Of a stretch of 64,000 nucleotides of DNA, positions 1 to 64,000 are shown in pieces (the first letter of the stretch is position 1; each line of letters starts with the position of its first letter). The DNA is taken from IMG/VR virus record IMGVR_UViG_3300033074_001354, positions 32,001-96,000 of that record; one strand, given 5' to 3'. The translations under genes and the position numbers were made by a program. The notes beneath the pieces are model-generated. The model searched no databases, was not told the origin of the DNA, and saw nothing but the letters and a program-made list of their open reading frames with translations. The DNA is from a virus. Its lineage: Duplodnaviria; Caudoviricetes.

Positions 1-110
1 TATCCACTGCCAATGTGCATTACACAATGGAATATACACTGACATCACTTCAATATCAACTGATACCTTATGCTCACAATTCTCTATCGAACACTTCTCT
101 TCTTTTGAGC

Positions 111-845
111 TCATATTGAAGATCTCAAATACTCAGTTGCATGCTTCTCAAAATACCACATAAAAGACTCTACCGACTCATCTAGCTCTGGATTGCCCTG
201 AATGATCTTATTTAAAATCTTATCGCCTCTTCTAATTCTATCTGCTAGAATGCACACTTGCTTGGAAATGTAAGTACTAGGATTTCTATCTAAAGTTTCT
301 GCTAGTGTCAATATGACTTTATGAACAAGTGCCTGCTCATAGGCCATCCTATAATCATGTGCCTGCCAGTCATCAAATATCAAAACTTTAGAGCATTCAA
401 AAACTTCCTTAGGATTAATTCGAAGCCTAGGCTGTCCCGAAATAAAAGCTATGGCTCTGTCTTTTTCGGGGGTGGCTGAAGGACGAAACAACAAATGCAT
501 AGAACAATAATTTAGCCCACGAATTTGCATTGGTCCTTTAAATATAATACCTTTCAAGGTCGTTTGTTCCACTATTAGCTTGCCATTCAAATACTTCTTA
601 TACTTCAACAACCAGCTTACAGTTTCCTGTAATGGAACACAAAGAAATATAGTATCACTCTTCTTGATGCGTGATATCTTTTGCATTTCGGTTTCTTTAG
701 TGTCAAAGCATGATATAGAGGCTGCCTTGTCCATATTCTTGAGCAAACAGCTAAGAATATATCTACCTATTTCTCCCTTGTACCCTACAACTAAAGGTCT
801 TTTCAATGGACATAGCATTTCCGGAATAGTTAAATCTGTACTCAT
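111..845 (-). CDS. Prephenate/arogenate dehydrogenase-like protein (TyrA family)
   Basis: Rossmann-like VVGYKGEIG, D-x-IFLCVP, SMHLLFRP (HPMFGP-like), HDYRMAYEQALVH and IIQGNP match the TyrA motif order. Confidence 0.65.
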   Translation of the reverse strand: MSTDLTIPEMLCPLKRPLVVGYKGEIGRYILSCLLKNMDKAASISCFDTKETEMQKISRIKKSDTIFLCVPLQETVSWLLKYKKYLNGKLIVEQTTLKGIIFKGPMQIRGLNYCSMHLLFRPSATPEKDRAIAFISGQPRLRINPKEVFECSKVLIFDDWQAHDYRMAYEQALVHKVILTLAETLDRNPSTYISKQVCILADRIRRGDKILNKIIQGNPELDESVESFMWYFEKHATEYLRSSI

Positions 846-1390
846 GCCGAAATACCGCTATTCAGATATTTTCCATTAAAATCATCCATGATCTCATGTG
901 CATCTATCGAATTCATTGGACTGAACTCTTCATGGCCGTTACCGTCAAATGCCACTAGTATATGAAACATCTGCCTGTGACATGTCTCCAACTCTTTCAT
1001 GTATCTCTTACGCCTTGCGTGTGCGTTATACCACTTCGGCTCACGGAAATAATCTTCTACTTTCTCACGCTCCCAATATTCATACAGATCATCTAACTTC
1101 TTTGATGCCTTCTTGTATCTACTGTACAAAGAGTTCATAAGGATACTATCCTTCTCTGCTAACTTCTCTAACATTGCATTCTGTATATTACGACCGCCTT
1201 GCTGTACGCCCTTGACACTAGCTTCTAAATCCCTAATGTGTATCTTATGACGCAAAAGGGCACATCTAATATTATATGAAAATGCTTGCTCTAAATCTGA
1301 TGTGTTCTGAGAATCATAATTGGGCAATATTTGTGATATCATTTCTTCTGTTTCTTTTTCACTTAATGCGTCAAGTTCTTCATTGGTCAT
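842..1390 (-). CDS. Hypothetical protein
   Basis: 182-aa ORF with 4-nt overlaps to both neighbours. Confidence 0.6.
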   Translation of the reverse strand: MTNEELDALSEKETEEMISQILPNYDSQNTSDLEQAFSYNIRCALLRHKIHIRDLEASVKGVQQGGRNIQNAMLEKLAEKDSILMNSLYSRYKKASKKLDDLYEYWEREKVEDYFREPKWYNAHARRKRYMKELETCHRQMFHILVAFDGNGHEEFSPMNSIDAHEIMDDFNGKYLNSGISA

Positions 1391-1659
1391 GGCATTTCAA
1401 CCCTTTCTGTAAATTGCACAATGCATTTAAAATTTATAAACTTGAAATCATTTGTATCATGCGCACACTCTGGATGCGTACACATATGTGCTTGCCATAC
1501 AGCATCACATTCATACAACCCAGAAAGCAATTTGAGCTCGTCCCTTTGATCTATGCTTTCATTTATGGCTTCTAATAAATAAATTTCATCTTCAACTGGA
1601 TTAGGATTTTCAGCTATAACAAATCTTCCATTAAAACCTACTAACAATTTAATTTTCAT
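1387..1659 (-). CDS. Hypothetical protein
   Basis: Translationally coupled (ATGA overlaps). Confidence 0.55.
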   Translation of the reverse strand: MKIKLLVGFNGRFVIAENPNPVEDEIYLLEAINESIDQRDELKLLSGLYECDAVWQAHMCTHPECAHDTNDFKFINFKCIVQFTERVEMP

Positions 1660-1991
1660 TTTTCAAACTCCAACAGTTTAATATCATACATAATCCATCC
1701 TAAATCACCAGTTGTAATACATTTGTTATTAACAGTAGTCCATGTTAACTTGCTCTTATAATGTGCCTCACAATGCAATTTTGCAGATTTTAATGATTTA
1801 AAATTTTTTATCCAAATTATTGTAGTATACTCAGTGCCCATAGAACCACCAAGATGTGTTAAATCTGTTGCGATTGCAGTATAACTATTCATATCTGCAC
1901 CTAATAGTATTTTCTGACTTCGTTGCATCCACCGGCACAAACTTCCTCTCGGCGTAGAGTTCGACGCGGTATTGTTTATCGTAATGATCAT
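1656..1991 (-). CDS. Hypothetical protein (start may be the internal MNSY)
   Basis: ORF coupled to the downstream gene. Confidence 0.45.
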   Translation of the reverse strand: MIITINNTASNSTPRGSLCRWMQRSQKILLGADMNSYTAIATDLTHLGGSMGTEYTTIIWIKNFKSLKSAKLHCEAHYKSKLTWTTVNNKCITTGDLGWIMYDIKLLEFEK

Positions 1992-2108
1992 GTATACCAG
2001 GTTGGGCGGGTATTAGATTGTGTGCCATTATTAAAAAGTAATAACCACTCCTAAAAAAACGCCAGCTAAAAACTCGTAGATTGACATATATCCTCCTAAT
2101 TGTTAGTT

Positions 2109-2184
2109 GTTCCGGGCTCGGATTCAATCGCGCTCTTGCGCTACGCCCTCCGCGTCCGATAGTTTTAGTCAGGACACCCGGAAC
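2109..2184 (-). ncRNA. 76-nt structured RNA, array element 1
   Basis: 8-bp closing stem GTTCCGGG/CCCGGAAC; internal hairpins GTCC..GGAC and GCGC-AAGA-GCGC. Confidence 0.5.
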
Positions 2185-2192
2185 TGAATTAA

Positions 2193-2335
2193 TGTGCGAA
2201 GGCCGGGCGCTACTCCGGCTTCCTTCGGCTACGGACATTTCGGGTGTTAGTCCATAATTTTAGCCCCTACAAAAACCCCCGAGGCCTTAAGTATTTGCCC
2301 TGTTGCGTGACTGCTAATCCACGCCACTCCGCACA
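2193..2335 (-). ncRNA. tRNA-like RNA with long central insert, array element 2
   Basis: Closing stem TGTGCGGAG/CTTCGCACA, D-arm-like TGGCGTGGA...ACGC, T-arm-like GCCGG-AGTAGCGC-CCGGC. Confidence 0.55.
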
Positions 2336-2342
2336 AACTTAA

Positions 2343-2520
2343 GCAAGTGTTCCGGCAGGCCATTTCAACCTGCATTGGATACTTCCATAGCGTTTCTACG
2401 TAACCTACTATGGACGCTCGAAGTCTTTAACCTACCAGCTCGGATTATTTCTTATCCATTTGCTTTATCTTCGTCAAGATACTCGCATTAGCGTCTCTCT
2501 TCCGCCACGGAAACACTTGC
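2343..2520 (-). ncRNA. tRNA-like RNA with long central insert, array element 3
   Basis: Closing stem GCAAGTGTT(T)CC/GGAACACTTGC, Leu/Ser-type D arm GTGGCGGAAGAGAGACGC, T-arm-like GCAGG-TTGAAATGG-CCTGC. Confidence 0.6.
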
Positions 2521-2537
2521 AAACTATCTCAAAGAAC

Positions 2538-2610
2538 TGGTGGCGGTGTTCTTACCCGCATCCCACACAGGCCGTTTCTTAAGTCGTGCCTGCTACGCTC
2601 TCCACCGCCA
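2538..2610 (-). ncRNA. 73-nt CCA-ended structured RNA, array element 4
   Basis: 8-bp stem TGGCGGTG/CACCGCCA followed by CCA; contains TTAAGAAACG, shared with element 5. Confidence 0.5.
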
Positions 2611-2639
2611 AAGCAACGTAGTATTAAGAATGCAGTAAC

Positions 2640-2726
2640 TGGCAGCCGGGCATGACCACGGTAAGCGTTACGTCTTCCGGTCTGATGCTTAACGCCTGCA
2701 CCCACGTTTCTTAAACGCTCCCGGCC
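2640..2726 (-). ncRNA. 87-nt CCA-ended structured RNA, array element 5
   Basis: 7-bp stem GGCCGGG/CCCGGCT followed by GCCA; contains TTAAGAAACG. Confidence 0.5.
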
Positions 2727-2734
2727 TTGAATTT

Positions 2735-2992
2735 TTATTCGACAACTTCAATAATGACGTCCCCTCCAACTCGAACCAACTTTCCAGTTGCTTTATCCAT
2801 AAATTGCCATCCGTCTGACTGAGACATGGACTCTACTTTTCCGCTAGAAATCCACTCGCGAACCAATACTCCACCGTTATACATGGTAACTTTATGTTCT
2901 TTTCCAAATGATAAAAAGCTGGCTTTTCTTGCATCTGTGCAACCTGAAACAATAACTGCAAAAATAAGCGCTGCCAAAATCTTGATTCTCAT
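2735..2992 (-). CDS. Small lipoprotein
   Basis: Basic N-terminus, hydrophobic stretch, lipobox VSGC. Confidence 0.75.
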   Translation of the reverse strand: MRIKILAALIFAVIVSGCTDARKASFLSFGKEHKVTMYNGGVLVREWISSGKVESMSQSDGWQFMDKATGKLVRVGGDVIIEVVE

Positions 2993-3164
2993 CCCTCATT
3001 CTCCTTCTGGTTGTGTTGTGGCGTTGTTAAAAATTCTATTTAAAATAGTTCGTGTTCTGCAGTCTCTGCTTTTGATAGGGTTAACGATGTGATCAAAGAC
3101 ATCTGTTAGCATGTATAATAAAATTCCGCAATCTTTACAAATCCAAAAATCAGAACTCACCGCT

Positions 3165-3552
3165 CACCCTCCTTTGGTTGGTGGTTAATCTAAAATAATC
3201 ATATTGGTTTGATTTAAATCTGATAACCTTCTCTCGAAGATCTCTTTCAATGGCTTATGCAACAATGCCTTTATTCTAATATGAAACTTTTCCTGCCATT
3301 CTTTGGTATTCATTTCTTCTACTGTTACTCTTTTTATGTCACTCATCGTTCACCACTTTCAATGACGGTGGTGATGCGCTATCTGGTGTAGGAATTATCT
3401 TTTGACCGCTACAAACATCGCATAAAAGGTCGTTGCCGAGCTTGACCATTGATACACATCACCGGGAACATAGCTTGGCTTACTAACAATTCCTTGGCCA
3501 TCACATTTAGGGCACTTTTGCCAGACCTTCACCTCACACCCTCCTTTGGTTG
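3165..3552. repeat. 16-bp direct repeat CACCCTCCTTTGGTTG (3165-3180, 3537-3552) carrying an RBS
   Basis: Exact match; minus strand reads CAACCAAAGGAGGGTG. Confidence 0.7.
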
Positions 3553-3560
3553 ATGTAACT

Positions 3561-3866
3561 TTAAGGTTCATACATGTACAATTTATAATCATCGGGCATC
3601 AAGAAGAAAAAATAAGGATCATTGTCTCCACTGTACTTGCCATTCAAAAAGGAGACTATCCTTTCTCCATAAAATTCACCAACATTTTCAGCAATGAGCA
3701 CATCAGATACAGTTTCTTTATCGTAATTACTTCTTCCTACTATCTTCATGTGGGCCGTCCCCCAACTTTTCGTAACATCTTTTAGAACAATAAACGTGTG
3801 AGACATTGTGAATGAAGTATTCAAACACAGCAAGATGCGTATCTTTTTGTTTGCCACACACATCAC
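3561..3866 (-). CDS. Hypothetical phage protein
   Basis: ORF track; true start probably internal (MKIVGRSNYD). Confidence 0.5.
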   Translation of the reverse strand: MMCVANKKIRILLCLNTSFTMSHTFIVLKDVTKSWGTAHMKIVGRSNYDKETVSDVLIAENVGEFYGERIVSFLNGKYSGDNDPYFFFLMPDDYKLYMYEP

Positions 3867-3880
3867 AAATAGAAACTCTC

Positions 3881-4189
3881 TTAATAGGCATCACGCACCC
3901 TGCCTTTCGTTCTGCGTTCTAATCCCTCAGACATAATCCACTCTCTAACTTCCTTTGCGGCATTCACATATTCTGGCGACGGGCATTTAGTTATTTCTTG
4001 TCCTGGTCGGTAGTGCTCCCAAATCAAACGTCGAAGGCGCAGAGGCAAGCTCATCCAGTGAGTTTTGCAACCCCACATTTTTGGGAGAACTTCTTTTCCA
4101 CACTCAGGCCAATGGCATGTATGCTTCATTTCGTTCTGCGTTCGGGTTGAATCTCTCGCCCATACCAAGCTTCTCTTTGCTTCACGCAA
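3881..4189 (-). CDS. Small Cys/His-rich phage protein (putative zinc finger)
   Basis: HTCHWPEC...WGCKTHW motif; true start probably MKHTC. Confidence 0.6.
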   Translation of the reverse strand: MREAKRSLVWARDSTRTQNEMKHTCHWPECGKEVLPKMWGCKTHWMSLPLRLRRLIWEHYRPGQEITKCPSPEYVNAAKEVREWIMSEGLERRTKGRVRDAY

Positions 4190-4320
4190 AGATTGAAGTT
4201 ATCCAGACACCGCCCTAAATACGAAGCCAGAATAAAATCAGGCGTATCACTTTCGTTTTCCTTAGAATACCTGTTGATTAAATCTTGCAATGCACCATAA
4301 AAAGTTAATTCGTTCTGCGT
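3905..4320. repeat. Junction repeat TTTCGTTCTGCGTTC (3905-3919, 4129-4143; 12-bp core at 4309-4320)
   Basis: Three copies, each at or near a gene boundary. Confidence 0.7.
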
Positions 4321-4323
4321 CAT
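4126..4323 (-). CDS. Conserved small phage hypothetical protein
   Basis: INRYSKENESDTPDFILASYL motif; coupled to neighbours. Confidence 0.65.
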   Translation of the reverse strand: MTQNELTFYGALQDLINRYSKENESDTPDFILASYLGRCLDNFNLCVKQREAWYGREIQPERRTK

Positions 4324-5297
4324 GCTTTACCCCCTTCGACTTCCTTCATGCGGTTGCGGATTGCGTCGATAACCTTTCGGATGGCTTGCCATTCTGAATT
4401 TCTATACGCTGACTCGACGTAAATATGTGGTTTGTGATAATGGTAATGATTAGCATTGATATGCTCTTGAGCCGATTTTTCGCTGAAATAGCAATGCCCG
4501 CTTACAGGAACAGAAACTTCCGTGTAGCAGACTTTGGTGTGCTTATCTTTAAATTGCTCATCATTCTCGTCGTATTCAACTTCATCCCAATCATCATTGA
4601 ACCACTTCTCAATTTCACCATCTAATGATTCTCTTAATTCTATTTGATATACATGAAAGATCGGGTGTGCGGTACAGCGATTGTCTTGGCCAATCATTTT
4701 TTCCGCAATAGGTTTTAAGGCAGACTCCACCTTAGTTATCAGCTCCCTTTCCAGTCTCGTGGCTTCGGTGCGGATGCGAGCGGCCCACGTTGTTAAAAGT
4801 TTTGTGTATGGCTCTGCAATTCGCAACGATTCCCCATCATCGAACATAAGCTTAATTCCTCCGTCAAATGCAAACGGTTTGAAATGTGGAATTTTAGACA
4901 GAATTGACTCAGCTTCCGTTTTATCAGACGGTAGAGGAGCGGGGGTTTGGGCTTTCTCAACGAGATAATTTATTCCCTGTATAATCTCTGATTCTGTAAA
5001 ATCAAAAGCACTTCCTGAATCCGTACCTGCTCCGTCTATCTGGTCGCTAGGCACTCCTGCTTCAATGAAAAGGTTTCTTATTTTATCCTGCCATTCAGAC
5101 GTTATTTCTTCTTTATCATCCTTCTCCCTCCGTCCCTCGGCTAAGGCTTCATCCCGGACGGTGCGGAGAGCTTTGGTAATATTTAATGTTAGAGTTTTAA
5201 GTTCTTCAAGCTCATTAGGTTTATAAGAGCTTTCAATTATTCGTTGCACCATCTTCTCAAGCTCTTCGTCAGAGAGGTTGGTCATAATTTCCTCCAT
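4320..5297 (-). CDS. Modular accessory protein with a C-terminal Ead/Ea22-associated-like domain
   Basis: QDNRCTAHPIF...HINANHYH...IYVESAYRNSEW C-terminal motif. Confidence 0.5.
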   Translation of the reverse strand: MEEIMTNLSDEELEKMVQRIIESSYKPNELEELKTLTLNITKALRTVRDEALAEGRREKDDKEEITSEWQDKIRNLFIEAGVPSDQIDGAGTDSGSAFDFTESEIIQGINYLVEKAQTPAPLPSDKTEAESILSKIPHFKPFAFDGGIKLMFDDGESLRIAEPYTKLLTTWAARIRTEATRLERELITKVESALKPIAEKMIGQDNRCTAHPIFHVYQIELRESLDGEIEKWFNDDWDEVEYDENDEQFKDKHTKVCYTEVSVPVSGHCYFSEKSAQEHINANHYHYHKPHIYVESAYRNSEWQAIRKVIDAIRNRMKEVEGGKA

Positions 5298-5435
5298 CCT
5301 TTAGGAGCCTCAAAAAGAGCATTACAATCAAGGCATCTTGCTACTTCAATTTCTTCACCGTTTTTTGTGTATCGAGTTTCAATTCTAAACTCTTCGTGAT
5401 TACATTTAGTGTACCCTTCATTCTTCAGATCATCG

Positions 5436-5714
5436 TCAGTCATTTGGCCCTCCACGTGCTTTAATTTCGTCCATTAGTTCTTTATGAGTGCTTTCATGTC
5501 CAATAATTTTAAAACCTTCCTTGCAATTCCACGTAACATCTTCGGGCGATTCTTCATGCCATTCATTAGGATTGTCCCATAACCTTATTTTTCCATCTCT
5601 ATAAACCCATAAGTCATGCATGAATTGGTTAAGCACAATATCTCCATTTTTAAGTTTAGGGACTAAATTATCTTCGTCGCTTAGGTTCATGGTTTCCTCT
5701 TTCCGCATTTGCAC
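5436..5714 (-). CDS. Hypothetical protein
   Basis: ORF in a dense small-gene cluster. Confidence 0.5.
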   Translation of the reverse strand: MQMRKEETMNLSDEDNLVPKLKNGDIVLNQFMHDLWVYRDGKIRLWDNPNEWHEESPEDVTWNCKEGFKIIGHESTHKELMDEIKARGGPND

Positions 5715-5981
5715 AACATTTTGAGAACACCTTTAGGACCATCGTGAGGATAAACGGGCGACGGGATGGACCTCTTACAAATTCCGCAATAGTTATACCT
5801 ATGCCGATGCTTTTTTCGCTTCTTGGTCATGGTTTATCTCTCTCGACAATGATGGTCCAGTACGTAGAAAATTCTGAAGTTTCATTTGCGTGAAGTTTGA
5901 AAACGGCCCACCCTTGTTCGGCAAAGGCATTTAGCTCTACTTGCAATTCGCTCTGGCTAACTTCCTTAACAAAGTATTCCT

Positions 5982-6824
5982 TCATCCCTTCCTCCCTTTG
6001 GTTCCATGTTGTTCTAGGGCTTGTTTGGCCCACATAATAAATAATTCTCCATATTCAGGATCGTGATTAGCAATTCTTTTAAGCGTCTCTTCCAACGCAT
6101 CAGCCCGGTCGCGTTCGGATTGGAGGGTTTTAGATATATTTTTCTCATAGGCAATAAAATCATCCTTATACATAATGAATCCTGATAACCTTTGATAATC
6201 AACAGGTTCCTCCTCGTTATCAATCTTCATTTCAACACATGCGTGTTCAATAAGTATCTCCCTCGCTATCTCTTCGAGTGGTTTCATGCGGCCATCCTTT
6301 GCGTTAACCTCTTCCACGGTTATGATTTTGTTTTCAAGAAGGTGAATGAGCATGGCTGCTCTGGCATCGGCTTCTGTTTTGCAAAGTTCACGCATTACAA
6401 TCCATGTACCATTTATTTTTAGATTTTCCCTATCTAAATATTCACACATCCACTCGTCTTTTGGGCGTGGGTGTATTCCAAAACCTCTTCGGTATATTTG
6501 ATCTTTCTCTTCCTCATACCATTCGAGCCATTCACTAAATCGTTTTTCCCACGGCAACATTTCCCCAAGCTCTGCGACGGTGAAGGCGGAAGCGATTACA
6601 TCACCTGAATGATCTAAGTATCTTCCCAAAGTTATCTTAAATCGGTCTTCGTATTTTTGATGTCTCCCAATAAGGACTTCTCTCCAATAAAACACACTCT
6701 CTTGTCGCACCCCAAGCTTTTTTAACTTTTCTGAAAGCTCTCTATTTGACAATTGATTTTTAAGTTTCATATGCTCACTCTCCCTATTGGTTATCTTTGC
6801 ATGCACAACATTGCCCATAACCAT
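5982..6824 (-). CDS. Modular hypothetical protein
   Basis: ELSEKLKKLGV-x-QES...AFTVAELGEMLP...EADARAAML module typical of phage accessory genes. Confidence 0.55.
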   Translation of the reverse strand: MVMGNVVHAKITNRESEHMKLKNQLSNRELSEKLKKLGVRQESVFYWREVLIGRHQKYEDRFKITLGRYLDHSGDVIASAFTVAELGEMLPWEKRFSEWLEWYEEEKDQIYRRGFGIHPRPKDEWMCEYLDRENLKINGTWIVMRELCKTEADARAAMLIHLLENKIITVEEVNAKDGRMKPLEEIAREILIEHACVEMKIDNEEEPVDYQRLSGFIMYKDDFIAYEKNISKTLQSERDRADALEETLKRIANHDPEYGELFIMWAKQALEQHGTKGRKG

Positions 6825-7215
6825 TCATGGGCTCACGTTCATTACAAGACCAGCACAACTCTCCCTTAATCTTCTTTTGTTGCGCTTGGATGATGACTTG
6901 GGCGATTACTTTTCCAGTAGAAACTTCTCCGTCATTAATTTTCCTAATAACAAGGCCCTTCTCATGAATCGTATTTTCGATTAACTCGTGAATGTCCACC
7001 GTCGTAAGCAGATTCTCCCTCGGCACTAATTCGCCGGAGAGGATGGCTTGTTTAAGTAACAGTTGACATCTTTTTCTCTCAAGTTTGTGCGGTGCAACAT
7101 GATGAAAAATGTCTGACTTGTCAAGTGCGTATATTGACAACACCCGCTCCACAATCTGATTGATTTCATCGGGGGTCATAGTTTCTCCGTCCAGTGAGAT
7201 TGACACGCAGGGCAA
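6784..7215 (-). CDS. Hypothetical protein with C-terminal Cys cluster
   Basis: CWSC...CCAC tail. Confidence 0.5.
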   Translation of the reverse strand: MPCVSISLDGETMTPDEINQIVERVLSIYALDKSDIFHHVAPHKLERKRCQLLLKQAILSGELVPRENLLTTVDIHELIENTIHEKGLVIRKINDGEVSTGKVIAQVIIQAQQKKIKGELCWSCNEREPMNGYGQCCACKDNQ

Positions 7216-8431
7216 ACTTTAATCCCGACACCATTTGACTTCTTAGAAATTTTACTGTCATAAACGCATCCACAATCAGAACAAACGACAAGATTACGCT
7301 TATTCTTTTTCTTTATCCCTTTTGGAGTCATTTGCGCTCGTTTCTTTTTGCATTTCCATATGAGCTAACTTTACGCCATCTGCAATTATCCTAATTTTTC
7401 TTTCTCTTTCTTCTTTGTCTAATCTTTCAGAAATTTCTGCCCAACAAATCGAGCATCCAATCGTGCAGTCAACCTTATTTTTAGGATGTTTTTCACAATA
7501 ATAATAACAACTAAATAAATCGATGAATTCTTCCCAAACTTTTTTAAACCACTTCATCCCTTCCTCGCTTTCCAATTTAGCCTTTAGTAAAATAACTAAT
7601 ACAAAGCAAGATAAATAAATATAAAAGTAAAATCTTGACCAATAATGGAGATGTTGTGAACATCCAGTTAATGAAAGATTTCTGGTAGCCACATCCTTCA
7701 GCGCCATTTTGAAATCCACACATGGTCGTATAAAGAGAAACATGTTTTCCGCATTTGGGACACTTCCAGGAATTCATCTTTTCCTCTTAGGTTTCATTTG
7801 ATCTAGTTTTTTATCAATCACTTAGCACCTTGGGCTCTTTTGTTTCTTGCCCATGATGCAAGTTCTTTATTCGGATTAAGATGCTTTGGACAATCATTGT
7901 CATAGTGCAAACCTGCACGATGCCCACACTCCGCACAAATCAGATTTCCTTGTTCCATGGACATATTTATGCGATTAACTCCAAACTTTCTTTTAGTTAC
8001 TTTACTCATACCCGCCCCTTTTAAGTTATTTTATTCTCTGTGCGTCTGGTGCCTGCCCTGATCTTCTATCACGACGAAGATATTGCCCATCAGCAAAACG
8101 GTAGCTAGACTGCATTCCATAGCTCCCAATAGGTCCTGGAATATTTGATCCCCTAATTGATAGGCGAATGGCCCTTCTCAATACTTTCAAGCATTCAAAG
8201 CATATCCTAGTCTTGGTAGAATATTTCCCTCTAACACCACAATGCTTCTCTATGCTTCTCAACTTCTCAAGAACATGGATGTGACACTTTTTTGAATTAA
8301 ATTGCATGAGAGATATTGGACTAACGTACTTAGTGTCTTGCTTAAACCCACCATTGCTATCAGGACACATAAGACCTCTAACTGAATGCAGAGTCTTAGG
8401 GCTAGAACATAATTCGCATAAACGCACACGC

Positions 8432-8683
8432 TTAGACATACTCTCTAACAATCCTTATTCTATCTACTTCTGCCCAAACATTTTCTGCTATACGAGATTC
8501 GTATATTGGAGAATTGCCTTTAAACAAAACATAGTTTCTTTCATTAGAAGATTTTATCGTGCAGATTAGAACATTGTATCTATCACCCAATTGCTGCCTA
8601 GCATAACTTCTTAGGTTCTGGCACATACTAGAATCATAAAATGCACAAACATCATTTTCTATCAACATTCTATCTTCTAGCAT
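8432..8683 (-). CDS. Hypothetical protein
   Basis: GGGAGAGG RBS upstream. Confidence 0.5.
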   Translation of the reverse strand: MLEDRMLIENDVCAFYDSSMCQNLRSYARQQLGDRYNVLICTIKSSNERNYVLFKGNSPIYESRIAENVWAEVDRIRIVREYV

Positions 8684-8697
8684 GTGCCTCTCCCAAT

Positions 8698-8958
8698 TTA
8701 TGCTGCTTTTCCTGGCATTGGATCATACCCGGGAAAAGAATTTGGATTAAATATCTTAGCTCTATCAATAAGATATATCTCACGTTGACGGTACCAACCC
8801 AACTTGTTCATGATACTTTCGAATAGCCCTATTTTACGAAAATTGGGAAGTGTGGGGGCTTTTATCTTTATTAATGACAAATTTGTCATCAACTGCTCAG
8901 CCGTCATCTCTCTAAAAACATCATTCTTTACTTCTGTATTACTAGAAATGATCTTCAT
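8698..8958 (-). CDS. Hypothetical protein
   Basis: Strong RBS GGAGGAGG, downstream of a promoter-like GTTTCTATGAGTTG. Confidence 0.6.
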   Translation of the reverse strand: MKIISSNTEVKNDVFREMTAEQLMTNLSLIKIKAPTLPNFRKIGLFESIMNKLGWYRQREIYLIDRAKIFNPNSFPGYDPMPGKAA

Positions 8959-9205
8959 ACAAACACCTCCTCCATAACTAACTTCAACTCATAGAAACGC
9001 TATCTTGTGTTCACTCATATTAGTCAATCTGCTGCACTCTGTGCGCTCAATGCAATAGCTTATGTGCAAGTCAGATAATTATAAGTGTCTTAAACAAGAA
9101 GGGCATAGGTAAACTTCTAATAGAGGGATATACTTACAGGCAGTATTAAGTCTACAGCAAAAACAAGTACGTCTTATAAAAGACTCAATGTCTTCAATGT
9201 CTTGT

Positions 9206-9742
9206 TTATACACCGATATCACGCACAAAGGATTTCTTCTTATCCTCAATCCAATCCCAACTAACAGGTGCTAGATTAGGCAATTGATCTACACTGACAT
9301 TGATGTACTGAGGATCATCAATTGTGTAGATATGCATATGACCATGAATATTAAACTTGTATCTATATTTTAATTGGTGCGGATGAATTGGTATATGTGT
9401 CAAAACACAATCACCATATGTGAGAGCTCCTACGCATCTATCAACGACAGTCTCATACATCGTAGCAGTATAATAGGTGTCATGATTGCCCATGACAAGA
9501 GTGATTCTACCATTCAATCTCTTAACTGTATCTATAGTTTCTCGTCTAAAGAACAAATCACCCAAATGAAATACTTCATCGCTAGGCTTCACCACAGCAT
9601 TCCAAGCACTTATTAGAGCCTCGTCATGCTCTTCTATGGTTGCAAAAGGCCGACGCCCAACGCTGTACTGCATAATATTTCTATGACCGAAATGCGTATC
9701 ACCTATAAAGAACGTATTACTCATTGATTTAGCATCATCCAA
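9206..9742 (-). CDS. Calcineurin-like metallophosphoesterase
   Basis: GDTHFGH, HLGD, GNHD, THIP and HGHMH motifs. Confidence 0.85.
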   Translation of the reverse strand: MDDAKSMSNTFFIGDTHFGHRNIMQYSVGRRPFATIEEHDEALISAWNAVVKPSDEVFHLGDLFFRRETIDTVKRLNGRITLVMGNHDTYYTATMYETVVDRCVGALTYGDCVLTHIPIHPHQLKYRYKFNIHGHMHIYTIDDPQYINVSVDQLPNLAPVSWDWIEDKKKSFVRDIGV

Positions 9743-9763
9743 TTTGATAGATATACGTTGCGT

Positions 9764-10219
9764 TCAACTATTATCTAAATTAAAAGGATACTTCTTGGCT
9801 AGTCTGAGCACATCTAAGCAATCCTGCGCAGTAAATCTTCCAACATGACAATCTTCACAACTCTTACCGGTTATCTTACGCAGCCATGCATACACCCTGT
9901 TTCTCATAGACTTCTTATTCCTTGATCCTTTCACGCACTTCCAATATCTATCAATTTCTGCATGTACCAACAATCTCAACGCCTTAGTCTTTGAATCTGC
10001 TATTACTCCCAATGGCTTTCCATTAGCATGACATCCAACTGAACCTCTGCATACTGGAAATCTCTCGCATATCCAAGCAAGACCATTTCCATATTCTATA
10101 TAATTATACAGGATAGAATTACTGCACAATTTTGCTCGTGATCCACAAAAACATCTGACATCCAAAGAACTATGTATGTCAGCAAGCATTTTAATGACTT
10201 TATTTTTAACCATGATCAA
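9764..10219 (-). CDS. Zinc-finger protein (DUF3268-like)
   Basis: CFCG...WIC..FPVC..SVGCH..GKPLG..AD...YAWL...CHVGRF pattern. Confidence 0.65.
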   Translation of the reverse strand: MIMVKNKVIKMLADIHSSLDVRCFCGSRAKLCSNSILYNYIEYGNGLAWICERFPVCRGSVGCHANGKPLGVIADSKTKALRLLVHAEIDRYWKCVKGSRNKKSMRNRVYAWLRKITGKSCEDCHVGRFTAQDCLDVLRLAKKYPFNLDNS

Positions 10220-10448
10220 TGCGAATTAAACTCCGTAAGATACTCTTCATAACATCTGTTTAATTTATCATCAGATATGTAAAATGGATCTCCAATGCAC
10301 ACAGATTGATTTTCTTGCAAATACCCCTTCTCAATCATCCAAGCAAGAAAGCTAAAAATTGTCTGACCTTCTCGCATATATTTTGGTTTATTAGTTAACA
10401 TTACATTACCCCTATCCAACGTGCAGAAACATTGAACGGCACTAAAGC

Positions 10449-10709
10449 CTAGAAATAGTTATCAATAATATTCTGAACAGTAATCTGTGCTGATACACCT
10501 AATGCTTGTATGTCCTCTAAAGAGACAGGCTGTCTTGCGGAATTTATTGCTGTCCAACGTCTGATTCCATCATCATCTTGTATCAAAATCATACAGCTGA
10601 CAGCTATGGCTTGACCACCCAGTTGAGAAGCGAATGCATTTAGAGTACTATCTATGTGCTGCTGAACCATCTCATTAGGTATGCAATAATCTCTATTAGG
10701 GCTTTTCAC
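10449..10709 (-). CDS. Hypothetical protein
   Basis: Coupled ORF. Confidence 0.5.
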   Translation of the reverse strand: MKSPNRDYCIPNEMVQQHIDSTLNAFASQLGGQAIAVSCMILIQDDDGIRRWTAINSARQPVSLEDIQALGVSAQITVQNIIDNYF

Positions 10710-11443
10710 AGCTTGATCTTTCCGTCCAATTTACCTGTCCCTTCTTCAGCTACAACTTTAGCCATCTCGCTGAAAGAAAGATCACAAAATTCATCATCCC
10801 ATTCGTCTACAAAATATAGACGAGTGCTGCCATTAATAATACCGAATAACACCGGATCACGCATTTTAGCTTTTTCTTGTGAATCCATCTTCTTAAGATC
10901 CTTTTGTGCGTCGTTATAATAGTGATAAATAATAAATCCATCAAACACATCCTGAACCTTCTTTTTATTCTCTATCACTCTCTTAGGAATGACACGAGTA
11001 TAGTCCTCAAACATAGTATCTGAGATATGTCCATCTCGCAGCTTATGCTTGTACTTATGCAAAACATCACGATCAATAAATTTCTTAATTCCTTTAGCAT
11101 AAACCAACGACTCACGCCAAGCAAGACTAAAACTATCTAAAAACTTTTTAGCTAATACATCCTGACCATTTTCAGTTGCTTGCTCAAATGCTTTTTCCAA
11201 ATCCTTAAGACTCTTCTTCAACTTGGCTTCCTGAAGATAACTAAACTTTGACTTCACATACTTAAAATAAAGGATGGGATTAATGCCATTTTTGCCCTTA
11301 CCAGGAGAATCCATTTTGCTAGAATCTGTCAAATATTGTATACTCCAACTTGCTCCAGCTGTCTCACCAGTAGCTGAACCATTCATTACATAACGCACTA
11401 CACTATTGTCTTGAGAAGCTACAGAATTATGGTTTTCATTCAT
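10706..11443 (-). CDS. Conserved large-phage hypothetical protein
   Basis: C-terminal RDPVLFG...LYFVDEWDDEFCDL motif; RBS AGGAG. Confidence 0.65.
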   Translation of the reverse strand: MNENHNSVASQDNSVVRYVMNGSATGETAGASWSIQYLTDSSKMDSPGKGKNGINPILYFKYVKSKFSYLQEAKLKKSLKDLEKAFEQATENGQDVLAKKFLDSFSLAWRESLVYAKGIKKFIDRDVLHKYKHKLRDGHISDTMFEDYTRVIPKRVIENKKKVQDVFDGFIIYHYYNDAQKDLKKMDSQEKAKMRDPVLFGIINGSTRLYFVDEWDDEFCDLSFSEMAKVVAEEGTGKLDGKIKL

Positions 11444-11593
11444 TTTTATCTCCTAGTGTAATACTGCCTACTTAGCACAGAATGAGCATCACGACCATGA
11501 CCATCTGAATCATCATACTTTGGAAAATAGAATTCTACGAAATAAATGAGATCTCCATACAAAGTATAGTATGCATTCTCTTCATGAAAAGGT

Positions 11594-12178
11594 CTAGGTG
11601 GCTGGTACTGTAACAGTGTCTTTAGATTCCGCATCTTCCATCCCGTCAGAAATTAACTTTCCATCAAGGTGATCAATTTCATGCTGTATCACCACAGCGA
11701 GATCCCTCTTAAAAGTATTTCTTACAATATCCCACTTACCATTAACCTTATCGATGTACTCAACATCAATAATCTGATGACGTTCGATACGTGCCATTTT
11801 CTTGGGGCATGACAAACAGCCTTCCCAATCATATGTCACAGTCTTGCCACGACTAACGATAACTGGGTTAATGAGCATAAGGAACTCTCTGTCAACAGCA
11901 TTACGCATAACAATAATGATGCGACGATCGACGCCAACTTGATTAGCTGCCAATCCCACACCCTTTCGGTATGTTGCTTTATGCATCTCGATAGCCAGCT
12001 CCATACAATCATCATACTCATCAGGTGTAACTGGTTGACACACCTTCTTTAGCATGTATCCTAACTTATGGTCAAGAGTCAGTATCTCTAGGATCTTCTC
12101 CTCATGCTCATCTGATTGGACCGGAACTTCAGTTGTGTCATTCACAGCATTACCCTCTTTAGTCATTTTATTCTCCAA
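11594..12178 (-). CDS. def: Peptide deformylase
   Basis: GVGLAANQVG, EGCLS and QHEIDHLDG motifs. Confidence 0.95.
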   Translation of the reverse strand: MENKMTKEGNAVNDTTEVPVQSDEHEEKILEILTLDHKLGYMLKKVCQPVTPDEYDDCMELAIEMHKATYRKGVGLAANQVGVDRRIIIVMRNAVDREFLMLINPVIVSRGKTVTYDWEGCLSCPKKMARIERHQIIDVEYIDKVNGKWDIVRNTFKRDLAVVIQHEIDHLDGKLISDGMEDAESKDTVTVPAT

Positions 12179-12209
12179 CTTAATTGAACTTGGTTATACA
12201 TTGCATAGT

Positions 12210-12602
12210 TTATTCTAACACGAAGCTTAGATCGGGTGGCGAAAAGTGCTCGGGTTTCAACAATTTGCCATTGGCATCATACTTAGGCTCTTCACCTGTC
12301 ATTGGCACCTTAGTCATATTGGATTTGTATATCTCACGAAATACAGGTTCAATGTCTATGCCAAATGCACAAGCTGCACCGAAAGCAACAAATAGTATAT
12401 CCCCAATAGCGTCAGCAACTTCGATCAAATCTTTATTGACTATAGCTTGCTCTAGTTCCAGTAATTCTTCTTTTATCAAAGCAACCCGCAATTTGCAGTT
12501 TGAATCACTAGGATATCCTATAGTGTCTCGATTGAGATCAGGCCGTCCCATCGCCTTATGCCAGTCATACACCATTTTCTGTTGCTCAAGCATGAGACAC
12601 AC
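12210..12602 (-). CDS. All-alpha NTP pyrophosphohydrolase (MazG-like)
   Basis: LIKEELLEL...EVADAIGDIL...SNMTK...GKLLKP. Confidence 0.85.
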   Translation of the reverse strand: MCLMLEQQKMVYDWHKAMGRPDLNRDTIGYPSDSNCKLRVALIKEELLELEQAIVNKDLIEVADAIGDILFVAFGAACAFGIDIEPVFREIYKSNMTKVPMTGEEPKYDANGKLLKPEHFSPPDLSFVLE

Positions 12603-13359
12603 TTTCTCGCATCAGTGGTGGGGAACACCCATACAAACATTCTGCTTTATTTGCTAACATATTTAATGGAGGTATCTCAAGCACACCAAATTTGCGGACC
12701 ACAGTACTTTCGAACTTATCAGTAATAATATCTAACTTTTTATTCTCTATATACGTTCCACGCTTAAACATAGTAGGATAATTGTCCCAATCTATGCCTT
12801 TGTGAAGCAGCATATGATATAGCTGCGAAATATCCTTATTGTCGCACTGTTTGTGTGAGTAAACAGATCTAGCTGCCATCTGAACACTATTTCTAATAGC
12901 ATCCTGCTCTCGCCACAAGAATACATTAACGGCCTCAGCCAAAGTCGGCACGTTCCAAACACGACAATCAAACAAAGGGAAACTCCCGTTCTTCTCCGGG
13001 ATTAGCTCTCTAATAAGCACTTGGAATTGAACAGATGCGTATGCAGCTATCAGGGAATTAAGCTTGTTAACTTTGCCACCAAACACCATTTCAGTCCTGT
13101 AGTCTGTAATATTCCAGCTTAAAGTAATCTCGTCAGATTGGGTGTATCCAATGACAGCATTAAACTCCTTCACCAATGCCTCAGTAAGCATAGTCATACA
13201 TTTTGACAATCTTTTATCATATGGAACTTCCAGACCTTTTGTGAATGCATGAAAGTTCTTGCCATCAATACGAGCAAATGCTGGGATCAAAGGCATAAGA
13301 GAGTCGCTATACCTTTTCTCATACATTTTCATCCTATCGCCTAATGAATCATTTCCCAT
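12586..13359 (-). CDS. Thg1-like 3'-5' RNA polymerase (tRNA-His guanylyltransferase family)
   Basis: RMKMYE, RIDGKNFH, YTQSDEI, FDCRV, WREQDA-x-RNS, FKRG. Confidence 0.92.
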   Translation of the reverse strand: MGNDSLGDRMKMYEKRYSDSLMPLIPAFARIDGKNFHAFTKGLEVPYDKRLSKCMTMLTEALVKEFNAVIGYTQSDEITLSWNITDYRTEMVFGGKVNKLNSLIAAYASVQFQVLIRELIPEKNGSFPLFDCRVWNVPTLAEAVNVFLWREQDAIRNSVQMAARSVYSHKQCDNKDISQLYHMLLHKGIDWDNYPTMFKRGTYIENKKLDIITDKFESTVVRKFGVLEIPPLNMLANKAECLYGCSPPLMRESVSHA

Positions 13360-13368
13360 AGATCTTTC

Positions 13369-13956
13369 TTAGTACGTAGTATTTTGAAAATTAAACATTG
13401 TCACAAAGTAATAACCGTCACGAAGCAGTGACACATACCCAGGTTTCACTACATTTCCTTTATCATCAAACTGAGCACCGAGTTTAACAACTTCTCTCGT
13501 ATCAAATGGTTTGGTTATATAGTGCCAACCGTTTGGCGTCTCTACTCTCATAAACACTTCGACTTGGTTGTTGCCAAGAATATTTTCTACTTCAGAAATC
13601 TTATCTTGATATTTCGTATCAATGTCTAGCATGAATCTCTTTTGGCCATATATGGCAGCAGGATTCATAAGAGCAGTACGCCATTCACTATCGATAACAC
13701 TATTCTTTTCAGGATGGTCTATCATACTATGCATCAATAACTTTGCAGCCTTATGCGGGCAACGAGCATTCACTGTCTTATACACTCTCCATACACCACC
13801 AAACACAGATAGCTTGTGCTTAAGAATCTCTAAATCTAAGTCATAGTCTTTAATGACATGACGCATGCAGTCTGCCTTCATACCGTCCTTGGTGCGAGCT
13901 ACCGCTAGAAATAAATGTAAGCTATCTTGAAGAGTTCTCTTTTCTCTATTGCTCAC
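13369..13956 (-). CDS. Possible minimal AEP/PrimPol-like protein
   Basis: LDID and ETPNGWH resemble AEP motifs I and II; adjacent to Thg1-like gene. Confidence 0.45.
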   Translation of the reverse strand: MSNREKRTLQDSLHLFLAVARTKDGMKADCMRHVIKDYDLDLEILKHKLSVFGGVWRVYKTVNARCPHKAAKLLMHSMIDHPEKNSVIDSEWRTALMNPAAIYGQKRFMLDIDTKYQDKISEVENILGNNQVEVFMRVETPNGWHYITKPFDTREVVKLGAQFDDKGNVVKPGYVSLLRDGYYFVTMFNFQNTTY

Positions 13957-14174
13957 TTATGCCTGCTTTCGTCGTTAACACAATTGCTCATGGGTGCAAA
14001 AATTTATCCAACATTCTTCTAGCACAAACAGAGTTTTCAAGATCATAAGTATCAAAGCCATACATATTCATGAAGGTATCAATCTCAAAGTCCAGATCTT
14101 CATAAATGAATCCATTCTTCTTATCTTGCTGTAACTTCTGCATGATTGATTTGTGCCTGTCATACTTAGCTTTA

Positions 14175-14837
14175 TTAGAGCTCATGCTTCTCCTGATCAG
14201 GAGTATTAATTTTGCCATCATTCCAAGCAAAAATTAGGCATTCAACTCCATTGTACACACCAGTAATAACAGAATATCCATGAATACGAATGCTACGAAC
14301 ATGCTTGTCTGGCATACATTGGTAATAAATCTTAAAATTAGTAACACCACGCTTCTCAGCTTCTTTTACTGTCAAGAACGCATCATATGGCATATCATCG
14401 CTATACTCAGACAAGCTGGCACTTGCCACATGGCACTTAGCAAATCCATGGATATATATGCCACCCCATATAAAAATCAACATAGAGAAAAATGATATGC
14501 AAAATGTGACTGCATTGAACTCTGGGTCACCACCGCATGCTAAAATAGCTGAGCTAAAGACAATGGAAACAACCACAGATGCCATTATACTAAAAATTAA
14601 AGCATCTCCCAATTGTTTACTTCCATCAGCGAGTACATGATAGTACCTGTTCTTATCCCACACTATCTTTGTCAAAAACTTTGTTATATCTTTTTGTGCG
14701 ACAGACTTGAAGTTCATAGCAATAATTTCTTTAACAGTCTCTTTAAACTGAGACTCATCAGATTTGGCTCTGATATACCCATTCATGCCAATTTCTTTAG
14801 CAATCTCAAGCTTTTCTTCTTCTTCTCTGTTCATCAA
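14175..14837 (-). CDS. Membrane protein, two predicted TM helices
   Basis: Two long hydrophobic segments. Confidence 0.6.
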   Translation of the reverse strand: MMNREEEEKLEIAKEIGMNGYIRAKSDESQFKETVKEIIAMNFKSVAQKDITKFLTKIVWDKNRYYHVLADGSKQLGDALIFSIMASVVVSIVFSSAILACGGDPEFNAVTFCISFFSMLIFIWGGIYIHGFAKCHVASASLSEYSDDMPYDAFLTVKEAEKRGVTNFKIYYQCMPDKHVRSIRIHGYSVITGVYNGVECLIFAWNDGKINTPDQEKHEL

Positions 14838-14856
14838 TTTAGACCTTTAGTCATAC

Positions 14857-15753
14857 TTAGAAGTTTCCATCTGCAACTTGAAGACACACTAATCCTAAAT
14901 CTCTCCACAATCTAACAACCTGATCCCTGTCATCCAGCACAAAATCAACATAATACTTGTCGCGAACATGCTCATTAAACATATTCAACTTGACAGCACT
15001 GTCCTTTACCCTATCAGACTCTTCCTTCACCGTGCGCATTTTAAACAGGTCTGGGTGTATATCATATTTAGCCAGCCAGTCTAAAGTCTCATAATAAAAT
15101 CTTTCTGATCTGCCAGAAAATATGACGAGATTTGCATCAGCTGGAGAACACGAAGACAAGTAGGATTTAACAATTTTCGCTACCGGAGTGTTAAGCTTAT
15201 CTTTAGAAAAGTCTCTGTCATATGGATTATCACCAAACAGAGCAAGTGTCCCATCCAAATCAACAATGATTGCATGTGGCAAACTGGGATCCTGTTGTAT
15301 TGGCGTACGTTTTGGCTCTATGTACCTCGCATAGAAATTTTTGATGACCGTTTCCCCAACTCCATTAGCCCTCTTATTATCACGTTCAATGCAAGTATTC
15401 AAAGGAACATGCAAAAAATCCTTAAAAGAAATTTCTACCTCAATGTTTGCTTGGTCAGCAATGCTAAGCACAAATGACATCAGATCATTAACATGTTGAG
15501 GGTTTAAATTAGTATCTGAAATTATAACGTTCTTTCCATACAACAATGCCTCTTTTAAGCACTGCTTGTGCATAGCAGTAATGAGATCCTCATCCTTAGG
15601 ATACCAATACTGGCCACGCATATGCCTAATATCATCTCTATTTATCCTGACCCAATCCTTGTTCTTTTCACAAAAGGCTTTGGCCCAATAATCCTTGCCT
15701 GAGCCAGGAATACCTCTAGTAAATATTACTTTTAACACTATTTGATTAGGCAT
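14857..15753 (-). CDS. pseT: Polynucleotide 5'-kinase/3'-phosphatase (T4 PseT-like)
   Basis: P-loop GIPGSGK, NRDDIR, HAD DLDGTLA, DDRDQVV..WR..G..CLQV..GNF; start placed at MPNQ. Confidence 0.9.
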   Translation of the reverse strand: MPNQIVLKVIFTRGIPGSGKDYWAKAFCEKNKDWVRINRDDIRHMRGQYWYPKDEDLITAMHKQCLKEALLYGKNVIISDTNLNPQHVNDLMSFVLSIADQANIEVEISFKDFLHVPLNTCIERDNKRANGVGETVIKNFYARYIEPKRTPIQQDPSLPHAIIVDLDGTLALFGDNPYDRDFSKDKLNTPVAKIVKSYLSSCSPADANLVIFSGRSERFYYETLDWLAKYDIHPDLFKMRTVKEESDRVKDSAVKLNMFNEHVRDKYYVDFVLDDRDQVVRLWRDLGLVCLQVADGNF

Positions 15754-16855
15754 CTGCATCCACACTAAACGGTTTATAGAATTTTGGTTCAACCATATCC
15801 CACAATCTATCCTCAATAGACAACATGTTCAACACTAATGAAGAAACTCTTTCTCTTGCAGGATCAGCGCTCAAAAATTCACAACGAGATTTGCGATCAG
15901 GCAGTCCCAAGCACTGAAGATAGTATTTATTAGCTTCTTCCCTCAAAAATTGTCTTTGAGATTCCAATTTAGACTTAGTGCTGACAACGAACTGATAAAA
16001 CTCATCAGGAACATTTGTAATGATATCATCAATTGACTGGTTAGATTTCAAAGCCTCCCATATAGACCTATTGCTAACGCCAGTAACAATCTTATGGAGC
16101 CTAGTATACTCTGCATACTTTAGCTTTACACGCAGTCCAGTATCAAATCTTATGACAAAACCCTCGCCACCTTTGTACCTTACCTTATCACGAATATTGT
16201 TAAAATCAAACCCACTATACTGAGCAACTATAGGAAACTCATACTTGTCATGCATCATCTCAATATAATTTCTGCTGAGCTCCACGCCATTGTTGTTGGC
16301 ATAGGCAGCTAGTAACCACAGATCAGAAGCGCCTTTATAATCTACGACAATGCGATTCTCAGGGTATATGATCTCAACAAGAACTGTGACGCCATTGTAT
16401 GGATGCTCATTTAGAAGAGCATAATCTTCACAAAATGCAGGATACATATCATGCAGCATTGCTGTAGCTCTAAGTGCTTGTTCAGAGTTGAAACTGCCAC
16501 GAGTAGCTACGTAAGTCTTTCCTTGCCAACAATAAAGAATACCAAGGCTGCCATCAACCTTCTCGTATACATCAAATGACTTGTATGGAGGCAAAATTCC
16601 AAGTTGACTGTCTTCTCCATATTCCTCTATATTGTGAAACTTGGGAAATGGCCTAGCAACGATATCACCTTCAGAATTAACAATTAGTCCTCTCGCGTAT
16701 CGTAGTTCAGGATATTCATTCCAAGCTTGCGAGAACATCGCTAACGAAGTGTAGTTATACAGCCAAAGATCAAATTCTGGATGCTTGACTTCATCGAGCA
16801 ACTTCTTATACTTTAAAATGGCTCTATTGGGCAGCAAGCTTACAGGTTTTGGCAT
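15746..16855 (-). CDS. RNA ligase 1 (T4 Rnl1/RnlA-like)
   Basis: ARGLI, RPFPKFHN, EKVDGSL, ATRGSF, EII, EGFV, RVKLK motifs. Confidence 0.9.
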   Translation of the reverse strand: MPKPVSLLPNRAILKYKKLLDEVKHPEFDLWLYNYTSLAMFSQAWNEYPELRYARGLIVNSEGDIVARPFPKFHNIEEYGEDSQLGILPPYKSFDVYEKVDGSLGILYCWQGKTYVATRGSFNSEQALRATAMLHDMYPAFCEDYALLNEHPYNGVTVLVEIIYPENRIVVDYKGASDLWLLAAYANNNGVELSRNYIEMMHDKYEFPIVAQYSGFDFNNIRDKVRYKGGEGFVIRFDTGLRVKLKYAEYTRLHKIVTGVSNRSIWEALKSNQSIDDIITNVPDEFYQFVVSTKSKLESQRQFLREEANKYYLQCLGLPDRKSRCEFLSADPARERVSSLVLNMLSIEDRLWDMVEPKFYKPFSVDADA

Positions 16856-17154
16856 AGTATGTATAGAATTGTTATGTGAAGAAACTGATCGAACCCAATG
16901 ACAACAAAGAAATCATGAACACGTTGCTCTTTCCACATTCTTGAGGAAACTCTGCTGGTACAGTAATCTATGACCAGATGCGACATGCCGTTTATTAAAG
17001 CGAACGTTAGGCCAAAAGGCAGAAAGAAAACGCTGTATACGAGCACATGGACAAACAACGGCTTCATGTTGTTACTTTTACCCTTTGCCATCCAATCACT
17101 TTGGAAGACAAAGTCTGCTAGCCAGTGTAAGAATAGGATCAAAAGAAATTTCAT
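16840..17154 (-). CDS. DUF3307-like membrane protein
   Basis: HWLADFVFQ..WMA..K, H..ID, GFDQFLH. Confidence 0.8.
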   Translation of the reverse strand: MKFLLILFLHWLADFVFQSDWMAKGKSNNMKPLFVHVLVYSVFFLPFGLTFALINGMSHLVIDYCTSRVSSRMWKEQRVHDFFVVIGFDQFLHITILYILCQNL

Positions 17155-17161
17155 ACAACTG

Positions 17162-17185
17162 ATAGAAACCTCAGTGTATGCTGCA
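17162..17185 (-). promoter_or_regulatory. Putative phage promoter TGCA-N12-GTTTCTAT
   Basis: Exact motif, upstream of the DUF3307/RNA ligase/Pnkp operon. Confidence 0.6.
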
Positions 17186-17193
17186 GGTATAGA

Positions 17194-17616
17194 CTAGGTG
17201 ATCTTTGCACGGCCAGAGAATCCACAAGAAGACCAACGCTTTTGATGTCGATATTCGCCTTCTACTGACCTCAGATTCCCTATCATAACGTGACCTTCTG
17301 GATGTTTGTACCACGTCTTTCCTTTGCAACAGGGACAAGCATTTTTGATTTCCATGGCACCACAATTGTCGCATTTAGTTTTGGTATTATCAACAGATAT
17401 GCCATAGCCTTTGCCTGTTGATTCTATGTACCAGTGCTCTTTGGTTGGATCTATCTTACCGAGGTAATGGTTGCAAAATGGGCAGGTGTAATATGTTTCT
17501 TGCCAAGGACGCTTATCTTTGTTTGGTTTCTTTTTAGTCTTGCGATTTGAATCTTTGTTCTTCTTGGGATCGTACTTGGCTTTCGGTATACCCATTTTCT
17601 TATCTGCTTTTGTCAT
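17194..17616 (-). CDS. Basic Zn-ribbon protein
   Basis: CPFC, CDNC and CPCC pairs; Lys-rich N-terminus. Confidence 0.55.
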   Translation of the reverse strand: MTKADKKMGIPKAKYDPKKNKDSNRKTKKKPNKDKRPWQETYYTCPFCNHYLGKIDPTKEHWYIESTGKGYGISVDNTKTKCDNCGAMEIKNACPCCKGKTWYKHPEGHVMIGNLRSVEGEYRHQKRWSSCGFSGRAKIT

Positions 17617-17915
17617 AACTTGATTAACTCATACTCCCAATTGCATGGACCAGGATGATCTTCATCAGAGTCTATAACAGCTTGAGCACGACAAGTTCTA
17701 CAGTATCTATGCAACTTGTAGTTCAAAGGAACTTTTTGATGATCATTCATACTGCCATACACAGAAGTATGAAGACAAGTCGGACAAATATGCATTTTCT
17801 TGCACTTGTCATTCTCATCTGGTATGTCAAACAAGAGAGCCCATTTTCCATCTCGCTCTTTGTGGCACCAGTGGCATATCGCCTTCGTTCCTTTAGACAT
17901 GCTTCTCCAATTCAT
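17613..17915 (-). CDS. Small Cys-rich protein
   Basis: CHWC, CPTC, CRTC. Confidence 0.5.
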   Translation of the reverse strand: MNWRSMSKGTKAICHWCHKERDGKWALLFDIPDENDKCKKMHICPTCLHTSVYGSMNDHQKVPLNYKLHRYCRTCRAQAVIDSDEDHPGPCNWEYELIKL

Positions 17916-17986
17916 TCCCCATGGAGGACTCGAACCTCCGCTCCTAGATCCAAAATCTAGTGGCTTACCAACTTGTCGAATGGGGA
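17915..17986 (-). tRNA. tRNA-Gln(TTG)
   Basis: Acceptor TCCCCAT/ATGGGGA, anticodon arm CTAGA-TTTTGGA-TCTAG, T arm GGAGG-TTCGAGT-CCTCC. Confidence 0.85.
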
Positions 17987-17993
17987 ATGTTAA

Positions 17994-18770
17994 TTACCAT
18001 CTCCCACGAATACCTGGGTACAAAGTCGTTACGACATCAGACTGAACGTATTCCTTTGTGTTGACATCCATCATCGTCAACTTTCCTTCCCAACCAGCGC
18101 CAGTGTCCAATGCCCAAACTTCACATGCATGGATTGGCTTCATGATGTCTTCAGGAATATAATCATTAGATATAATGCTATGTCCCCTATTAGCAAGATA
18201 CGTGGTAGTAGTATGCCCAATAAACACTTCACTGAACATTGTCAAATTCTTTGGTTTCAATTTCTGCTTATTAGCAATAGTCTGATTTTGAATTGCCCAG
18301 TTTATCATAGACCTATCCCAAAGAAATATCTCCAATGGTTGTCCTTCAAGTCTTTCTTTAGGATTGATGCCACCATGAACAAATAATCTATTAGTCTCTT
18401 CGTCATGAAACCAATAATTAGCATTCTTCAAGAATTGAACATGAGACGCAGGAACAGCTGCAGGGTTTTGTTCGAACTGCTGCCCATAAGATGTCAAAGT
18501 GCCCATGCCACCCTGATCTTTCCATATCCTACCTGGATCCTTACCCAACATCCAATCCAGAGCCCAATTATCATGGTTTCCAAATATGAATACGCAATTA
18601 TCGCCAAGACTAATTAAGTAATCTATTACTTTATCCACTTCTGGCCAACCGTCACAAACATCACCTAGCACAATTAGCTCATCATCTTTAGTAAATCCTG
18701 AGCGATCTATACACTGCATCAATCCTTTGAAGCAGCCATGTATATCTCCAACAACGAATTGTCTGCCCAT
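17994..18770 (-). CDS. Ser/Thr protein phosphatase-type metallophosphoesterase (NinI/PPP-like)
   Basis: GDIHG, GDVCDG, GNHD, FVHGG, IGHT, LDTGAG. Confidence 0.88.
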   Translation of the reverse strand: MGRQFVVGDIHGCFKGLMQCIDRSGFTKDDELIVLGDVCDGWPEVDKVIDYLISLGDNCVFIFGNHDNWALDWMLGKDPGRIWKDQGGMGTLTSYGQQFEQNPAAVPASHVQFLKNANYWFHDEETNRLFVHGGINPKERLEGQPLEIFLWDRSMINWAIQNQTIANKQKLKPKNLTMFSEVFIGHTTTTYLANRGHSIISNDYIPEDIMKPIHACEVWALDTGAGWEGKLTMMDVNTKEYVQSDVVTTLYPGIRGRW

Positions 18771-18824
18771 ATTATCCTGCCTTTAATTTGTACTTTCTAT
18801 ATTTACAGGTTATTCTCACTAGTA

Positions 18825-18899
18825 TGGGCATGGCAGGATTTGAACCTGCGATCTCCGGGTTATGAGCCCATCGCTTTAACCAGGCTAAGCTACATGCCC
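18825..18899 (-). tRNA. tRNA with CAT anticodon (Met/fMet-like)
   Basis: Acceptor GGGCATG/CATGCCC, anticodon arm GGG-CTCATAA-CCC, T arm GCAGG-TTCAAAT-CCTGC. Confidence 0.85.
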
Positions 18900-18907
18900 A
18901 GGGCAAT

Positions 18908-18989
18908 TGGTGGGGCAGTGGGATTCGAACCTACTAGCCGTTAGGCACGAGTCAGTGCTAGCACTGCTCGACGTCTCACCAATTGCACC
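18908..18989 (-). ncRNA. Atypical tRNA-like RNA ending in ACCA
   Basis: T loop TTCGAAT and 3' ACCA present; no D stem; extended helix CGAGCAGTG-CTAG-CACTGACTCG; variable-arm hairpin GCC-TAAC-GGC. Confidence 0.5.
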
Positions 18990-19004
18990 GTATGTCAACA
19001 CTTC

Positions 19005-19028
19005 ATAGAAACCGTATGGTGTATTGCA
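19005..19028 (-). promoter_or_regulatory. Putative phage promoter TGCA-N12-GTTTCTAT
   Basis: Exact motif immediately upstream of the tRNA-like/tRNA-Met pair. Confidence 0.6.
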
Positions 19029-19035
19029 TGTATGA

Positions 19036-19650
19036 TCAATATCTTGTGGGGGGCTTGTCATCCAGTATATCACGATTCCTGATCAAATCATCTCTCATCC
19101 TAGCAACTATTTCATCAAACAAAATCTGGGCACCTTTCCTGGTCATTCCTAATTCTTTGGCTATATCATTGATTTTGTCACCCTGGAGGAACAACTCAAT
19201 CATCTTCTTTTCGTTGCTTTTCAGCTGTGCTTTTTCAATAAAATACTGTATATCAAGCATACGTATGCTGTTAGCAAAAGAAGAGTCATGACATTGTTTT
19301 GCATCAAACCTGTCACTGACATCTGACTCTATGGCTTCATATTTTGTGTATTTGTAATGTGCCTTTAATTCTGCAATAGCATATGCTTTAACCCTAAACA
19401 ATATGTGAAGAGCGTCATCAAAAGCTCTAGCCGTAAGAAGAGCCTTATTAACTCCAAGAATGCAAGTCTGGTACATATCATTTGCATCAACCGCCTCATA
19501 CTCTGGACGACGTGTCTTAAATTTATTAATAACAGAAATTAAAATGGGATCTACAGCTGGAATAATTTCTTCTAACAACTTTGGATTATTGGTAGTTTGA
19601 TACTCTATGACCAATGACTTTATTTTATCTGCTGATAGATGAAATGACAT
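19036..19650 (-). CDS. Sigma70-family-like RNA polymerase sigma factor
   Basis: Region-2-like D..DMYQTCILGV..A; C-terminal region-4 HTH LKSNEKKMIEL...INDIAKELGMT. Confidence 0.7.
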   Translation of the reverse strand: MSFHLSADKIKSLVIEYQTTNNPKLLEEIIPAVDPILISVINKFKTRRPEYEAVDANDMYQTCILGVNKALLTARAFDDALHILFRVKAYAIAELKAHYKYTKYEAIESDVSDRFDAKQCHDSSFANSIRMLDIQYFIEKAQLKSNEKKMIELFLQGDKINDIAKELGMTRKGAQILFDEIVARMRDDLIRNRDILDDKPPTRY

Positions 19651-22600
19651 TATTGATTAGCCCTACGAATTATGCTGCTAAGATCTATACTGGACGTGTC
19701 ACCAATGATTTTCTTTCCTGTTCCATCTGTTGGAGACAGTAAGTCAAATGGATTCTTTGGTTGCTCCTGTCTCACTATAACATTCTTCATCACTTGCAAA
19801 ATAGTGCCAACATCTATTTGATTATCAGGCTCAGACAGACAGCACTCCACTGATCCACCAACGGCATCGCAATTATGTACGAATATACCAGCATCTAGCG
19901 CAAAATTTGAATATTTCTGAACTGTAAGATCAAACACCTCACAAGATGGCAACCTCTCAGTCTTAACCACCTTATGATTGTAATTTTTGTCTTCAGAAGG
20001 CTTTTTGCTCCTATTCTTTAATCTCTCAGTATGCCTTTTTCTAAACTCTGGGTCCTGCCATAGCTTCCTAATACTAGTTCTGCCATTCAACTTGTGCTTT
20101 TCCAGTAGTTCCTTTTTGAGTTCTATACTGGGCTCGGCAGCAAATTGCCCTAAACTATTTCTTTTTGTTATCTGTGACCTGTGAGTACCTTCCTTAATCT
20201 TTCTTCTGTTCTGCTCACGCAGTCTAACAGAATGCCTCGAAATAAATCCTGAATCATCCCATAAAGAAGACATTACTTTATGACCTAGTCTAGCATAGTG
20301 CCCATTTTCCTTTAGTTTCTGTATTTTCTTCTTAGACTTGTTGTATTGGGTGATGTTGTTTTTGCCAGTACGTTTACCAAGATTAGCGCTGCGCTCTTTA
20401 TGCCGTTTTCTGAACTCTGGATCTTTCCACATCCTATCCATATTGCTCTCGCCAAAACTATTGTGCAATAGTAAATGATCATCCCAGCCCATAATCTTTA
20501 AATTACATGATGCGTTGTTTAATTTATTAAAGTCAATATGATGTATCACTTTTCTAGTCTTCTTCTTTCCAGTATGTGTAAACCCTAATACTTCTCTAGC
20601 GACTAACGCATGAGTGTATTCATACTTATCAGTAGCATTTTGCTTTATAACGTGATATCCATTCATATTAAACCCAGAATCTTTACTAGAAACAGAAGTA
20701 TACAATGGCATCAAACTATCACCTGAAGAAAGATATTTAGCTTCTCTATATGATCCATCTCTAAGCATGAATCTATGATCCAAAGTACAATCAACAAATT
20801 TGCCATTGTCTAAATGTACTCTAACAATATCTTCTCTAATGCCATTGCTATGCACATTAGAAGCTTGCCCCACAGATATTGTTCCATCAGGCAAACAACT
20901 AAACACTTCAAACTCTTGACCAACAAGATCCTTTATAGCGACAGATTTTCCAGATAGCAAAATAATCTTTGTATCACCAGAAATACAAACGTCTTTTGAG
21001 CCAGCCATAGACACCTCTCTAGTGCCACCATCTTCAGTAAATTCTATCTCTAGCATTTTGACAGGGTGATCAACCTTTCCATCGCGGTGCTCTAAATACT
21101 TTGCTTCAATGTATAGAATCTGATGATGAAAACATTTCCATCTTTTTTCGTACACAAGATTACACCAGCTTATATATCCTTGATCAGTGCGATCCATTGA
21201 ACGATACTCTGTATCAATACCCTCTGCGCCTAATATCTGAAACGTGTCCTCTGATGCTAACTTCAAATCTGCAGAAAACTTGCGTATATTAAATCCCAGA
21301 TGTTTTAAATCAATAATAAACTTGCGCATCTTATAGATAGGAATAGCATCACCAGGCCTTGCTTTCAACCTAAGTATCCATTCAGTAGCAACAATTGGGA
21401 CTCTTTTCATCCCAGTTGTCTTATCTGGTAATATAACGTTACGTTCTTCCCAATCGGATACCAAAGAACATGCAAGAACCATAGCATCACCAGTAACACC
21501 AAAATCCATATGAATATATCTGGGCTTAGTCCTCTCAAACTTAACAGCACCCTGATCAAAAAACCACATAAGATCAATATCATCTTTAAGACCAATCTCT
21601 ATCGTATCCCTTTTGAAAAGATTTATCATCTCAGATGTCATACATTCTTTCACGAATATATCTGACTTAAACAACTTATTTCGGCGAGTGCCAGCAACGG
21701 AACGGCCAGCAATATCACGGCAAGCGTGAACTATATCCTGCTTAAAGTCTTCTTCATACTCTACAGGAACTTCTATTACCTCATACCCGTCTTTTTGCAA
21801 TTGTAGTATATTATCACCAGGCATCAAGATCATAGGATCACGAAACGCATCACCAGGTATGCCGACTTTAAACTTTTCTCCAGAGAAAAAGAATTTTGGC
21901 TTAGCATCCCACACTGGGATATCAAAAACCAAAGCAGTGCCTGAATTTTGTTTTTCAGCAACAAAAGTATTGATAAATGAAAGTTCATCTTGCTTAGAAG
22001 CCACAATTATCATTCGACCAAGACTCTTACCTTTAAGAACAACACGAGATTGGAATCGGCGATAAGTACTATCATACGCCTGAAGTACACGCAATTTCTG
22101 CTTAATAGAAACAGTAGGCGTATCAACTTCATCTAAAACTCCAGATAACACGTCGAGTCCTTGCGTTCCGAAGCCCTGTGACATAGGCGAAGATAGGACA
22201 AATTCTATTTCTGGCAATTGCACAGTCTGCTCCTTGCCATCAATAATACGCACCGCTATTTGCCTGAACCATGGAGATTTAAAAAGAAAAGATTGAAGAG
22301 TAAGATACCCTTTTGAACTGCCAAGATTTTTAGTGAGATTAAAGAAGGAAACCGATAAACGACCTGCAGAAAGTAGATTTAAATACTGCCTGGGATTTTT
22401 AAGGCACAAAATCCTATATATTACATAGCATAAAATGATGACAGCTATAGAAGACTTTCCTATTCCAATAGCTCCTGTTAGCACAACAAATATGTTGCTG
22501 TCATCATCAAATATCTTTACTAGCGCTCGTTTCCAAACATCATAGATACCTCTGCCATTTTCAGTCGACTTTCCTAAGTAATAATCATTAGTAATGAACT

Positions 22601-22703
22601 CAAGTATGTCGACAGGTTGCTCATTATAGTCGATTGCATATAATGCATCGCTATACGTTTTAAGATTGATTGGGCTGTTCTGTGCTCGACTCTTTTTGCT
22701 CAT
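19650..22703 (-). CDS. terL: Terminase large subunit (intein-containing)
   Basis: Walker A LTGAIGIGKS, Walker B VLDEVD, RNase H-like YIHMDFG, KVDHP, and SKDV/CDA split by the intein. Confidence 0.85.
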   Translation of the reverse strand: MSKKSRAQNSPINLKTYSDALYAIDYNEQPVDILEFITNDYYLGKSTENGRGIYDVWKRALVKIFDDDSNIFVVLTGAIGIGKSSIAVIILCYVIYRILCLKNPRQYLNLLSAGRLSVSFFNLTKNLGSSKGYLTLQSFLFKSPWFRQIAVRIIDGKEQTVQLPEIEFVLSSPMSQGFGTQGLDVLSGVLDEVDTPTVSIKQKLRVLQAYDSTYRRFQSRVVLKGKSLGRMIIVASKQDELSFINTFVAEKQNSGTALVFDIPVWDAKPKFFFSGEKFKVGIPGDAFRDPMILMPGDNILQLQKDGYEVIEVPVEYEEDFKQDIVHACRDIAGRSVAGTRRNKLFKSDIFVKECMTSEMINLFKRDTIEIGLKDDIDLMWFFDQGAVKFERTKPRYIHMDFGVTGDAMVLACSLVSDWEERNVILPDKTTGMKRVPIVATEWILRLKARPGDAIPIYKMRKFIIDLKHLGFNIRKFSADLKLASEDTFQILGAEGIDTEYRSMDRTDQGYISWCNLVYEKRWKCFHHQILYIEAKYLEHRDGKVDHPVKMLEIEFTEDGGTREVSMAGSKDVCISGDTKIILLSGKSVAIKDLVGQEFEVFSCLPDGTISVGQASNVHSNGIREDIVRVHLDNGKFVDCTLDHRFMLRDGSYREAKYLSSGDSLMPLYTSVSSKDSGFNMNGYHVIKQNATDKYEYTHALVAREVLGFTHTGKKKTRKVIHHIDFNKLNNASCNLKIMGWDDHLLLHNSFGESNMDRMWKDPEFRKRHKERSANLGKRTGKNNITQYNKSKKKIQKLKENGHYARLGHKVMSSLWDDSGFISRHSVRLREQNRRKIKEGTHRSQITKRNSLGQFAAEPSIELKKELLEKHKLNGRTSIRKLWQDPEFRKRHTERLKNRSKKPSEDKNYNHKVVKTERLPSCEVFDLTVQKYSNFALDAGIFVHNCDAVGGSVECCLSEPDNQIDVGTILQVMKNVIVRQEQPKNPFDLLSPTDGTGKKIIGDTSSIDLSSIIRRANQ
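19872..20987 (-). mobile_element. Intein (372 aa) with HNH homing endonuclease
   Basis: Starts CISGDT, block B CTLDHRF, HNH IHHIDFNKLNN...NL, repeated W-x-DPEFRKRH motifs, ends FVHN followed by extein Cys. Confidence 0.92.
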
Positions 22704-23364
22704 TAGATTTTACTTGGTTCTCACCATTTATGAGTTTTTTTAATTGTCTGCGTAAGTCTTCACGCTCATGTGGCAACATATTCTTGGCTTCTACAACAAT
22801 AGGATCATTCTCAACAGCTTTTCCTCCATTGCCATTTATCACTAGCATCTGACGATTATCTTGAACTACTACGTCTGGCTTCTTATTGGTGTAGCCCATA
22901 CGCTCAGCAAACTCCAGCATGTTCTTATCTTCTTCTCTGAGAAATTCCATGAGATATATTTTCAGCCTCATCACATCATGCTGCTCTTTTACAATAACTT
23001 CTACATCTTCTTTGTTACACTTAAGGCACTTGTACCTCGGTCCATTAGAATCATCGCAAACAGGCTTCACGACAAATGTATGACACGCAGATACCAAAAC
23101 ACGCTCTGACCCATCAAGATACCGAAGCATATCATTTGCTTCCTGAGTTCTTTGCTGGTATCCAAATAGAGCTTGCTGCATCAATGTGTTAGAAATAAGC
23201 ACACTGACATCTCGTGATTCTTTACCACGGAATTTTCTTATATACTTTTGGACTAATTGGACGCTGAGGCCTGTCTCGGTCGCAACGGCAATGGCGTTGC
23301 CACGATTTTTAAGGTAGGAAAGTTTTACACGTTCTATCAGCTTGAGTTCTTCTAGACTTTGCAC
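22660..23364 (-). CDS. Possible terminase small subunit (N-terminal HTH)
   Basis: HTH-like AIAVATETGLSVQLVQKY; directly upstream of and overlapping terL. Confidence 0.4.
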   Translation of the reverse strand: MQSLEELKLIERVKLSYLKNRGNAIAVATETGLSVQLVQKYIRKFRGKESRDVSVLISNTLMQQALFGYQQRTQEANDMLRYLDGSERVLVSACHTFVVKPVCDDSNGPRYKCLKCNKEDVEVIVKEQHDVMRLKIYLMEFLREEDKNMLEFAERMGYTNKKPDVVVQDNRQMLVINGNGGKAVENDPIVVEAKNMLPHEREDLRRQLKKLINGENQVKSNEQKESSTEQPNQS

Positions 23365-23369
23365 TATGC

Positions 23370-23801
23370 CTAAATACCATCGAGATTTGGAGTAATATCA
23401 CCAATCTCTTCTCCATCTTCTGATAAAATGATACGAGCATCCATAGCGCCCATATATCTTATCCTATAAGATTTGTTATCAATAGGACTTGGAATTGTCA
23501 AATTCCAAGGAGTGCTGCCATCAAATAAAACTGCATCACCAATCTTAATAGGATTCTTTCTAAAGAACCCTTTTGTGTTATAGTACCCAGGGCCAGCAGC
23601 AATCACCAAGCCAACTGGTATCCTGGATAATTCTTTCGTCTGCACTGGCAAATACAAATCACCAAGTTTATCTTCTGGCAAATACTGCCATATGAATATC
23701 TTGTCACCAGTAGGAAGTACTTTTGTGACTATACTTGTTCCATTCCAAAAAGGGCAAGTATCAAACAGTCTTTGCTGCAGTTCTTTAAAATCCATTAACA
23801 C
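23370..23801 (-). CDS. Divergent GroES-like co-chaperonin
   Basis: PTGDKIFI...GDLYLP...GLVIAAGPG...IKIGDAVLF. Confidence 0.75.
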   Translation of the reverse strand: MLMDFKELQQRLFDTCPFWNGTSIVTKVLPTGDKIFIWQYLPEDKLGDLYLPVQTKELSRIPVGLVIAAGPGYYNTKGFFRKNPIKIGDAVLFDGSTPWNLTIPSPIDNKSYRIRYMGAMDARIILSEDGEEIGDITPNLDGI

Positions 23802-24255
23802 CCTCTTTTAATGTCATCTTGAACTGTTTTATATTATCCAATTCCATGAGCAATTCACATTCAACATGGTATAAGAACTCCCTATCCACTTGCATAGTTG
23901 CATCTTTTTTGATTGCATCAATCCTATCCATATAGAAATCAGTCCCATACTTCTCTACTAGCCATAGAACTGCACCTATTGGATCTACATGCCACCAACG
24001 AAAATGATGATAATAACAGAGGCACTTAATATTGGAGGGATCGAACTCGACGGTTTTGTAATGACCTACTGGAAGGATATGAGAGCAATGAACGCCTTTG
24101 CCCCCCTTGGTGCAACCACGGAACTGGCATTCACTGCTGTCCCGAAACTTTACTATCTCCTTGACATACCTGCTTAGCCTCCGCTTGATTTTGCGGATTG
24201 GCTCCAACTTTTCCTTTTTGACTCTTTTCTTTGAACCTCTTCGCATACAACTCAA
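23785..24255 (-). CDS. NinG/Rap-like HNH endonuclease
   Basis: VKFRD..CQ..GC...HCSHI...FDPSNIKCLCYYHH. Confidence 0.7.
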   Translation of the reverse strand: MSCMRRGSKKRVKKEKLEPIRKIKRRLSRYVKEIVKFRDSSECQFRGCTKGGKGVHCSHILPVGHYKTVEFDPSNIKCLCYYHHFRWWHVDPIGAVLWLVEKYGTDFYMDRIDAIKKDATMQVDREFLYHVECELLMELDNIKQFKMTLKEGVNGF

Positions 24256-24520
24256 TCTCTTTTAGCCAGCGCTGATTTGGATTGCCAAGCTCATTATACT
24301 TGTGCAAAGCCCTACAAACACACAATGCATTATCCAATATTATAAATGCAGAAACATTGAACGCCGAAGAGCACTGCATCAATTGCAGACCAAAATCGTG
24401 AATGCCAACTTTAGATTCAAATTCCATCTGTATCTTGAGAACTATCTTATTATACTCCGTTGATTGGTCATCATCTATATCATGTTTTGAAATGAACTCT
24501 TGCATCTCTATGCTGGTCAT
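24131..24520 (-). CDS. Hypothetical protein
   Basis: Coupled to the SbcD-SbcC gene. Confidence 0.45.
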   Translation of the reverse strand: MTSIEMQEFISKHDIDDDQSTEYNKIVLKIQMEFESKVGIHDFGLQLMQCSSAFNVSAFIILDNALCVCRALHKYNELGNPNQRWLKEIELYAKRFKEKSQKGKVGANPQNQAEAKQVCQGDSKVSGQQ

Positions 24521-27480
24521 GAAAGAATCATACTAGCGTTACTGCTAGCCTCCGTTATAGAAAGTGATGACACACCCTTGCTCTTTATTATATACATTAC
24601 TCTATCAGCATAAGATGATAGCTCTGGTGTATGAGAAATAACATATATGCATCTTTCATTAGCCATTGTCATTAATTCATGCGCTATTGTCTCTTCGCCA
24701 AGTTTGTCCAAAAATGAAAACAATTCGTCGAATATGACAATACCAAGGATGCCTTGCTTTACACCGTATCTCTCAGCAACCCATTTGTTCAGAGAAAGGC
24801 AAATGCTAAAGTCCAGTCTGCGCTTTTCTCCACCAGACAATGACTGATACTGGACTTGACGACCATCAAGACATATCTTCATGCCCATCTTATTACGCAT
24901 CTCACCAGATTTCAATTCTTTGCTGGGAGTAAGTTCCAGGGACATCTCTCCACCAGATACTGATGACAGCACTTCACCAACTATCTTGTTGAATCTATTG
25001 CAGAATCTATCAATAAGCATTGAACGAATGCCTTTTGTTGAAAAAGACTCCTTCCAAAATTCCATGTCACTTCTAGATGCCTCTATGCCAAATCTTCTTG
25101 ATGTCAACCGGGTAATTAGGGCCTCTGATTGCAACTTTTCTTCACACAATTTCTCTATTGTGCTAAGCAAAGATACTGATTTATCGCATGATTCTCTATA
25201 CTCTTTTTCACATCTGCTAATATCAGACTCGATCTGCCGTCGCTGCATATCTAACATTTTCTTTTGGTTCTCTATGTCAGACTTCTTCTTTTGCAAATCA
25301 TTTATCTGGTCTGATGTCGCAGATTTTGCTATACCTAAATCCTTTACAGCATTGCGATACTCTTCATTGATCTCATACGCCTCTTCTTTCTTCTTTTGCA
25401 ACGCAGATTCTAGATGTTTCTTTTTAGCAGTCTGCTCCGACAATGCAGCAACCACCTGTGACAAAGTCGTTTCCGCAGCAGACAGCGCTGTAGTATGCTC
25501 CAAACATAACACTTCTTTTGAAGATTCTGTTACTATAGACCCGCAGCTTGTGCATAGAACGTTCTCAGCTTTCGACCTAATGTCACCAAGATACTTCTTT
25601 TCTCGTGCTATAATTTGTTCATTGAACATCTTCTGAGAAGACCATGTGTTTATGACAGAGCTCACTTCACGAATCTTACTCTCGATAACAGTAACTTCAC
25701 CATTCAGATCTGCAGCAAGAGTTTTGAAGTGCTCCGTTATACTTTCCTCTTCATTGAGTAAATCCCTCAACGTATCTTGAAGCCTATGCCCTTCTGTATC
25801 AATATCAATAGAAGGGATTTCCATGCTCAACAGATCAGACTTTTGATTGCTATAGCACACTATAGCTTTCTGCAATTCTTCTTGCTTCGCATCAATTTCA
25901 GACAAGACTCTGTTATGAATTTCCAATTTAGATTCTATCAACCGTATATTATTATTTTCTTTTTCCTCTGTGCCAATTGATTCCTGGAGATCTGCTTCAA
26001 GTTGATGTATACGTTTATGACATGAATCGTATAGGACATCAAACATATCAAAGTCTAACAACTTGGTTACAAAATTGGTCTTATCTGAATCAGAAAATTG
26101 TGACAAGAGAGTAAGATTCTCCTGAGAAAAATAAGCACAAATAGTAAACAGTACTTCATCAAACCCAAGGATTTCCAAAAGAACGTTCTGTCTTTCACTT
26201 GCTAATCTACCAGCACATAGATCTTTTCCTGAGCCATCAACAATTGCTAGACCAAACTTTCTGGACCTGGTGACAATAAACAAATCCTCACCAGCTGTAA
26301 TAACTATTTCCACAGAACAGTCTTTAGCTCCGTGTTGAACAACATCATTTCCTGTAAGACCCTTGGACGTCTTGCCAAACAGGCACCAGTAAAGTGCCTC
26401 ACCAACGGCGGTGGTTTTACCAGATCCGTTACTATCAAACATGTCAGAAACGCCAATCACTAGGTTGACCCCAGTTTGATAGTCATATGACATATCAGAT
26501 ATAGACAAAAAATTCTTAATGTTAATGCTGTGCAAGAATCCATCAATTATGTTTCTTGCCTTTGAAGTGATCTGGTTTATACCTATCTCATTCAGTCGGG
26601 TCAGCAAAGATGCATCTTTGCCTTGTAAAGCCACCCATTCAGCTAGCATGCCTTCCAAAGAGTCTGCTTTTATTTTCTCTTCATAATACACTGGCTCTAC
26701 TATTTGAATAACATTCTCGGCAGGGTCAGCTTCCTCACCAATAACACGGTAGTAATCGTAATCATTTTTGATCTCTGCCCTTGTCGTTACCGTTTTAAAC
26801 TCTGGGTATCTCAGCTTGACGAATTCAGGCACTGTAGGATTCTGGCTATCAACCAGCCACAATCCGCGATCACCCTCATCACCAAAATTGAAATGCATAG
26901 GAGAACCTATGATCCAACAATTATCAGACAGTTGCTGCCTTTGATGTATATGGCCAAACAACACCAGCTTGTTATTAGCAGCCAATGTCTTCCAGTCATA
27001 TCCGTCAGAAAAGGTGTAATTATTTACTTTGCAGCCAGCAGGAGTGCGATGAGCTACAACTATATCGTAGCCTTTTATTTCAGAGTTAGGCTCGTCGTAG
27101 TGGAGAGTTTTGATCTTGCATAAATCAGTAGCATGCCCACGATCGAACATATGAACAGAACTATGATACCAGTCTGACTGCTGTCTAACAACAAGATCAT
27201 GGTTGCCTCTTGTTATCTGATAAGTAATTCCATGATCTTCTAATTTCCTGAAGAACCACATACCCCAATTGAGGCACTCAGTCGCAACCTCACCTGTTTT
27301 ATGGTAGAAATCGCCCCCAAACAAAACATGCTTTATATGTCTTTCTTTACATATTCCAATGATTTGCTCGAGAATATGTAACTGCTCTTTGAATCTTCGA
27401 GGCAACCCTGTCTCACGATCCCTCCCGAATTGCTTCCACATATGCAAATGAAGGTCAGAAAATATCAGAATATCGTGCAT
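24517..27480 (-). CDS. Fused SbcD(Mre11)-SbcC(Rad50) nuclease-ATPase
   Basis: SDLH, GGD, GNHD, GHIH, GSP nuclease motifs, then NFLS, SNGSGKT, CTSC hook, LSGGE, FDELF..LD, ISH in one 987-aa ORF. Confidence 0.9.
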   Translation of the reverse strand: MHDILIFSDLHLHMWKQFGRDRETGLPRRFKEQLHILEQIIGICKERHIKHVLFGGDFYHKTGEVATECLNWGMWFFRKLEDHGITYQITRGNHDLVVRQQSDWYHSSVHMFDRGHATDLCKIKTLHYDEPNSEIKGYDIVVAHRTPAGCKVNNYTFSDGYDWKTLAANNKLVLFGHIHQRQQLSDNCWIIGSPMHFNFGDEGDRGLWLVDSQNPTVPEFVKLRYPEFKTVTTRAEIKNDYDYYRVIGEEADPAENVIQIVEPVYYEEKIKADSLEGMLAEWVALQGKDASLLTRLNEIGINQITSKARNIIDGFLHSINIKNFLSISDMSYDYQTGVNLVIGVSDMFDSNGSGKTTAVGEALYWCLFGKTSKGLTGNDVVQHGAKDCSVEIVITAGEDLFIVTRSRKFGLAIVDGSGKDLCAGRLASERQNVLLEILGFDEVLFTICAYFSQENLTLLSQFSDSDKTNFVTKLLDFDMFDVLYDSCHKRIHQLEADLQESIGTEEKENNNIRLIESKLEIHNRVLSEIDAKQEELQKAIVCYSNQKSDLLSMEIPSIDIDTEGHRLQDTLRDLLNEEESITEHFKTLAADLNGEVTVIESKIREVSSVINTWSSQKMFNEQIIAREKKYLGDIRSKAENVLCTSCGSIVTESSKEVLCLEHTTALSAAETTLSQVVAALSEQTAKKKHLESALQKKKEEAYEINEEYRNAVKDLGIAKSATSDQINDLQKKKSDIENQKKMLDMQRRQIESDISRCEKEYRESCDKSVSLLSTIEKLCEEKLQSEALITRLTSRRFGIEASRSDMEFWKESFSTKGIRSMLIDRFCNRFNKIVGEVLSSVSGGEMSLELTPSKELKSGEMRNKMGMKICLDGRQVQYQSLSGGEKRRLDFSICLSLNKWVAERYGVKQGILGIVIFDELFSFLDKLGEETIAHELMTMANERCIYVISHTPELSSYADRVMYIIKSKGVSSLSITEASSNASMILS

Positions 27481-27483
27481 TGT

Positions 27484-27696
27484 TTATACACCCATACATG
27501 GAGGAACAGCTAAACCACCAGGAGTTATTTGTAGATCAACACCGTATTTTTCTACTATTCTAGCATGACATTCTTTCTCTTGATAAGCTGTCCAACCTAA
27601 AGTCTCAGTTGGAGGTATACTATCTACTAGACTTGGCAGTATGCCAGGTACTACTGGCAGTTCAACACCTAAAAATCTTACGTAATCTATGCTCAT
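27484..27696 (-). CDS. Small hypothetical protein
   Basis: Coupled to the glycosyltransferase gene; shares a KECH....EKY motif with it. Confidence 0.4.
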   Translation of the reverse strand: MSIDYVRFLGVELPVVPGILPSLVDSIPPTETLGWTAYQEKECHARIVEKYGVDLQITPGGLAVPPCMGV

Positions 27697-28520
27697 TCTT
27701 TATACCAATCAAATATACCCAAGTGTGACAAATCACGGTGTAAGTTTTTCCAAGAAGCATTCAATTTCAAACGCCCATCCTTCTTGTATGTTCGAAGTTT
27801 GAACCAATTTGGATACTTCTCCAACATATAATCATGACATTCTTTGTGCACTGTTTGGTAGAACATAGAACACCCATCATTCCCTGTAGAACCAACAGTT
27901 GTCTGCAATTTGCTATACGCAAAATCTGAAGTTAGGCATGCACGTTTACCAGCTAGCCATAACTTGAGATTCATCTCAGCATCCTCATTTAATGGAAGAT
28001 CAGCTGTATAATTACCTGCAGCAAGGACATCTTGCACGTTCAAAATGATGCAACTGACTGCCCAAGACTTAAACCAGAATTTTGGAATGTCACCAAACCG
28101 AAGATTAAAATGATGTATGAACCCAAGCATAGATATACGATTAGCTTTGCAGAGCATCATGGCTTTTTCCAGATGAGCTTTAGTCTTTATAGGATAATAC
28201 TTACTGTCATGATCTGCCTTGAACGACAGAGCATTGATGTCATCATCTAACATCCATATGTATTTGATCTGCTTCTTGGAAGCCCACTGGACAATGTAAT
28301 TTCGAGCAAACCCAATTCCCCTATCGTTATCAGGAAGTATCTCCACAGGAAGCCCCAGACTCATGTAAAGGTTTATATCCTGGGGCTCAACAAATACCGT
28401 GGCAGTATGTATTCCAAGATCTTTGAGAAGTTTAAAAGTCCGACCGTTAGGTCTTCCTTTTGAAGGAACACAGATCCAAGAATCTATACTCCACAGTTGG
28501 GTCTTATCTATGCCAATCAA
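27693..28520 (-). CDS. GT-A glycosyltransferase, TAGT/GREB1-like (DNA base modification-associated)
   Basis: VPSKGR, VFVEPQD...Y, GIGFARN, WMLDDDI, EDAEM motifs. Confidence 0.7.
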   Translation of the reverse strand: MIGIDKTQLWSIDSWICVPSKGRPNGRTFKLLKDLGIHTATVFVEPQDINLYMSLGLPVEILPDNDRGIGFARNYIVQWASKKQIKYIWMLDDDINALSFKADHDSKYYPIKTKAHLEKAMMLCKANRISMLGFIHHFNLRFGDIPKFWFKSWAVSCIILNVQDVLAAGNYTADLPLNEDAEMNLKLWLAGKRACLTSDFAYSKLQTTVGSTGNDGCSMFYQTVHKECHDYMLEKYPNWFKLRTYKKDGRLKLNASWKNLHRDLSHLGIFDWYKE

Positions 28521-28996
28521 GAATCAACTCTACCAAAAACTGGTTTACCGTTATTTGCAACATCATATTTATGATGACATTTAGAGCATAGCTGCTGCCA
28601 GTCACTTCTATCCAAACTCTTATAATCATGTCTCTTGTTAGACCAATGGAACACTTTGCCATTTCCACTGCATGTATTTGATTCGCAATGATCAGCTTTG
28701 CCATACATCTTACGAATCCTACCATGCAATGTCTTATTTTTACTAGGAACACCAACAATCCACTTACGATGTCTTGGGCCACTTGTAGATCTACTAATGC
28801 TGGCTTTATGGCTATTTGTGAACACCAAACCTATCCTAGACATTTTAATATTAGCTTTATGCTCACTAGACAATGGCTTGCCACCGCGACAGCCAATCAA
28901 AGATTTCCGATGGCTGTCAGAAAGAGGCAAGCCAATATGAGACTTTCTCATTTTTGCTTTAGACTCTTCACTATGCTTAAACCCAAGCTTAGACAT
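28517..28996 (-). CDS. HNH homing endonuclease with NUMOD3 repeats
   Basis: G.KHSEESKAKM repeats; LH..IR..YGKA..C...WSN...DW..LCSKCH..YD. Confidence 0.8.
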   Translation of the reverse strand: MSKLGFKHSEESKAKMRKSHIGLPLSDSHRKSLIGCRGGKPLSSEHKANIKMSRIGLVFTNSHKASISRSTSGPRHRKWIVGVPSKNKTLHGRIRKMYGKADHCESNTCSGNGKVFHWSNKRHDYKSLDRSDWQQLCSKCHHKYDVANNGKPVFGRVDS

Positions 28997-29991
28997 TATA
29001 CACCAATATTATCATGCTGAACAACACAACTTGCGCTACAAGTTGGACAAAACGCAGTAGATTGCATTCTATCAGCAACAGACATCACATCATACCTATG
29101 ACCAGACAAAGTATCTCTAACCTCCCTGGTCATATCATCAAAAACATCAAACCATGTTAAAGTTTTTAGCTCAATCTTTTCTGCCCAAGATTTCCAAAAT
29201 TTACTTAAGAATGATTTACCATACTTGCTAGAAAATGCAACAGATAACTCTCGTATTGAACCAACAGCAACACCTTGTTTCTCTATCAACCAATCCAATA
29301 AATTGATTGAATCACGAAGCATGGTTTCATCATTTAGTACTTGAAGTCCTTCACGACCAACGAACCGCATTTGGCGAGTAAGTCCATTTGTGCATACTAG
29401 CCAATGTACACCAGGAGCAGCATCAACACGGCCATTAACTTTCACGAACATTCCTGGATCAAACAATTCTCCCTTGATATTCTGCTTACGATTACTGGTT
29501 GAAAGAAATTGCAATTCCATATGATCATCTCTTCCACCCATGTAAACACGACTGTAATTACGTGTAAAAATAGAATGATCAATTCCTTCAAGAAGTTTTG
29601 TAAATCCAACATCTTCACTGCCAGATTTTGTTCGTATCAAAACATCAAAAGGTTTTTTATCTTCGGATTCCACTTGAACAACATCAAACATGAACTCAGG
29701 CTTTACCTTTGACATCTCCCAATATTCTCGCATCAAAGATATTGCTCGAGCAACATTTGCATCTTTGACCAATTGTCTCCCTAGACTACCAATTGGCTTA
29801 AACAACTCCTTAACAGTATAAGGAACGGTAAAGCTTTCTCCCCCTTCTGTCGTGAGATCCAGAACACAATCAAACTTAGGATTCATTTCAGAAATTCTAT
29901 CAAGAACCTGATTACCGTCTAAAGTGATAGTTCTGGCAGTATCGAAAAACTGATCAATTGGGACATTATACCATTTTACTTTTGCTGACAT
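28996..29991 (-). CDS. Hypothetical protein (DUF932/DUF945-like motif)
   Basis: LVCTNGL motif. Confidence 0.45.
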   Translation of the reverse strand: MSAKVKWYNVPIDQFFDTARTITLDGNQVLDRISEMNPKFDCVLDLTTEGGESFTVPYTVKELFKPIGSLGRQLVKDANVARAISLMREYWEMSKVKPEFMFDVVQVESEDKKPFDVLIRTKSGSEDVGFTKLLEGIDHSIFTRNYSRVYMGGRDDHMELQFLSTSNRKQNIKGELFDPGMFVKVNGRVDAAPGVHWLVCTNGLTRQMRFVGREGLQVLNDETMLRDSINLLDWLIEKQGVAVGSIRELSVAFSSKYGKSFLSKFWKSWAEKIELKTLTWFDVFDDMTREVRDTLSGHRYDVMSVADRMQSTAFCPTCSASCVVQHDNIGV

Positions 29992-30024
29992 AATTTATCT
30001 CCTTAAAATTGAGGAACTCAACAG

Positions 30025-30048
30025 ATAGAAACTGTGATATACGTTGCA
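30025..30048 (-). promoter_or_regulatory. Putative phage promoter TGCA-N12-GTTTCTAT
   Basis: Exact motif in the gap upstream of the gene starting at 29991. Confidence 0.6.
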
Positions 30049-30049
30049 T

Positions 30050-30979
30050 CTAACCATGCATCTTAACAAATGGATCGCTCCAAACACCGTAGCTAGACGT
30101 TATGCTTACAAACCCATACTTCATCAACAATTGAAGCAACTTTGATCCATCAAAGACATACTCCCTAGAAAAAGCTTTATCAATTGCAGTAAGACATTCT
30201 TCCTGCGTTGCATCATCTATATTTCTAAGATCAACCAACTGTTTATTTCTTTCTATTACTGCTAAGTGATCAAAAATCTTAGCAGTTCTTTTAGACTTCA
30301 TCAATTCGTCTTTTCCTTCAGATATTGCTTTAGCTAATGTATCGTACTTTTGAAGAATCTGCGCTGCGGTTTTAGCTCCTATGCCAGGAACGCCAGATAT
30401 ATTGTCAGAGCCATCTCCTGTCAAACACTTAAAATCAACTATCTGGTCTGGTCTGATCCCATAATGGGCAACTACTTCATCTGCATCAAACAACTTTTCT
30501 CTAGTGGGAGAATAAACGGCCACACGGCCATCGTTCAACCCAACCATCTGCATATAGTCCATATCAGTGGATACCACAACAACAATTTCGTCTGTCATAG
30601 AATAAACAGAAGCCAAAACAAATATCAAATCATCTGCCTCAACTTTTGGCACCTTAATGACAGGTATACCAAGACAATCTAAGAATTGATCTAGTATATC
30701 CATCTGTTGATAGAGAACTTCTCTATGTAATTTTAATTGCTCGAATTCTTCAGATGTCAACTGACGTGTCTTATATTCTGGCGAGATAGACATGCGACGC
30801 TTACTTCTTCCACCGTCCCAAGTCATTATTACTTTTGAAGGGCATAATCCGTTTACCAAAGCACGAATCATACGCAAAGTACCGAAAACTCCAGAAACTC
30901 TTAAGCCATCTGGGGTCGTAAGATCAGTAGTAGCATCGCAACGATGTATGGCGTTATTGCCATCTAGTACTAGAATCAT
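30050..30979 (-). CDS. 5'-3' exonuclease / flap endonuclease (Pol I N-terminal-like)
   Basis: LDGNN, WDG, YK.R, EADD, STDMDY.Q, GDGSDNI.GVPGIGAKTA. Confidence 0.92.
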   Translation of the reverse strand: MILVLDGNNAIHRCDATTDLTTPDGLRVSGVFGTLRMIRALVNGLCPSKVIMTWDGGRSKRRMSISPEYKTRQLTSEEFEQLKLHREVLYQQMDILDQFLDCLGIPVIKVPKVEADDLIFVLASVYSMTDEIVVVVSTDMDYMQMVGLNDGRVAVYSPTREKLFDADEVVAHYGIRPDQIVDFKCLTGDGSDNISGVPGIGAKTAAQILQKYDTLAKAISEGKDELMKSKRTAKIFDHLAVIERNKQLVDLRNIDDATQEECLTAIDKAFSREYVFDGSKLLQLLMKYGFVSITSSYGVWSDPFVKMHG

Positions 30980-31239
30980 GAAGGAATGCCATCTAGTGTA
31001 ACTTGTATGAATTTAGAAAATTGTTCGAAAATTGCACGCTTCATCTGCTCATCAACATCTCTTTGCATGACCTTCTCTTGATACAGCACCGTATAATGCA
31101 CAGACAGCGTTAACAAAAGTTGAACAGAAGCACCAACCCTGTCTTGATCAGGCACTCCATTCTGCAATAAAAATTCCTGTATATCGCGAGACAAGGCAGC
31201 GTTCAATCCAGCAATATCATCAAGAGGCACTTGAGACAT
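30976..31239 (-). CDS. Hypothetical protein
   Basis: Coupled ORF between recA and the exonuclease. Confidence 0.55.
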   Translation of the reverse strand: MSQVPLDDIAGLNAALSRDIQEFLLQNGVPDQDRVGASVQLLLTLSVHYTVLYQEKVMQRDVDEQMKRAIFEQFSKFIQVTLDGIPS

Positions 31240-32264
31240 TAAATTTTCTCCAATATCTCAGGATGCTCTTTAGTAAACTCAACCCAGTCTTTTGCATAAA
31301 AGGAGATACCACCATCACCTTTTTTCCCATAATAGTAATAAGCACCATCTGGTTTGTTTATTATACCTTTATCCAAAGCAGCATGGAACAAGCTATCCAT
31401 GTAATCAATAACGCCACCGCTAGCTTCGTCAAACATAATTCTATATGAAGCAGTTCTAAACGGTGGTGCAACTTTGTTCTTAATCACATTAGCATTGAAA
31501 ATCATACCAATGCCTTGCTTGTCACCATCGCGCAGGACTTCTTGAGCCCTAAGTTCAATACGGACAGAAGCATAGAATTTTATGGCTCTTCCACCAAAAG
31601 TGGAATGACCACCATGTCCACCAATCTTGTCACGAATCTGGTTGATGAATATAAGGGTAACATTGCCGTTCTCCTTGTATTTGGACATCAACTTGCGCAT
31701 ACCTTGTGACAGAAGCTGAGCATGATGACCCATTGATGCGCCACCATATTCTCCATCCAATTCCCGCTTTGTACTAGTCGCAGCAACAGAATCCCAAACA
31801 ATGGTGCAAAGACGATCAGGAGTTTCTTCCATCATGCCTAAGATCATTTCAAATAGCTCGAACACTTCTTCAATTGTATCAGGAGAAGCGTAAATCAAAG
31901 TCTCTGGATCAATTCCCATCCTCTTTGCACGTTCAGGAGTAAAGGTAGCATTTTCAGGCTCAATAAGGACAGCTATGCCACCTTTCTTCTGCGTATCTGC
32001 CAAAAGATGCCAGGACAGAGTTGTCTTAGATGATGCTTCGGCTCCAGAAATTTCCGTTAATCTCCCAACAGGAATTCCTTTTCCGACAGCACGGTCAAGC
32101 GTAGCTGCACCTGTAGAAAGCCACTGTTTAACTTGTGCACCTATGCCAGAATCAGAGAGAGTGCCAGCATATCCAACACCCTTCTCTTTTACAATTCTTC
32201 CAACTATTGAAGAGATCAGTGCATCAACTTTTACAGATTTATCTTTCTCTTGAGACTTAGCCAT
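31239..32264 (-). CDS. recA: RecA/UvsX recombinase
   Basis: STG...LD, GIPVGRLTEISG..SSKT, WDSVAA, FINQIRDKIG, GGRAIKFYASVR, KNKVAPPF. Confidence 0.95.
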   Translation of the reverse strand: MAKSQEKDKSVKVDALISSIVGRIVKEKGVGYAGTLSDSGIGAQVKQWLSTGAATLDRAVGKGIPVGRLTEISGAEASSKTTLSWHLLADTQKKGGIAVLIEPENATFTPERAKRMGIDPETLIYASPDTIEEVFELFEMILGMMEETPDRLCTIVWDSVAATSTKRELDGEYGGASMGHHAQLLSQGMRKLMSKYKENGNVTLIFINQIRDKIGGHGGHSTFGGRAIKFYASVRIELRAQEVLRDGDKQGIGMIFNANVIKNKVAPPFRTASYRIMFDEASGGVIDYMDSLFHAALDKGIINKPDGAYYYYGKKGDGGISFYAKDWVEFTKEHPEILEKI

Positions 32265-32265
32265 G

Positions 32266-33246
32266 TTATACCTTAACTGCCGTATTCTTGCTCTTCAAAG
32301 CAGCAATTCTAGCTTTGACATCAGCAAGAGTTTGAGAGTTACCTGCTGGGACAGCTGGAGTAACTGGCTGCTGAACCTGGGGAGTGGTGACTGGTGATGC
32401 TGCTTGATTAACTGCAGGAGCAACTGGAGCTGGCGCAGAAACAGCAGGTGGCGCTACCACAGGAGCAACTGGAGCAACCTGTGGTGCGGCAACTGGGGCA
32501 GGTGCACTAACAGGTGCACTAACAGGTGCGACCAGAGGAGCCTGTTGGGATGTCTGATTCTCAGGCTCCTGATTCTCAACAAGTTCTTCACCAGACATGA
32601 TGCTCACAATATTGTCGTAAGTATCAGGTTTGGCTAATTCATCAAGATTCTTGATTTGAGGGTACCAAGCGTTCACCTGGTCCTGCGTTCCCAGAACAGA
32701 AGAATTCCGTTTTCCATGGCAATTGTATTTTGTTGCTAGGCCAGTTCCTGTTCTTTCAATAATAATATCCGTGCCTTTGCTAATGTCAGAAATATCACCA
32801 TAGTCTGGATCTGCAAACAGACGAAGAATGCTCTCCATCAAACCCTTAGAGCTAATTCCAAGAACTTTAGGCCCCTCAGATTCCTTTTTGCGATCAATAA
32901 CGTTAATGAACCAACGACTCTGAGGACGCATAGTCCATCCAAGATCCTTTTCTTCTTGCTTACTGGAACCACGAAGAGTTTCAAACATCTCACAAACCGG
33001 GCATTCTTGCCTGGCATTCATCTTTGGGCAAACAATAGACTTGTCATTGCCACCAACTTTTAGATAGTGATATGTAACTTCACGAAACGGCATATTCGAA
33101 CCAGCCCATGGGGGAAGAATACGAAAACAGTTTTCACCAACTTCAACCTTTGTCCATTTAATATTACTGCCACCTGCTTCACGCTTCTCACGATCAGCCT
33201 TTAGTTTATTGAGAATTTCTGTAGCTTTACTAAGATCAACACTCAT
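32266..33246 (-). CDS. Single-stranded DNA-binding protein (T4 gp32-like)
   Basis: FRILPPW, H..., CP...CPVC zinc motif, NVIDR, G.DIII.RTG...TKY; Ala/Pro/Val-rich tail. Confidence 0.75.
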   Translation of the reverse strand: MSVDLSKATEILNKLKADREKREAGGSNIKWTKVEVGENCFRILPPWAGSNMPFREVTYHYLKVGGNDKSIVCPKMNARQECPVCEMFETLRGSSKQEEKDLGWTMRPQSRWFINVIDRKKESEGPKVLGISSKGLMESILRLFADPDYGDISDISKGTDIIIERTGTGLATKYNCHGKRNSSVLGTQDQVNAWYPQIKNLDELAKPDTYDNIVSIMSGEELVENQEPENQTSQQAPLVAPVSAPVSAPAPVAAPQVAPVAPVVAPPAVSAPAPVAPAVNQAASPVTTPQVQQPVTPAVPAGNSQTLADVKARIAALKSKNTAVKV

Positions 33247-33259
33247 TTTTATTCCTCCG

Positions 33260-33739
33260 TTATTTATTGTCTAAGACTTGTTTAACTGCATCACGCAACA
33301 TGTCCATATCCAATCCAACTCCACGTTCCATGGATAGTGAACGAAGCATATCTTTTCTTTGACCAAATGAATCCCGTGCTACTCCAAGAACTGAAGCTTG
33401 CTTAACTGCATCCATAAACATACTCTTCATGGCCTCATAAGATTCATCAAGCTTAACAGCTGAATCAATTTCTTTTTCAGTTGTCTTCTTGCCATCTTTA
33501 GCTAGCTCATTTCTATAATGACTAGATAGAGTTGCCTCAAGAACTTCTAACTGCCTCTTCATCCTGGCAACTTTATCATTGGCAAACTCATACAGTGTTG
33601 CCCACCATGCAAATTTGCCAGCTTGTTTCATCATCTCATCAGTAATATTATTTTTGTCTATCTTGAGATCTTCACTAAGATCTTTTTCGTAGAATTCTGA
33701 CTCGGAGAGATTGACTGATATCTTTAGAAAATTGCTCAT
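33260..33739 (-). CDS. UvsY-like recombination mediator
   Basis: DLKID..N..E...Q...W, coiled coil, K.TEK.I...V, F.QRKDML; next to SSB/RecA. Confidence 0.6.
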   Translation of the reverse strand: MSNFLKISVNLSESEFYEKDLSEDLKIDKNNITDEMMKQAGKFAWWATLYEFANDKVARMKRQLEVLEATLSSHYRNELAKDGKKTTEKEIDSAVKLDESYEAMKSMFMDAVKQASVLGVARDSFGQRKDMLRSLSMERGVGLDMDMLRDAVKQVLDNK

Positions 33740-33778
33740 TTGGTAACTCCAATCACGTGAATGGAACGTCGAGGATTG

Positions 33779-35266
33779 TTAGATCAACAAAGAATCAGCA
33801 ACTCTTTTACGGATTTCTTCTAAGCTATAATCAACCAGAAGTTTGCCATCTCTGAATATAGTCTTAAGCATGCCACCTTCAGCTTGCTCAGGAGTGCAAC
33901 ATTCCGTTAGAGTCATATCTTCATTGACACATAGTAGACCCTTAGCCGAATTTTTAATGCCGTCATCGGTTTTGGGCTTCTTGTAGATTTCATGCGGAAC
34001 ACCATTGATAATACCGTAGGTAGCTTTCATAGCAAAACCAAAAGTATCTCTAGTATTATACTGGTAAGTATAACTTCCAATACCAAACACAATATTAGTG
34101 GAAGCAAAACCCTTAGCCTCAAGACCTTCACATATAGCTCTACAGCGCTCCATAGTAATGGAGTCACCATAAATAAGACCAATGTGTGGATCAAGCTGCT
34201 TATACCCTTTACTATTTATTGTTCCACCAAATATATCCCAAAGAATCTCTATAGATCCTCTGGCTCTAAAATCGCCATGAACAGCATTCTTGCCATACTT
34301 CTTTTCGTGGTCAAACCCACATATAATCTCTACTGGATCGCCACTGTCTGGTCTAACTACAAGTTTTCCATTTCTTGACATCACCAGATCTTTTATTTTT
34401 GGCAACGTCTCTGTCAACACTTTCCAATAATCCCAAGTATCAGACACTATGGAAACAATGCCCTCTGGATAAACTTGAGTGAGTAACCGCCTGTATGTTT
34501 CTTCCTCGCTCTCATAACCACCTAAGCACATAACACTATGCTCTGTAGCTGGAACCGATCCACCAATCAATTCCTTTTCACAATCTGCATTATAATACGT
34601 TTCCAAGAAATCAATAGCTGGCACCGTATCTGTCCCCGTAAAACTAAGCAGATGTGCAGCGCCACTAACAAGAGATGCTTCAAACGATCCCATGCCTCGC
34701 ATGGAGAAATCATGACCCTGCCACTGAACAAAGTCCGGCATATCAGAAGTTAGCTTTGCAAACTGGTTCAGTATCTTACGATACTCGCGAGCAATAGTGG
34801 CTGAAGTCATTGGCTGCCAAATAACATTGCACAGAATAGTTTCCAGCATGTTAGTAATCCAGAAAAACTCAGGAAGCGTATTCTTAATTGTCAGCATAGG
34901 AACACGAATGGGGCAAATCATTCCTTCAGGAATAGCTTTAATTTCTATAGGAAGATACTGCAAATCCCACAGAGCAGCAATATGGTCATATGTAACTTTA
35001 TCAGGGCCAACATAGAAATCAACTCGACGCTTGTATTTGCGAACAGCCTCTTCTTTAGGAAGATTAAAGAAGTCTCTGTTAAAACGGTTGATGCAATATT
35101 CCTTTACGAAATACTGTGGTCCGAACACAACAATGCTCTTAACGCCAGGAATGCGACTTCCACGTGCAGTAACATTGGAATATACAACCTCAGTATTGTT
35201 AGGATACTGAGAACGGTGATCAATTTTGTATCCATCTTTTAGAAGGACTGTAGGAATTTTTAGCAT
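33779..35266 (-). CDS. Nicotinamide phosphoribosyltransferase-family enzyme (Namat/NadV-like)
   Basis: DGYK..H..QYP, HDFSMRG, VPATEHSVM, SIVSDTWD, RPDSGDP, IYGDSIT, K.SAKG. Confidence 0.92.
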   Translation of the reverse strand: MLKIPTVLLKDGYKIDHRSQYPNNTEVVYSNVTARGSRIPGVKSIVVFGPQYFVKEYCINRFNRDFFNLPKEEAVRKYKRRVDFYVGPDKVTYDHIAALWDLQYLPIEIKAIPEGMICPIRVPMLTIKNTLPEFFWITNMLETILCNVIWQPMTSATIAREYRKILNQFAKLTSDMPDFVQWQGHDFSMRGMGSFEASLVSGAAHLLSFTGTDTVPAIDFLETYYNADCEKELIGGSVPATEHSVMCLGGYESEEETYRRLLTQVYPEGIVSIVSDTWDYWKVLTETLPKIKDLVMSRNGKLVVRPDSGDPVEIICGFDHEKKYGKNAVHGDFRARGSIEILWDIFGGTINSKGYKQLDPHIGLIYGDSITMERCRAICEGLEAKGFASTNIVFGIGSYTYQYNTRDTFGFAMKATYGIINGVPHEIYKKPKTDDGIKNSAKGLLCVNEDMTLTECCTPEQAEGGMLKTIFRDGKLLVDYSLEEIRKRVADSLLI

Positions 35267-36060
35267 TATTGTTGCCTTTCATTGTTTGGTACTGAATAAA
35301 CTAGGCCTTTGCTGCTCCATATCTCATCGATCAATCCTTCAAAAACAGCCAAGCCCTTAGTAAAGAACCCATGGGTAGTCATTAGTATAATGCGACCACA
35401 ATGCTTAGTCTTCAAAATTTTGGCAATTTCTATAAAAGTGCGACCACCATCGCATATATCATCCATGATCACACAGTCTTTTCCACCTAGATCTTCTGCA
35501 GCAACATTCACACCCGTAATCTCTCCAGTAGCAGTATCACGTTGCTTGCTGCATTCTATAACACCCAGATTCTTAAAACGTTTGGCAGTCTTGAAAATCT
35601 TCTTCATAGCGCCAGCGTCAGGGCATATAAGGTAAAACCCTTTGCCTATGATCTCCAATTGGTGCAAAGGCTCGTTGAATATCTGATGCTGCTCAATGAC
35701 CTTGCAATTTTCTATTAAAGCCGTCGTTACATCAGAATGTGGATCAAGAACAAATACATTATCAAATCCAAGTGAATTGATGATCTTAGAGAATACCTTC
35801 AAAGAAAATGCTTCACCAAAAGCATTAATACGGTCTTGCCTGCTAAAAGGGACATAATCCATGTTTAGAGAAAGATTTCTGCAACCTATGCGACGAAGCG
35901 CATCACATACTAGAGCTAGCTCAAAAACTTCTTCGTTCCTTTCGAAATCAAAATCAACAGTTGCAATTTCTACATTAGTTGATCCATCAATTACTTGAAT
36001 CTGCATTTCACCACAGGGAAAATTGAACTTCTTTATATTAAATCCTGGCACGTTAATCAT
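35266..36060 (-). CDS. Ribose-phosphate pyrophosphokinase-family enzyme (Adps-like)
   Basis: FPCGE, YVPFSRQDR, DPHS, PDAGA.KK, K.RD..TG.I, DDICDGGRTF, THG.F. Confidence 0.9.
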   Translation of the reverse strand: MINVPGFNIKKFNFPCGEMQIQVIDGSTNVEIATVDFDFERNEEVFELALVCDALRRIGCRNLSLNMDYVPFSRQDRINAFGEAFSLKVFSKIINSLGFDNVFVLDPHSDVTTALIENCKVIEQHQIFNEPLHQLEIIGKGFYLICPDAGAMKKIFKTAKRFKNLGVIECSKQRDTATGEITGVNVAAEDLGGKDCVIMDDICDGGRTFIEIAKILKTKHCGRIILMTTHGFFTKGLAVFEGLIDEIWSSKGLVYSVPNNERQQ

Positions 36061-36103
36061 TTAGTATCCTTTCATGACAGCAAATCATCAACCTATAGGA
36101 ACT

Positions 36104-38059
36104 TTAGGAATTGTTATGCAGAAGAGAAATTATGGTATCCTTCTGAAGCGCTTCAGGAGAAAGATCTAAATCTGCTTTTGCTTTAGATTTCACCAGAACC
36201 GCACCAGACAATTTGAGCACTTCAGAAAGTTTTACTGCATTTTCATAATAGCTAACCATAAAACTACGAATATGCTCAGACACTTCAGAGCCACCATAGG
36301 AGCTGTTACCCTTGGACGTATCAGTGTCCATAAAGTAGAACTTGCAATTGACTTTATTAATGACAAGCAGCCCAATAGTCTTCTGCCTGTCACCAATATT
36401 TGCATCAACACGAGCAATAACTTCATTTGGATCAAGCATAAAGTTCTTTTCGAACTTATTGCCAGACTTGTAAGAGCCAACAACAATTTTAAAAGGAACT
36501 TCCTTTTCATTGTTGTGGTAGTGGTTGAAGAAGTTCAGAGCCATGACAGCTGTTAGGTTGTCCTGTTTCTTAATACGGAACAATTCTGTAGCGCCATTAG
36601 GCATAGGCGCATCAGTCATGTCCCCAGAGAACAGTATACTGCAAGATTCGTCACGGTAGTCAGCGTCCCAACCAATTTTGGAGCCATTCTCATCTAACAA
36701 CGAAAGATCAAGATCTACTCTATCATCTTCTACTACACCATCCCCAGTATTATTCCAATGAACCCCTATAATCATGTCATCATCCACAGTAATGCAGCTA
36801 CCAGAAGGCACATTTCCAACAAACTGCTTCTCCGTAGAAGGCAGAGCATACTCAACACCTTCCGGGATATAAACTTTCATACCATGCAGATGCTTCAAAG
36901 ATTTGGCAATTTCCTTTAGCACATAATTAAACGCTAACTTGTGATCATTTACTTTGTTGACTTCTATGCTAGTTGCATACCCTTTTCCGTTACGAATACG
37001 ATACAGAATGGAAGAAGGATTAGATGCCCTGTACTTGAGAGAATATGCAAGACGAATCTTTCTGAAAATATTCGCAGATTTAAGAGCACTGTCTAGATCT
37101 TCTTGGATAGCTTTGAACCCTTTTTCAACAACTAGTCTTGTCACACTGTTCAAGAAGTCCTGCTTCATAGGCTCATGATTCTTTATGGCTAACTTGCGTA
37201 TTCTATTCACAACTTTCTTCATAGGTTTGCTAGTGCGCAAAGCCAGAAACATTGGTTTGAACCTATAGAAAGATTTCGATAGTTCACCGTATCCATACGA
37301 GCTGTGGTAACGAACAAATAAAGGCAGAATGATTCTTACATCAGCACCCTTCAAAGACTCAATTGTTGCACGATCTTTGATCAACAGTGTGTTCTTGTTA
37401 ACCTTATAGATGACATATCGCAAGAATTCGGCAGCATCCTTCGGAACAGAATTTGTGAAATCATACATAATACAACGAACTTCTTTATTGTTGATTTCTC
37501 CGATGTCGCTAGGATTAAATCCAGTGTACATTAAAAGTTCCATAACATCATCTCGAGTTTGAGCCGACATAGCAATACCAGAACTCAACAAATGAAACAC
37601 CTTCTTTTTAATCTCTTCCTTAGTCAACCCACATATAACAGTAATCGACATGTCTTTAATTCTAACACGAGGAACTTTAAGAGTTTCCATGGGTATGTAA
37701 ACTGTATCATGATCAAAAATATGAAATGCTTCAAATCCGTAAGTTGTGACATAATGAAACATCTGCTCTATAACCAATTCTTCCATGCTAGCTTCACAAA
37801 TCTTCTTCCAGGATTTGTGAAATGCACTATTTAACTTCTCACCATCCAGAAAAGTTGCATCTATTTCTTCTATTAGATCATGCACTCCTTGTGCGCCACA
37901 CAAACTATAGATCTCAGGGGAAAACATATAGCCACAAGCAAGAGTCTTCTTTAATTGTGCAGCATCAGGCTTATGCCTGAGTTTTGTATGCTCGGAAATA
38001 GGAACTGCGTTGAACAATCTGAGAAGAGCAGGAATGAAAGAAACAGAACTAGTTTTCAC
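36104..38059 (-). CDS. Large protein with helical N-terminal region and TerD-like C-terminal domain
   Basis: C-terminal W...RVDLDLS...FSGDMTDAP..GATE resembles the TerD signature; GTG start at 38059 follows RBS AGGAGACCC. Confidence 0.55.
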   Translation of the reverse strand: MKTSSVSFIPALLRLFNAVPISEHTKLRHKPDAAQLKKTLACGYMFSPEIYSLCGAQGVHDLIEEIDATFLDGEKLNSAFHKSWKKICEASMEELVIEQMFHYVTTYGFEAFHIFDHDTVYIPMETLKVPRVRIKDMSITVICGLTKEEIKKKVFHLLSSGIAMSAQTRDDVMELLMYTGFNPSDIGEINNKEVRCIMYDFTNSVPKDAAEFLRYVIYKVNKNTLLIKDRATIESLKGADVRIILPLFVRYHSSYGYGELSKSFYRFKPMFLALRTSKPMKKVVNRIRKLAIKNHEPMKQDFLNSVTRLVVEKGFKAIQEDLDSALKSANIFRKIRLAYSLKYRASNPSSILYRIRNGKGYATSIEVNKVNDHKLAFNYVLKEIAKSLKHLHGMKVYIPEGVEYALPSTEKQFVGNVPSGSCITVDDDMIIGVHWNNTGDGVVEDDRVDLDLSLLDENGSKIGWDADYRDESCSILFSGDMTDAPMPNGATELFRIKKQDNLTAVMALNFFNHYHNNEKEVPFKIVVGSYKSGNKFEKNFMLDPNEVIARVDANIGDRQKTIGLLVINKVNCKFYFMDTDTSKGNSSYGGSEVSEHIRSFMVSYYENAVKLSEVLKLSGAVLVKSKAKADLDLSPEALQKDTIISLLHNNS

Positions 38060-38077
38060 AGGGTCTCCTTTTGTTAT

Positions 38078-38131
38078 AAAAGACGAGAAGTATTCGGTGG
38101 CTAACAATGTATAGGAACTTCTTATGTCTTT
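38078..38131 (-). ncRNA. Conserved hairpin RNA, copy B
   Basis: AAAGAC-ATA-AGAAGT-TCCTATA-CATTGTTAGCCACCGAA-T-ACTTCT-C-GTCTTT. Confidence 0.65.
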
Positions 38132-38148
38132 TTATGTCTTTAAATTAG

Positions 38149-38202
38149 TGAGGCGGGAAGTATTTCTCCAGATAGAATGTTATAGGAACTTCCTTTGCCT
38201 CA
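38149..38202 (-). ncRNA. Conserved hairpin RNA, copy A
   Basis: TGAGGC-AAA-GGAAGT-TCCTATA-ACATTCTATCTGGAGAAA-T-ACTTCC-C-GCCTCA. Confidence 0.65.
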
Positions 38203-38206
38203 ACTA

Positions 38207-38230
38207 AGAGAAACCGTAGTTTACACTGCA
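38207..38230 (-). promoter_or_regulatory. Putative phage promoter TGCA-N12-GTTTCTCT
   Basis: One mismatch to consensus; immediately upstream of hairpin copy A. Confidence 0.55.
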
Positions 38231-40779
38231 GCAACAACTTTATTTCTGTGACTAACATCCCCTGAATCGTCGCCATCATCATCTTCTTCGGTTATTTCTG
38301 CCACAACTTCGTCACCATCACTCATAGTTAACTCACCTAACTTACTTCCTAGCTCAACATCAGCTTTGATTGGTACGTCTATCCAAGCATATGGAAGATT
38401 TTCCATTATAGCAATTAGCTGTGGTTTTACTATGGCAACTTCATGCATAGGACATTCCAAAACAATAGAATCATGCACTGTCATAACAAGCCTTGATTCA
38501 AGATTATTATCAAATATGAATTTGTTTATTAGGATCAAAGAAGATAATGTCATATCACTGGCCAATCCTTGAATTGGACTATTGAAAGATTGGCGTTCTG
38601 CATGTGACTTTATGGTGCGATTATAGCTATGGATCTCAGGTAATCTTCTCTTGCGACCAATAAGACTACGAACAAATCCAAATTTACGAGCGTGATCTAT
38701 GCAAGCGTTCATATATTTCTTTACAGCTGGATATCTGTTGAAGTAATCATCCATGAATCTTCTAGCTTCGTCTTCTGTACATTCCAAAATAGAAGCCAAT
38801 GCTGGTGGCCCCATCCCATAAACCAATCCAAAGTTAATAACTTTTGCAAAACGACGCACTTCTTTAATAACAGGATCATTGTCTCTCTTGGAATGAAATT
38901 CTTCATATGGCATTCCATGAACCTGAGAACCAACAAACGAATGAATATCCTTGCCCTCATGAAACGCTCTCATGAGTCCAGGGTCGCGAGAACATATAGC
39001 TAATACACGTAACTCAATTTGGGAATAATCGGCGTGCACATATACATAACCTTTCTTAGGGACAAATATATTCTTAATGGATTTGTCACGAGGAATCTGC
39101 TGCATATTTGGCTTTGAACTAGATAGTCTTCCTGTCTTTGTCCCAGTAATAAAATACCCACCATGAACACGACCATCATATTTCATCCACTCTTTACGAG
39201 CCAATTGCACATACTTGGTGTTTGCCGTTCTAAGAATCTTCCAATCGCAAACAACCTTAACTACTGGGTGCTTCTTCTCTAGAGGCTTCAAAGCCTTTTT
39301 ACCAGTAGAACGACCACCTGTCTTTGTTAATTTCAAACATGGGAGCTTGAAATAATCATAAAGTAGAGTTGATAACTGTACAGAAGAACCAAAATTTATT
39401 GCCTTTAACTTCTTATTTTTTATTGAAGAAACTTTTCCTTCTTCAACATCTCGCAGCATCATAACAGACTCTGGAAATTCTTGAAGCTCGTGCTCAAGCT
39501 TAGTAAGCCTATTAGGAACATCCACTTCCAGAAATTTAACATAATCAACATCTATAGCAATGCCTGCTTTTTCTATATCCTTTAGCATCTCCACTGATGG
39601 CATCATTATATTGTAAAATACCCAAGCATGTTTGGAATCTTGTTCAAGAACAGGCTTCTGCTCTAAGTAGATACGAATAGTGGCATCAACGTCGGCACAA
39701 CAGTATCGGCTAAGAATGCCCAGCTCTACCTTGTCCATATCTCCTTTGCTGATACCCATTCTCTGTAGATAACCATCCAATTCCATATCATAGCGACCCA
39801 TATCAGTATACTGCACAGCTAGACGCTTTAACGATAAATACTTTTTATTCTCGTCCAACGCATACTCTCCGACCATTGTGTCATAGAAAAGATTGTTGCT
39901 TCTAAAATTCCACAACACTTCTGTGTACAATGCATCAAATTTTAAATTATGGCCTATCTTCTTAATACTATCGTCCTTAAGTATCTCTATAACATATTGC
40001 TTTATCTCTTGATATACTTCATCAGAAAACTGCCTTTGTGGGTGATCAAATGGGATAAACCAAGCATGCTTTGGTTTGGTAGTAAACCCAGTACCAACAA
40101 TTTTAGCCTCAACATGCCAAGGGTCCAATCCAAATGATTCTATATCAAATACTGTAAACCCAGCTTCATAAATTTCAGCAACTAATTCATACATGTCTTC
40201 AATAGTTTTCACCGTACGATAGCCATCTATTTTTCTATCTGTGCACATTGCATCATAAATTGATTTCAAAGCAAGAATACTAGTAACAAATTTATCAGCA
40301 TCTTCTTCGCCAGCCATAACTCTAGATGGATGGACAATAGGATAATAGCATACTCCATCTTCTGACATAATAAGGTCACCAACCATCTTCTGAGAAACCT
40401 TCTTACCAAGAAAATACTGCACTGCTACGCTCCCAACAAGAACAACTATCTTCAAATTTGGCATGCTCTTAATATCCAGCTCTGTGTTCTCGCCGCATAA
40501 TTTAATTTCTTCTTTTGTAGCGGAACGAGATTCAGGAGTGCGACACCGAAGAACATTGGCTATTGCAATTTTGGAGAGATCAAATCCTGACTCTCTGAAT
40601 ACTTCTAACAAAAAAGTTCCATATTGGCCAGACATTGGCCTATTGGATGAATCGTCAGATAATCCAGGTGCTTCGGAAACTAGTAGAAGGGGGCTTTTGG
40701 GGTCTCCATACAATGGCATCCTTGGTGAGCTGCAGGTCTTATATAAACCACACTTTTCACAATTATCCCAATAATTCAA
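38221..40779 (-). CDS. polA: Family A DNA polymerase with N-terminal family-4 UDG-like domain and 3'-5' exonuclease
   Basis: CEKC..., EAPG, LRCR.P, HPS (UDG); FDIE, HNLKFD, YCCAD (exo); TGRLSS..PNMQ, DYSQIELR, AKVINFG..YG, VHDS. Confidence 0.93.
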   Translation of the reverse strand: MNYWDNCEKCGLYKTCSSPRMPLYGDPKSPLLLVSEAPGLSDDSSNRPMSGQYGTFLLEVFRESGFDLSKIAIANVLRCRTPESRSATKEEIKLCGENTELDIKSMPNLKIVVLVGSVAVQYFLGKKVSQKMVGDLIMSEDGVCYYPIVHPSRVMAGEEDADKFVTSILALKSIYDAMCTDRKIDGYRTVKTIEDMYELVAEIYEAGFTVFDIESFGLDPWHVEAKIVGTGFTTKPKHAWFIPFDHPQRQFSDEVYQEIKQYVIEILKDDSIKKIGHNLKFDALYTEVLWNFRSNNLFYDTMVGEYALDENKKYLSLKRLAVQYTDMGRYDMELDGYLQRMGISKGDMDKVELGILSRYCCADVDATIRIYLEQKPVLEQDSKHAWVFYNIMMPSVEMLKDIEKAGIAIDVDYVKFLEVDVPNRLTKLEHELQEFPESVMMLRDVEEGKVSSIKNKKLKAINFGSSVQLSTLLYDYFKLPCLKLTKTGGRSTGKKALKPLEKKHPVVKVVCDWKILRTANTKYVQLARKEWMKYDGRVHGGYFITGTKTGRLSSSKPNMQQIPRDKSIKNIFVPKKGYVYVHADYSQIELRVLAICSRDPGLMRAFHEGKDIHSFVGSQVHGMPYEEFHSKRDNDPVIKEVRRFAKVINFGLVYGMGPPALASILECTEDEARRFMDDYFNRYPAVKKYMNACIDHARKFGFVRSLIGRKRRLPEIHSYNRTIKSHAERQSFNSPIQGLASDMTLSSLILINKFIFDNNLESRLVMTVHDSIVLECPMHEVAIVKPQLIAIMENLPYAWIDVPIKADVELGSKLGELTMSDGDEVVAEITEEDDDGDDSGDVSHRNKVVAAV

Positions 40780-40782
40780 GAC

Positions 40783-42102
40783 CTACACCATCCAAAATTC
40801 TGCGAATGCCTTTTCAGCGCCAGCACATATTTTTTCTGATAGCTTACCAATCTTAAGGTCATTATAATATCCTGTAGGATTGCCATTAGAAAGATCTATA
40901 AACTGCTGGGCAATGACTTTTCTATCAAACAAATTAAATGTCTCACGACAATTATTGCGAATCTCTTCTGCTTTATGCGAAGGCATATTAGAGTATTCAA
41001 CAATATAATCAGCATACTTTTTAGGAGTATCTGCTGAATGGGGAATGCTTAAATAATTTACACCCGCTTTAAATACAACGCCGTTCCCTTCAAGATTATC
41101 GCTGATTCCTAAAGGTCTCGCCACAGGAATTGCTCCCATACGAATTGCATCCACAACCACACGATTGAAATGATCACCCTTCTTGGAGTATCGATTTGAC
41201 CAGGAAGGATCAATAAGAAGACGAGACATAGATAATAGGCTATCACGAGTCTGATTATCTATATAGCCTAGGAATTCCATGCCATTTTCGACAGCAACAT
41301 CCCATATCTTACGGCCATACCAAGGAGACGTAGGATCTTCTAGGTATTTATATCTGTCTTTGCATTTATTTGGACTTGTCATATAAGCTTGCTCAAGTCC
41401 ACCACCAGCAATAAATCGAAACTCATCTGATTCTTTTGCTGGCATGTATGCAATGGCCTTTACCAAATCATCAACATGTTTCCAACCTTTGAAAATCTGA
41501 CAATTAACAAACCCCTTGTTTCTCTTTTCATATGGCAACGCAAACGCTTGTTCATCTAATGCTGGCTGTGGATTGAATATCATAGCCCTCGGTAAAGGTA
41601 TATTTTCTGCTGTTGCGTAGGCACAAGGGTGAACACAGGCAAGACCAATCATATTATCAGCTACGGATGCCAGCCATGGGTAAGAATTCTCAAGATTGCC
41701 ATCGTGTATAACAGCAATCTGCTTGACAGGAACATCATAGAGACCAAGCCAATCAGAATTGCCCCTTTGATGTTCCTGCATTGTAGGTACTGGTATTTGC
41801 CAAATAATTAGATCAAAGCCAGAAAGAACAGCTTTAGACCTCTCTACCGCTTCCACACCTTTGTATGGAAGGCGATTAACTGCAGGAAAACACCAACCCC
41901 TTCCTTGATCTACAAAGAGTCCTGAATGACCAATAGAAAATGTACTTGTGTCACGCTTTTGGTCACGGACTTTATCTTTCCAAATAGCTTCAAATAAAAC
42001 TGTCTCGTGGCCTAACTCTTTGAACCCAGCAATCAACTCTTCTGTGTGGTTGATAATTCCACCCATATTGTTGATGCCATAAAGAACGATGGCAATTTTC
42101 AT
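40783..42102 (-). CDS. GT-B fold glycosyltransferase
   Basis: MKIAIV...GG...HTEEL..G....GHE; WKHVDDLVKA; FLGYI; F.RVVVDAI..GAIPV. Confidence 0.7.
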   Translation of the reverse strand: MKIAIVLYGINNMGGIINHTEELIAGFKELGHETVLFEAIWKDKVRDQKRDTSTFSIGHSGLFVDQGRGWCFPAVNRLPYKGVEAVERSKAVLSGFDLIIWQIPVPTMQEHQRGNSDWLGLYDVPVKQIAVIHDGNLENSYPWLASVADNMIGLACVHPCAYATAENIPLPRAMIFNPQPALDEQAFALPYEKRNKGFVNCQIFKGWKHVDDLVKAIAYMPAKESDEFRFIAGGGLEQAYMTSPNKCKDRYKYLEDPTSPWYGRKIWDVAVENGMEFLGYIDNQTRDSLLSMSRLLIDPSWSNRYSKKGDHFNRVVVDAIRMGAIPVARPLGISDNLEGNGVVFKAGVNYLSIPHSADTPKKYADYIVEYSNMPSHKAEEIRNNCRETFNLFDRKVIAQQFIDLSNGNPTGYYNDLKIGKLSEKICAGAEKAFAEFWMV

Positions 42103-42410
42103 TAAACAGCAGCCTTTCTCTTGTACTTGCGAGCTTCACCAATTTTATAAGAACGACCATCAATCTTGAGTGTCTTGAGAGTTTCAAGATTAATGTTGCG
42201 ATGCTCATCCTTTTGGATATCAAACACATTGATGAGATTCTTAAGACTGGGCTTATATGACATTCCAATTCCCTTGACTCCCTTTTTAACACCCAAACGA
42301 CATGTCATTTCCCTCAGCGTTTCATCCTTCTTCGTGAAAGAAACGGAAAAGATTCTACCGTTGGAATTGACAATTTTATTATACGCTTGGTACTTAGATA
42401 TTCGTGTCAT
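42102..42410 (-). CDS. Small basic SH3-like beta-barrel phage protein
   Basis: GRIFSV.FTKKD...REM.CR.GV...VFD....R.I pattern. Confidence 0.55.
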   Translation of the reverse strand: MTRISKYQAYNKIVNSNGRIFSVSFTKKDETLREMTCRLGVKKGVKGIGMSYKPSLKNLINVFDIQKDEHRNINLETLKTLKIDGRSYKIGEARKYKRKAAV

Positions 42411-42411
42411 A

Positions 42412-42801
42412 CTATTTATCCTTTTCTACCTGTGCTTGTAACGCCAGCACAGATTGTTTAAACTTTTCATATTCTTCTGGATGCGTTACCATATACCCAG
42501 TTATAGCCTTAAAACAATAATTAGCTGTGTCAAATAACGTGTCCAAAATTGGCTCGCCCTTACCAGTATCTGGATTCTCCCATACAGTAGGATCAAAACT
42601 ATCTAAACGATCCGTTTTCCTGTAGATATTATGCGCAACTCCAGTCATACCACGCTTGTAGCATGACATTCCATACGTCTTACATTTAGCATTCTGTAGA
42701 ATATATGCCAATTCCGTTACTTCCTTAAACCTCTTATCCTGAGAATCAGGACCATCTGCTAGTATCAAATCAGTATTTTGCTTAGAAGTTCTGTTAGCCA
42801 T
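42412..42801 (-). CDS. Nucleotide-modification-associated domain 1 (Nmad1/DUF1599-like)
   Basis: K...YG.S....G....I.RK.DRL...E...DTL.D.ANY. Confidence 0.7.
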   Translation of the reverse strand: MANRTSKQNTDLILADGPDSQDKRFKEVTELAYILQNAKCKTYGMSCYKRGMTGVAHNIYRKTDRLDSFDPTVWENPDTGKGEPILDTLFDTANYCFKAITGYMVTHPEEYEKFKQSVLALQAQVEKDK

Positions 42802-42808
42802 GACTCTC

Positions 42809-43441
42809 CTATTTTGGGTTTGAATAACTATCAGCTACTGCATCATGTATCATATTTAATTTTATCATTTCAGAAAATTCTAATCTTACCAAAAAAGCAA
42901 CAAATTCTTGTAAAGATTTTAGCTGTTTATAAAAAGGATGCCTTGCAATTATAGATACGCCACGAGACATTATCTCCTTCATATTAGTGTTTCCTAATGA
43001 AACCTCTTCGTAGCAATAAAGACAAAGCTCAAGCATGTCTGCTAGGGCAACACAACTGCCCTCTAAATCTTTCTTGCAATCAGAAGCGATCTCCTTATAC
43101 ATCTGAACAGACTGAGGAAGCCCTTTGAAGAGTTCATCCCACATGAAGGAAGCAGTACTCTTTATTGCCTCATGAATATGTTTATTATGATGCTTCACAG
43201 GAAAAATGATATCACCAGTAAGAGCCTCATCAGCATCGTGCAACAAAGAATTACGTATAACTTTTTCTACCGAAATCTTGCCAGCATATTCTGGCAAAGT
43301 ATTCAACTCATCAGCAATCATCATGGCCAGTATAGAAACATAATAACTATGCTCTGCCACATTCTCATCATGAATTCTCCGATATGTAGAACAACGAATA
43401 ATATGCTTGAGCTTTCTAAGAGTAAAGACTAGGTCCTTCAT
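42809..43441 (-). CDS. HD-domain 5'-deoxynucleotidase (YfbR-like)
   Basis: ENVAEHSY.V, LLHD..E..TGDI..PVK, ALADMLE. Confidence 0.85.
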   Translation of the reverse strand: MKDLVFTLRKLKHIIRCSTYRRIHDENVAEHSYYVSILAMMIADELNTLPEYAGKISVEKVIRNSLLHDADEALTGDIIFPVKHHNKHIHEAIKSTASFMWDELFKGLPQSVQMYKEIASDCKKDLEGSCVALADMLELCLYCYEEVSLGNTNMKEIMSRGVSIIARHPFYKQLKSLQEFVAFLVRLEFSEMIKLNMIHDAVADSYSNPK

Positions 43442-43734
43442 CTGTTTCCTTTCTTTACTGACATTAAAATCATACGTTGATTAGAAAAGCCAATTGCTGC
43501 TCTGCCTATCGATCGTACTGGATCATGACGAAATTTCTGTATTGGTAAAACTACTTCAACTGACTGGTCATTTTGAGCAATAGTAACTGTTGTATAATGC
43601 CACTCCCAAGTATAACTTACACAATCACAATCGCATGCCGTAGAACTACAGCACCAAGTGTCAGAGCTGTTGTTTGTAGCGACAACCTTACGTCTCTTCC
43701 TAGAAACATTAGTTGGGCATTCGTACGGAGCCAA
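43438..43734 (-). CDS. Small Cys-rich hypothetical protein
   Basis: Fills the gap exactly between the TS homolog and HD genes. Confidence 0.4.
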   Translation of the reverse strand: MAPYECPTNVSRKRRKVVATNNSSDTWCCSSTACDCDCVSYTWEWHYTTVTIAQNDQSVEVVLPIQKFRHDPVRSIGRAAIGFSNQRMILMSVKKGNR

Positions 43735-44856
43735 TTAATACTCTTTCAAGTGTCTCATTAATTCTTTATCAAAGTGTAATGAAAACATATCAATTATTGC
43801 TTTTCTAGCATCACGATCATATTTACATCCAACTCTCAGTATATACTCAACGCAAGAATACACTAGATCACATGGTTGTGCATCAAACAAAATCCTAGCA
43901 GCTTGCATAGGATTGTCTTCTCTGAGATGCAAAAATGAAAATAATATCCTAGTCCAAGTAGACAACCAATCTGATTCATGCTCATCCACTGCTGATGCTG
44001 CCATCTCTGTATTGTCCACCGTATGCCGGCAACAAGATTCTAATCTCAAAATCTCATCTATTATGTTGAACACTTCTTGAAACGACTTAGTCTTAAGGTC
44101 AAATTCAAGAGGAGCAGTATGATCATATATATTAAAATCTGTAGCAGAATCAACGATATGTTGAAATCTATTATGAAACTTCTTATACATGTGACAAGAA
44201 GAAACAAAGAAGTAGAACTTTCCAACAGGAATACCCAATGAGTATGCCAATATTTCCTGAAGAACAGTCCACTCAAAGAAGTTAATATTGCTCCCCCACA
44301 AGAAATCCATACTACGAGATGCAACTTCCATATCCAGCTTTCCATCATGGACCAGAAAATGCAACCAATTATTACACGCAACATCCTTGGACTTAATATC
44401 ATGATCTTTGGCTGGATCGAAAATTTGAATAGTCGCTCTACGAGTATTTGTATCAGCTTTTAGAAGCTCCTGCACGGACTTAACCTGATCAACCGTAACC
44501 AACTGAGCGTTTCTGGTAATACCATTCCATTTTCTCAGCCTCTGGCCATAGCCAGCGCCCCACGTTTCCCCGTCATCAGAATATTCAGCTGCGCGTGGCA
44601 GATAATGCGTAAGAAACTGCATGTCAACTCTGCCAGCAAGAACCCACAACGTTTCAGCAACTTGGGCATACATATTATTATTGCGATATGGAGTCATAAA
44701 GACTCTCTTGGTAGGATCCAGCAATTCAAAAACCACTGGGTGAATCTCTAAAGTATCCATTTCCCTTCGATTAGCTGACTGCGATTTAAGCAACTCCCTC
44801 ATCACAGGTATTTGAATATCCTTTAGAGACTCCCCAGTGTAAACCTTCATCAACAA
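43735..44856 (-). CDS. Thymidylate synthase homolog, probable dUMP hydroxymethylase
   Basis: YGQRL, DQ, D..TRRA, KDVAC, RSMDFLWGSNINFFEW; Asn at the dUMP-specificity position. Confidence 0.75.
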   Translation of the reverse strand: MLMKVYTGESLKDIQIPVMRELLKSQSANRREMDTLEIHPVVFELLDPTKRVFMTPYRNNNMYAQVAETLWVLAGRVDMQFLTHYLPRAAEYSDDGETWGAGYGQRLRKWNGITRNAQLVTVDQVKSVQELLKADTNTRRATIQIFDPAKDHDIKSKDVACNNWLHFLVHDGKLDMEVASRSMDFLWGSNINFFEWTVLQEILAYSLGIPVGKFYFFVSSCHMYKKFHNRFQHIVDSATDFNIYDHTAPLEFDLKTKSFQEVFNIIDEILRLESCCRHTVDNTEMAASAVDEHESDWLSTWTRILFSFLHLREDNPMQAARILFDAQPCDLVYSCVEYILRVGCKYDRDARKAIIDMFSLHFDKELMRHLKEY

Positions 44857-44862
44857 CCGTCC

Positions 44863-45309
44863 TTATTCTGCCGATTTGGCAATAATGTTTGCTAAAATCT
44901 CGAAGAATTTTTCTTCAGAATCAATGACAATACTATATGGACGTGAATCTTTTTCATCAACTTTTGCACCTTCAATTGCAAACTTTGAATAGATCTTAAC
45001 GCCACGTGGTGAAGAACAAACATCAGCATACTTCTTGTGCTTATCACTGGAAAGACGGAAGATCGCTTTCTTGCCAGATTCTTTCTTTTCAAATGCAACA
45101 TTAAGTTCTTTCAAAGCGTTTTCAATAGTTTCAGGGGCTATCTTAACGGAAGGCATAGAATCTTGCTCCTTAGTTTTGTTAACTTCTTCACTCAACCGTA
45201 TCTTCTTACCACGCATCGCATGCCTACACTTGACATTATCTAAGCAAATACGACATTCTGAGGCAGTTGATTCATAGTAACGACCGAAGCAGTCTTGTGA
45301 CTCTTGCAT
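44863..45309 (-). CDS. Hypothetical protein with N-terminal Cys motif
   Basis: CFGRYY.....CRIC.....C. Confidence 0.55.
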   Translation of the reverse strand: MQESQDCFGRYYESTASECRICLDNVKCRHAMRGKKIRLSEEVNKTKEQDSMPSVKIAPETIENALKELNVAFEKKESGKKAIFRLSSDKHKKYADVCSSPRGVKIYSKFAIEGAKVDEKDSRPYSIVIDSEEKFFEILANIIAKSAE

Positions 45310-45366
45310 TTAGGTAATCCTCGGGGTAATGGAACGTGGAATTTTATAGCATCAACAATATAGTTT

Positions 45367-45441
45367 TCAGGGTGGTAGGATTTGAACCTACGAGATCTCG
45401 CTCCCAAAGCGAGCGCTATGGCCAGCCTAAGCGACACCCTG
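45367..45441 (-). tRNA. tRNA-Pro(TGG)
   Basis: Acceptor CAGGGTG/CACCCTG, anticodon arm CTCGC-TTTGGGA-GCGAG, T arm GTAGG-TTCAAAT-CCTAC. Confidence 0.88.
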
Positions 45442-45575
45442 TGGCAATTAAAAAGAAACGCTACTATCTATTGGATCAAACAGGCTAGGACTTTTGTTTT
45501 ATATTATCAATATGCTTCTTCATTCTGGGGATTAGTATGACATCATAAAACTTCGTTGATTTTCCCTTTATGACA

Positions 45576-45896
45576 TCAAGATCTCTTTGCATCTGTATTT
45601 CTTGCAACTTTTCCTCTGCTAACTCTAACAACGTTTTCATAGTAACTTTTCCTTTTACTTGTGCTTTTTATGTTCCAAACATATAAGCAAGCGTTATACG
45701 TATGGTCCCATTCCTGCACTCTCTTTCTCACAAGCTTTTCTCGCTGATACGCCCAATACGCCTTATCTTGCTTGCTGATGTGATGCTTGATAGACTTATT
45801 TGATGGCCTCTTTCCAAATTGCTTTATAAACCATTTCTTAAATGAAAGTCTATTAAATTTTTCTTTGCTAGACTCAACTCTTGACAATACTAGCAT
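45576..45896 (-). CDS. Basic hypothetical protein
   Basis: RBS GGGGAG upstream. Confidence 0.5.
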   Translation of the reverse strand: MLVLSRVESSKEKFNRLSFKKWFIKQFGKRPSNKSIKHHISKQDKAYWAYQREKLVRKRVQEWDHTYNACLYVWNIKSTSKRKSYYENVVRVSRGKVARNTDAKRS

Positions 45897-45908
45897 TCTA
45901 CTCCCCCT

Positions 45909-46571
45909 CTATTTATCCTTCAATGATAGTCCATACTTGCGGATACGCATTGATTCAAAACATTCTGGGCCAACGTACTTATACCAGCCAACAGGCGGTA
46001 TCTGGTATGCAGATGAGACATCAACCCCTATTGCGACCAGCTTTGCTTCAAAATCACTGCAACCATCTAGTATGGCTGCTTCGTAGATCTCTTTAGCTAT
46101 TCCTTTAATGACGTATTCCTGCACTGTTTCCTCAGCGACATCACCTGATTGTAATTCATACAACCCTTCGTTTATAAACTCTAGCATCTTATCTGCCTCA
46201 AGCATAGAGTATTCATGAGGCCAAAGCTTTACAGCTTCTCCATTCACCATGACCCTTACTGCCTTCGATGGATTGGGAGATAATCCTAATGGATGAGCAG
46301 AAAGATCCATACTCTTGAATCTTTGGAATGACTCCTTAAACTCATCTCCCAAAGAATTTGGAATTTGATATGGATTCTGAAACTCTGCGGACGGAATACT
46401 TTTTATCTTACTGACAGTTCTAGCATCAAATTCTTCATCCAGTCTAAGATACTTGATAAACTCTTTCTTGACATGCTCACCTTCTATCCACCACACAGCC
46501 CAATATATCCCCATAAACTGTGGCCGATATTCTTCTTGAACAGGAATTTGTTGATTTACTAATATCCACAC
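45909..46571 (-). CDS. Hypothetical protein
   Basis: 220-aa coupled ORF. Confidence 0.6.
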   Translation of the reverse strand: MWILVNQQIPVQEEYRPQFMGIYWAVWWIEGEHVKKEFIKYLRLDEEFDARTVSKIKSIPSAEFQNPYQIPNSLGDEFKESFQRFKSMDLSAHPLGLSPNPSKAVRVMVNGEAVKLWPHEYSMLEADKMLEFINEGLYELQSGDVAEETVQEYVIKGIAKEIYEAAILDGCSDFEAKLVAIGVDVSSAYQIPPVGWYKYVGPECFESMRIRKYGLSLKDK

Positions 46572-47212
46572 TATTGCACCTCCATTGCATGATTACTCTT
46601 TATACCAAATATTGCACTAAATTTAACAGCAACATCCTTGTCTAGGAAAAACATAAATCCATTATCAAGCTCAATCCATCCAATGTACTTGTCATGAACA
46701 CATAGTGGACGACTCTTTGTCTTCAGCTTAGCATGCGCCTCTAATACTTTGTCAGAGGACATAGCATCAGCTAGCCAAACGCATTCCTTTGTTCGGATTC
46801 TCTCAGGGTGCTGATCGTTGGCGAAGATGGATATACGACGGTAAGTTTCTTGCTGCCATTCTGGCCTCGTAATTGCATACACGATCTTCTTTCCTGTGTA
46901 TACAACGCCAGGAAATAGCGATGAGAATTCTCTATACGAAAATTCCACTTCCTTTTCATACAGTGCAAACTTACTGGCATCTACATGCAGATTCTTGAAG
47001 AAATTTGGCAAAGCCCCAAACTCAAATTCTGCAGAACCCATGTAATCAAATTGAAACAATGGCTTAAGAAGAGAACTCCATCCCTTATACAGTTCCGTCA
47101 GAGTGCGCTTCTCCTTTAGCATATTCTCAAGATCAACCCGTTGCCCTTCGTCCCATAGTGAAGGCTTCTGCAGCCTTTGAACTAGATAAGAAGAATTTTC
47201 CATACTATTCAC
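46571..47212 (-). CDS. Conserved phage hypothetical protein
   Basis: YLVQRL...FDYMGSAEFEFGALP motif. Confidence 0.65.
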   Translation of the reverse strand: MNSMENSSYLVQRLQKPSLWDEGQRVDLENMLKEKRTLTELYKGWSSLLKPLFQFDYMGSAEFEFGALPNFFKNLHVDASKFALYEKEVEFSYREFSSLFPGVVYTGKKIVYAITRPEWQQETYRRISIFANDQHPERIRTKECVWLADAMSSDKVLEAHAKLKTKSRPLCVHDKYIGWIELDNGFMFFLDKDVAVKFSAIFGIKSNHAMEVQ

Positions 47213-47855
47213 CCTTATGTTTCAATTGGCAAGTTGCTTTGTATACCATTTTTAAAATATATCCCTCTCGAGTATTAGGCCAAGACATGCTGCCATCTGT
47301 CTTTTTGTAGTAATGATTGCACCTATCAATAAGCTCGTTGACTCGGCTTTCCTTAAGCGTCTCAGATATAGCCAGTCTAGTATATTCAGCACAGAGTTTA
47401 ATTGCAAGCTCAGACAGCACTTCTTTCATGTGGGATTCAACAGCATCTTCACCAATTATTTCATCTACTGCATCTTGAATCAATTCCTCTTCAGATGGCA
47501 TAATTACGCGATCAACAAGCACGTTGCATCGAACGCATTGAGGATCTCGAACTTGGTGCGCTGAACATATTGAATGAGCACCTTTCAACAGGAATGAAAT
47601 GGGCACTTTGGTTGATTTTTCATACAGTTTCATTGCGGATTGCTTCCAAGTCTCTAAATCTTTTGTTAATATTTTAATACTCCATTCATAATGATCCACC
47701 TTCTCCCGTCTACCCTTGGCTAAGCCAAGTCGTCTTTCTCTGTCTAGAGCATCAACTATTAGCATATATGGCCTATCTTTTCCACCTTGTTTATACCCAC
47801 AAAGTTTATTCCATAAATCTTTAGCAATTTTTACTAGGTCAGAGGTATTTTTCAT
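47205..47855 (-). CDS. Hypothetical protein
   Basis: Coupled ORF. Confidence 0.5.
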   Translation of the reverse strand: MKNTSDLVKIAKDLWNKLCGYKQGGKDRPYMLIVDALDRERRLGLAKGRREKVDHYEWSIKILTKDLETWKQSAMKLYEKSTKVPISFLLKGAHSICSAHQVRDPQCVRCNVLVDRVIMPSEEELIQDAVDEIIGEDAVESHMKEVLSELAIKLCAEYTRLAISETLKESRVNELIDRCNHYYKKTDGSMSWPNTREGYILKMVYKATCQLKHKGE

Positions 47856-48147
47856 GTCTTCATCCTTCTGTTTGTGAAAGAAACCAACTCACACAAAGCA
47901 TCACCATAGGCCTGCGCAGATTGTAGACATTGTTCATTATTGCTAGCTCTTGAACGTGCCAATTTACGCCTCTTAATCTTCTTGCTGAGAGTATCAGCCA
48001 ATTCCCATCCAGCTATTTTCTCAGCATCATCTAATGCATGAAATGTTTTGAATCTATTTAGTTCCCTAGCAATTTTCTTAGCACTGCCTATTGCCATAAT
48101 GAGCTCATCAATCTTTGGTGTCATTTTATTCCTGCGATTACCAGTGC

Positions 48148-48483
48148 TCATAAGGCACCAGCTTCAGCCAGATTAACTTCATGACTGGGAGTAGACCACA
48201 CTTCCGTGCCTTTGGAAAGATCGTTACAATCGACATGCTGACCAAACTCTGCGGAAAACCAATGATAAAATGATTTACCACACTTACGACATTCTGTTTC
48301 TTCTGCCAGTTCTGCCCTAATAGTATCAATCTCAGGGTCTAAAAACATATACTCCTGGAATGCCTGGTTAACTGCATCATCTGCACTGGCAGCTTCATAC
48401 ATCTCAACCATGGCACATATAGGCTTGCCATGACTTTCGCCAATCTCACGATATACAACATAATGTTTCATTATAGTGTTCAT
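48148..48483 (-). CDS. Hypothetical protein
   Basis: Coupled ORF with CRKC. Confidence 0.5.
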   Translation of the reverse strand: MNTIMKHYVVYREIGESHGKPICAMVEMYEAASADDAVNQAFQEYMFLDPEIDTIRAELAEETECRKCGKSFYHWFSAEFGQHVDCNDLSKGTEVWSTPSHEVNLAEAGAL

Positions 48484-48761
48484 GACGGCACCTTAACGAA
48501 AGGTATAGAATTAATCTTTTCAGATGCTGCAGCAACACTCTTGACCCCACGAATAAAATCCTTATGCTCATGACACACAAAAACTTTGAACCTGTGCGTC
48601 TCATCCTTCCTCGCACTGACCAACTTGCCGTTACGGTAGCAAACATCGCAAACTTCAACTTTCATAAAGCACCTGCTTTCTTGTTAATGGAGGAAGATAC
48701 ATGTAGATAACAAAAAGCATTAGAGTCTTTGGGCATTGTATGTTTAACCATGGGGCGCTCC

Positions 48762-49421
48762 TTAAACAGTGACGCCAACAACGGCGTCGTAAGCAGAATG
48801 AATTTGATTAAGAGCGGAACGGAAATCACCAGGCTGAATATTCAATGTGTCCATGATATTCCACTTATAGACACGAACGCATTCAGCACCACGAATTTTG
48901 GCATTGCTCTTTTTAAGATGAGCTTTCCTGGCCGAAGAACGCTCGCATGATTCAAGCAATTCTTTGTTCGGATTCATGATTAGGTTGAAGACTTGTAGCG
49001 AAAGACCAGAAAGTATATCTCGCATTTGCTGCTGCATGATGTTCATGTGCATTTCATCAAAAGCATTGCTATGAACATTGTCAAATTCCGGCCCAAGCTC
49101 AACCTGGATGCCATCCCGTTTTTGAACACGAGAAAACCTAAACAATGAATCCGCACGATTTCTGATAGCTTGGCAGACATAATTACGAATATCATCTGCA
49201 CGCTTCTGCTCGTCGGAAACTTTGTTCAAATTGGAATTAGGATCATTAACAACTTCGCAGCACTTCAAAAGAGTAATCTGAAGTTCCTGGTACAAATCTT
49301 CAAAATCTAAACTTGCGTGGTTTGGAATTTTGTAACGGCGAGCTATACTTCTTGCGTAGTAAATGTATTTCTTGAAGGTGGGATCGTTTACGGTCTTTGC
49401 TAGATTATCAAAGTCTCTCAT
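48762..49421 (-). CDS. Second sigma-factor-like protein
   Basis: Region-2-like ARSIARRY...DFEDLYQE..I.LL, Y....IRNR...L.R; RBS AGGAGACCCC. Confidence 0.6.
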   Translation of the reverse strand: MRDFDNLAKTVNDPTFKKYIYYARSIARRYKIPNHASLDFEDLYQELQITLLKCCEVVNDPNSNLNKVSDEQKRADDIRNYVCQAIRNRADSLFRFSRVQKRDGIQVELGPEFDNVHSNAFDEMHMNIMQQQMRDILSGLSLQVFNLIMNPNKELLESCERSSARKAHLKKSNAKIRGAECVRVYKWNIMDTLNIQPGDFRSALNQIHSAYDAVVGVTV

Positions 49422-49460
49422 TGGGGTCTCCTATAAGTTAAGATCGACTTACGAGATGTC

Positions 49461-49488
49461 ATTATACCGCATTTTAGCATAAAGTAAA
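49461..49488 (-). promoter_or_regulatory. Host sigma70-type promoter (TTTACT-N16-TATAAT) with AT-rich upstream tract
   Basis: Perfect -10 box about 40 nt upstream of the sigma-like gene. Confidence 0.5.
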
Positions 49489-49563
49489 GAACTATTTTTC
49501 AACTATTTTAGGCCTCCTCCACTATGAGGTAACGGCCTATTAGTATAAAACTTTAGTACTATT

Positions 49564-50805
49564 TTAGCTCAAATCTTCTCGTACACGCATAAACTGTGGA
49601 AAACGAATACGTCCATCTGGCGTAAGATGCTTAAACCCTTCTACTTCTATAATCTTGCCAATCATCTCATCACGTTTTGACCAAAAATCTTTGCGCTCCT
49701 CTTCCTTAAACCCACCACCAACATGCGTTTGCACCCCATTAAGATTACAGATGAAGTACCCAAGCATACCTTTTAGCTTACCTTTTCCTTCCTCGTACCC
49801 AATAATAGTGACATCCCATGTTGCAACAGGTTTCCACTTGAGCCAAAATTCACTGCGATCAAACGGGTACATGGCGTTCAATTCTTTCAAGACAGAACCC
49901 TCAAGACCTTTATCTAAATACTCTTCATGAATTTTCATGGCCTCTTCCAAAGAAGAAACAGATTTATGCTCAAGAACTTCAATTTTACCTGGCTTATCAA
50001 AAACTTTGAGCATCGTTTCATACCTAATTTCAAATCTCGGAGTATTGCGAGAAATCCATTGTTCAGTATGCATGTAATCAAACACCAGGTACTTCAATTC
50101 TTTGGTATCTCTTTCAGACTTAGAAGCACGAACAACTTTAGCTGTTCCTTCCCAAGTACCACTGGCTATAATCTCTCCATCTATAACACAATTGGTAAAT
50201 CCCATCTGCTTGATTTCTTCTCCGATACTTTCAAGATTATACAGTGGCTTGAACCCACGAGACACAAAATTGACATCTCCTGCTCCATCAACAAAAGCAA
50301 TGCATCTCATGCCATCTATCTTCGGAGAAATGCACCATTTTCCATCCGGCAGTTTGCCAGATTCATCATCAAGAGAATCACATAACGCTATCTCAAATTC
50401 TGGGATTAACTTTGGCCAAACTTTATTCACAGTCCCAGTTGACATGCCTGCTCTAAGATTCTTCTGGAAAACTTTGAATAGCCATTTGCGAACAATAGGA
50501 TCTTTAGTCGTAAGAGTCTCTGACAGAAGTTCTCTTGCTGCATTGCCAGTAATCTCTCTTGCAGCAAGCTCATCCCTGACAAGCTTGAGTTCTTCCAGAC
50601 TAGGCACATCTTCCCTTGGATTAGAGTGCTCATCAACTTCAGAAATACCGTAATTAAGGTATGGGTTTAATGCTGTTGTCATGAGGAACTGCATAGCCTC
50701 TGGGGACGCTTTGGAAAGAATATCTTTCTTGGCATTTGAGCCTTGGGCTTGCTCTATTTGCTCAAGTGTGTAACAAGCTTCTGCAATAGAGTTCAATTTA
50801 CGCAC
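49564..50805 (-). CDS. lig: ATP-dependent DNA ligase
   Basis: KIDGMR, SR..K, DGEI, VFD, EGSVLK, WLKWK, VGGGF, RFP.F...R.D. Confidence 0.93.
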   Translation of the reverse strand: MRKLNSIAEACYTLEQIEQAQGSNAKKDILSKASPEAMQFLMTTALNPYLNYGISEVDEHSNPREDVPSLEELKLVRDELAAREITGNAARELLSETLTTKDPIVRKWLFKVFQKNLRAGMSTGTVNKVWPKLIPEFEIALCDSLDDESGKLPDGKWCISPKIDGMRCIAFVDGAGDVNFVSRGFKPLYNLESIGEEIKQMGFTNCVIDGEIIASGTWEGTAKVVRASKSERDTKELKYLVFDYMHTEQWISRNTPRFEIRYETMLKVFDKPGKIEVLEHKSVSSLEEAMKIHEEYLDKGLEGSVLKELNAMYPFDRSEFWLKWKPVATWDVTIIGYEEGKGKLKGMLGYFICNLNGVQTHVGGGFKEEERKDFWSKRDEMIGKIIEVEGFKHLTPDGRIRFPQFMRVREDLS

Positions 50806-51008
50806 ACAGCGATCCGTCCATCGGATTCGCCATGCTCCTCATCATCTTCAAAAATGAATTCACTGAATTCACCGTCATCAGTATATTTACCAAGAGAAGG
50901 CTCGTATTCTACAGCATGATAATCATTACCTTCATCATCACTGGAATACACAACCAAGGCGTCTTGCGGAAATTTGGAGAGATGCTCGATTAATTCTTTG
51001 ACTGTCAT
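50793..51008 (-). CDS. Small acidic hypothetical protein
   Basis: MTVKELIE.L..FP.DA.V..S.DDEGN motif common in phage. Confidence 0.65.
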   Translation of the reverse strand: MTVKELIEHLSKFPQDALVVYSSDDEGNDYHAVEYEPSLGKYTDDGEFSEFIFEDDEEHGESDGRIAVCVN

Positions 51009-51016
51009 AAAATACC

Positions 51017-51409
51017 TCAGTTGAAGTTGAATTGAACGTTATATTTTGTTGCACGAACTGGCCACACATATGGCAAGTTCAAAGGCGTTCCAGCAAATGT
51101 AATCCCATAATATGCAGCATCTTTCCTAATAAGATTGCTACGATGCGACATATGCAAATCTTCTCTGCCTAACCATTCAGGATATACAATTACCACAGCT
51201 TTACCTGTTTCGGCGTATATCCAAAACACGCATTTCAATCCATCAAATTCATCAGTGAGCTCAAGGCTAACATAACCATTGTCCAATGTTGGCCAATCTT
51301 CATGGTCACGAGAATCTTCACCAAGAAACTTCTTCAAATGAGCGAGCTCAGATGCTTTCAATTCTCTAGTGAATTTAAACTCACCGATGTATTCAGTATG
51401 ATATCCCAT
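51017..51409 (-). CDS. Apparently chimeric protein; C-terminus resembles the MSMEG_6728/pyrimidine-dimer-glycosylase-like tail
   Basis: PEWLG...H.SHRSNL.RKD..YY...LPYVWP without that family's N-terminal MQTF region. Confidence 0.45.
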   Translation of the reverse strand: MGYHTEYIGEFKFTRELKASELAHLKKFLGEDSRDHEDWPTLDNGYVSLELTDEFDGLKCVFWIYAETGKAVVIVYPEWLGREDLHMSHRSNLIRKDAAYYGITFAGTPLNLPYVWPVRATKYNVQFNFN

Positions 51410-51410
51410 C

Positions 51411-53030
51411 TTACATCATCCCCTGTGGCATACCACTTTGAGCCTTTTCTTGCTCTGGCTCATCCACTATAAGGACTTCCGTAGTTAACAGCAATCCAGA
51501 AACACTTGCCGCATTCTGAAGAGCGCTACGAGTAACTTTCTTTGGATCAAGGACACCTGCCTTAACCAAATCTTCATACTGGCCAGTAGCTGCATTATAC
51601 CCTAGCCCAGCTTCACTAGAAAGAACTTTCTGCACAACTACAGAACCTTCAGCACCAGCATTATTAGCAATTTGACGCATTGGCTCTTCAAGAGCTCGCT
51701 TTACAATTTGTGCTCCTACCAATTCATCACCACTAAGATTCAACTTATCCACTAAACCAGCAAGAATCAAAAGAGCAAGTCCACCACCAGGAACAGTACC
51801 CTCCTCAATCGCAGCACGAGTGGCATGTAGAGCATCATCCAAACGATCCTTTTTCTCTTTCATTTCCAACTCAGTTGCTGCACCGACACGAATTACTGCA
51901 ACTCCACCAGACAATTTAGCCAAACGCTGTTGAAGCCTCTCTTTATCAAATTCCAACTTTGCTTCCTGGATTTGAGCACGCAAAGTAGCAATTCTTTCTT
52001 CTAGTTCTTCAGGAAGACCTGCTCCTTCAACAATTGTCGTATAATCTTTTGATACACGAATCAATTTTGCACGGCCAAGAGCCTTAATCGTTAGCTTATC
52101 CATTTTAAAATCCAAATCATCAGAAACAACTTCTGTTCCTGTTAGGATGGCTATATCCTTCAATAATTGTTTACGAAGATCACCAAATCCTGGAGCCTTT
52201 ACGCAGCAAACATTTAGTTGGCCACGAAGTTTGTTGACTATAAGAGCAGCAAGAGCCTCTCCATCAATATCATCAGCAATAATCAATAGACCTTTACCTG
52301 CCTGAGCTACCTGCTGAAGAATAGGGAGAATCTCAGCAATTGCACTAAGCTTCTTATCTGTCACTATAACATATGCATCTTCATACACAAATTCCATACG
52401 AGCCTGATCCGTAACGAAATAGGATGAAATATAGCCCCGATCAAACTGCATGCCTTCAACTACATCCAAAGAAGTAGCCATTGTCTTAGACTCTTCAATC
52501 GTAATGACACCGTCTTTTCCAACTTTTTCTATGGCATCTGCCAATAACTTGCCAATCTCAGCATCACCATTTGCACTTATCCTGGCGACCTGCTCAATTT
52601 CTGTTTTATCTTGGCCTATGGGCTTGGCCATGCTGTTTAAACCTTCTATAACGGCTTCCACGGCCTTATCAATGCCACGCTTAAGGGCGGTCGGGTTTGC
52701 TCCAGCGGTAACGTTCTTGAGTCCTTCTTTATAGATAGACTGTGCTAACACAGTGGCAGTAGTCGTGCCATCACCAGCAGTATCAGAAGTCTTAGATGCG
52801 ACTTCCTTCACCATTTGTGCTCCAAGATCTTCATACTGATCTTTGAGAACTATTTCTTTTGCAACTGTAACACCATCTTTGGTTATGACAGGAGCACCAT
52901 ACTTTTTGCCAATCACCACATTCCTGCCTTTAGGCCCTAGCGTGACTTTCACGGCGTCAGCCAATTGGTCAACACCTCGTTGAACTGCTGCACGTGCTTT
53001 ATCATTAAACAATAACTGCTTTGACATCAT
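51411..53030 (-). CDS. groEL: Chaperonin GroEL
   Basis: [52 protein letters not shown]. Confidence 0.98.
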
Positions 53031-53047
53031 TTTCTCCTTAGGTTATA

Positions 53048-53119
53048 CAGGGGAGGCAGGATTCGAACCTACAACCAAGTGATTAACAATCACCTACTCT
53101 ACCATTGAGCTACTCCCCT
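53048..53119 (-). tRNA. tRNA-Asn(GTT)
   Basis: Acceptor AGGGGAG/CTCCCCT, D arm GCTC-AATGGTA-GAGT, anticodon arm GTGA-TTGTTAA-TCAC, T loop TTCGAAT. Confidence 0.85.
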
Positions 53120-53155
53120 ATGTGTAATAGTCAACGAGAGTAAAACAACTTTTCC

Positions 53156-53443
53156 TTATGATTCCTTGACGTAAAGAATATCATTCTCACGAATGATGCG
53201 ATGACGCTTATTCTCAATCATTATTTGATCACCAACATGATCTGCAATAACCACAATATCACCCTGCTTAACAGCCACGGGAATCGTAACACCAGATTCA
53301 AGTAACCTGCCTTCTCCGTGCATAACAACAATTCCCTCTGGCTTTGCTTGAGGATCCTTCGGAACATACAACCCACCAACATTGTCCTCTGGATCTATCA
53401 TGCGGATTAAGATCTTTTCACCGAGTACTTTGCCTTTGCTCAT
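53156..53443 (-). CDS. groES: Co-chaperonin GroES
   Basis: LGEKILI...GGLYVP...G.VV..GEGR...VK.GD.V...IIRENDIL; upstream of groEL. Confidence 0.9.
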   Translation of the reverse strand: MSKGKVLGEKILIRMIDPEDNVGGLYVPKDPQAKPEGIVVMHGEGRLLESGVTIPVAVKQGDIVVIADHVGDQIMIENKRHRIIRENDILYVKES

Positions 53444-53560
53444 ATTGCTTGTTACTCCTTTATTTTACTAGTATAGATATACATCAGTCAATGAAGATAG
53501 AACGCCTAATTGCACTATCCGTATGTCATAAATTAGTGCACATTGTGCAACACGAGTAGC

Positions 53561-54058
53561 CTAGATAGGTATTAACTGTCTAACACGCTCTTTTGAAATA
53601 TTGTAGATATAACCAATCTGCTCAAGAGTCAACCCCTCTTGTCGCAGCTTTTTAATGCGTTCTATTCTCTCATCTTGCTTCTTTGGCCCAACCTTTTTAA
53701 CAAAATTCTTATACACTCTTGTATAACTCAACCCAAATTTAGCTCTCAAATTCCATGCGTATCCATTAGAAATATTCAACTTCTTAGCATTCTCTTCAAC
53801 ACTTAAATCAGCATCCCACTCAGAAGCTAATCTTTTATGTAATTCAAGCCTATAATGATTTCTTCCTCGGGCAGGATGCTTGACAAATTTTAAATTATAT
53901 TTAAATGTCAATGCTCTAGCCCTTCCATTGTCAAGACCAAGTGCCTCCGCATTTTCTATAAAAATCCTATTTTCATCCCACAATAAAAGTCTATCATACA
54001 ATTTCTTAGCATTAACATTGCTTTTTAGGACCACTTGTATAACTTGCTCTTTATTCAT
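53561..54058 (-). CDS. DNA-binding protein with sigma region-4-like HTH
   Basis: GLTLEQIGYIYNISKERVRQL. Confidence 0.7.
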   Translation of the reverse strand: MNKEQVIQVVLKSNVNAKKLYDRLLLWDENRIFIENAEALGLDNGRARALTFKYNLKFVKHPARGRNHYRLELHKRLASEWDADLSVEENAKKLNISNGYAWNLRAKFGLSYTRVYKNFVKKVGPKKQDERIERIKKLRQEGLTLEQIGYIYNISKERVRQLIPI

Positions 54059-54085
54059 AGTTCCTCACATGTTTAACAACAATAT

Positions 54086-54460
54086 CTATTTACTACAAAT
54101 ATCAGATACAAAAACTTGACATCTACAATACTTGCAAGCAGCATGCATTCTATTCTGCGCATCTTCATATGAATCAAAGTGCCTATAATAGGTATGACCA
54201 CACTGACAAAGTGTATCATCACCAAACGATGGGTCATATAGCATTGTATGCCTAGCTACTTCATTCCAAGAATTAACACCCGGTGCATTAGTCTCGTCAA
54301 AAGTCCAATTTGGCCTGATATCTGCCCAAGACCAGCTCTCCTTGCCTGTAACATGCAGAGAAAACATTGGCTTATCCTTTGGCATTTCTGGGTGCTCCAG
54401 AGAAATCAATAACTTTTCAATCTCTGCCGCAATAAATTGTTTTTCTTTTTGACTAAACAT
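54086..54460 (-). CDS. Hypothetical two-module protein
   Basis: C-terminal YDP.FGD...C.CGH.YYRHFDSYE...CKYC.C module. Confidence 0.6.
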   Translation of the reverse strand: MFSQKEKQFIAAEIEKLLISLEHPEMPKDKPMFSLHVTGKESWSWADIRPNWTFDETNAPGVNSWNEVARHTMLYDPSFGDDTLCQCGHTYYRHFDSYEDAQNRMHAACKYCRCQVFVSDICSK

Positions 54461-54512
54461 ACTATCCTCTGATATGTATCCACTATCAACAAATTCAAAG
54501 TAGCCTGATATC

Positions 54513-54875
54513 TTACAGTATCAGATCAACTAGGTCTTCAGCATGCAGATACACTTCATACAACCCACAAGAATGACCATATTCCCATGCTTTCGAAAAC
54601 AAGAGATCTTTCTTAGGATTGTTAGAAATGCCGAGATACTCAAAAAGATCTTGTTTAAACTGTTCATGCAGCTCAGCAGTTTTCTGCTGGTATATCACCC
54701 GAGATTCTTTATATTTCAGGATATCTGCTTCATGCGTTTCCACAGCCTTGGCGAAAGACTTGCATTTTTCAACATATTCTTTTGTATCAGATGCTTTGTA
54801 TACAGGATTTGGAGCAATCGGCTTGATGGGTCGTTCTGGGTAAGGCAGTGGATTCTTGTACTTTTCTACATTCAT
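54513..54875 (-). CDS. Conserved phage hypothetical protein
   Basis: FKQDL...K..L.FSKAWE.GHS.G..EV; RBS AGGAGACCCC. Confidence 0.65.
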   Translation of the reverse strand: MNVEKYKNPLPYPERPIKPIAPNPVYKASDTKEYVEKCKSFAKAVETHEADILKYKESRVIYQQKTAELHEQFKQDLFEYLGISNNPKKDLLFSKAWEYGHSCGLYEVYLHAEDLVDLIL

Positions 54876-54894
54876 TTGGGGTCTCCTTTTGTAA

Positions 54895-54946
54895 TGAGAC
54901 TAGAAGTACAGCTTAACAGGCATGTATAGGAACTTCTTTTGCCTCA
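54895..54946 (-). ncRNA. Conserved hairpin RNA, copy C
   Basis: TGAGGC-AAA-AGAAGT-TCCTATA-CATGCCTGTTAAGCTG-T-ACTTCT-A-GTCTCA; preceded by GTTTCTAT. Confidence 0.65.
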
Positions 54947-54983
54947 ATCACTTACATAGAAACTTGAATCTATGCAGTGTCGT

Positions 54984-55958
54984 CTATACTCTTGGACGCC
55001 TAATTATAGAGGATACCATATTTGTAATATTCAACGATTTAGCGTTGCCAACATGTTCATGCACCTGCTCCATGGACATGCTTCCAGCGTCCGTGTTATG
55101 ACCTGTAACTACGCTACATGGGAAGAACGAAGACAGCTCTTTGGCCAAATTCATTGCCTGATCCTCAGCATCTGGATCCAGAAATACCACTACGCTAGAT
55201 GGCTTTTTTCTGTACAACAATCTCTTCTGATCTGTCGACATGGCTTTGCCAAGAATGGCGATATATCCATCGCCACCTTTCATAGCATCAAACATACCCT
55301 CGCATATAACAACTTGACTGCCTTCCTTTATTGAATCATAGTTGAATATAACAGAGTTCTTCTTTATAGCAGGGTTGAGATACTTTTTACTGATCTGCCT
55401 CTGAGCAAACCAACGACCAGTATAGTACACCAAATTGCCTTCCATATAAACTGGTATAATGATTCGCCAAGCATACATGCCACGTATGCAATATCCTATC
55501 TTATGCTTTATGATATCTGAGTCACTAACACCACGGCATCTTAAATATCTAGCAGCACCAACAATATCCTCTTTACTAAGCCTTTCATACAAAGGCACAT
55601 AATTTTCTGGCAGAGTAACCACGCCTGAATCGTCATTTCTCTTTAGAAACACACCTTTGAAAACATCTTCTATTCTTTCTTCAAACTTTCTATCCCAAGA
55701 TCGTGTTGCTAAAATTGGATCATTGTTGAATATATCCTCAAACTTTTCACCCAACTTCTGCATGAAATGATTAAGCCTGGATCCATATTCACACTTGAAG
55801 CAATGAACAATCTTCTTTTCTTGGTTTATCCATAACTTCTTATTCCCTTGACAAAATGGACAATTAATGCGAAGCTCTACTCCTCCAGAGCCTTGAGAAA
55901 CTTCTCCAAACTTCTTTTCTAAAAATCTAACTAATTCTGTATTTTCATAGATATCCAT
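54984..55958 (-). CDS. DNA primase (Zn finger + TOPRIM)
   Basis: CPFC...HCFKC, YL..RG, RIIIP, KY.NP, CEGMFDA, LDPD. Confidence 0.9.
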   Translation of the reverse strand: MDIYENTELVRFLEKKFGEVSQGSGGVELRINCPFCQGNKKLWINQEKKIVHCFKCEYGSRLNHFMQKLGEKFEDIFNNDPILATRSWDRKFEERIEDVFKGVFLKRNDDSGVVTLPENYVPLYERLSKEDIVGAARYLRCRGVSDSDIIKHKIGYCIRGMYAWRIIIPVYMEGNLVYYTGRWFAQRQISKKYLNPAIKKNSVIFNYDSIKEGSQVVICEGMFDAMKGGDGYIAILGKAMSTDQKRLLYRKKPSSVVVFLDPDAEDQAMNLAKELSSFFPCSVVTGHNTDAGSMSMEQVHEHVGNAKSLNITNMVSSIIRRPRV

Positions 55959-57314
55959 TTAATCCATCGACTCTCTGCTTTGTTGAACCTGGCCTGAAGT
56001 GACAGACTCAGTTTGCTGAGACTGCTCAACTTCTGTAATTTGAACTCTTGCCCAATCTGATCTGACATTGATGGTTTGATGCGCTACATTGTCACGATTC
56101 TTTGCTATAAAGAAACGCATCTTGCTGTTACGCTTTTCCTCATCAGTCTGACAAAGAGTTATAACAACATCTGCTATACGTACTTTTTCAAAAGAATCAG
56201 CAACGTCATCCAACGTAACAGTTCTCTTATTTGTTGCTTGCCTTTGGGCTTGAGTTGCGGTCCAGATTGGAACATTCATCTCGCCAGCTATTCCTCTCAA
56301 CGATTCAAAGATTTCCCCTTGTGCAGCATAATCATCCTTATGCCCTTTAGTTGGACGCATTATATCACCATAATCCACAATAACAAGATCTGGCACAAAG
56401 CCATTTGACGATAGCATAGCCAAATGATTTTTAATAGTCATCACGCTGGCAGTACCACTAGGATACTTCTTAATTATTAAATTCCCACCAAACCTCTGAC
56501 CAATCCCTGTAATAGTTTGTATGGCTTCTGTAGTTCTATCATGAATAGTTGCTCTGTCCATACCAGTGAAGCATTTGTCATATCGTTCCGCAATTTTTAG
56601 GTCACTCATTTCCAAAGAATAATGAACAATCTTTTTGCCTAAAAATATGCACGATTTACCAAAAAATGTCAGCACCATGGATTTTCCCATGCTTGTTGAA
56701 GCCATGACAATTCCGAGCTCACCGTTGCCTAACCCACCATTAGTTAACACATCCAAGGATCTTAGAAGAGTGGCAATTTTAACTTCTCTATACTGATGGT
56801 CTACTCCAGTAAGTCTTATCTCGAGTGTCTTGAAGTAATCAAGACCCATTTCTTCAAATCCTGCAGATATCTTTGAAGCCTTATCTATTGTAGCATAGAC
56901 CTTCTGCAAGTAATTATGCTCTCTGCGCTGCAGCATTTCCGCAGATTCCAATATGCCAATCTTCATGGCTTGGTATCTAACAAACTCTTGAATTCTGTCC
57001 TCTAAATACTGTTTATCAGATATATCTGCATCCTGCATCATATCAATGCGAACTGCGTATGCTTCTTGCTTCTCCTCAGAGAATTTAGCACCCTCATACT
57101 CTCTGATCAGCTCAAACAAAGTGTCAAATGTTGGAGACTTCTTATACTCCTCAAAGTATTTTGCTATCACCAAATACATAGTGACATCCATAATGTTCTC
57201 AAAATAAACAGTTCTAATAAGAGAACTATATTTCTTTAAGAAATTTTCATCACGGATACATAGAGATATCAACTTGAGCTGATACTGACTTCCGAAATCA
57301 AATGTATCTAACAT
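55959..57314 (-). CDS. Replicative DnaB/gp41-like helicase
   Basis: GGL..GEL..VMA....GKS, YSLEM, IVDY.D, WTATQ, KNR. Confidence 0.92.
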   Translation of the reverse strand: MLDTFDFGSQYQLKLISLCIRDENFLKKYSSLIRTVYFENIMDVTMYLVIAKYFEEYKKSPTFDTLFELIREYEGAKFSEEKQEAYAVRIDMMQDADISDKQYLEDRIQEFVRYQAMKIGILESAEMLQRREHNYLQKVYATIDKASKISAGFEEMGLDYFKTLEIRLTGVDHQYREVKIATLLRSLDVLTNGGLGNGELGIVMASTSMGKSMVLTFFGKSCIFLGKKIVHYSLEMSDLKIAERYDKCFTGMDRATIHDRTTEAIQTITGIGQRFGGNLIIKKYPSGTASVMTIKNHLAMLSSNGFVPDLVIVDYGDIMRPTKGHKDDYAAQGEIFESLRGIAGEMNVPIWTATQAQRQATNKRTVTLDDVADSFEKVRIADVVITLCQTDEEKRNSKMRFFIAKNRDNVAHQTINVRSDWARVQITEVEQSQQTESVTSGQVQQSRESMD

Positions 57315-57321
57315 CTAACAT

Positions 57322-58086
57322 CTACTCCCAAGTTGCTATAATAGCAGAATAAAGTGACAAAGCCTTATACTCTTTATGCCCTACAACTTCTATTTTAACG
57401 CCATATTTCTCTATAGTTTCTTGTCTTTTACGTATAGACAAAGGAGTTTCATATCCTTTTACTTCAACGTATGTATTTCTGTTTATCAAAAAGAAATCAG
57501 GGCGATATCTATACCCTTCCAACTGGAAAGTTTTCTTCTCATAAGTGTATGGTTCTTTAATATAATTTAAATACCTAGCGTAGTTAGCTTCCCATCTTGA
57601 CCTAACAAAGTGCCCTATATCTTCTCTGTGGCCAGACTTACCACGACCCATCTTTGCATTATCAAACACACCGGAATCCCACATTTTCCTTGTCGCCACT
57701 CTATGTCTATCTTTTGATTCTTCAGACAACTTCCACTTCTTGCCTTTAACATTTTTATTGCCATCAGCATTATGGTTACCGATCTTTGCTAAAGAATATG
57801 TCTTCCGAGATTCCTCAGACAATATTCTACCAACGCAAAGTTTATTTCCTAACATCCTATCTCTTCTATATTCTAGTTCACCAGGCTTCCAATTTAATTT
57901 CATTCCTAGAGTTGTATGAGTTCCAAAGGCAGGATTATTAGAACCATTTTTATCTCTCAAAGATATCTTCTTGCCTTTATCAGTATGAGCAAAGAACTTG
58001 TGACCTCCCATACCTCCAGATTTTATTGCCTTACCACATACGTCACAGTTTGTCATACTGTGGCACTCATAGGAGTGAAATAACAC
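57322..58086 (-). CDS. Free-standing endonuclease (NUMOD3-like repeats + PD-(D/E)xK domain)
   Basis: LSEES repeats; RSRWE...A..L...YE...YRPDFFL...YVEVKG. Confidence 0.7.
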   Translation of the reverse strand: MLFHSYECHSMTNCDVCGKAIKSGGMGGHKFFAHTDKGKKISLRDKNGSNNPAFGTHTTLGMKLNWKPGELEYRRDRMLGNKLCVGRILSEESRKTYSLAKIGNHNADGNKNVKGKKWKLSEESKDRHRVATRKMWDSGVFDNAKMGRGKSGHREDIGHFVRSRWEANYARYLNYIKEPYTYEKKTFQLEGYRYRPDFFLINRNTYVEVKGYETPLSIRKRQETIEKYGVKIEVVGHKEYKALSLYSAIIATWE

Positions 58087-58970
58087 TTAGGTTGTCCTTT
58101 GCCAAATTTAGTTCTAAAATACTTGTTTGCCTCGCACATCGAGTGCTCGATATCACGAAGCACCAGACTGCCTTCACACATAGGGAAATACAACCCAATC
58201 TCATTAATATGTTCAACTTGCTTATCTCTCAAGTAAGTCAACTTCTCTTCTACTTCGGAAATCTTAATATCAGGTCCATAGATCCATTTAGCTCCTGCAT
58301 GACAGCCAGGGCCAACGTTCACGAAATCATTCTCTGTAAATGGTATCAATCTACCATTATGCTTTTCACTGTAGTATGTCAGATCACACCAAATCTCATA
58401 CGCTGTAAATTTACCAACCATGGGAATCTTCTGTAACATCCTGAACTGTTCTGCTGGTGTAGACAAAGAAGCAATATCCTGTATTTTGCAGTATTGATAC
58501 TCACCATCGCTAAGAAGATCTTCCCATACCTGTATAACTCTCTCAAACTTCTGATTGCCAGGATGTAATTTCTTGAGACGCATATTGCCTGGATGAACTA
58601 TATAAGCAGAAGTGAATATTCTGAACCCTTTACTCTTCAGAGCTCTAAAAAATTCCAATATACATTCAGTATCTGGCTTGCCATCCACAATACGCCGAGA
58701 TATATAGTCCCACGTTACAATCCTGTTCAACAATCTGTATGCCACTATAGCAGCAAATATCTCCTGAGATTTCCAGTTTTGATTAAGAATGTTATTAACC
58801 AAATAAACAGTGCCACGATCCAACCTTCGCATAACATTTGTAAACTTAAACTTTCTCAATATCTCATCATCGGTCCATGGAGCTGGTAATTTCTTTACGA
58901 ATCTATTTTCATAGATCTGATGCCTTTTACAAACAAATTTCCAAAACTCTGCTTCCATTTTAGTCATCAT
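58053..58970 (-). CDS. aGPT-Pplase1 / hmdU-DNA-kinase-helical-type DNA hypermodification protein
   Basis: R..I...R....PAPWTDD.IL..FKFTNV.R..DR.T, YR..N, FTSAY, G.F.AYEI..DL, GPG...G, IEH.MCE..KY. Confidence 0.8.
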   Translation of the reverse strand: MMTKMEAEFWKFVCKRHQIYENRFVKKLPAPWTDDEILRKFKFTNVMRRLDRGTVYLVNNILNQNWKSQEIFAAIVAYRLLNRIVTWDYISRRIVDGKPDTECILEFFRALKSKGFRIFTSAYIVHPGNMRLKKLHPGNQKFERVIQVWEDLLSDGEYQYCKIQDIASLSTPAEQFRMLQKIPMVGKFTAYEIWCDLTYYSEKHNGRLIPFTENDFVNVGPGCHAGAKWIYGPDIKISEVEEKLTYLRDKQVEHINEIGLYFPMCEGSLVLRDIEHSMCEANKYFRTKFGKGQPKCYFTPMSATV

Positions 58971-59160
58971 TTCTCCAATATCACACTGGATAGCTCTCGT
59001 AATCTTACAACAAACTTCATTTGATCAAATGTAAGTGCTTTAAACGGGATCTTCATGTTTTGTGCATCTGTCATAGAGAGACAAACATCACCAGTCTCTA
59101 TGTGATTTGCCCACATATTAAGTGCATGAGATATTATCTCTTGGTCAGAATCAAACAAAC

Positions 59161-59967
59161 TCATACTTTCATCTCCTTCATACTTAGAACATGCTCCAAA
59201 TACACTGGGCTAAGCTGCTCAATAATACCTGGAATATTTAGCACATCAACAATATTCTTACAATCTTTGCGAGTTCTAAGAAGAGTTTCCACCAAATGCT
59301 TAGACTGCTCAAAATCTATAGTACTCTGATCTTTCCCTGCTGTAACAACCACATCAGACTTGCTGGAATTTTTAGACAACCAATCATCCATACGATCCCT
59401 AGCCTTATCACTACATAGCCAAGACGTTGGCAAAACTATACGCATACGAGAAGAATACTCGAACTGAGCATTTATGAACTGATCAGCATCATAGCCAAAG
59501 TCCTTCATCATTTGATACGCTCCAGCAAAATGCTTCCATTTCATTTGCTTTCGTGGATCTTTATCCATAGCAAACAACTTGTAGCTCAACTTTGTTCTAT
59601 TAGTACGCTCTGTCACATACTTCTGAGCAATATCAAAAATGATATAATCCTCATCTTTCCAATTCCATGATTTTCCATAAAAAGAATACCTAACTTTACA
59701 ACGCTCCAAATGATAACTAACTTTTGGCTTAGCTTCCTCTATTGTATTTTTCTGCATCTCTGGAGAGTCCTGAACGGAAACATCATACACCTTATCAACC
59801 CTTACTAGGCTAATATTGGATAGCTCATTAAGACACTCAAGAACTTTAGTCTCAGATACGCCAGCAATATGTGCTAAGCGCATTGTCGAAACCTCAATCT
59901 GATTCTTATGTAGCAACAATACTCTTAATGTGGCCGCAATCTTTGCAGCATCAGGGCTTACTGCCAC
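59161..59967 (-). CDS. Hypothetical protein with N-terminal wHTH
   Basis: MRLAHIAGVSETKV..CL.EL....LV; lies within the replication module. Confidence 0.5.
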   Translation of the reverse strand: MAVSPDAAKIAATLRVLLLHKNQIEVSTMRLAHIAGVSETKVLECLNELSNISLVRVDKVYDVSVQDSPEMQKNTIEEAKPKVSYHLERCKVRYSFYGKSWNWKDEDYIIFDIAQKYVTERTNRTKLSYKLFAMDKDPRKQMKWKHFAGAYQMMKDFGYDADQFINAQFEYSSRMRIVLPTSWLCSDKARDRMDDWLSKNSSKSDVVVTAGKDQSTIDFEQSKHLVETLLRTRKDCKNIVDVLNIPGIIEQLSPVYLEHVLSMKEMKV

Positions 59968-60138
59968 TAAATCTCACCCGACCTTTTTAATAAAGAGATT
60001 GTTAAATCTGTTGTTACTGGCGAATCCCCTGCAGCAACAATAGCACATGCTGACTCTTGCTTCAATCGTTTGCCGTTATATTTTAGCGACACGCCTTTTG
60101 CATACAAATTTCGTATTATAACTTCAGCTTTTGAATTC

Positions 60139-61653
60139 TTAAGGATTAGTGGTTTGATGCGAATCATCTTCATGCGTCACCATACCTATTTTGCAATTTG
60201 ACTTAGAACTTTGTGTGATGTCATTATATTCCTCAAGTCTAAGTTCAATACCTTCATCAGACAGAATTTCCATTCTTTGTAAAGAATGCCTCTGCAAGTG
60301 TTTATTACCATAGTCGACAAAATCGTAGTATAGGACAGAGTTGCCATATTTGTTTCTACGCAAAGAACGCCCCAATGTCTGTATAACAGATACTTTGGAC
60401 TTGCCACCTGCTGCATATATCAACGCCCCAATAGTAGGGACATCAACACCTTCTTTTAGAATTGAACTAGAAATTAATACTGGTAACTCTCCATCAGCAA
60501 ATGACTGCAAACTATCTTTACGATACTCCTTATCTGAAGAACCGTGTATGAATGGAACGGTATCGAATGCATTGCCGATGGCTTGTTGTATTTCTTCTCC
60601 ATGCGCTATAATATTCACAATGATGAGAACCTGACGACCAGCACTTGCTTCACGAATTGCAATCTGAGCAATCTTGTCATTTCTATTCTGATTTGCCACC
60701 ACAAGATCAGTATACGCATCTTCATAAGTATCATGATCGTACTGCATCTCTGGCATAGAAACAAAAATGGCTACTGGCTTCGAAGAATACCCCTCAGAAA
60801 TCAAATATTCATTACGGATTGTAAAAATGACTGGACCGGTAAATGACTCTTGATCCATAGCCTGCACTATGTTTGATCCACCAGGAGTGCCAGTTAACCC
60901 AAACCTATAAAATGCATTTGTACAATTGGTGAGAACATCTTGATAAGTTTTGCCACCGGAACGATGAGCTTCGTCCACCACGACACAATCAAAAAATGAA
61001 AGCCATCTCTTTAGCTGCTTAGGATCACTCTTTACTCTGCCAGCCAGCGTTTGCACCATTCCAACAACAAGGCGATCTTGAGGAAGAAAATGATCTCCAC
61101 CTTCAACAGATCCAACTTTGTCATCAGTTCTTGTCTCAAGTCGCTTTATAGTTTGCTCCAACAACTGTATCCTGTGCGTGATCATCAAACATCTGCCAGG
61201 CAAAACATTAAACAATGCACACGCTATGTCCGTCTTGCCAGAATTAGTAGCAGCAGCAACTGTGCCACGCTTCTTATCCAAGCATATGCTAATAGCCTCT
61301 TTCTGGTAATCACGAAGTTCAATGCCATGAGCAAACGCATATTTAGCATCTATCTCTCCATAAGGGGAACGTCTTAAATCAATGACATTGCAAGAGATTC
61401 CAACCGCTTGTAAAGAGCACACAAGCCTCTCTAATAGACCAGACGGAAACTTCCCCTCTTTGCTTATGAAATGCTTTCTTCCGTCCCATCTACCAGACCT
61501 ATACTGACTAGAAAACCATGCTCCATCCACCTTTGGGGCAAATATATTATACTTGGCAATAGTTTGTTGCATGAGAAGGTAGTCACGAATGGATACCTGC
61601 ATAGGCTTCTTGATGAAAGAGTAAACATTATTAACGTGGATATCTACTAGCAT
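60139..61653 (-). CDS. SF2 DNA helicase (UvsW-like)
   Basis: LRDYQ, ATNSGKT, DEAH, GLTGTP, EGVDVP, QTLGRSLR. Confidence 0.92.
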   Translation of the reverse strand: MLVDIHVNNVYSFIKKPMQVSIRDYLLMQQTIAKYNIFAPKVDGAWFSSQYRSGRWDGRKHFISKEGKFPSGLLERLVCSLQAVGISCNVIDLRRSPYGEIDAKYAFAHGIELRDYQKEAISICLDKKRGTVAAATNSGKTDIACALFNVLPGRCLMITHRIQLLEQTIKRLETRTDDKVGSVEGGDHFLPQDRLVVGMVQTLAGRVKSDPKQLKRWLSFFDCVVVDEAHRSGGKTYQDVLTNCTNAFYRFGLTGTPGGSNIVQAMDQESFTGPVIFTIRNEYLISEGYSSKPVAIFVSMPEMQYDHDTYEDAYTDLVVANQNRNDKIAQIAIREASAGRQVLIIVNIIAHGEEIQQAIGNAFDTVPFIHGSSDKEYRKDSLQSFADGELPVLISSSILKEGVDVPTIGALIYAAGGKSKVSVIQTLGRSLRRNKYGNSVLYYDFVDYGNKHLQRHSLQRMEILSDEGIELRLEEYNDITQSSKSNCKIGMVTHEDDSHQTTNP

Positions 61654-61661
61654 AAATTATA

Positions 61662-61744
61662 GAGCAAGAGGGTGTTACCGGAGACCCCTCTCCATCTCAT
61701 AGTGATCTGAGAGATACACCATGAAAGTAACAACCCTCCCGCCC
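61662..61744 (-). ncRNA. 83-nt intergenic structured RNA
   Basis: About 17-bp closing helix GGGCGGGAGGG(T)TGTTAC/GTAACACCCTCTTGCTC; inner hairpin ATCTC..GAGAT; contains GGGGTCTCC. Confidence 0.5.
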
Positions 61745-62107
61745 AATGTAAGCTAACTCCTATTAGCAATGCAAAATTCTTCAATGTCCTTTAAAAAGTC
61801 TGAGCACTGACGACCTATGTCTCCATTGATATTTTCCATATGCTTTATGAAAGCCATAGCCCTAACAGAAATCTTTTGATGCTGAATTAGCATATGCTCA
61901 GAAAGATCTTTATGGCTCTTATATTTATCCAACCATTGCACGTGACCAGAGCACTTCTTTTCCAGTTCGTCATAGTTAGGTGTTTGGATCATGTTTAAAT
62001 CTACCTTTCCTACAATACAATTTTTTAGACTTTTTTACTCTTGTTACAGGGCTAACATTCCAAGTCCTGCGAATCTTTATAGACTTGCGATTCTTTTTAT
62101 GCAAACT

Positions 62108-62452
62108 TTATTTACCTCTTTTGCCTTTAGCAGTCGTACGAACCTTCTTACCAACTGCAAAAGGACGACCCTTAGCAAACATTTCACCAAGTGACATCTT
62201 TGCCTTGCGAGCAAGACGAAACTCCCTCTGCATTGCAGCAACAGATGACAAAGGAGTCTTCATTAAAACAGCAATCTTCTTTACAGGCACATTACTCTGC
62301 ATATGCTTGTAAAGCGTGGCAGCCTTGCGAATAGTCCAACCTCTTGTCTTCTTCTTAGGCTGATAAGTATCAACAGCCGAAAAATCTATATCATCATAGT
62401 TCTGCTTTGACATACGTAATCTCCTTTGGTTTATTTTTAAGCAATCCTCCAT
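62108..62452 (-). CDS. Basic HTH-like protein
   Basis: VKKIAVLMKTPLSSV; Lys/Arg-rich. Confidence 0.5.
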   Translation of the reverse strand: MEDCLKINQRRLRMSKQNYDDIDFSAVDTYQPKKKTRGWTIRKAATLYKHMQSNVPVKKIAVLMKTPLSSVAAMQREFRLARKAKMSLGEMFAKGRPFAVGKKVRTTAKGKRGK

Positions 62453-62951
62453 TTTTGTTGACTTCAGATATTACACGTAAAAGGCGTCTGCCATCCTGAG
62501 ACACCAATCTCATACGACCTTGTGAATGAAGCAATTCCCTGCTAAGCTTCTCACGAAGCAGAGGTAGATACCCTTTTTCCTTCACAATTTCAACGTCTAG
62601 TACAGCATTGTCAGCGTAAAGAATTGCCTTACGGGTAGCTTTGGTGGCAGTTGTTGCCATTTCATCAGGTGTGGCTAGCTTGTAACCAGACCTGCCTTTG
62701 TATGTTACACGGTATATCATAACACGGCGAACCAATTTTATGTACTTACGAGCTAACGTCATAACATTATCTATAACACGGTCTGTTATGTCTATTGCTG
62801 GCAGTTTATGGGACTTACGCAATGCATAAATTTTATCAGCAATTTGATTACGAGTTACTACTTCATTTCTATGTAATCGATAAAACCAATCAGCTAAATC
62901 AGTATGAACATACGTTTCTTTTTTATTTGGCATAACTATTCCTTTCATCAT
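62394..62951 (-). CDS. Basic wHTH-like protein
   Basis: VTRNQIA...TDRVI....AR......IY...GYKLAT..E. Confidence 0.5.
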   Translation of the reverse strand: MMKGIVMPNKKETYVHTDLADWFYRLHRNEVVTRNQIADKIYALRKSHKLPAIDITDRVIDNVMTLARKYIKLVRRVMIYRVTYKGRSGYKLATPDEMATTATKATRKAILYADNAVLDVEIVKEKGYLPLLREKLSRELLHSQGRMRLVSQDGRRLLRVISEVNKNGGLLKNKPKEITYVKAEL

Positions 62952-62968
62952 TTATGAGTTTTATATGC

Positions 62969-63364
62969 CTAATTACCATTGCTATGATAATTGTAATCAA
63001 TACTTTTATCAGCAATAGCTTTCTTTAAAGATTTTGAAAAAGATTCAAGATACTCGTACATACGAATAAACTGTGTCACGGATAATACAATATTGACACC
63101 AAACATTGAAACCTGCATATCCTGGCCTATAGTGCTAGAAGAAACAGCGGACTTATACTTAGACGACAACTCCTTGAAGAATTCAAAAAAAGATTCTACA
63201 CTCATCTTTATAAGTCGTATGTGCAGAGTAAGAAGAATCTTCTTTTCTTCAACGCTGTAAATAGCTTCTACTTTAAATGGCTCTAACATGCTTCTAACTC
63301 CTAAACAATATAATGTTTGAAATATGCCCTGCAAGAATTTGCAGTAACCCGAAGAGTATAACAC
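62969..63364 (-). CDS. Hypothetical protein (probable start MLEPF, behind AGGAG)
   Basis: ORF track; internal RBS near 63300. Confidence 0.5.
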   Translation of the reverse strand: MLYSSGYCKFLQGIFQTLYCLGVRSMLEPFKVEAIYSVEEKKILLTLHIRLIKMSVESFFEFFKELSSKYKSAVSSSTIGQDMQVSMFGVNIVLSVTQFIRMYEYLESFSKSLKKAIADKSIDYNYHSNGN

Positions 63365-63384
63365 ATCGGGGTCTCCTTATTAAT

Positions 63385-63520
63385 TGTTGGAACTAGAGGC
63401 TGATCTACCTACTGATCTATCCCCGCTAATACTTGAAGTATTCAACCTCAAGATCCCCAACCGAAGTCAGGTGGTGCAGGGAGTGGGACTTGAACCCACG
63501 ACACACCTTTCGTTCCAACA
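63385..63520 (-). ncRNA. Circularly permuted tRNA-like RNA (YrlA/Y-RNA-like architecture)
   Basis: T arm plus acceptor 3' strand plus ACCA come first (63472-63520); acceptor 5' strand plus D arm come later (63385-63426); ends pair TGTTGGAAC/GTTCCAACA. Confidence 0.75.
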
Positions 63521-63524
63521 CTAC

Positions 63525-63548
63525 ATAGAAACCTGAAGTTCTATTACA
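63525..63548 (-). promoter_or_regulatory. Putative phage promoter TGTA-N12-GTTTCTAT
   Basis: One mismatch to consensus; ends 4 nt before the permuted RNA. Confidence 0.6.
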
Positions 63549-63561
63549 TCAAGAGTATATA

Positions 63562-63596
63562 GTATACAAGCCTCCTACGCGAGGAGGCTTGTATAC
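63562..63596. terminator. Perfect 15-bp inverted repeat, probable terminator or insulator
   Basis: GTATACAAGCCTCCT-ACGCG-AGGAGGCTTGTATAC downstream of the lipoprotein gene; no clear U tract. Confidence 0.55.
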
Positions 63597-63653
63597 ACTA
63601 CCAGAAGACAATAATTAGCTCTGATGTATTCTGGGGTAGCTGGGAACTGCTAT

Positions 63654-63932
63654 CTATGCATCTTCAGCTCTAGGGGATGAACCACCACATTGTGATTCTA
63701 TACGTCTCCATGCGCTTAAAGTGACTAACTGCATGTTACTTTGTGCGACATAGTCCGCTTTGCCTCCCTCTATTGGCAAAGGCACATCCTTGATGACTGT
63801 CCCTTTAGGGATCAAAACATAATCGTGTACGCCACCAACTACCACGACATCTGTCTTTTTATTGAATAGGGCACAGCCACTATTTACCAGAACCGTGCTT
63901 ATCAGCACGAGCATCCAAAAAGTCTTTCTCAT
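63654..63932 (-). CDS. Lipoprotein, possible o-spanin
   Basis: MRKTFWMLVLISTVLVNSGC lipobox; overlaps the end of an upstream coiled-coil ORF. Confidence 0.55.
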   Translation of the reverse strand: MRKTFWMLVLISTVLVNSGCALFNKKTDVVVVGGVHDYVLIPKGTVIKDVPLPIEGGKADYVAQSNMQLVTLSAWRRIESQCGGSSPRAEDA

Positions 63933-64000
63933 TGTCTTCCTTTGTAGCTTTATCCATATTGGACTGAGCAGCATCTTTCTTTCGTTGAGCTTCATCTTTC
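63880..64000 (-). CDS. 3' end of a coiled-coil ORF entering from beyond the window (possible i-spanin)
   Basis: Reads KDEAQRKKDAAQSNMDKATKEDNEKDFLDARADKHGSGK*; overlaps the lipoprotein start in another frame. Confidence 0.4.
   Translation of the reverse strand, partial: KDEAQRKKDAAQSNMDKATKEDNEKDFLDARADKHGSGK

What the first reader, a model, noticed from the sequence alone, without database searches (positions are those of the whole stretch)
63385..63520. Circularly permuted tRNA-like RNA with G3-U70, internal ACCA and its own promoter
Seen (minus strand): TGTTGGAAC-GAAAGGT-GTGTC-[T arm GTGGG TTCAAGT CCCAC]-TCCCTGC-ACCA; a 45-nt linker with two hairpins (CCTGAC-TTCG-GTTGGG; CTTGAGGT-TGAAT-ACTTCAAG); then GCGGGGA-TA-[D arm GATC AGTAGGTA GATC]-A-GCCT-CTA-GTTCCAACA. 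The 3' half of a tRNA precedes the 5' half, and the transcript ends pair (9 bp) where the anticodon loop should be. The acceptor has G3-U70 and A73. The promoter motif ends 4 nt upstream. Established: bacterial YrlA Y RNAs put the T arm before the D arm and replace the anticodon arm with a Ro60-binding stem (5' motif GNCGAAN0-1G; here AACGAAAG). Two-piece tmRNAs are also permuted, and G3-U70 is the alanine identity element. Inference: either a phage Y RNA or an anticodon-less two-piece RNA that could be alanylated after RNase P cleavage and 3' trimming (decoy or ribosome-rescue role).
Basis: partly seen in the sequence, partly recalled or inferred. Interest (0 to 1): 0.88.

Follow-up and report, generated by a model that had tools for sequence, protein, structure and literature searches.

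The report
Back-to-front tRNA look-alike in phage
An uncultured phage encodes a small RNA built like a complete tRNA with its two halves in swapped order and no anticodon, a design known from bacterial Y RNAs (YrlA); here it has no Ro60 partner gene nearby and carries an alanine-type, CCA-bearing acceptor end that the phage's real tRNA genes lack.

Summary
Minus strand 63520-63385 folds (MFE equals centroid, z -3.8) into a circularly permuted tRNA. It has 29 uninterrupted base pairs and every canonical tRNA tertiary nucleotide. The acceptor stem is 7 bp with G3-U70, A73 and an encoded CCA. A 45-nt two-hairpin linker caps it, and a 9-bp terminal stem replaces the anticodon arm.

The best Rfam match is YrlA at 30.7 bits, below the cut-off of 69. 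Genuine Ro60-adjacent phage YrlA-like RNAs that I fetched score the same (30-42 bits). tmRNA and tRNA detectors find nothing here.

The 134.7-kb record (73% complete) has no TROVE/Ro60 gene. The RNA also lacks YrlA's outer Ro60-binding helix. I found no orthologue, so covariation for this RNA could not be tested. Analogous permuted mimics recur in phage contigs, and 5 of 13 unbiased examples keep NCCA.

The "two-piece" idea has a published precedent: M. smegmatis YrlA is cut by RNase P and CCA is added.

Most likely this is a stand-alone YrlA-type tRNA mimic at the head of an operon, probably opened by RNase P. Alanylation is untested.

This scan has flagged the same kind of RNA many times on other DNA. 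I class it as a new variant of a known kind.

The parts
63525..63548 (-). Phage-specific promoter-like motif TGTA-N12-GTTTCTAT. Its conserved downstream block (GTAG)TGTTG runs into the first bases of the RNA.
   Evidence: 5 matches in the window against 0.1 expected; the same extended motif GTTTCTAT-N3-(G)TGTTGA occurs at about 9 minus-strand sites in the record, including the heads of the three 'handle' RNAs.
63385..63520 (-). Whole 136-nt permuted tRNA-like RNA.
   Evidence: structure; YrlA 30.7 bits, E 5.7e-6 for the genome; single copy in the record.
63512..63520 (-). 5' strand of the 9-bp terminal stem (UGUUGGAAC), followed by internal-loop GAA (63511-63509).
63483..63508 (-). Anticodon-stem 3' remnant AGGU (positions 40-43), variable loop GUGUC (44-48) and T arm GUGGG-UUCAAGU-CCCAC (49-65).
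   Evidence: G53-C61, U54-A58, U55, C56, G46 and C48 are all canonical.
63472..63482 (-). Acceptor 3' strand UCCCUGC (66-72) plus A73-C74-C75-A76.
   Evidence: The phage's four real tRNA genes lack an encoded CCA.
63427..63471 (-). 45-nt linker that caps the acceptor stem. Hairpin 1 is CCUGAC-UUCG-GUUGGG (63471-63456). Hairpin 2 is CUUGAGGU-UGAAU-ACUUCAAG (63452-63432). The tail is UAUUA.
   Evidence: Rfam's YrlA alignment treats it as a 51-nt insert in the acceptor loop.
63397..63426 (-). Acceptor 5' strand GCGGGGA (1-7; the predicted RNase P site lies 5' of 63426), U8 A9, D arm GAUC-AGUAGGUA-GAUC (10-25), A26, and anticodon-stem 5' remnant GCCU (27-30).
   Evidence: U8-A14, G15-C48, G18, G19, A21, C13-G22-G46 and A26-G44 are all present.
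63385..63396 (-). Internal-loop CUA and the 3' strand of the terminal stem (GUUCCAACA).
63364..63378 (-). Ribosome-binding site AAGGAGACCC and start codon ATG (63366-63364), directly after the RNA. It is unpaired in the fold.
   Evidence: the same RBS context follows handle RNAs b and c and one other gene.
63301..63366 (-). 21-codon small ORF. Its stop codon overlaps the Shine-Dalgarno sequence of the next gene.
   Evidence: sequence.
62969..63289 (-). First sizeable downstream gene (106 aa, unknown function; weak structural likeness to DUF6686).
63562..63596 (-). 15-bp hairpin after the upstream gene, a probable transcript end that isolates the RNA's promoter.
   Evidence: Sequence. The hairpin also appears as a perfect stem in chance Rfam alignments. 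It is not called by the terminator scan because it has no U run.

Best explanation
This is a real, single-copy phage gene for a non-decoding tRNA mimic of the YrlA type. A complete class-I tRNA body is written in the order T arm, acceptor, D arm. The transcript's two ends pair where the anticodon arm would be.

It is transcribed from a phage-specific promoter as the first element of an operon (small ORFs, then a helicase and a 5-hmdU DNA kinase). It folds on its own into the L-shape.

Because it has a tRNA-length 7-bp acceptor stem stacked on a canonical T arm, with an encoded ACCA, the host's RNase P most likely cuts 5' of G1 (63426). This is what happens to M. smegmatis YrlA. The cut would give two pieces held together by about 20 base pairs. 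The linker would then be nibbled back towards the CCA.

The product presents a tRNA elbow and an alanine-type acceptor end, with no anticodon, to tRNA-binding proteins. It would act in trans as a mimic (decoy or adaptor), not in decoding.

Shown here: the sequence, the fold, the tRNA invariants, the motif context, and the absence of Ro60, tmRNA features and the 'handle'. Inferred: transcription, RNase P cleavage, trimming, any charging, and the identity of the protein partner.
For: - Fold: it equals MFE and centroid, z -3.84, and is kept in the longer transcript with the RBS left free.
- tRNA nucleotides: all tertiary-interaction positions are canonical.
- YrlA match: YrlA is the top Rfam hit at 30.7 bits, E 5.7e-6 for the whole record. 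The alignment reproduces YrlA's helix, 3-nt internal loop and 4-bp stem arrangement.
- Genuine Ro60-adjacent phage YrlA-like RNAs in L067 score only 29.9-42.3 bits. One of them has the same G3-U70 / ACCA / UUCG-hairpin linker design.
- Published precedent for RNase P opening and CCA addition of a 7-bp-stem YrlA: PMC4201824 and 10.1101/312249.
- Class level: 19 permuted mimics from phage contigs show 133 of 133 acceptor cells paired, with 3-5 pair types per position. 5 of 13 mimics found without any CCA requirement keep NCCA.
- The phage's own four tRNA genes do not encode CCA, so the ACCA here is not a local gene habit.
- The promoter motif and RBS context are shared with other small-RNA heads in this phage.
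Against: - No orthologue was found anywhere: five viral-contig scans, one metagenome scan and the GenBank phage collection. Conservation and covariation of this particular RNA are therefore untested.
- There are no expression data.
- The hairpin that starts right after ACCA would hinder 3' exonucleases, so the CCA may never be exposed and the acceptor may stay capped.
- C2-G71 differs from the G2-C71 of typical tRNA-Ala.
- No partner protein is identified. The record has no TROVE gene, and the RNA lacks both the YrlA outer helix and the handle of the phage's other structured RNAs.
- Sub-threshold YrlA hits at E<=1 occur in 13 of 14 control genomes.
Confidence: 0.5

Rival explanations
1. It is a true Y RNA. 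It binds a Ro60/Rsr ring, either encoded by the host or in the missing 27% of the phage genome, through its terminal stem. It would then gate or tether that protein as YrlA does.
For: - YrlA is the best Rfam match, and this RNA scores like Ro60-adjacent phage YrlAs.
- The near-motif AACGAAAG resembles GNCGAAN0-1G.
- The record is only 73% complete.
- Ro60 occurs in some phages and in many bacteria (PMC4201824; PMC7824862).
Against: - There is no TROVE match in 134.7 kb. Published YrlAs lie within 4 kb of Ro60 on the same strand.
- The Rfam alignment covers model positions 13-96 only. The outer helix that carries the Ro60 motif (model 3-10) has no counterpart, and the promoter motif 4 nt upstream leaves no room for one.
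- The host is unknown.
Confidence: 0.17
2. It is a handle-less 'cargo' RNA of the phage's own RNA-protein system. That system is the 651-aa helical plus TerD-domain protein at 36104-38059, with its three handle RNAs at 38212-38075 and 54947-54890.
For: - In other phages, permuted tRNA mimics lie directly upstream of homologues of this protein on the same strand (L133, L162, L201). All real R1 hits in 676 kb of such loci are there.
- This RNA shares the promoter motif and the AAGGAGACCC ribosome-site context with the three handle RNAs.
Against: - In L133 and L201 the mimics sit inside the conserved handle (GC-ANA-6 bp-UCCU ... C-GCC). This RNA has none of it.
- It lies 25 kb from the protein gene.
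- The RBS motif also precedes an unrelated gene at 49432.
- Only the TerD domain of the protein finds a structural match. Ro60 did not appear in either fold search.
Confidence: 0.1
3. It is a cis-acting 5' leader. The tRNA-shaped, end-paired structure protects the downstream operon mRNA from 5'-end-dependent decay, or sets its processing through an RNase P cut. It would have no trans function.
For: - There is no terminator between the RNA and the RBS.
- The RBS stays unpaired in the fold.
- Other transcripts from the same promoter type also begin with a small 5'-terminal hairpin built on the conserved GUUG.
Against: A simple hairpin would be enough for protection. A full set of tRNA tertiary nucleotides, a 7-bp acceptor stem and an encoded ACCA are not needed for that role. 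Free-standing analogues lie in tRNA clusters and do not head mRNAs.
Confidence: 0.13
4. It is a two-piece, alanine-charged, anticodon-less acceptor RNA with a tmRNA-like or ribosome-directed role. A variant of this idea is a charged decoy for toxins that attack aminoacyl- or CCA-ends.
For: - G3-U70, A73, encoded CCA and a 7-bp stem.
- The gene order of acceptor piece, intervening segment and 5' piece is that of permuted tmRNA genes.
- The phage's own tRNAs lack an encoded CCA.
- The phage carries a T4 Rnl1-type tRNA-repair ligase, which hints at tRNA-directed conflict.
Against: - tmRNA_permuted scores 12.9 bits and tmRNA 14.8 bits, both matching only the T arm and ACCA.
- ARAGORN finds no tmRNA in the record.
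- The D arm is canonical rather than the tmRNA-type degenerate D loop.
- There are no pseudoknots and no tag frame. An ordinary SD-led ORF follows.
- The hairpin abutting the CCA may block its exposure.
- G3-U70 is seen in only 1 of 13 unbiased analogues.
Confidence: 0.07
5. It is a non-functional remnant, for example of a tandem tRNA duplication with its outer halves deleted, or a chance fold.
For: It is single copy, and no orthologue was found. Tandem paralogous tRNAs do imitate the permuted order (L048, L036, L083).
Against: - 29 of 29 stem pairs are intact, including a 9-bp stem between the transcript's ends that no tRNA ancestor would supply.
- All invariant nucleotides are kept.
- It has a precise promoter and RBS frame.
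- There are no flanking tRNA halves.
Confidence: 0.03

Closest known systems
YrlA (Y RNA-like A; Rfam RF02553), especially the Mycobacterium smegmatis form (Chen et al. 2014, PMC4201824; Wang et al. 2018, bioRxiv 10.1101/312249)
   Same: - The order is T arm, acceptor stem, D arm, enclosed by a stem formed from the RNA's two ends.
- All tRNA tertiary contacts are present and there is no anticodon loop.
- The arrangement of helix, 3-nt internal loop and 4-bp stem below the core matches.
- The acceptor stem is 7 bp, as in M. smegmatis YrlA, which RNase P opens in vivo and which then receives CCA.
- Ro60-adjacent phage examples (L067) score as low on the Rfam model as this RNA. One of them shares the G3-U70 / ACCA / hairpin-linker design.
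   Different: - There is no Ro60/TROVE gene in the record.
- The outer helix with the GNCGAAN0-1G motif is missing, and so is the V stem-loop.
- The full ACCA is genome-encoded, whereas M. smegmatis YrlA gains CA after cleavage.
- The cap is a 45-nt two-hairpin linker.
- The RNA has a promoter motif directly upstream and an RBS directly downstream.
- The Rfam score of 30.7 is below the cut-off of 69.
Two-piece (circularly permuted) tmRNA genes (Rfam RF04321, RF01849)
   Same: The piece ending in T arm, acceptor 3' strand and CCA comes first. An excised intervening segment follows, then the piece that starts with the acceptor 5' strand. It has G3-U70 alanine identity, and a long helix stands where the anticodon arm would be.
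   Different: It has no mRNA-like domain, no pseudoknots and no tag frame. Its D arm is canonical rather than the tmRNA D-loop. The Rfam models and ARAGORN do not recognise it.
Permuted tRNA genes of Cyanidioschyzon merolae and other algae (Soma et al. 2007, as discussed in 10.1101/312249)
   Same: The 3' half comes before the 5' half, joined by a linker across the acceptor end. The transcript ends pair below the core.
   Different: Those precursors keep a full anticodon stem-loop and are circularised by the splicing endonuclease and ligase to give decoding tRNAs. Here there is no anticodon loop and no such enzyme is known.
Handle-borne and free-standing permuted tRNA mimics of phages, noted repeatedly by this scan (for example e1-5950365, e1-5611271, e1-5761128) and seen here in L095, L075, L053, L133 and L201
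   Same: They share the permuted tRNA core. Many keep NCCA at the capped acceptor end. Some are alanine-type (L095, L067, L032), and some have long linkers (L075 with 70 nt, L067 with 34 nt).
   Different: None is an orthologue. This RNA lacks both the GC-ANA-stem-UCCU handle and the CAGCAA-type stem. It lies outside any tRNA cluster and heads an operon.

Membership tests
YrlA (RF02553) | Topology: T arm, acceptor-like stem and D arm enclosed by a stem formed from the 5' and 3' ends, with tRNA tertiary nucleotides. | tested here: met
YrlA (RF02553) | Reaches Rfam's gathering score (69 bits). | tested here: not met
   It scores 30.7 bits. However, Ro60-adjacent phage YrlA-like RNAs in L067 also score only 29.9-42.3 bits, so this criterion is weak for phages.
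YrlA (RF02553) | Encoded within about 4 kb of a Ro60/TROVE gene on the same strand. | tested here: not met
   No TROVE match in the 134,685-b record, which is 73% complete. Neighbouring genes are sugar enzymes, small ORFs, a helicase and an hmdU DNA kinase.
YrlA (RF02553) | GNCGAAN0-1G motif in the outer 5' strand (model positions 3-10). | tested here: inconclusive
   Model positions 1-12 and 97-114 are unmatched (consensus seen). A one-off copy, AACGAAAG, lies at nt 7-14, but in the inner helix and loop.
YrlA (RF02553) | Bound by Ro60/Rsr. | not testable with these tools
   Needs a pull-down or gel-shift experiment.
Two-piece tmRNA | Recognised by tmRNA models and ARAGORN. | tested here: not met
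   RF04321 scores 12.9 bits and RF00023 scores 14.8 bits against a cut-off of 47. ARAGORN with -m finds none in the record.
Two-piece tmRNA | G3-U70 acceptor with an encoded CCA, in permuted order with an intervening segment. | tested here: met
Two-piece tmRNA | mRNA-like domain: resume codon, tag frame and pseudoknots. | tested here: not met
   After the stem come an SD sequence and an ATG-led 21-codon ORF. ARAGORN reports no tag peptide.
Canonical tRNA (RF00005) | Contiguous cloverleaf with an anticodon stem-loop. | tested here: not met
   No tRNA hit at this site. The anticodon loop is replaced by a 9-bp stem.
Algal-type permuted tRNA gene | Complete anticodon arm recoverable after circularisation. 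| tested here: not met
   Only 4 bp of the anticodon stem remain, followed by a 3x3 loop and a 9-bp stem with no loop nucleotides.
Handle-and-cargo RNAs with a TerD-domain protein (a class proposed by this scan) | Conserved handle GC-ANA-(6-bp stem)-UCCU ... (stem)-C-GCC. | tested here: not met
   The handle is seen in three RNAs of this window and in L133 and L201. It is absent from this RNA.
Handle-and-cargo RNAs with a TerD-domain protein (a class proposed by this scan) | Lies directly upstream of the about 640-aa partner gene. | tested here: not met
   The partner gene is at 36104-38059 and this RNA is at 63385-63520.

The most novel reading that the evidence does not exclude
The phage makes a naturally split, anticodon-less tRNA. 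RNase P and 3' trimming would free the encoded CCA, and AlaRS would charge it through G3-U70 and A73. The resulting Ala-RNA would act on the ribosome as a tag-less, tmRNA-like acceptor, or would soak up host defence enzymes that attack tRNA CCA or aminoacyl ends.
Probability: 0.1. Interest if true: 0.85.

Novelty: new variant of a known kind. Interest (0 to 1): 0.5.

Why it matters
YrlA-type tRNA mimics are described as partners of Ro60, and what their tRNA-like domain does is still unknown. This is a clean example in a phage with no Ro60 gene in the 134.7-kb record and no Ro60-binding helix, yet with a perfect tRNA core, an alanine-type acceptor and an encoded CCA that the phage's own tRNA genes lack. 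Together with similar free-standing mimics in other phages, it suggests the tRNA-like module has a job of its own. That job could be to engage RNase P, AlaRS, the CCA-adding enzyme or tRNA-directed defence enzymes. The RNA is short and self-contained, which makes it a convenient substrate for testing these ideas.

Tried and rejected
- **Orthologue search, all negative.**
  - blastn of 321 nt against GenBank phages found nothing.
  - the 136-nt RNA at E<=5 matched only generic tRNA 3' halves.
  - a viral-contig pattern with a fixed Ala-type acceptor gave one tandem-tRNA false hit (L003).
  - a relaxed G3/U70 pattern gave 119 or more loci. They were tandem tRNAs plus non-orthologous mimics.
  - a junction-based pattern found class II tRNAs and sequences that look like tmRNA 3' ends.
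  - a metagenome pattern gave two false hits.
- **Synteny route.** A second contig that carries a 99%-identical copy of the 651-aa protein could therefore not be fetched.
- **Paralogues.** The single-sequence model R1 hits only itself in the record.
- **Shared handle with the phage's other RNAs.** Rejected.
- **AAGGAGACCC as an RNA-specific tail.** Rejected. It is an RBS context that also occurs before an unrelated gene.
- **Ro60-like fold of the 651-aa protein.** Foldseek and VIA-align on the full-length model returned only TerD (Z 9.0); Ro60 was not listed. For a 651-residue model this is inconclusive.
- **RtcB and CCA-adding enzyme in the record.** Both absent.
- **Plus-strand 50-codon ORF over the RNA (63384-63536).** Judged to be an antisense artefact of the tRNA-like sequence.
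- **In-silico re-permutation into an artificial tRNA for scoring.** Not done. I checked the invariant positions directly instead.

Full report
**Observation.** RNAfold gives one dominant structure, in which MFE and centroid are identical (-54.2 kcal/mol; z -3.84; none of 200 dinucleotide shuffles folds as well). The elements, in order, are:
- a 9-bp stem between the two ends;
- a 3x3 internal loop (GAA opposite CUA);
- a 4-bp remnant of the anticodon stem;
- a 5-nt variable loop;
- a 5-bp T arm with loop UUCAAGU;
- a 7-bp acceptor stem whose 3' strand is followed by ACCA;
- a 45-nt linker with two hairpins;
- U8 A9;
- a 4-bp D arm with loop AGUAGGUA;
- A26.

When the residues are numbered as in a tRNA, every tertiary-interaction position is canonical. 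These are U8-A14, G15-C48, G18/G19 opposite U55/C56, C13-G22-G46, A9 with U12-A23, A26-G44, U54-A58 and G53-C61. G3-U70 and A73 are as stated. The fold is unchanged when 100 nt of downstream sequence are added.

**Detectors.** ARAGORN and Rfam at gathering thresholds find only four ordinary tRNAs in the window (Gln, Met, Pro, Asn) and nothing at this site. With permissive thresholds the best family is YrlA: 30.7 bits against a cut-off of 69, and E 5.7e-6 for the whole record. The match covers model positions 13-96, with the linker treated as a 51-nt insert in the acceptor loop. tmRNA and tmRNA_permuted match only the T arm plus ACCA (14.8 and 12.9 bits). ARAGORN finds no tmRNA in the 134.7-kb record.

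**Context.** The window is part of an IMG/VR virus record of 134,685 bases, estimated 73% complete.
- *Promoter motif.* Four bases upstream of the RNA ends a motif, TGTA-N12-GTTTCTAT. This motif recurs on the coding strand: 5 matches in the window against 0.1 expected. In extended form, GTTTCTAT-N3-(G)TGTTGA, it occurs at about nine sites in the record. It also heads three other structured RNAs (38212-38075 and 54947-54890). A GTTTCTTT variant lies 10 nt before tRNA-Pro. The first six bases of the RNA (UGUUGG) belong to this conserved block. So the 3' strand of the terminal stem has been fitted to the start of the transcript.
- *Downstream.* Directly after the RNA come AUUAAU, the ribosome-binding site AAGGAGACCC and an ATG. 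There is no terminator. A 21-codon ORF follows, then a 106-aa protein of unknown function, a 185-aa protein, a helicase and a 5-hmdU DNA kinase.
- *Upstream.* A 15-bp hairpin lies behind a small lipoprotein-like gene and a block of sugar-metabolism genes.

The RNA is therefore the first element of a transcription unit, not a free-standing gene with its own terminator.

**Relatives.** I found no orthologue.
- GenBank phages gave nothing beyond generic tRNA 3' halves.
- Three viral-contig pattern scans and one metagenome scan gave only tandem tRNAs, class II tRNAs or non-orthologous mimics.
- The helicase has no relative above 38% identity among 5.8 billion proteins.
- A covariance model of the RNA (R1) hits only itself in the record.

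Covariation for this RNA therefore cannot be assessed. The case for function rests on its internal perfection, its frame of promoter motif and RBS, and its analogues.

**Analogues.** The scans did recover the wider class.
- *Acceptor complementarity.* Among 121 matches to a pattern that forces only G1-C72 and G3-U70, 12 had a fully complementary 7-bp acceptor, against about 0.9 expected.
- *Filtering.* R1 then found further examples. I removed hits that overlap ARAGORN tRNAs, because tandem paralogous tRNAs imitate the permuted order (L048, L036, L083). Nineteen permuted mimics remained.
- *Covariation in the class.* In these 19, all 133 acceptor cells pair, with 3-5 pair types per position.
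- *CCA and alanine identity.* Of the 13 that were found without any CCA or G-U requirement, 5 keep NCCA and 1 has G3-U70.
- *Range of examples.* The examples include:
  - a complete 88-kb phage (L075) with neither TROVE nor the TerD protein, carrying a 70-nt linker after ACCA;
  - short alanine-type forms in tRNA clusters (L095);
  - a 280-kb phage (L067) in which a Ro60 gene (TROVE plus vWA) is preceded by an array of YrlA-like RNAs.

  One of the L067 RNAs has G3-U70, ACCA and a UUCG hairpin in a 30-nt linker, the same design as here.
- *Rfam scores.* The Ro60-linked RNAs in L067 reach only 29.9-42.3 bits on Rfam's YrlA model. None of the mimics in ten loci reaches the cut-off. The low score here therefore does not separate this RNA from genuine phage YrlAs.

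**Partner.**
- *Ro60.* No TROVE domain is found in the record. The full YrlA consensus places the Ro60 motif (ggCgaAUG) in an outer helix at positions 3-10. This RNA has no counterpart to that helix, and no room for one behind the promoter motif. Its AACGAAAG lies in the inner helix and loop.
- *The TerD-domain protein.* The same phage encodes a 651-aa protein (36104-38059) of a very large, well-conserved family with no Pfam domain: more than 1600 homologues at 44-47% identity. Two 'handle' RNAs precede it. In homologous loci of other phages, permuted tRNA mimics lie just upstream on the same strand (L133, L162, L201). There, however, they are embedded in the conserved handle (GC-ANA-stem-UCCU ... 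C-GCC), which this RNA lacks.
- *Fold of that protein.* My AlphaFold model (pLDDT 73) matched only TerD structures (Z 9.0). Ro60 did not appear, which is inconclusive for a protein of this size.

**The CCA.** None of the phage's four genuine tRNA genes encodes CCA. No CCA-adding enzyme gene is found in the record. The mimic does encode A73-CCA at the exact position, a 1-in-64 coincidence for the CCA alone. Many analogues do the same. This argues that the CCA matters. It could matter as a recognition element in the capped form, or because it must be present once the acceptor end is opened. The phage also carries a T4 Rnl1-type RNA ligase, so conflicts over tRNA are part of its biology.

**Mechanism.** The published precedent is direct. 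M. smegmatis YrlA, the one YrlA with a 7-bp acceptor stem, is cut by RNase P in vivo and in vitro. It is then nibbled and given CCA, and its two halves stay together (PMC4201824; 10.1101/312249). The same authors describe most YrlAs as circularly permuted tRNAs with closed acceptor loops.

This RNA meets the same structural requirement, so I consider RNase P opening at 63426 likely. Exposure of the CCA is less certain, because a stable UUCG hairpin starts right after it. Alanylation is possible through G3-U70 and A73, although position 2-71 is C-G, and it is untested.

My best reading (0.5) is a stand-alone YrlA-type tRNA mimic that acts in trans on tRNA-binding proteins. The rivals are:
- a true Ro60-bound Y RNA (0.17);
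- a cis-acting leader (0.13);
- a handle-less cargo of the TerD-protein system (0.10);
- a charged tmRNA-like or decoy RNA (0.07);
- a remnant or chance fold (0.03).

**Comparison and novelty.** The RNA works like YrlA but fails three membership features: the Rfam cut-off, Ro60 adjacency and the outer helix. It is not a tmRNA, a tRNA or an algal-type permuted tRNA gene. Earlier notes of this scan record the same kind of RNA many times on other DNA, including alanine-type forms without Ro60. I confirmed such forms independently here. I rate it a new variant of a known kind. Interest is moderate. The concept is published and the class recurs, but a Ro60-less, CCA-encoding, alanine-type mimic in a phage whose own tRNA genes lack CCA is a good experimental handle on what the tRNA-like module does.

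Noticed in passing
window 17914-17987, 18824-18900, 45367-45441, 53047-53120 (minus): None of the phage's four genuine tRNA genes (Gln, Met, Pro, Asn) encodes the 3' CCA, and the record has no CCA-adding enzyme gene. They must rely on the host enzyme.
   Followed up: yes
window 45452-45459, 38207-38230, 54956-54963 and about 9 sites in the record: The promoter-like motif extends to GTTTCTAT-N3-(G)TGTTGA. Transcripts from it begin with a small 5'-terminal hairpin built on GUUG. A GTTTCTTT variant lies 10 nt before tRNA-Pro.
   Followed up: partly
window 63301-63366 (minus): A 21-codon ORF (MCYTLRVTANSCRAYFKHYIV) starts at the RBS right after the RNA. Its stop codon overlaps the Shine-Dalgarno sequence of the next gene, which suggests translational coupling. 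The alternative is a GTG start at 63364 giving a 131-aa protein.
   Followed up: partly
window 63654-63995 (minus) and 63562-63596: The upstream 113-aa ORF has a signal or lipobox-like N-terminus (LVNSGC). A perfect 15-bp hairpin without a U run follows it.
   Followed up: no
window 36104-38059 (minus): This 651-aa protein belongs to a very large family with no Pfam domain: more than 1600 homologues at 44-47% identity in phages, bacteria and archaeal bins. Its C-terminal domain is TerD-like (Z 9.0). It is far better conserved than the phage's helicase.
   Followed up: partly
window 16115-16699 (minus; G000:C1:48115-48699): A T4 Rnl1-type RNA ligase gene (PF09511, 74.6 bits) lies near tRNA-Gln and tRNA-Met. 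This implies tRNA-repair capacity.
   Followed up: no
L067:3100-4100 (minus) and L067:1699-3108: A 280-kb phage carries a Ro60 gene (TROVE plus vWA) preceded by an array of about six YrlA-like RNAs with different tRNA-like modules. Those that Rfam's YrlA model detects at all (three) score 30-42 bits, below its cut-off of 69, so Rfam under-detects phage Y RNAs.
   Followed up: partly
L111:3913-4204: A phage tRNA cluster contains an alpha-proteobacterial-type permuted tmRNA (RF01849, 134.8 bits). An alanine-type permuted tRNA mimic lies at 5466-5560 in the same cluster.
   Followed up: no
L201:2950-3320: Three handle RNAs lie in front of the TerD-protein gene. One carries a lone T arm. The other two carry complete permuted tRNA bodies, one with a closed acceptor hairpin and one with GCCA.
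   Followed up: partly
window 58053-58970 (minus); L253:760-5702: A 5-hmdU DNA kinase (PF18723, 207 bits) lies downstream of the RNA. A block of glycosyltransferases, a GDP-mannose dehydratase and a methyltransferase lies upstream. The RNA marks the boundary between these two modules.
   Followed up: no
L048, L036, L083: A methodological trap: tandem copies of paralogous tRNAs score as 'permuted tRNAs' with full acceptor complementarity. Hits must be checked against a tRNA finder.
   Followed up: yes
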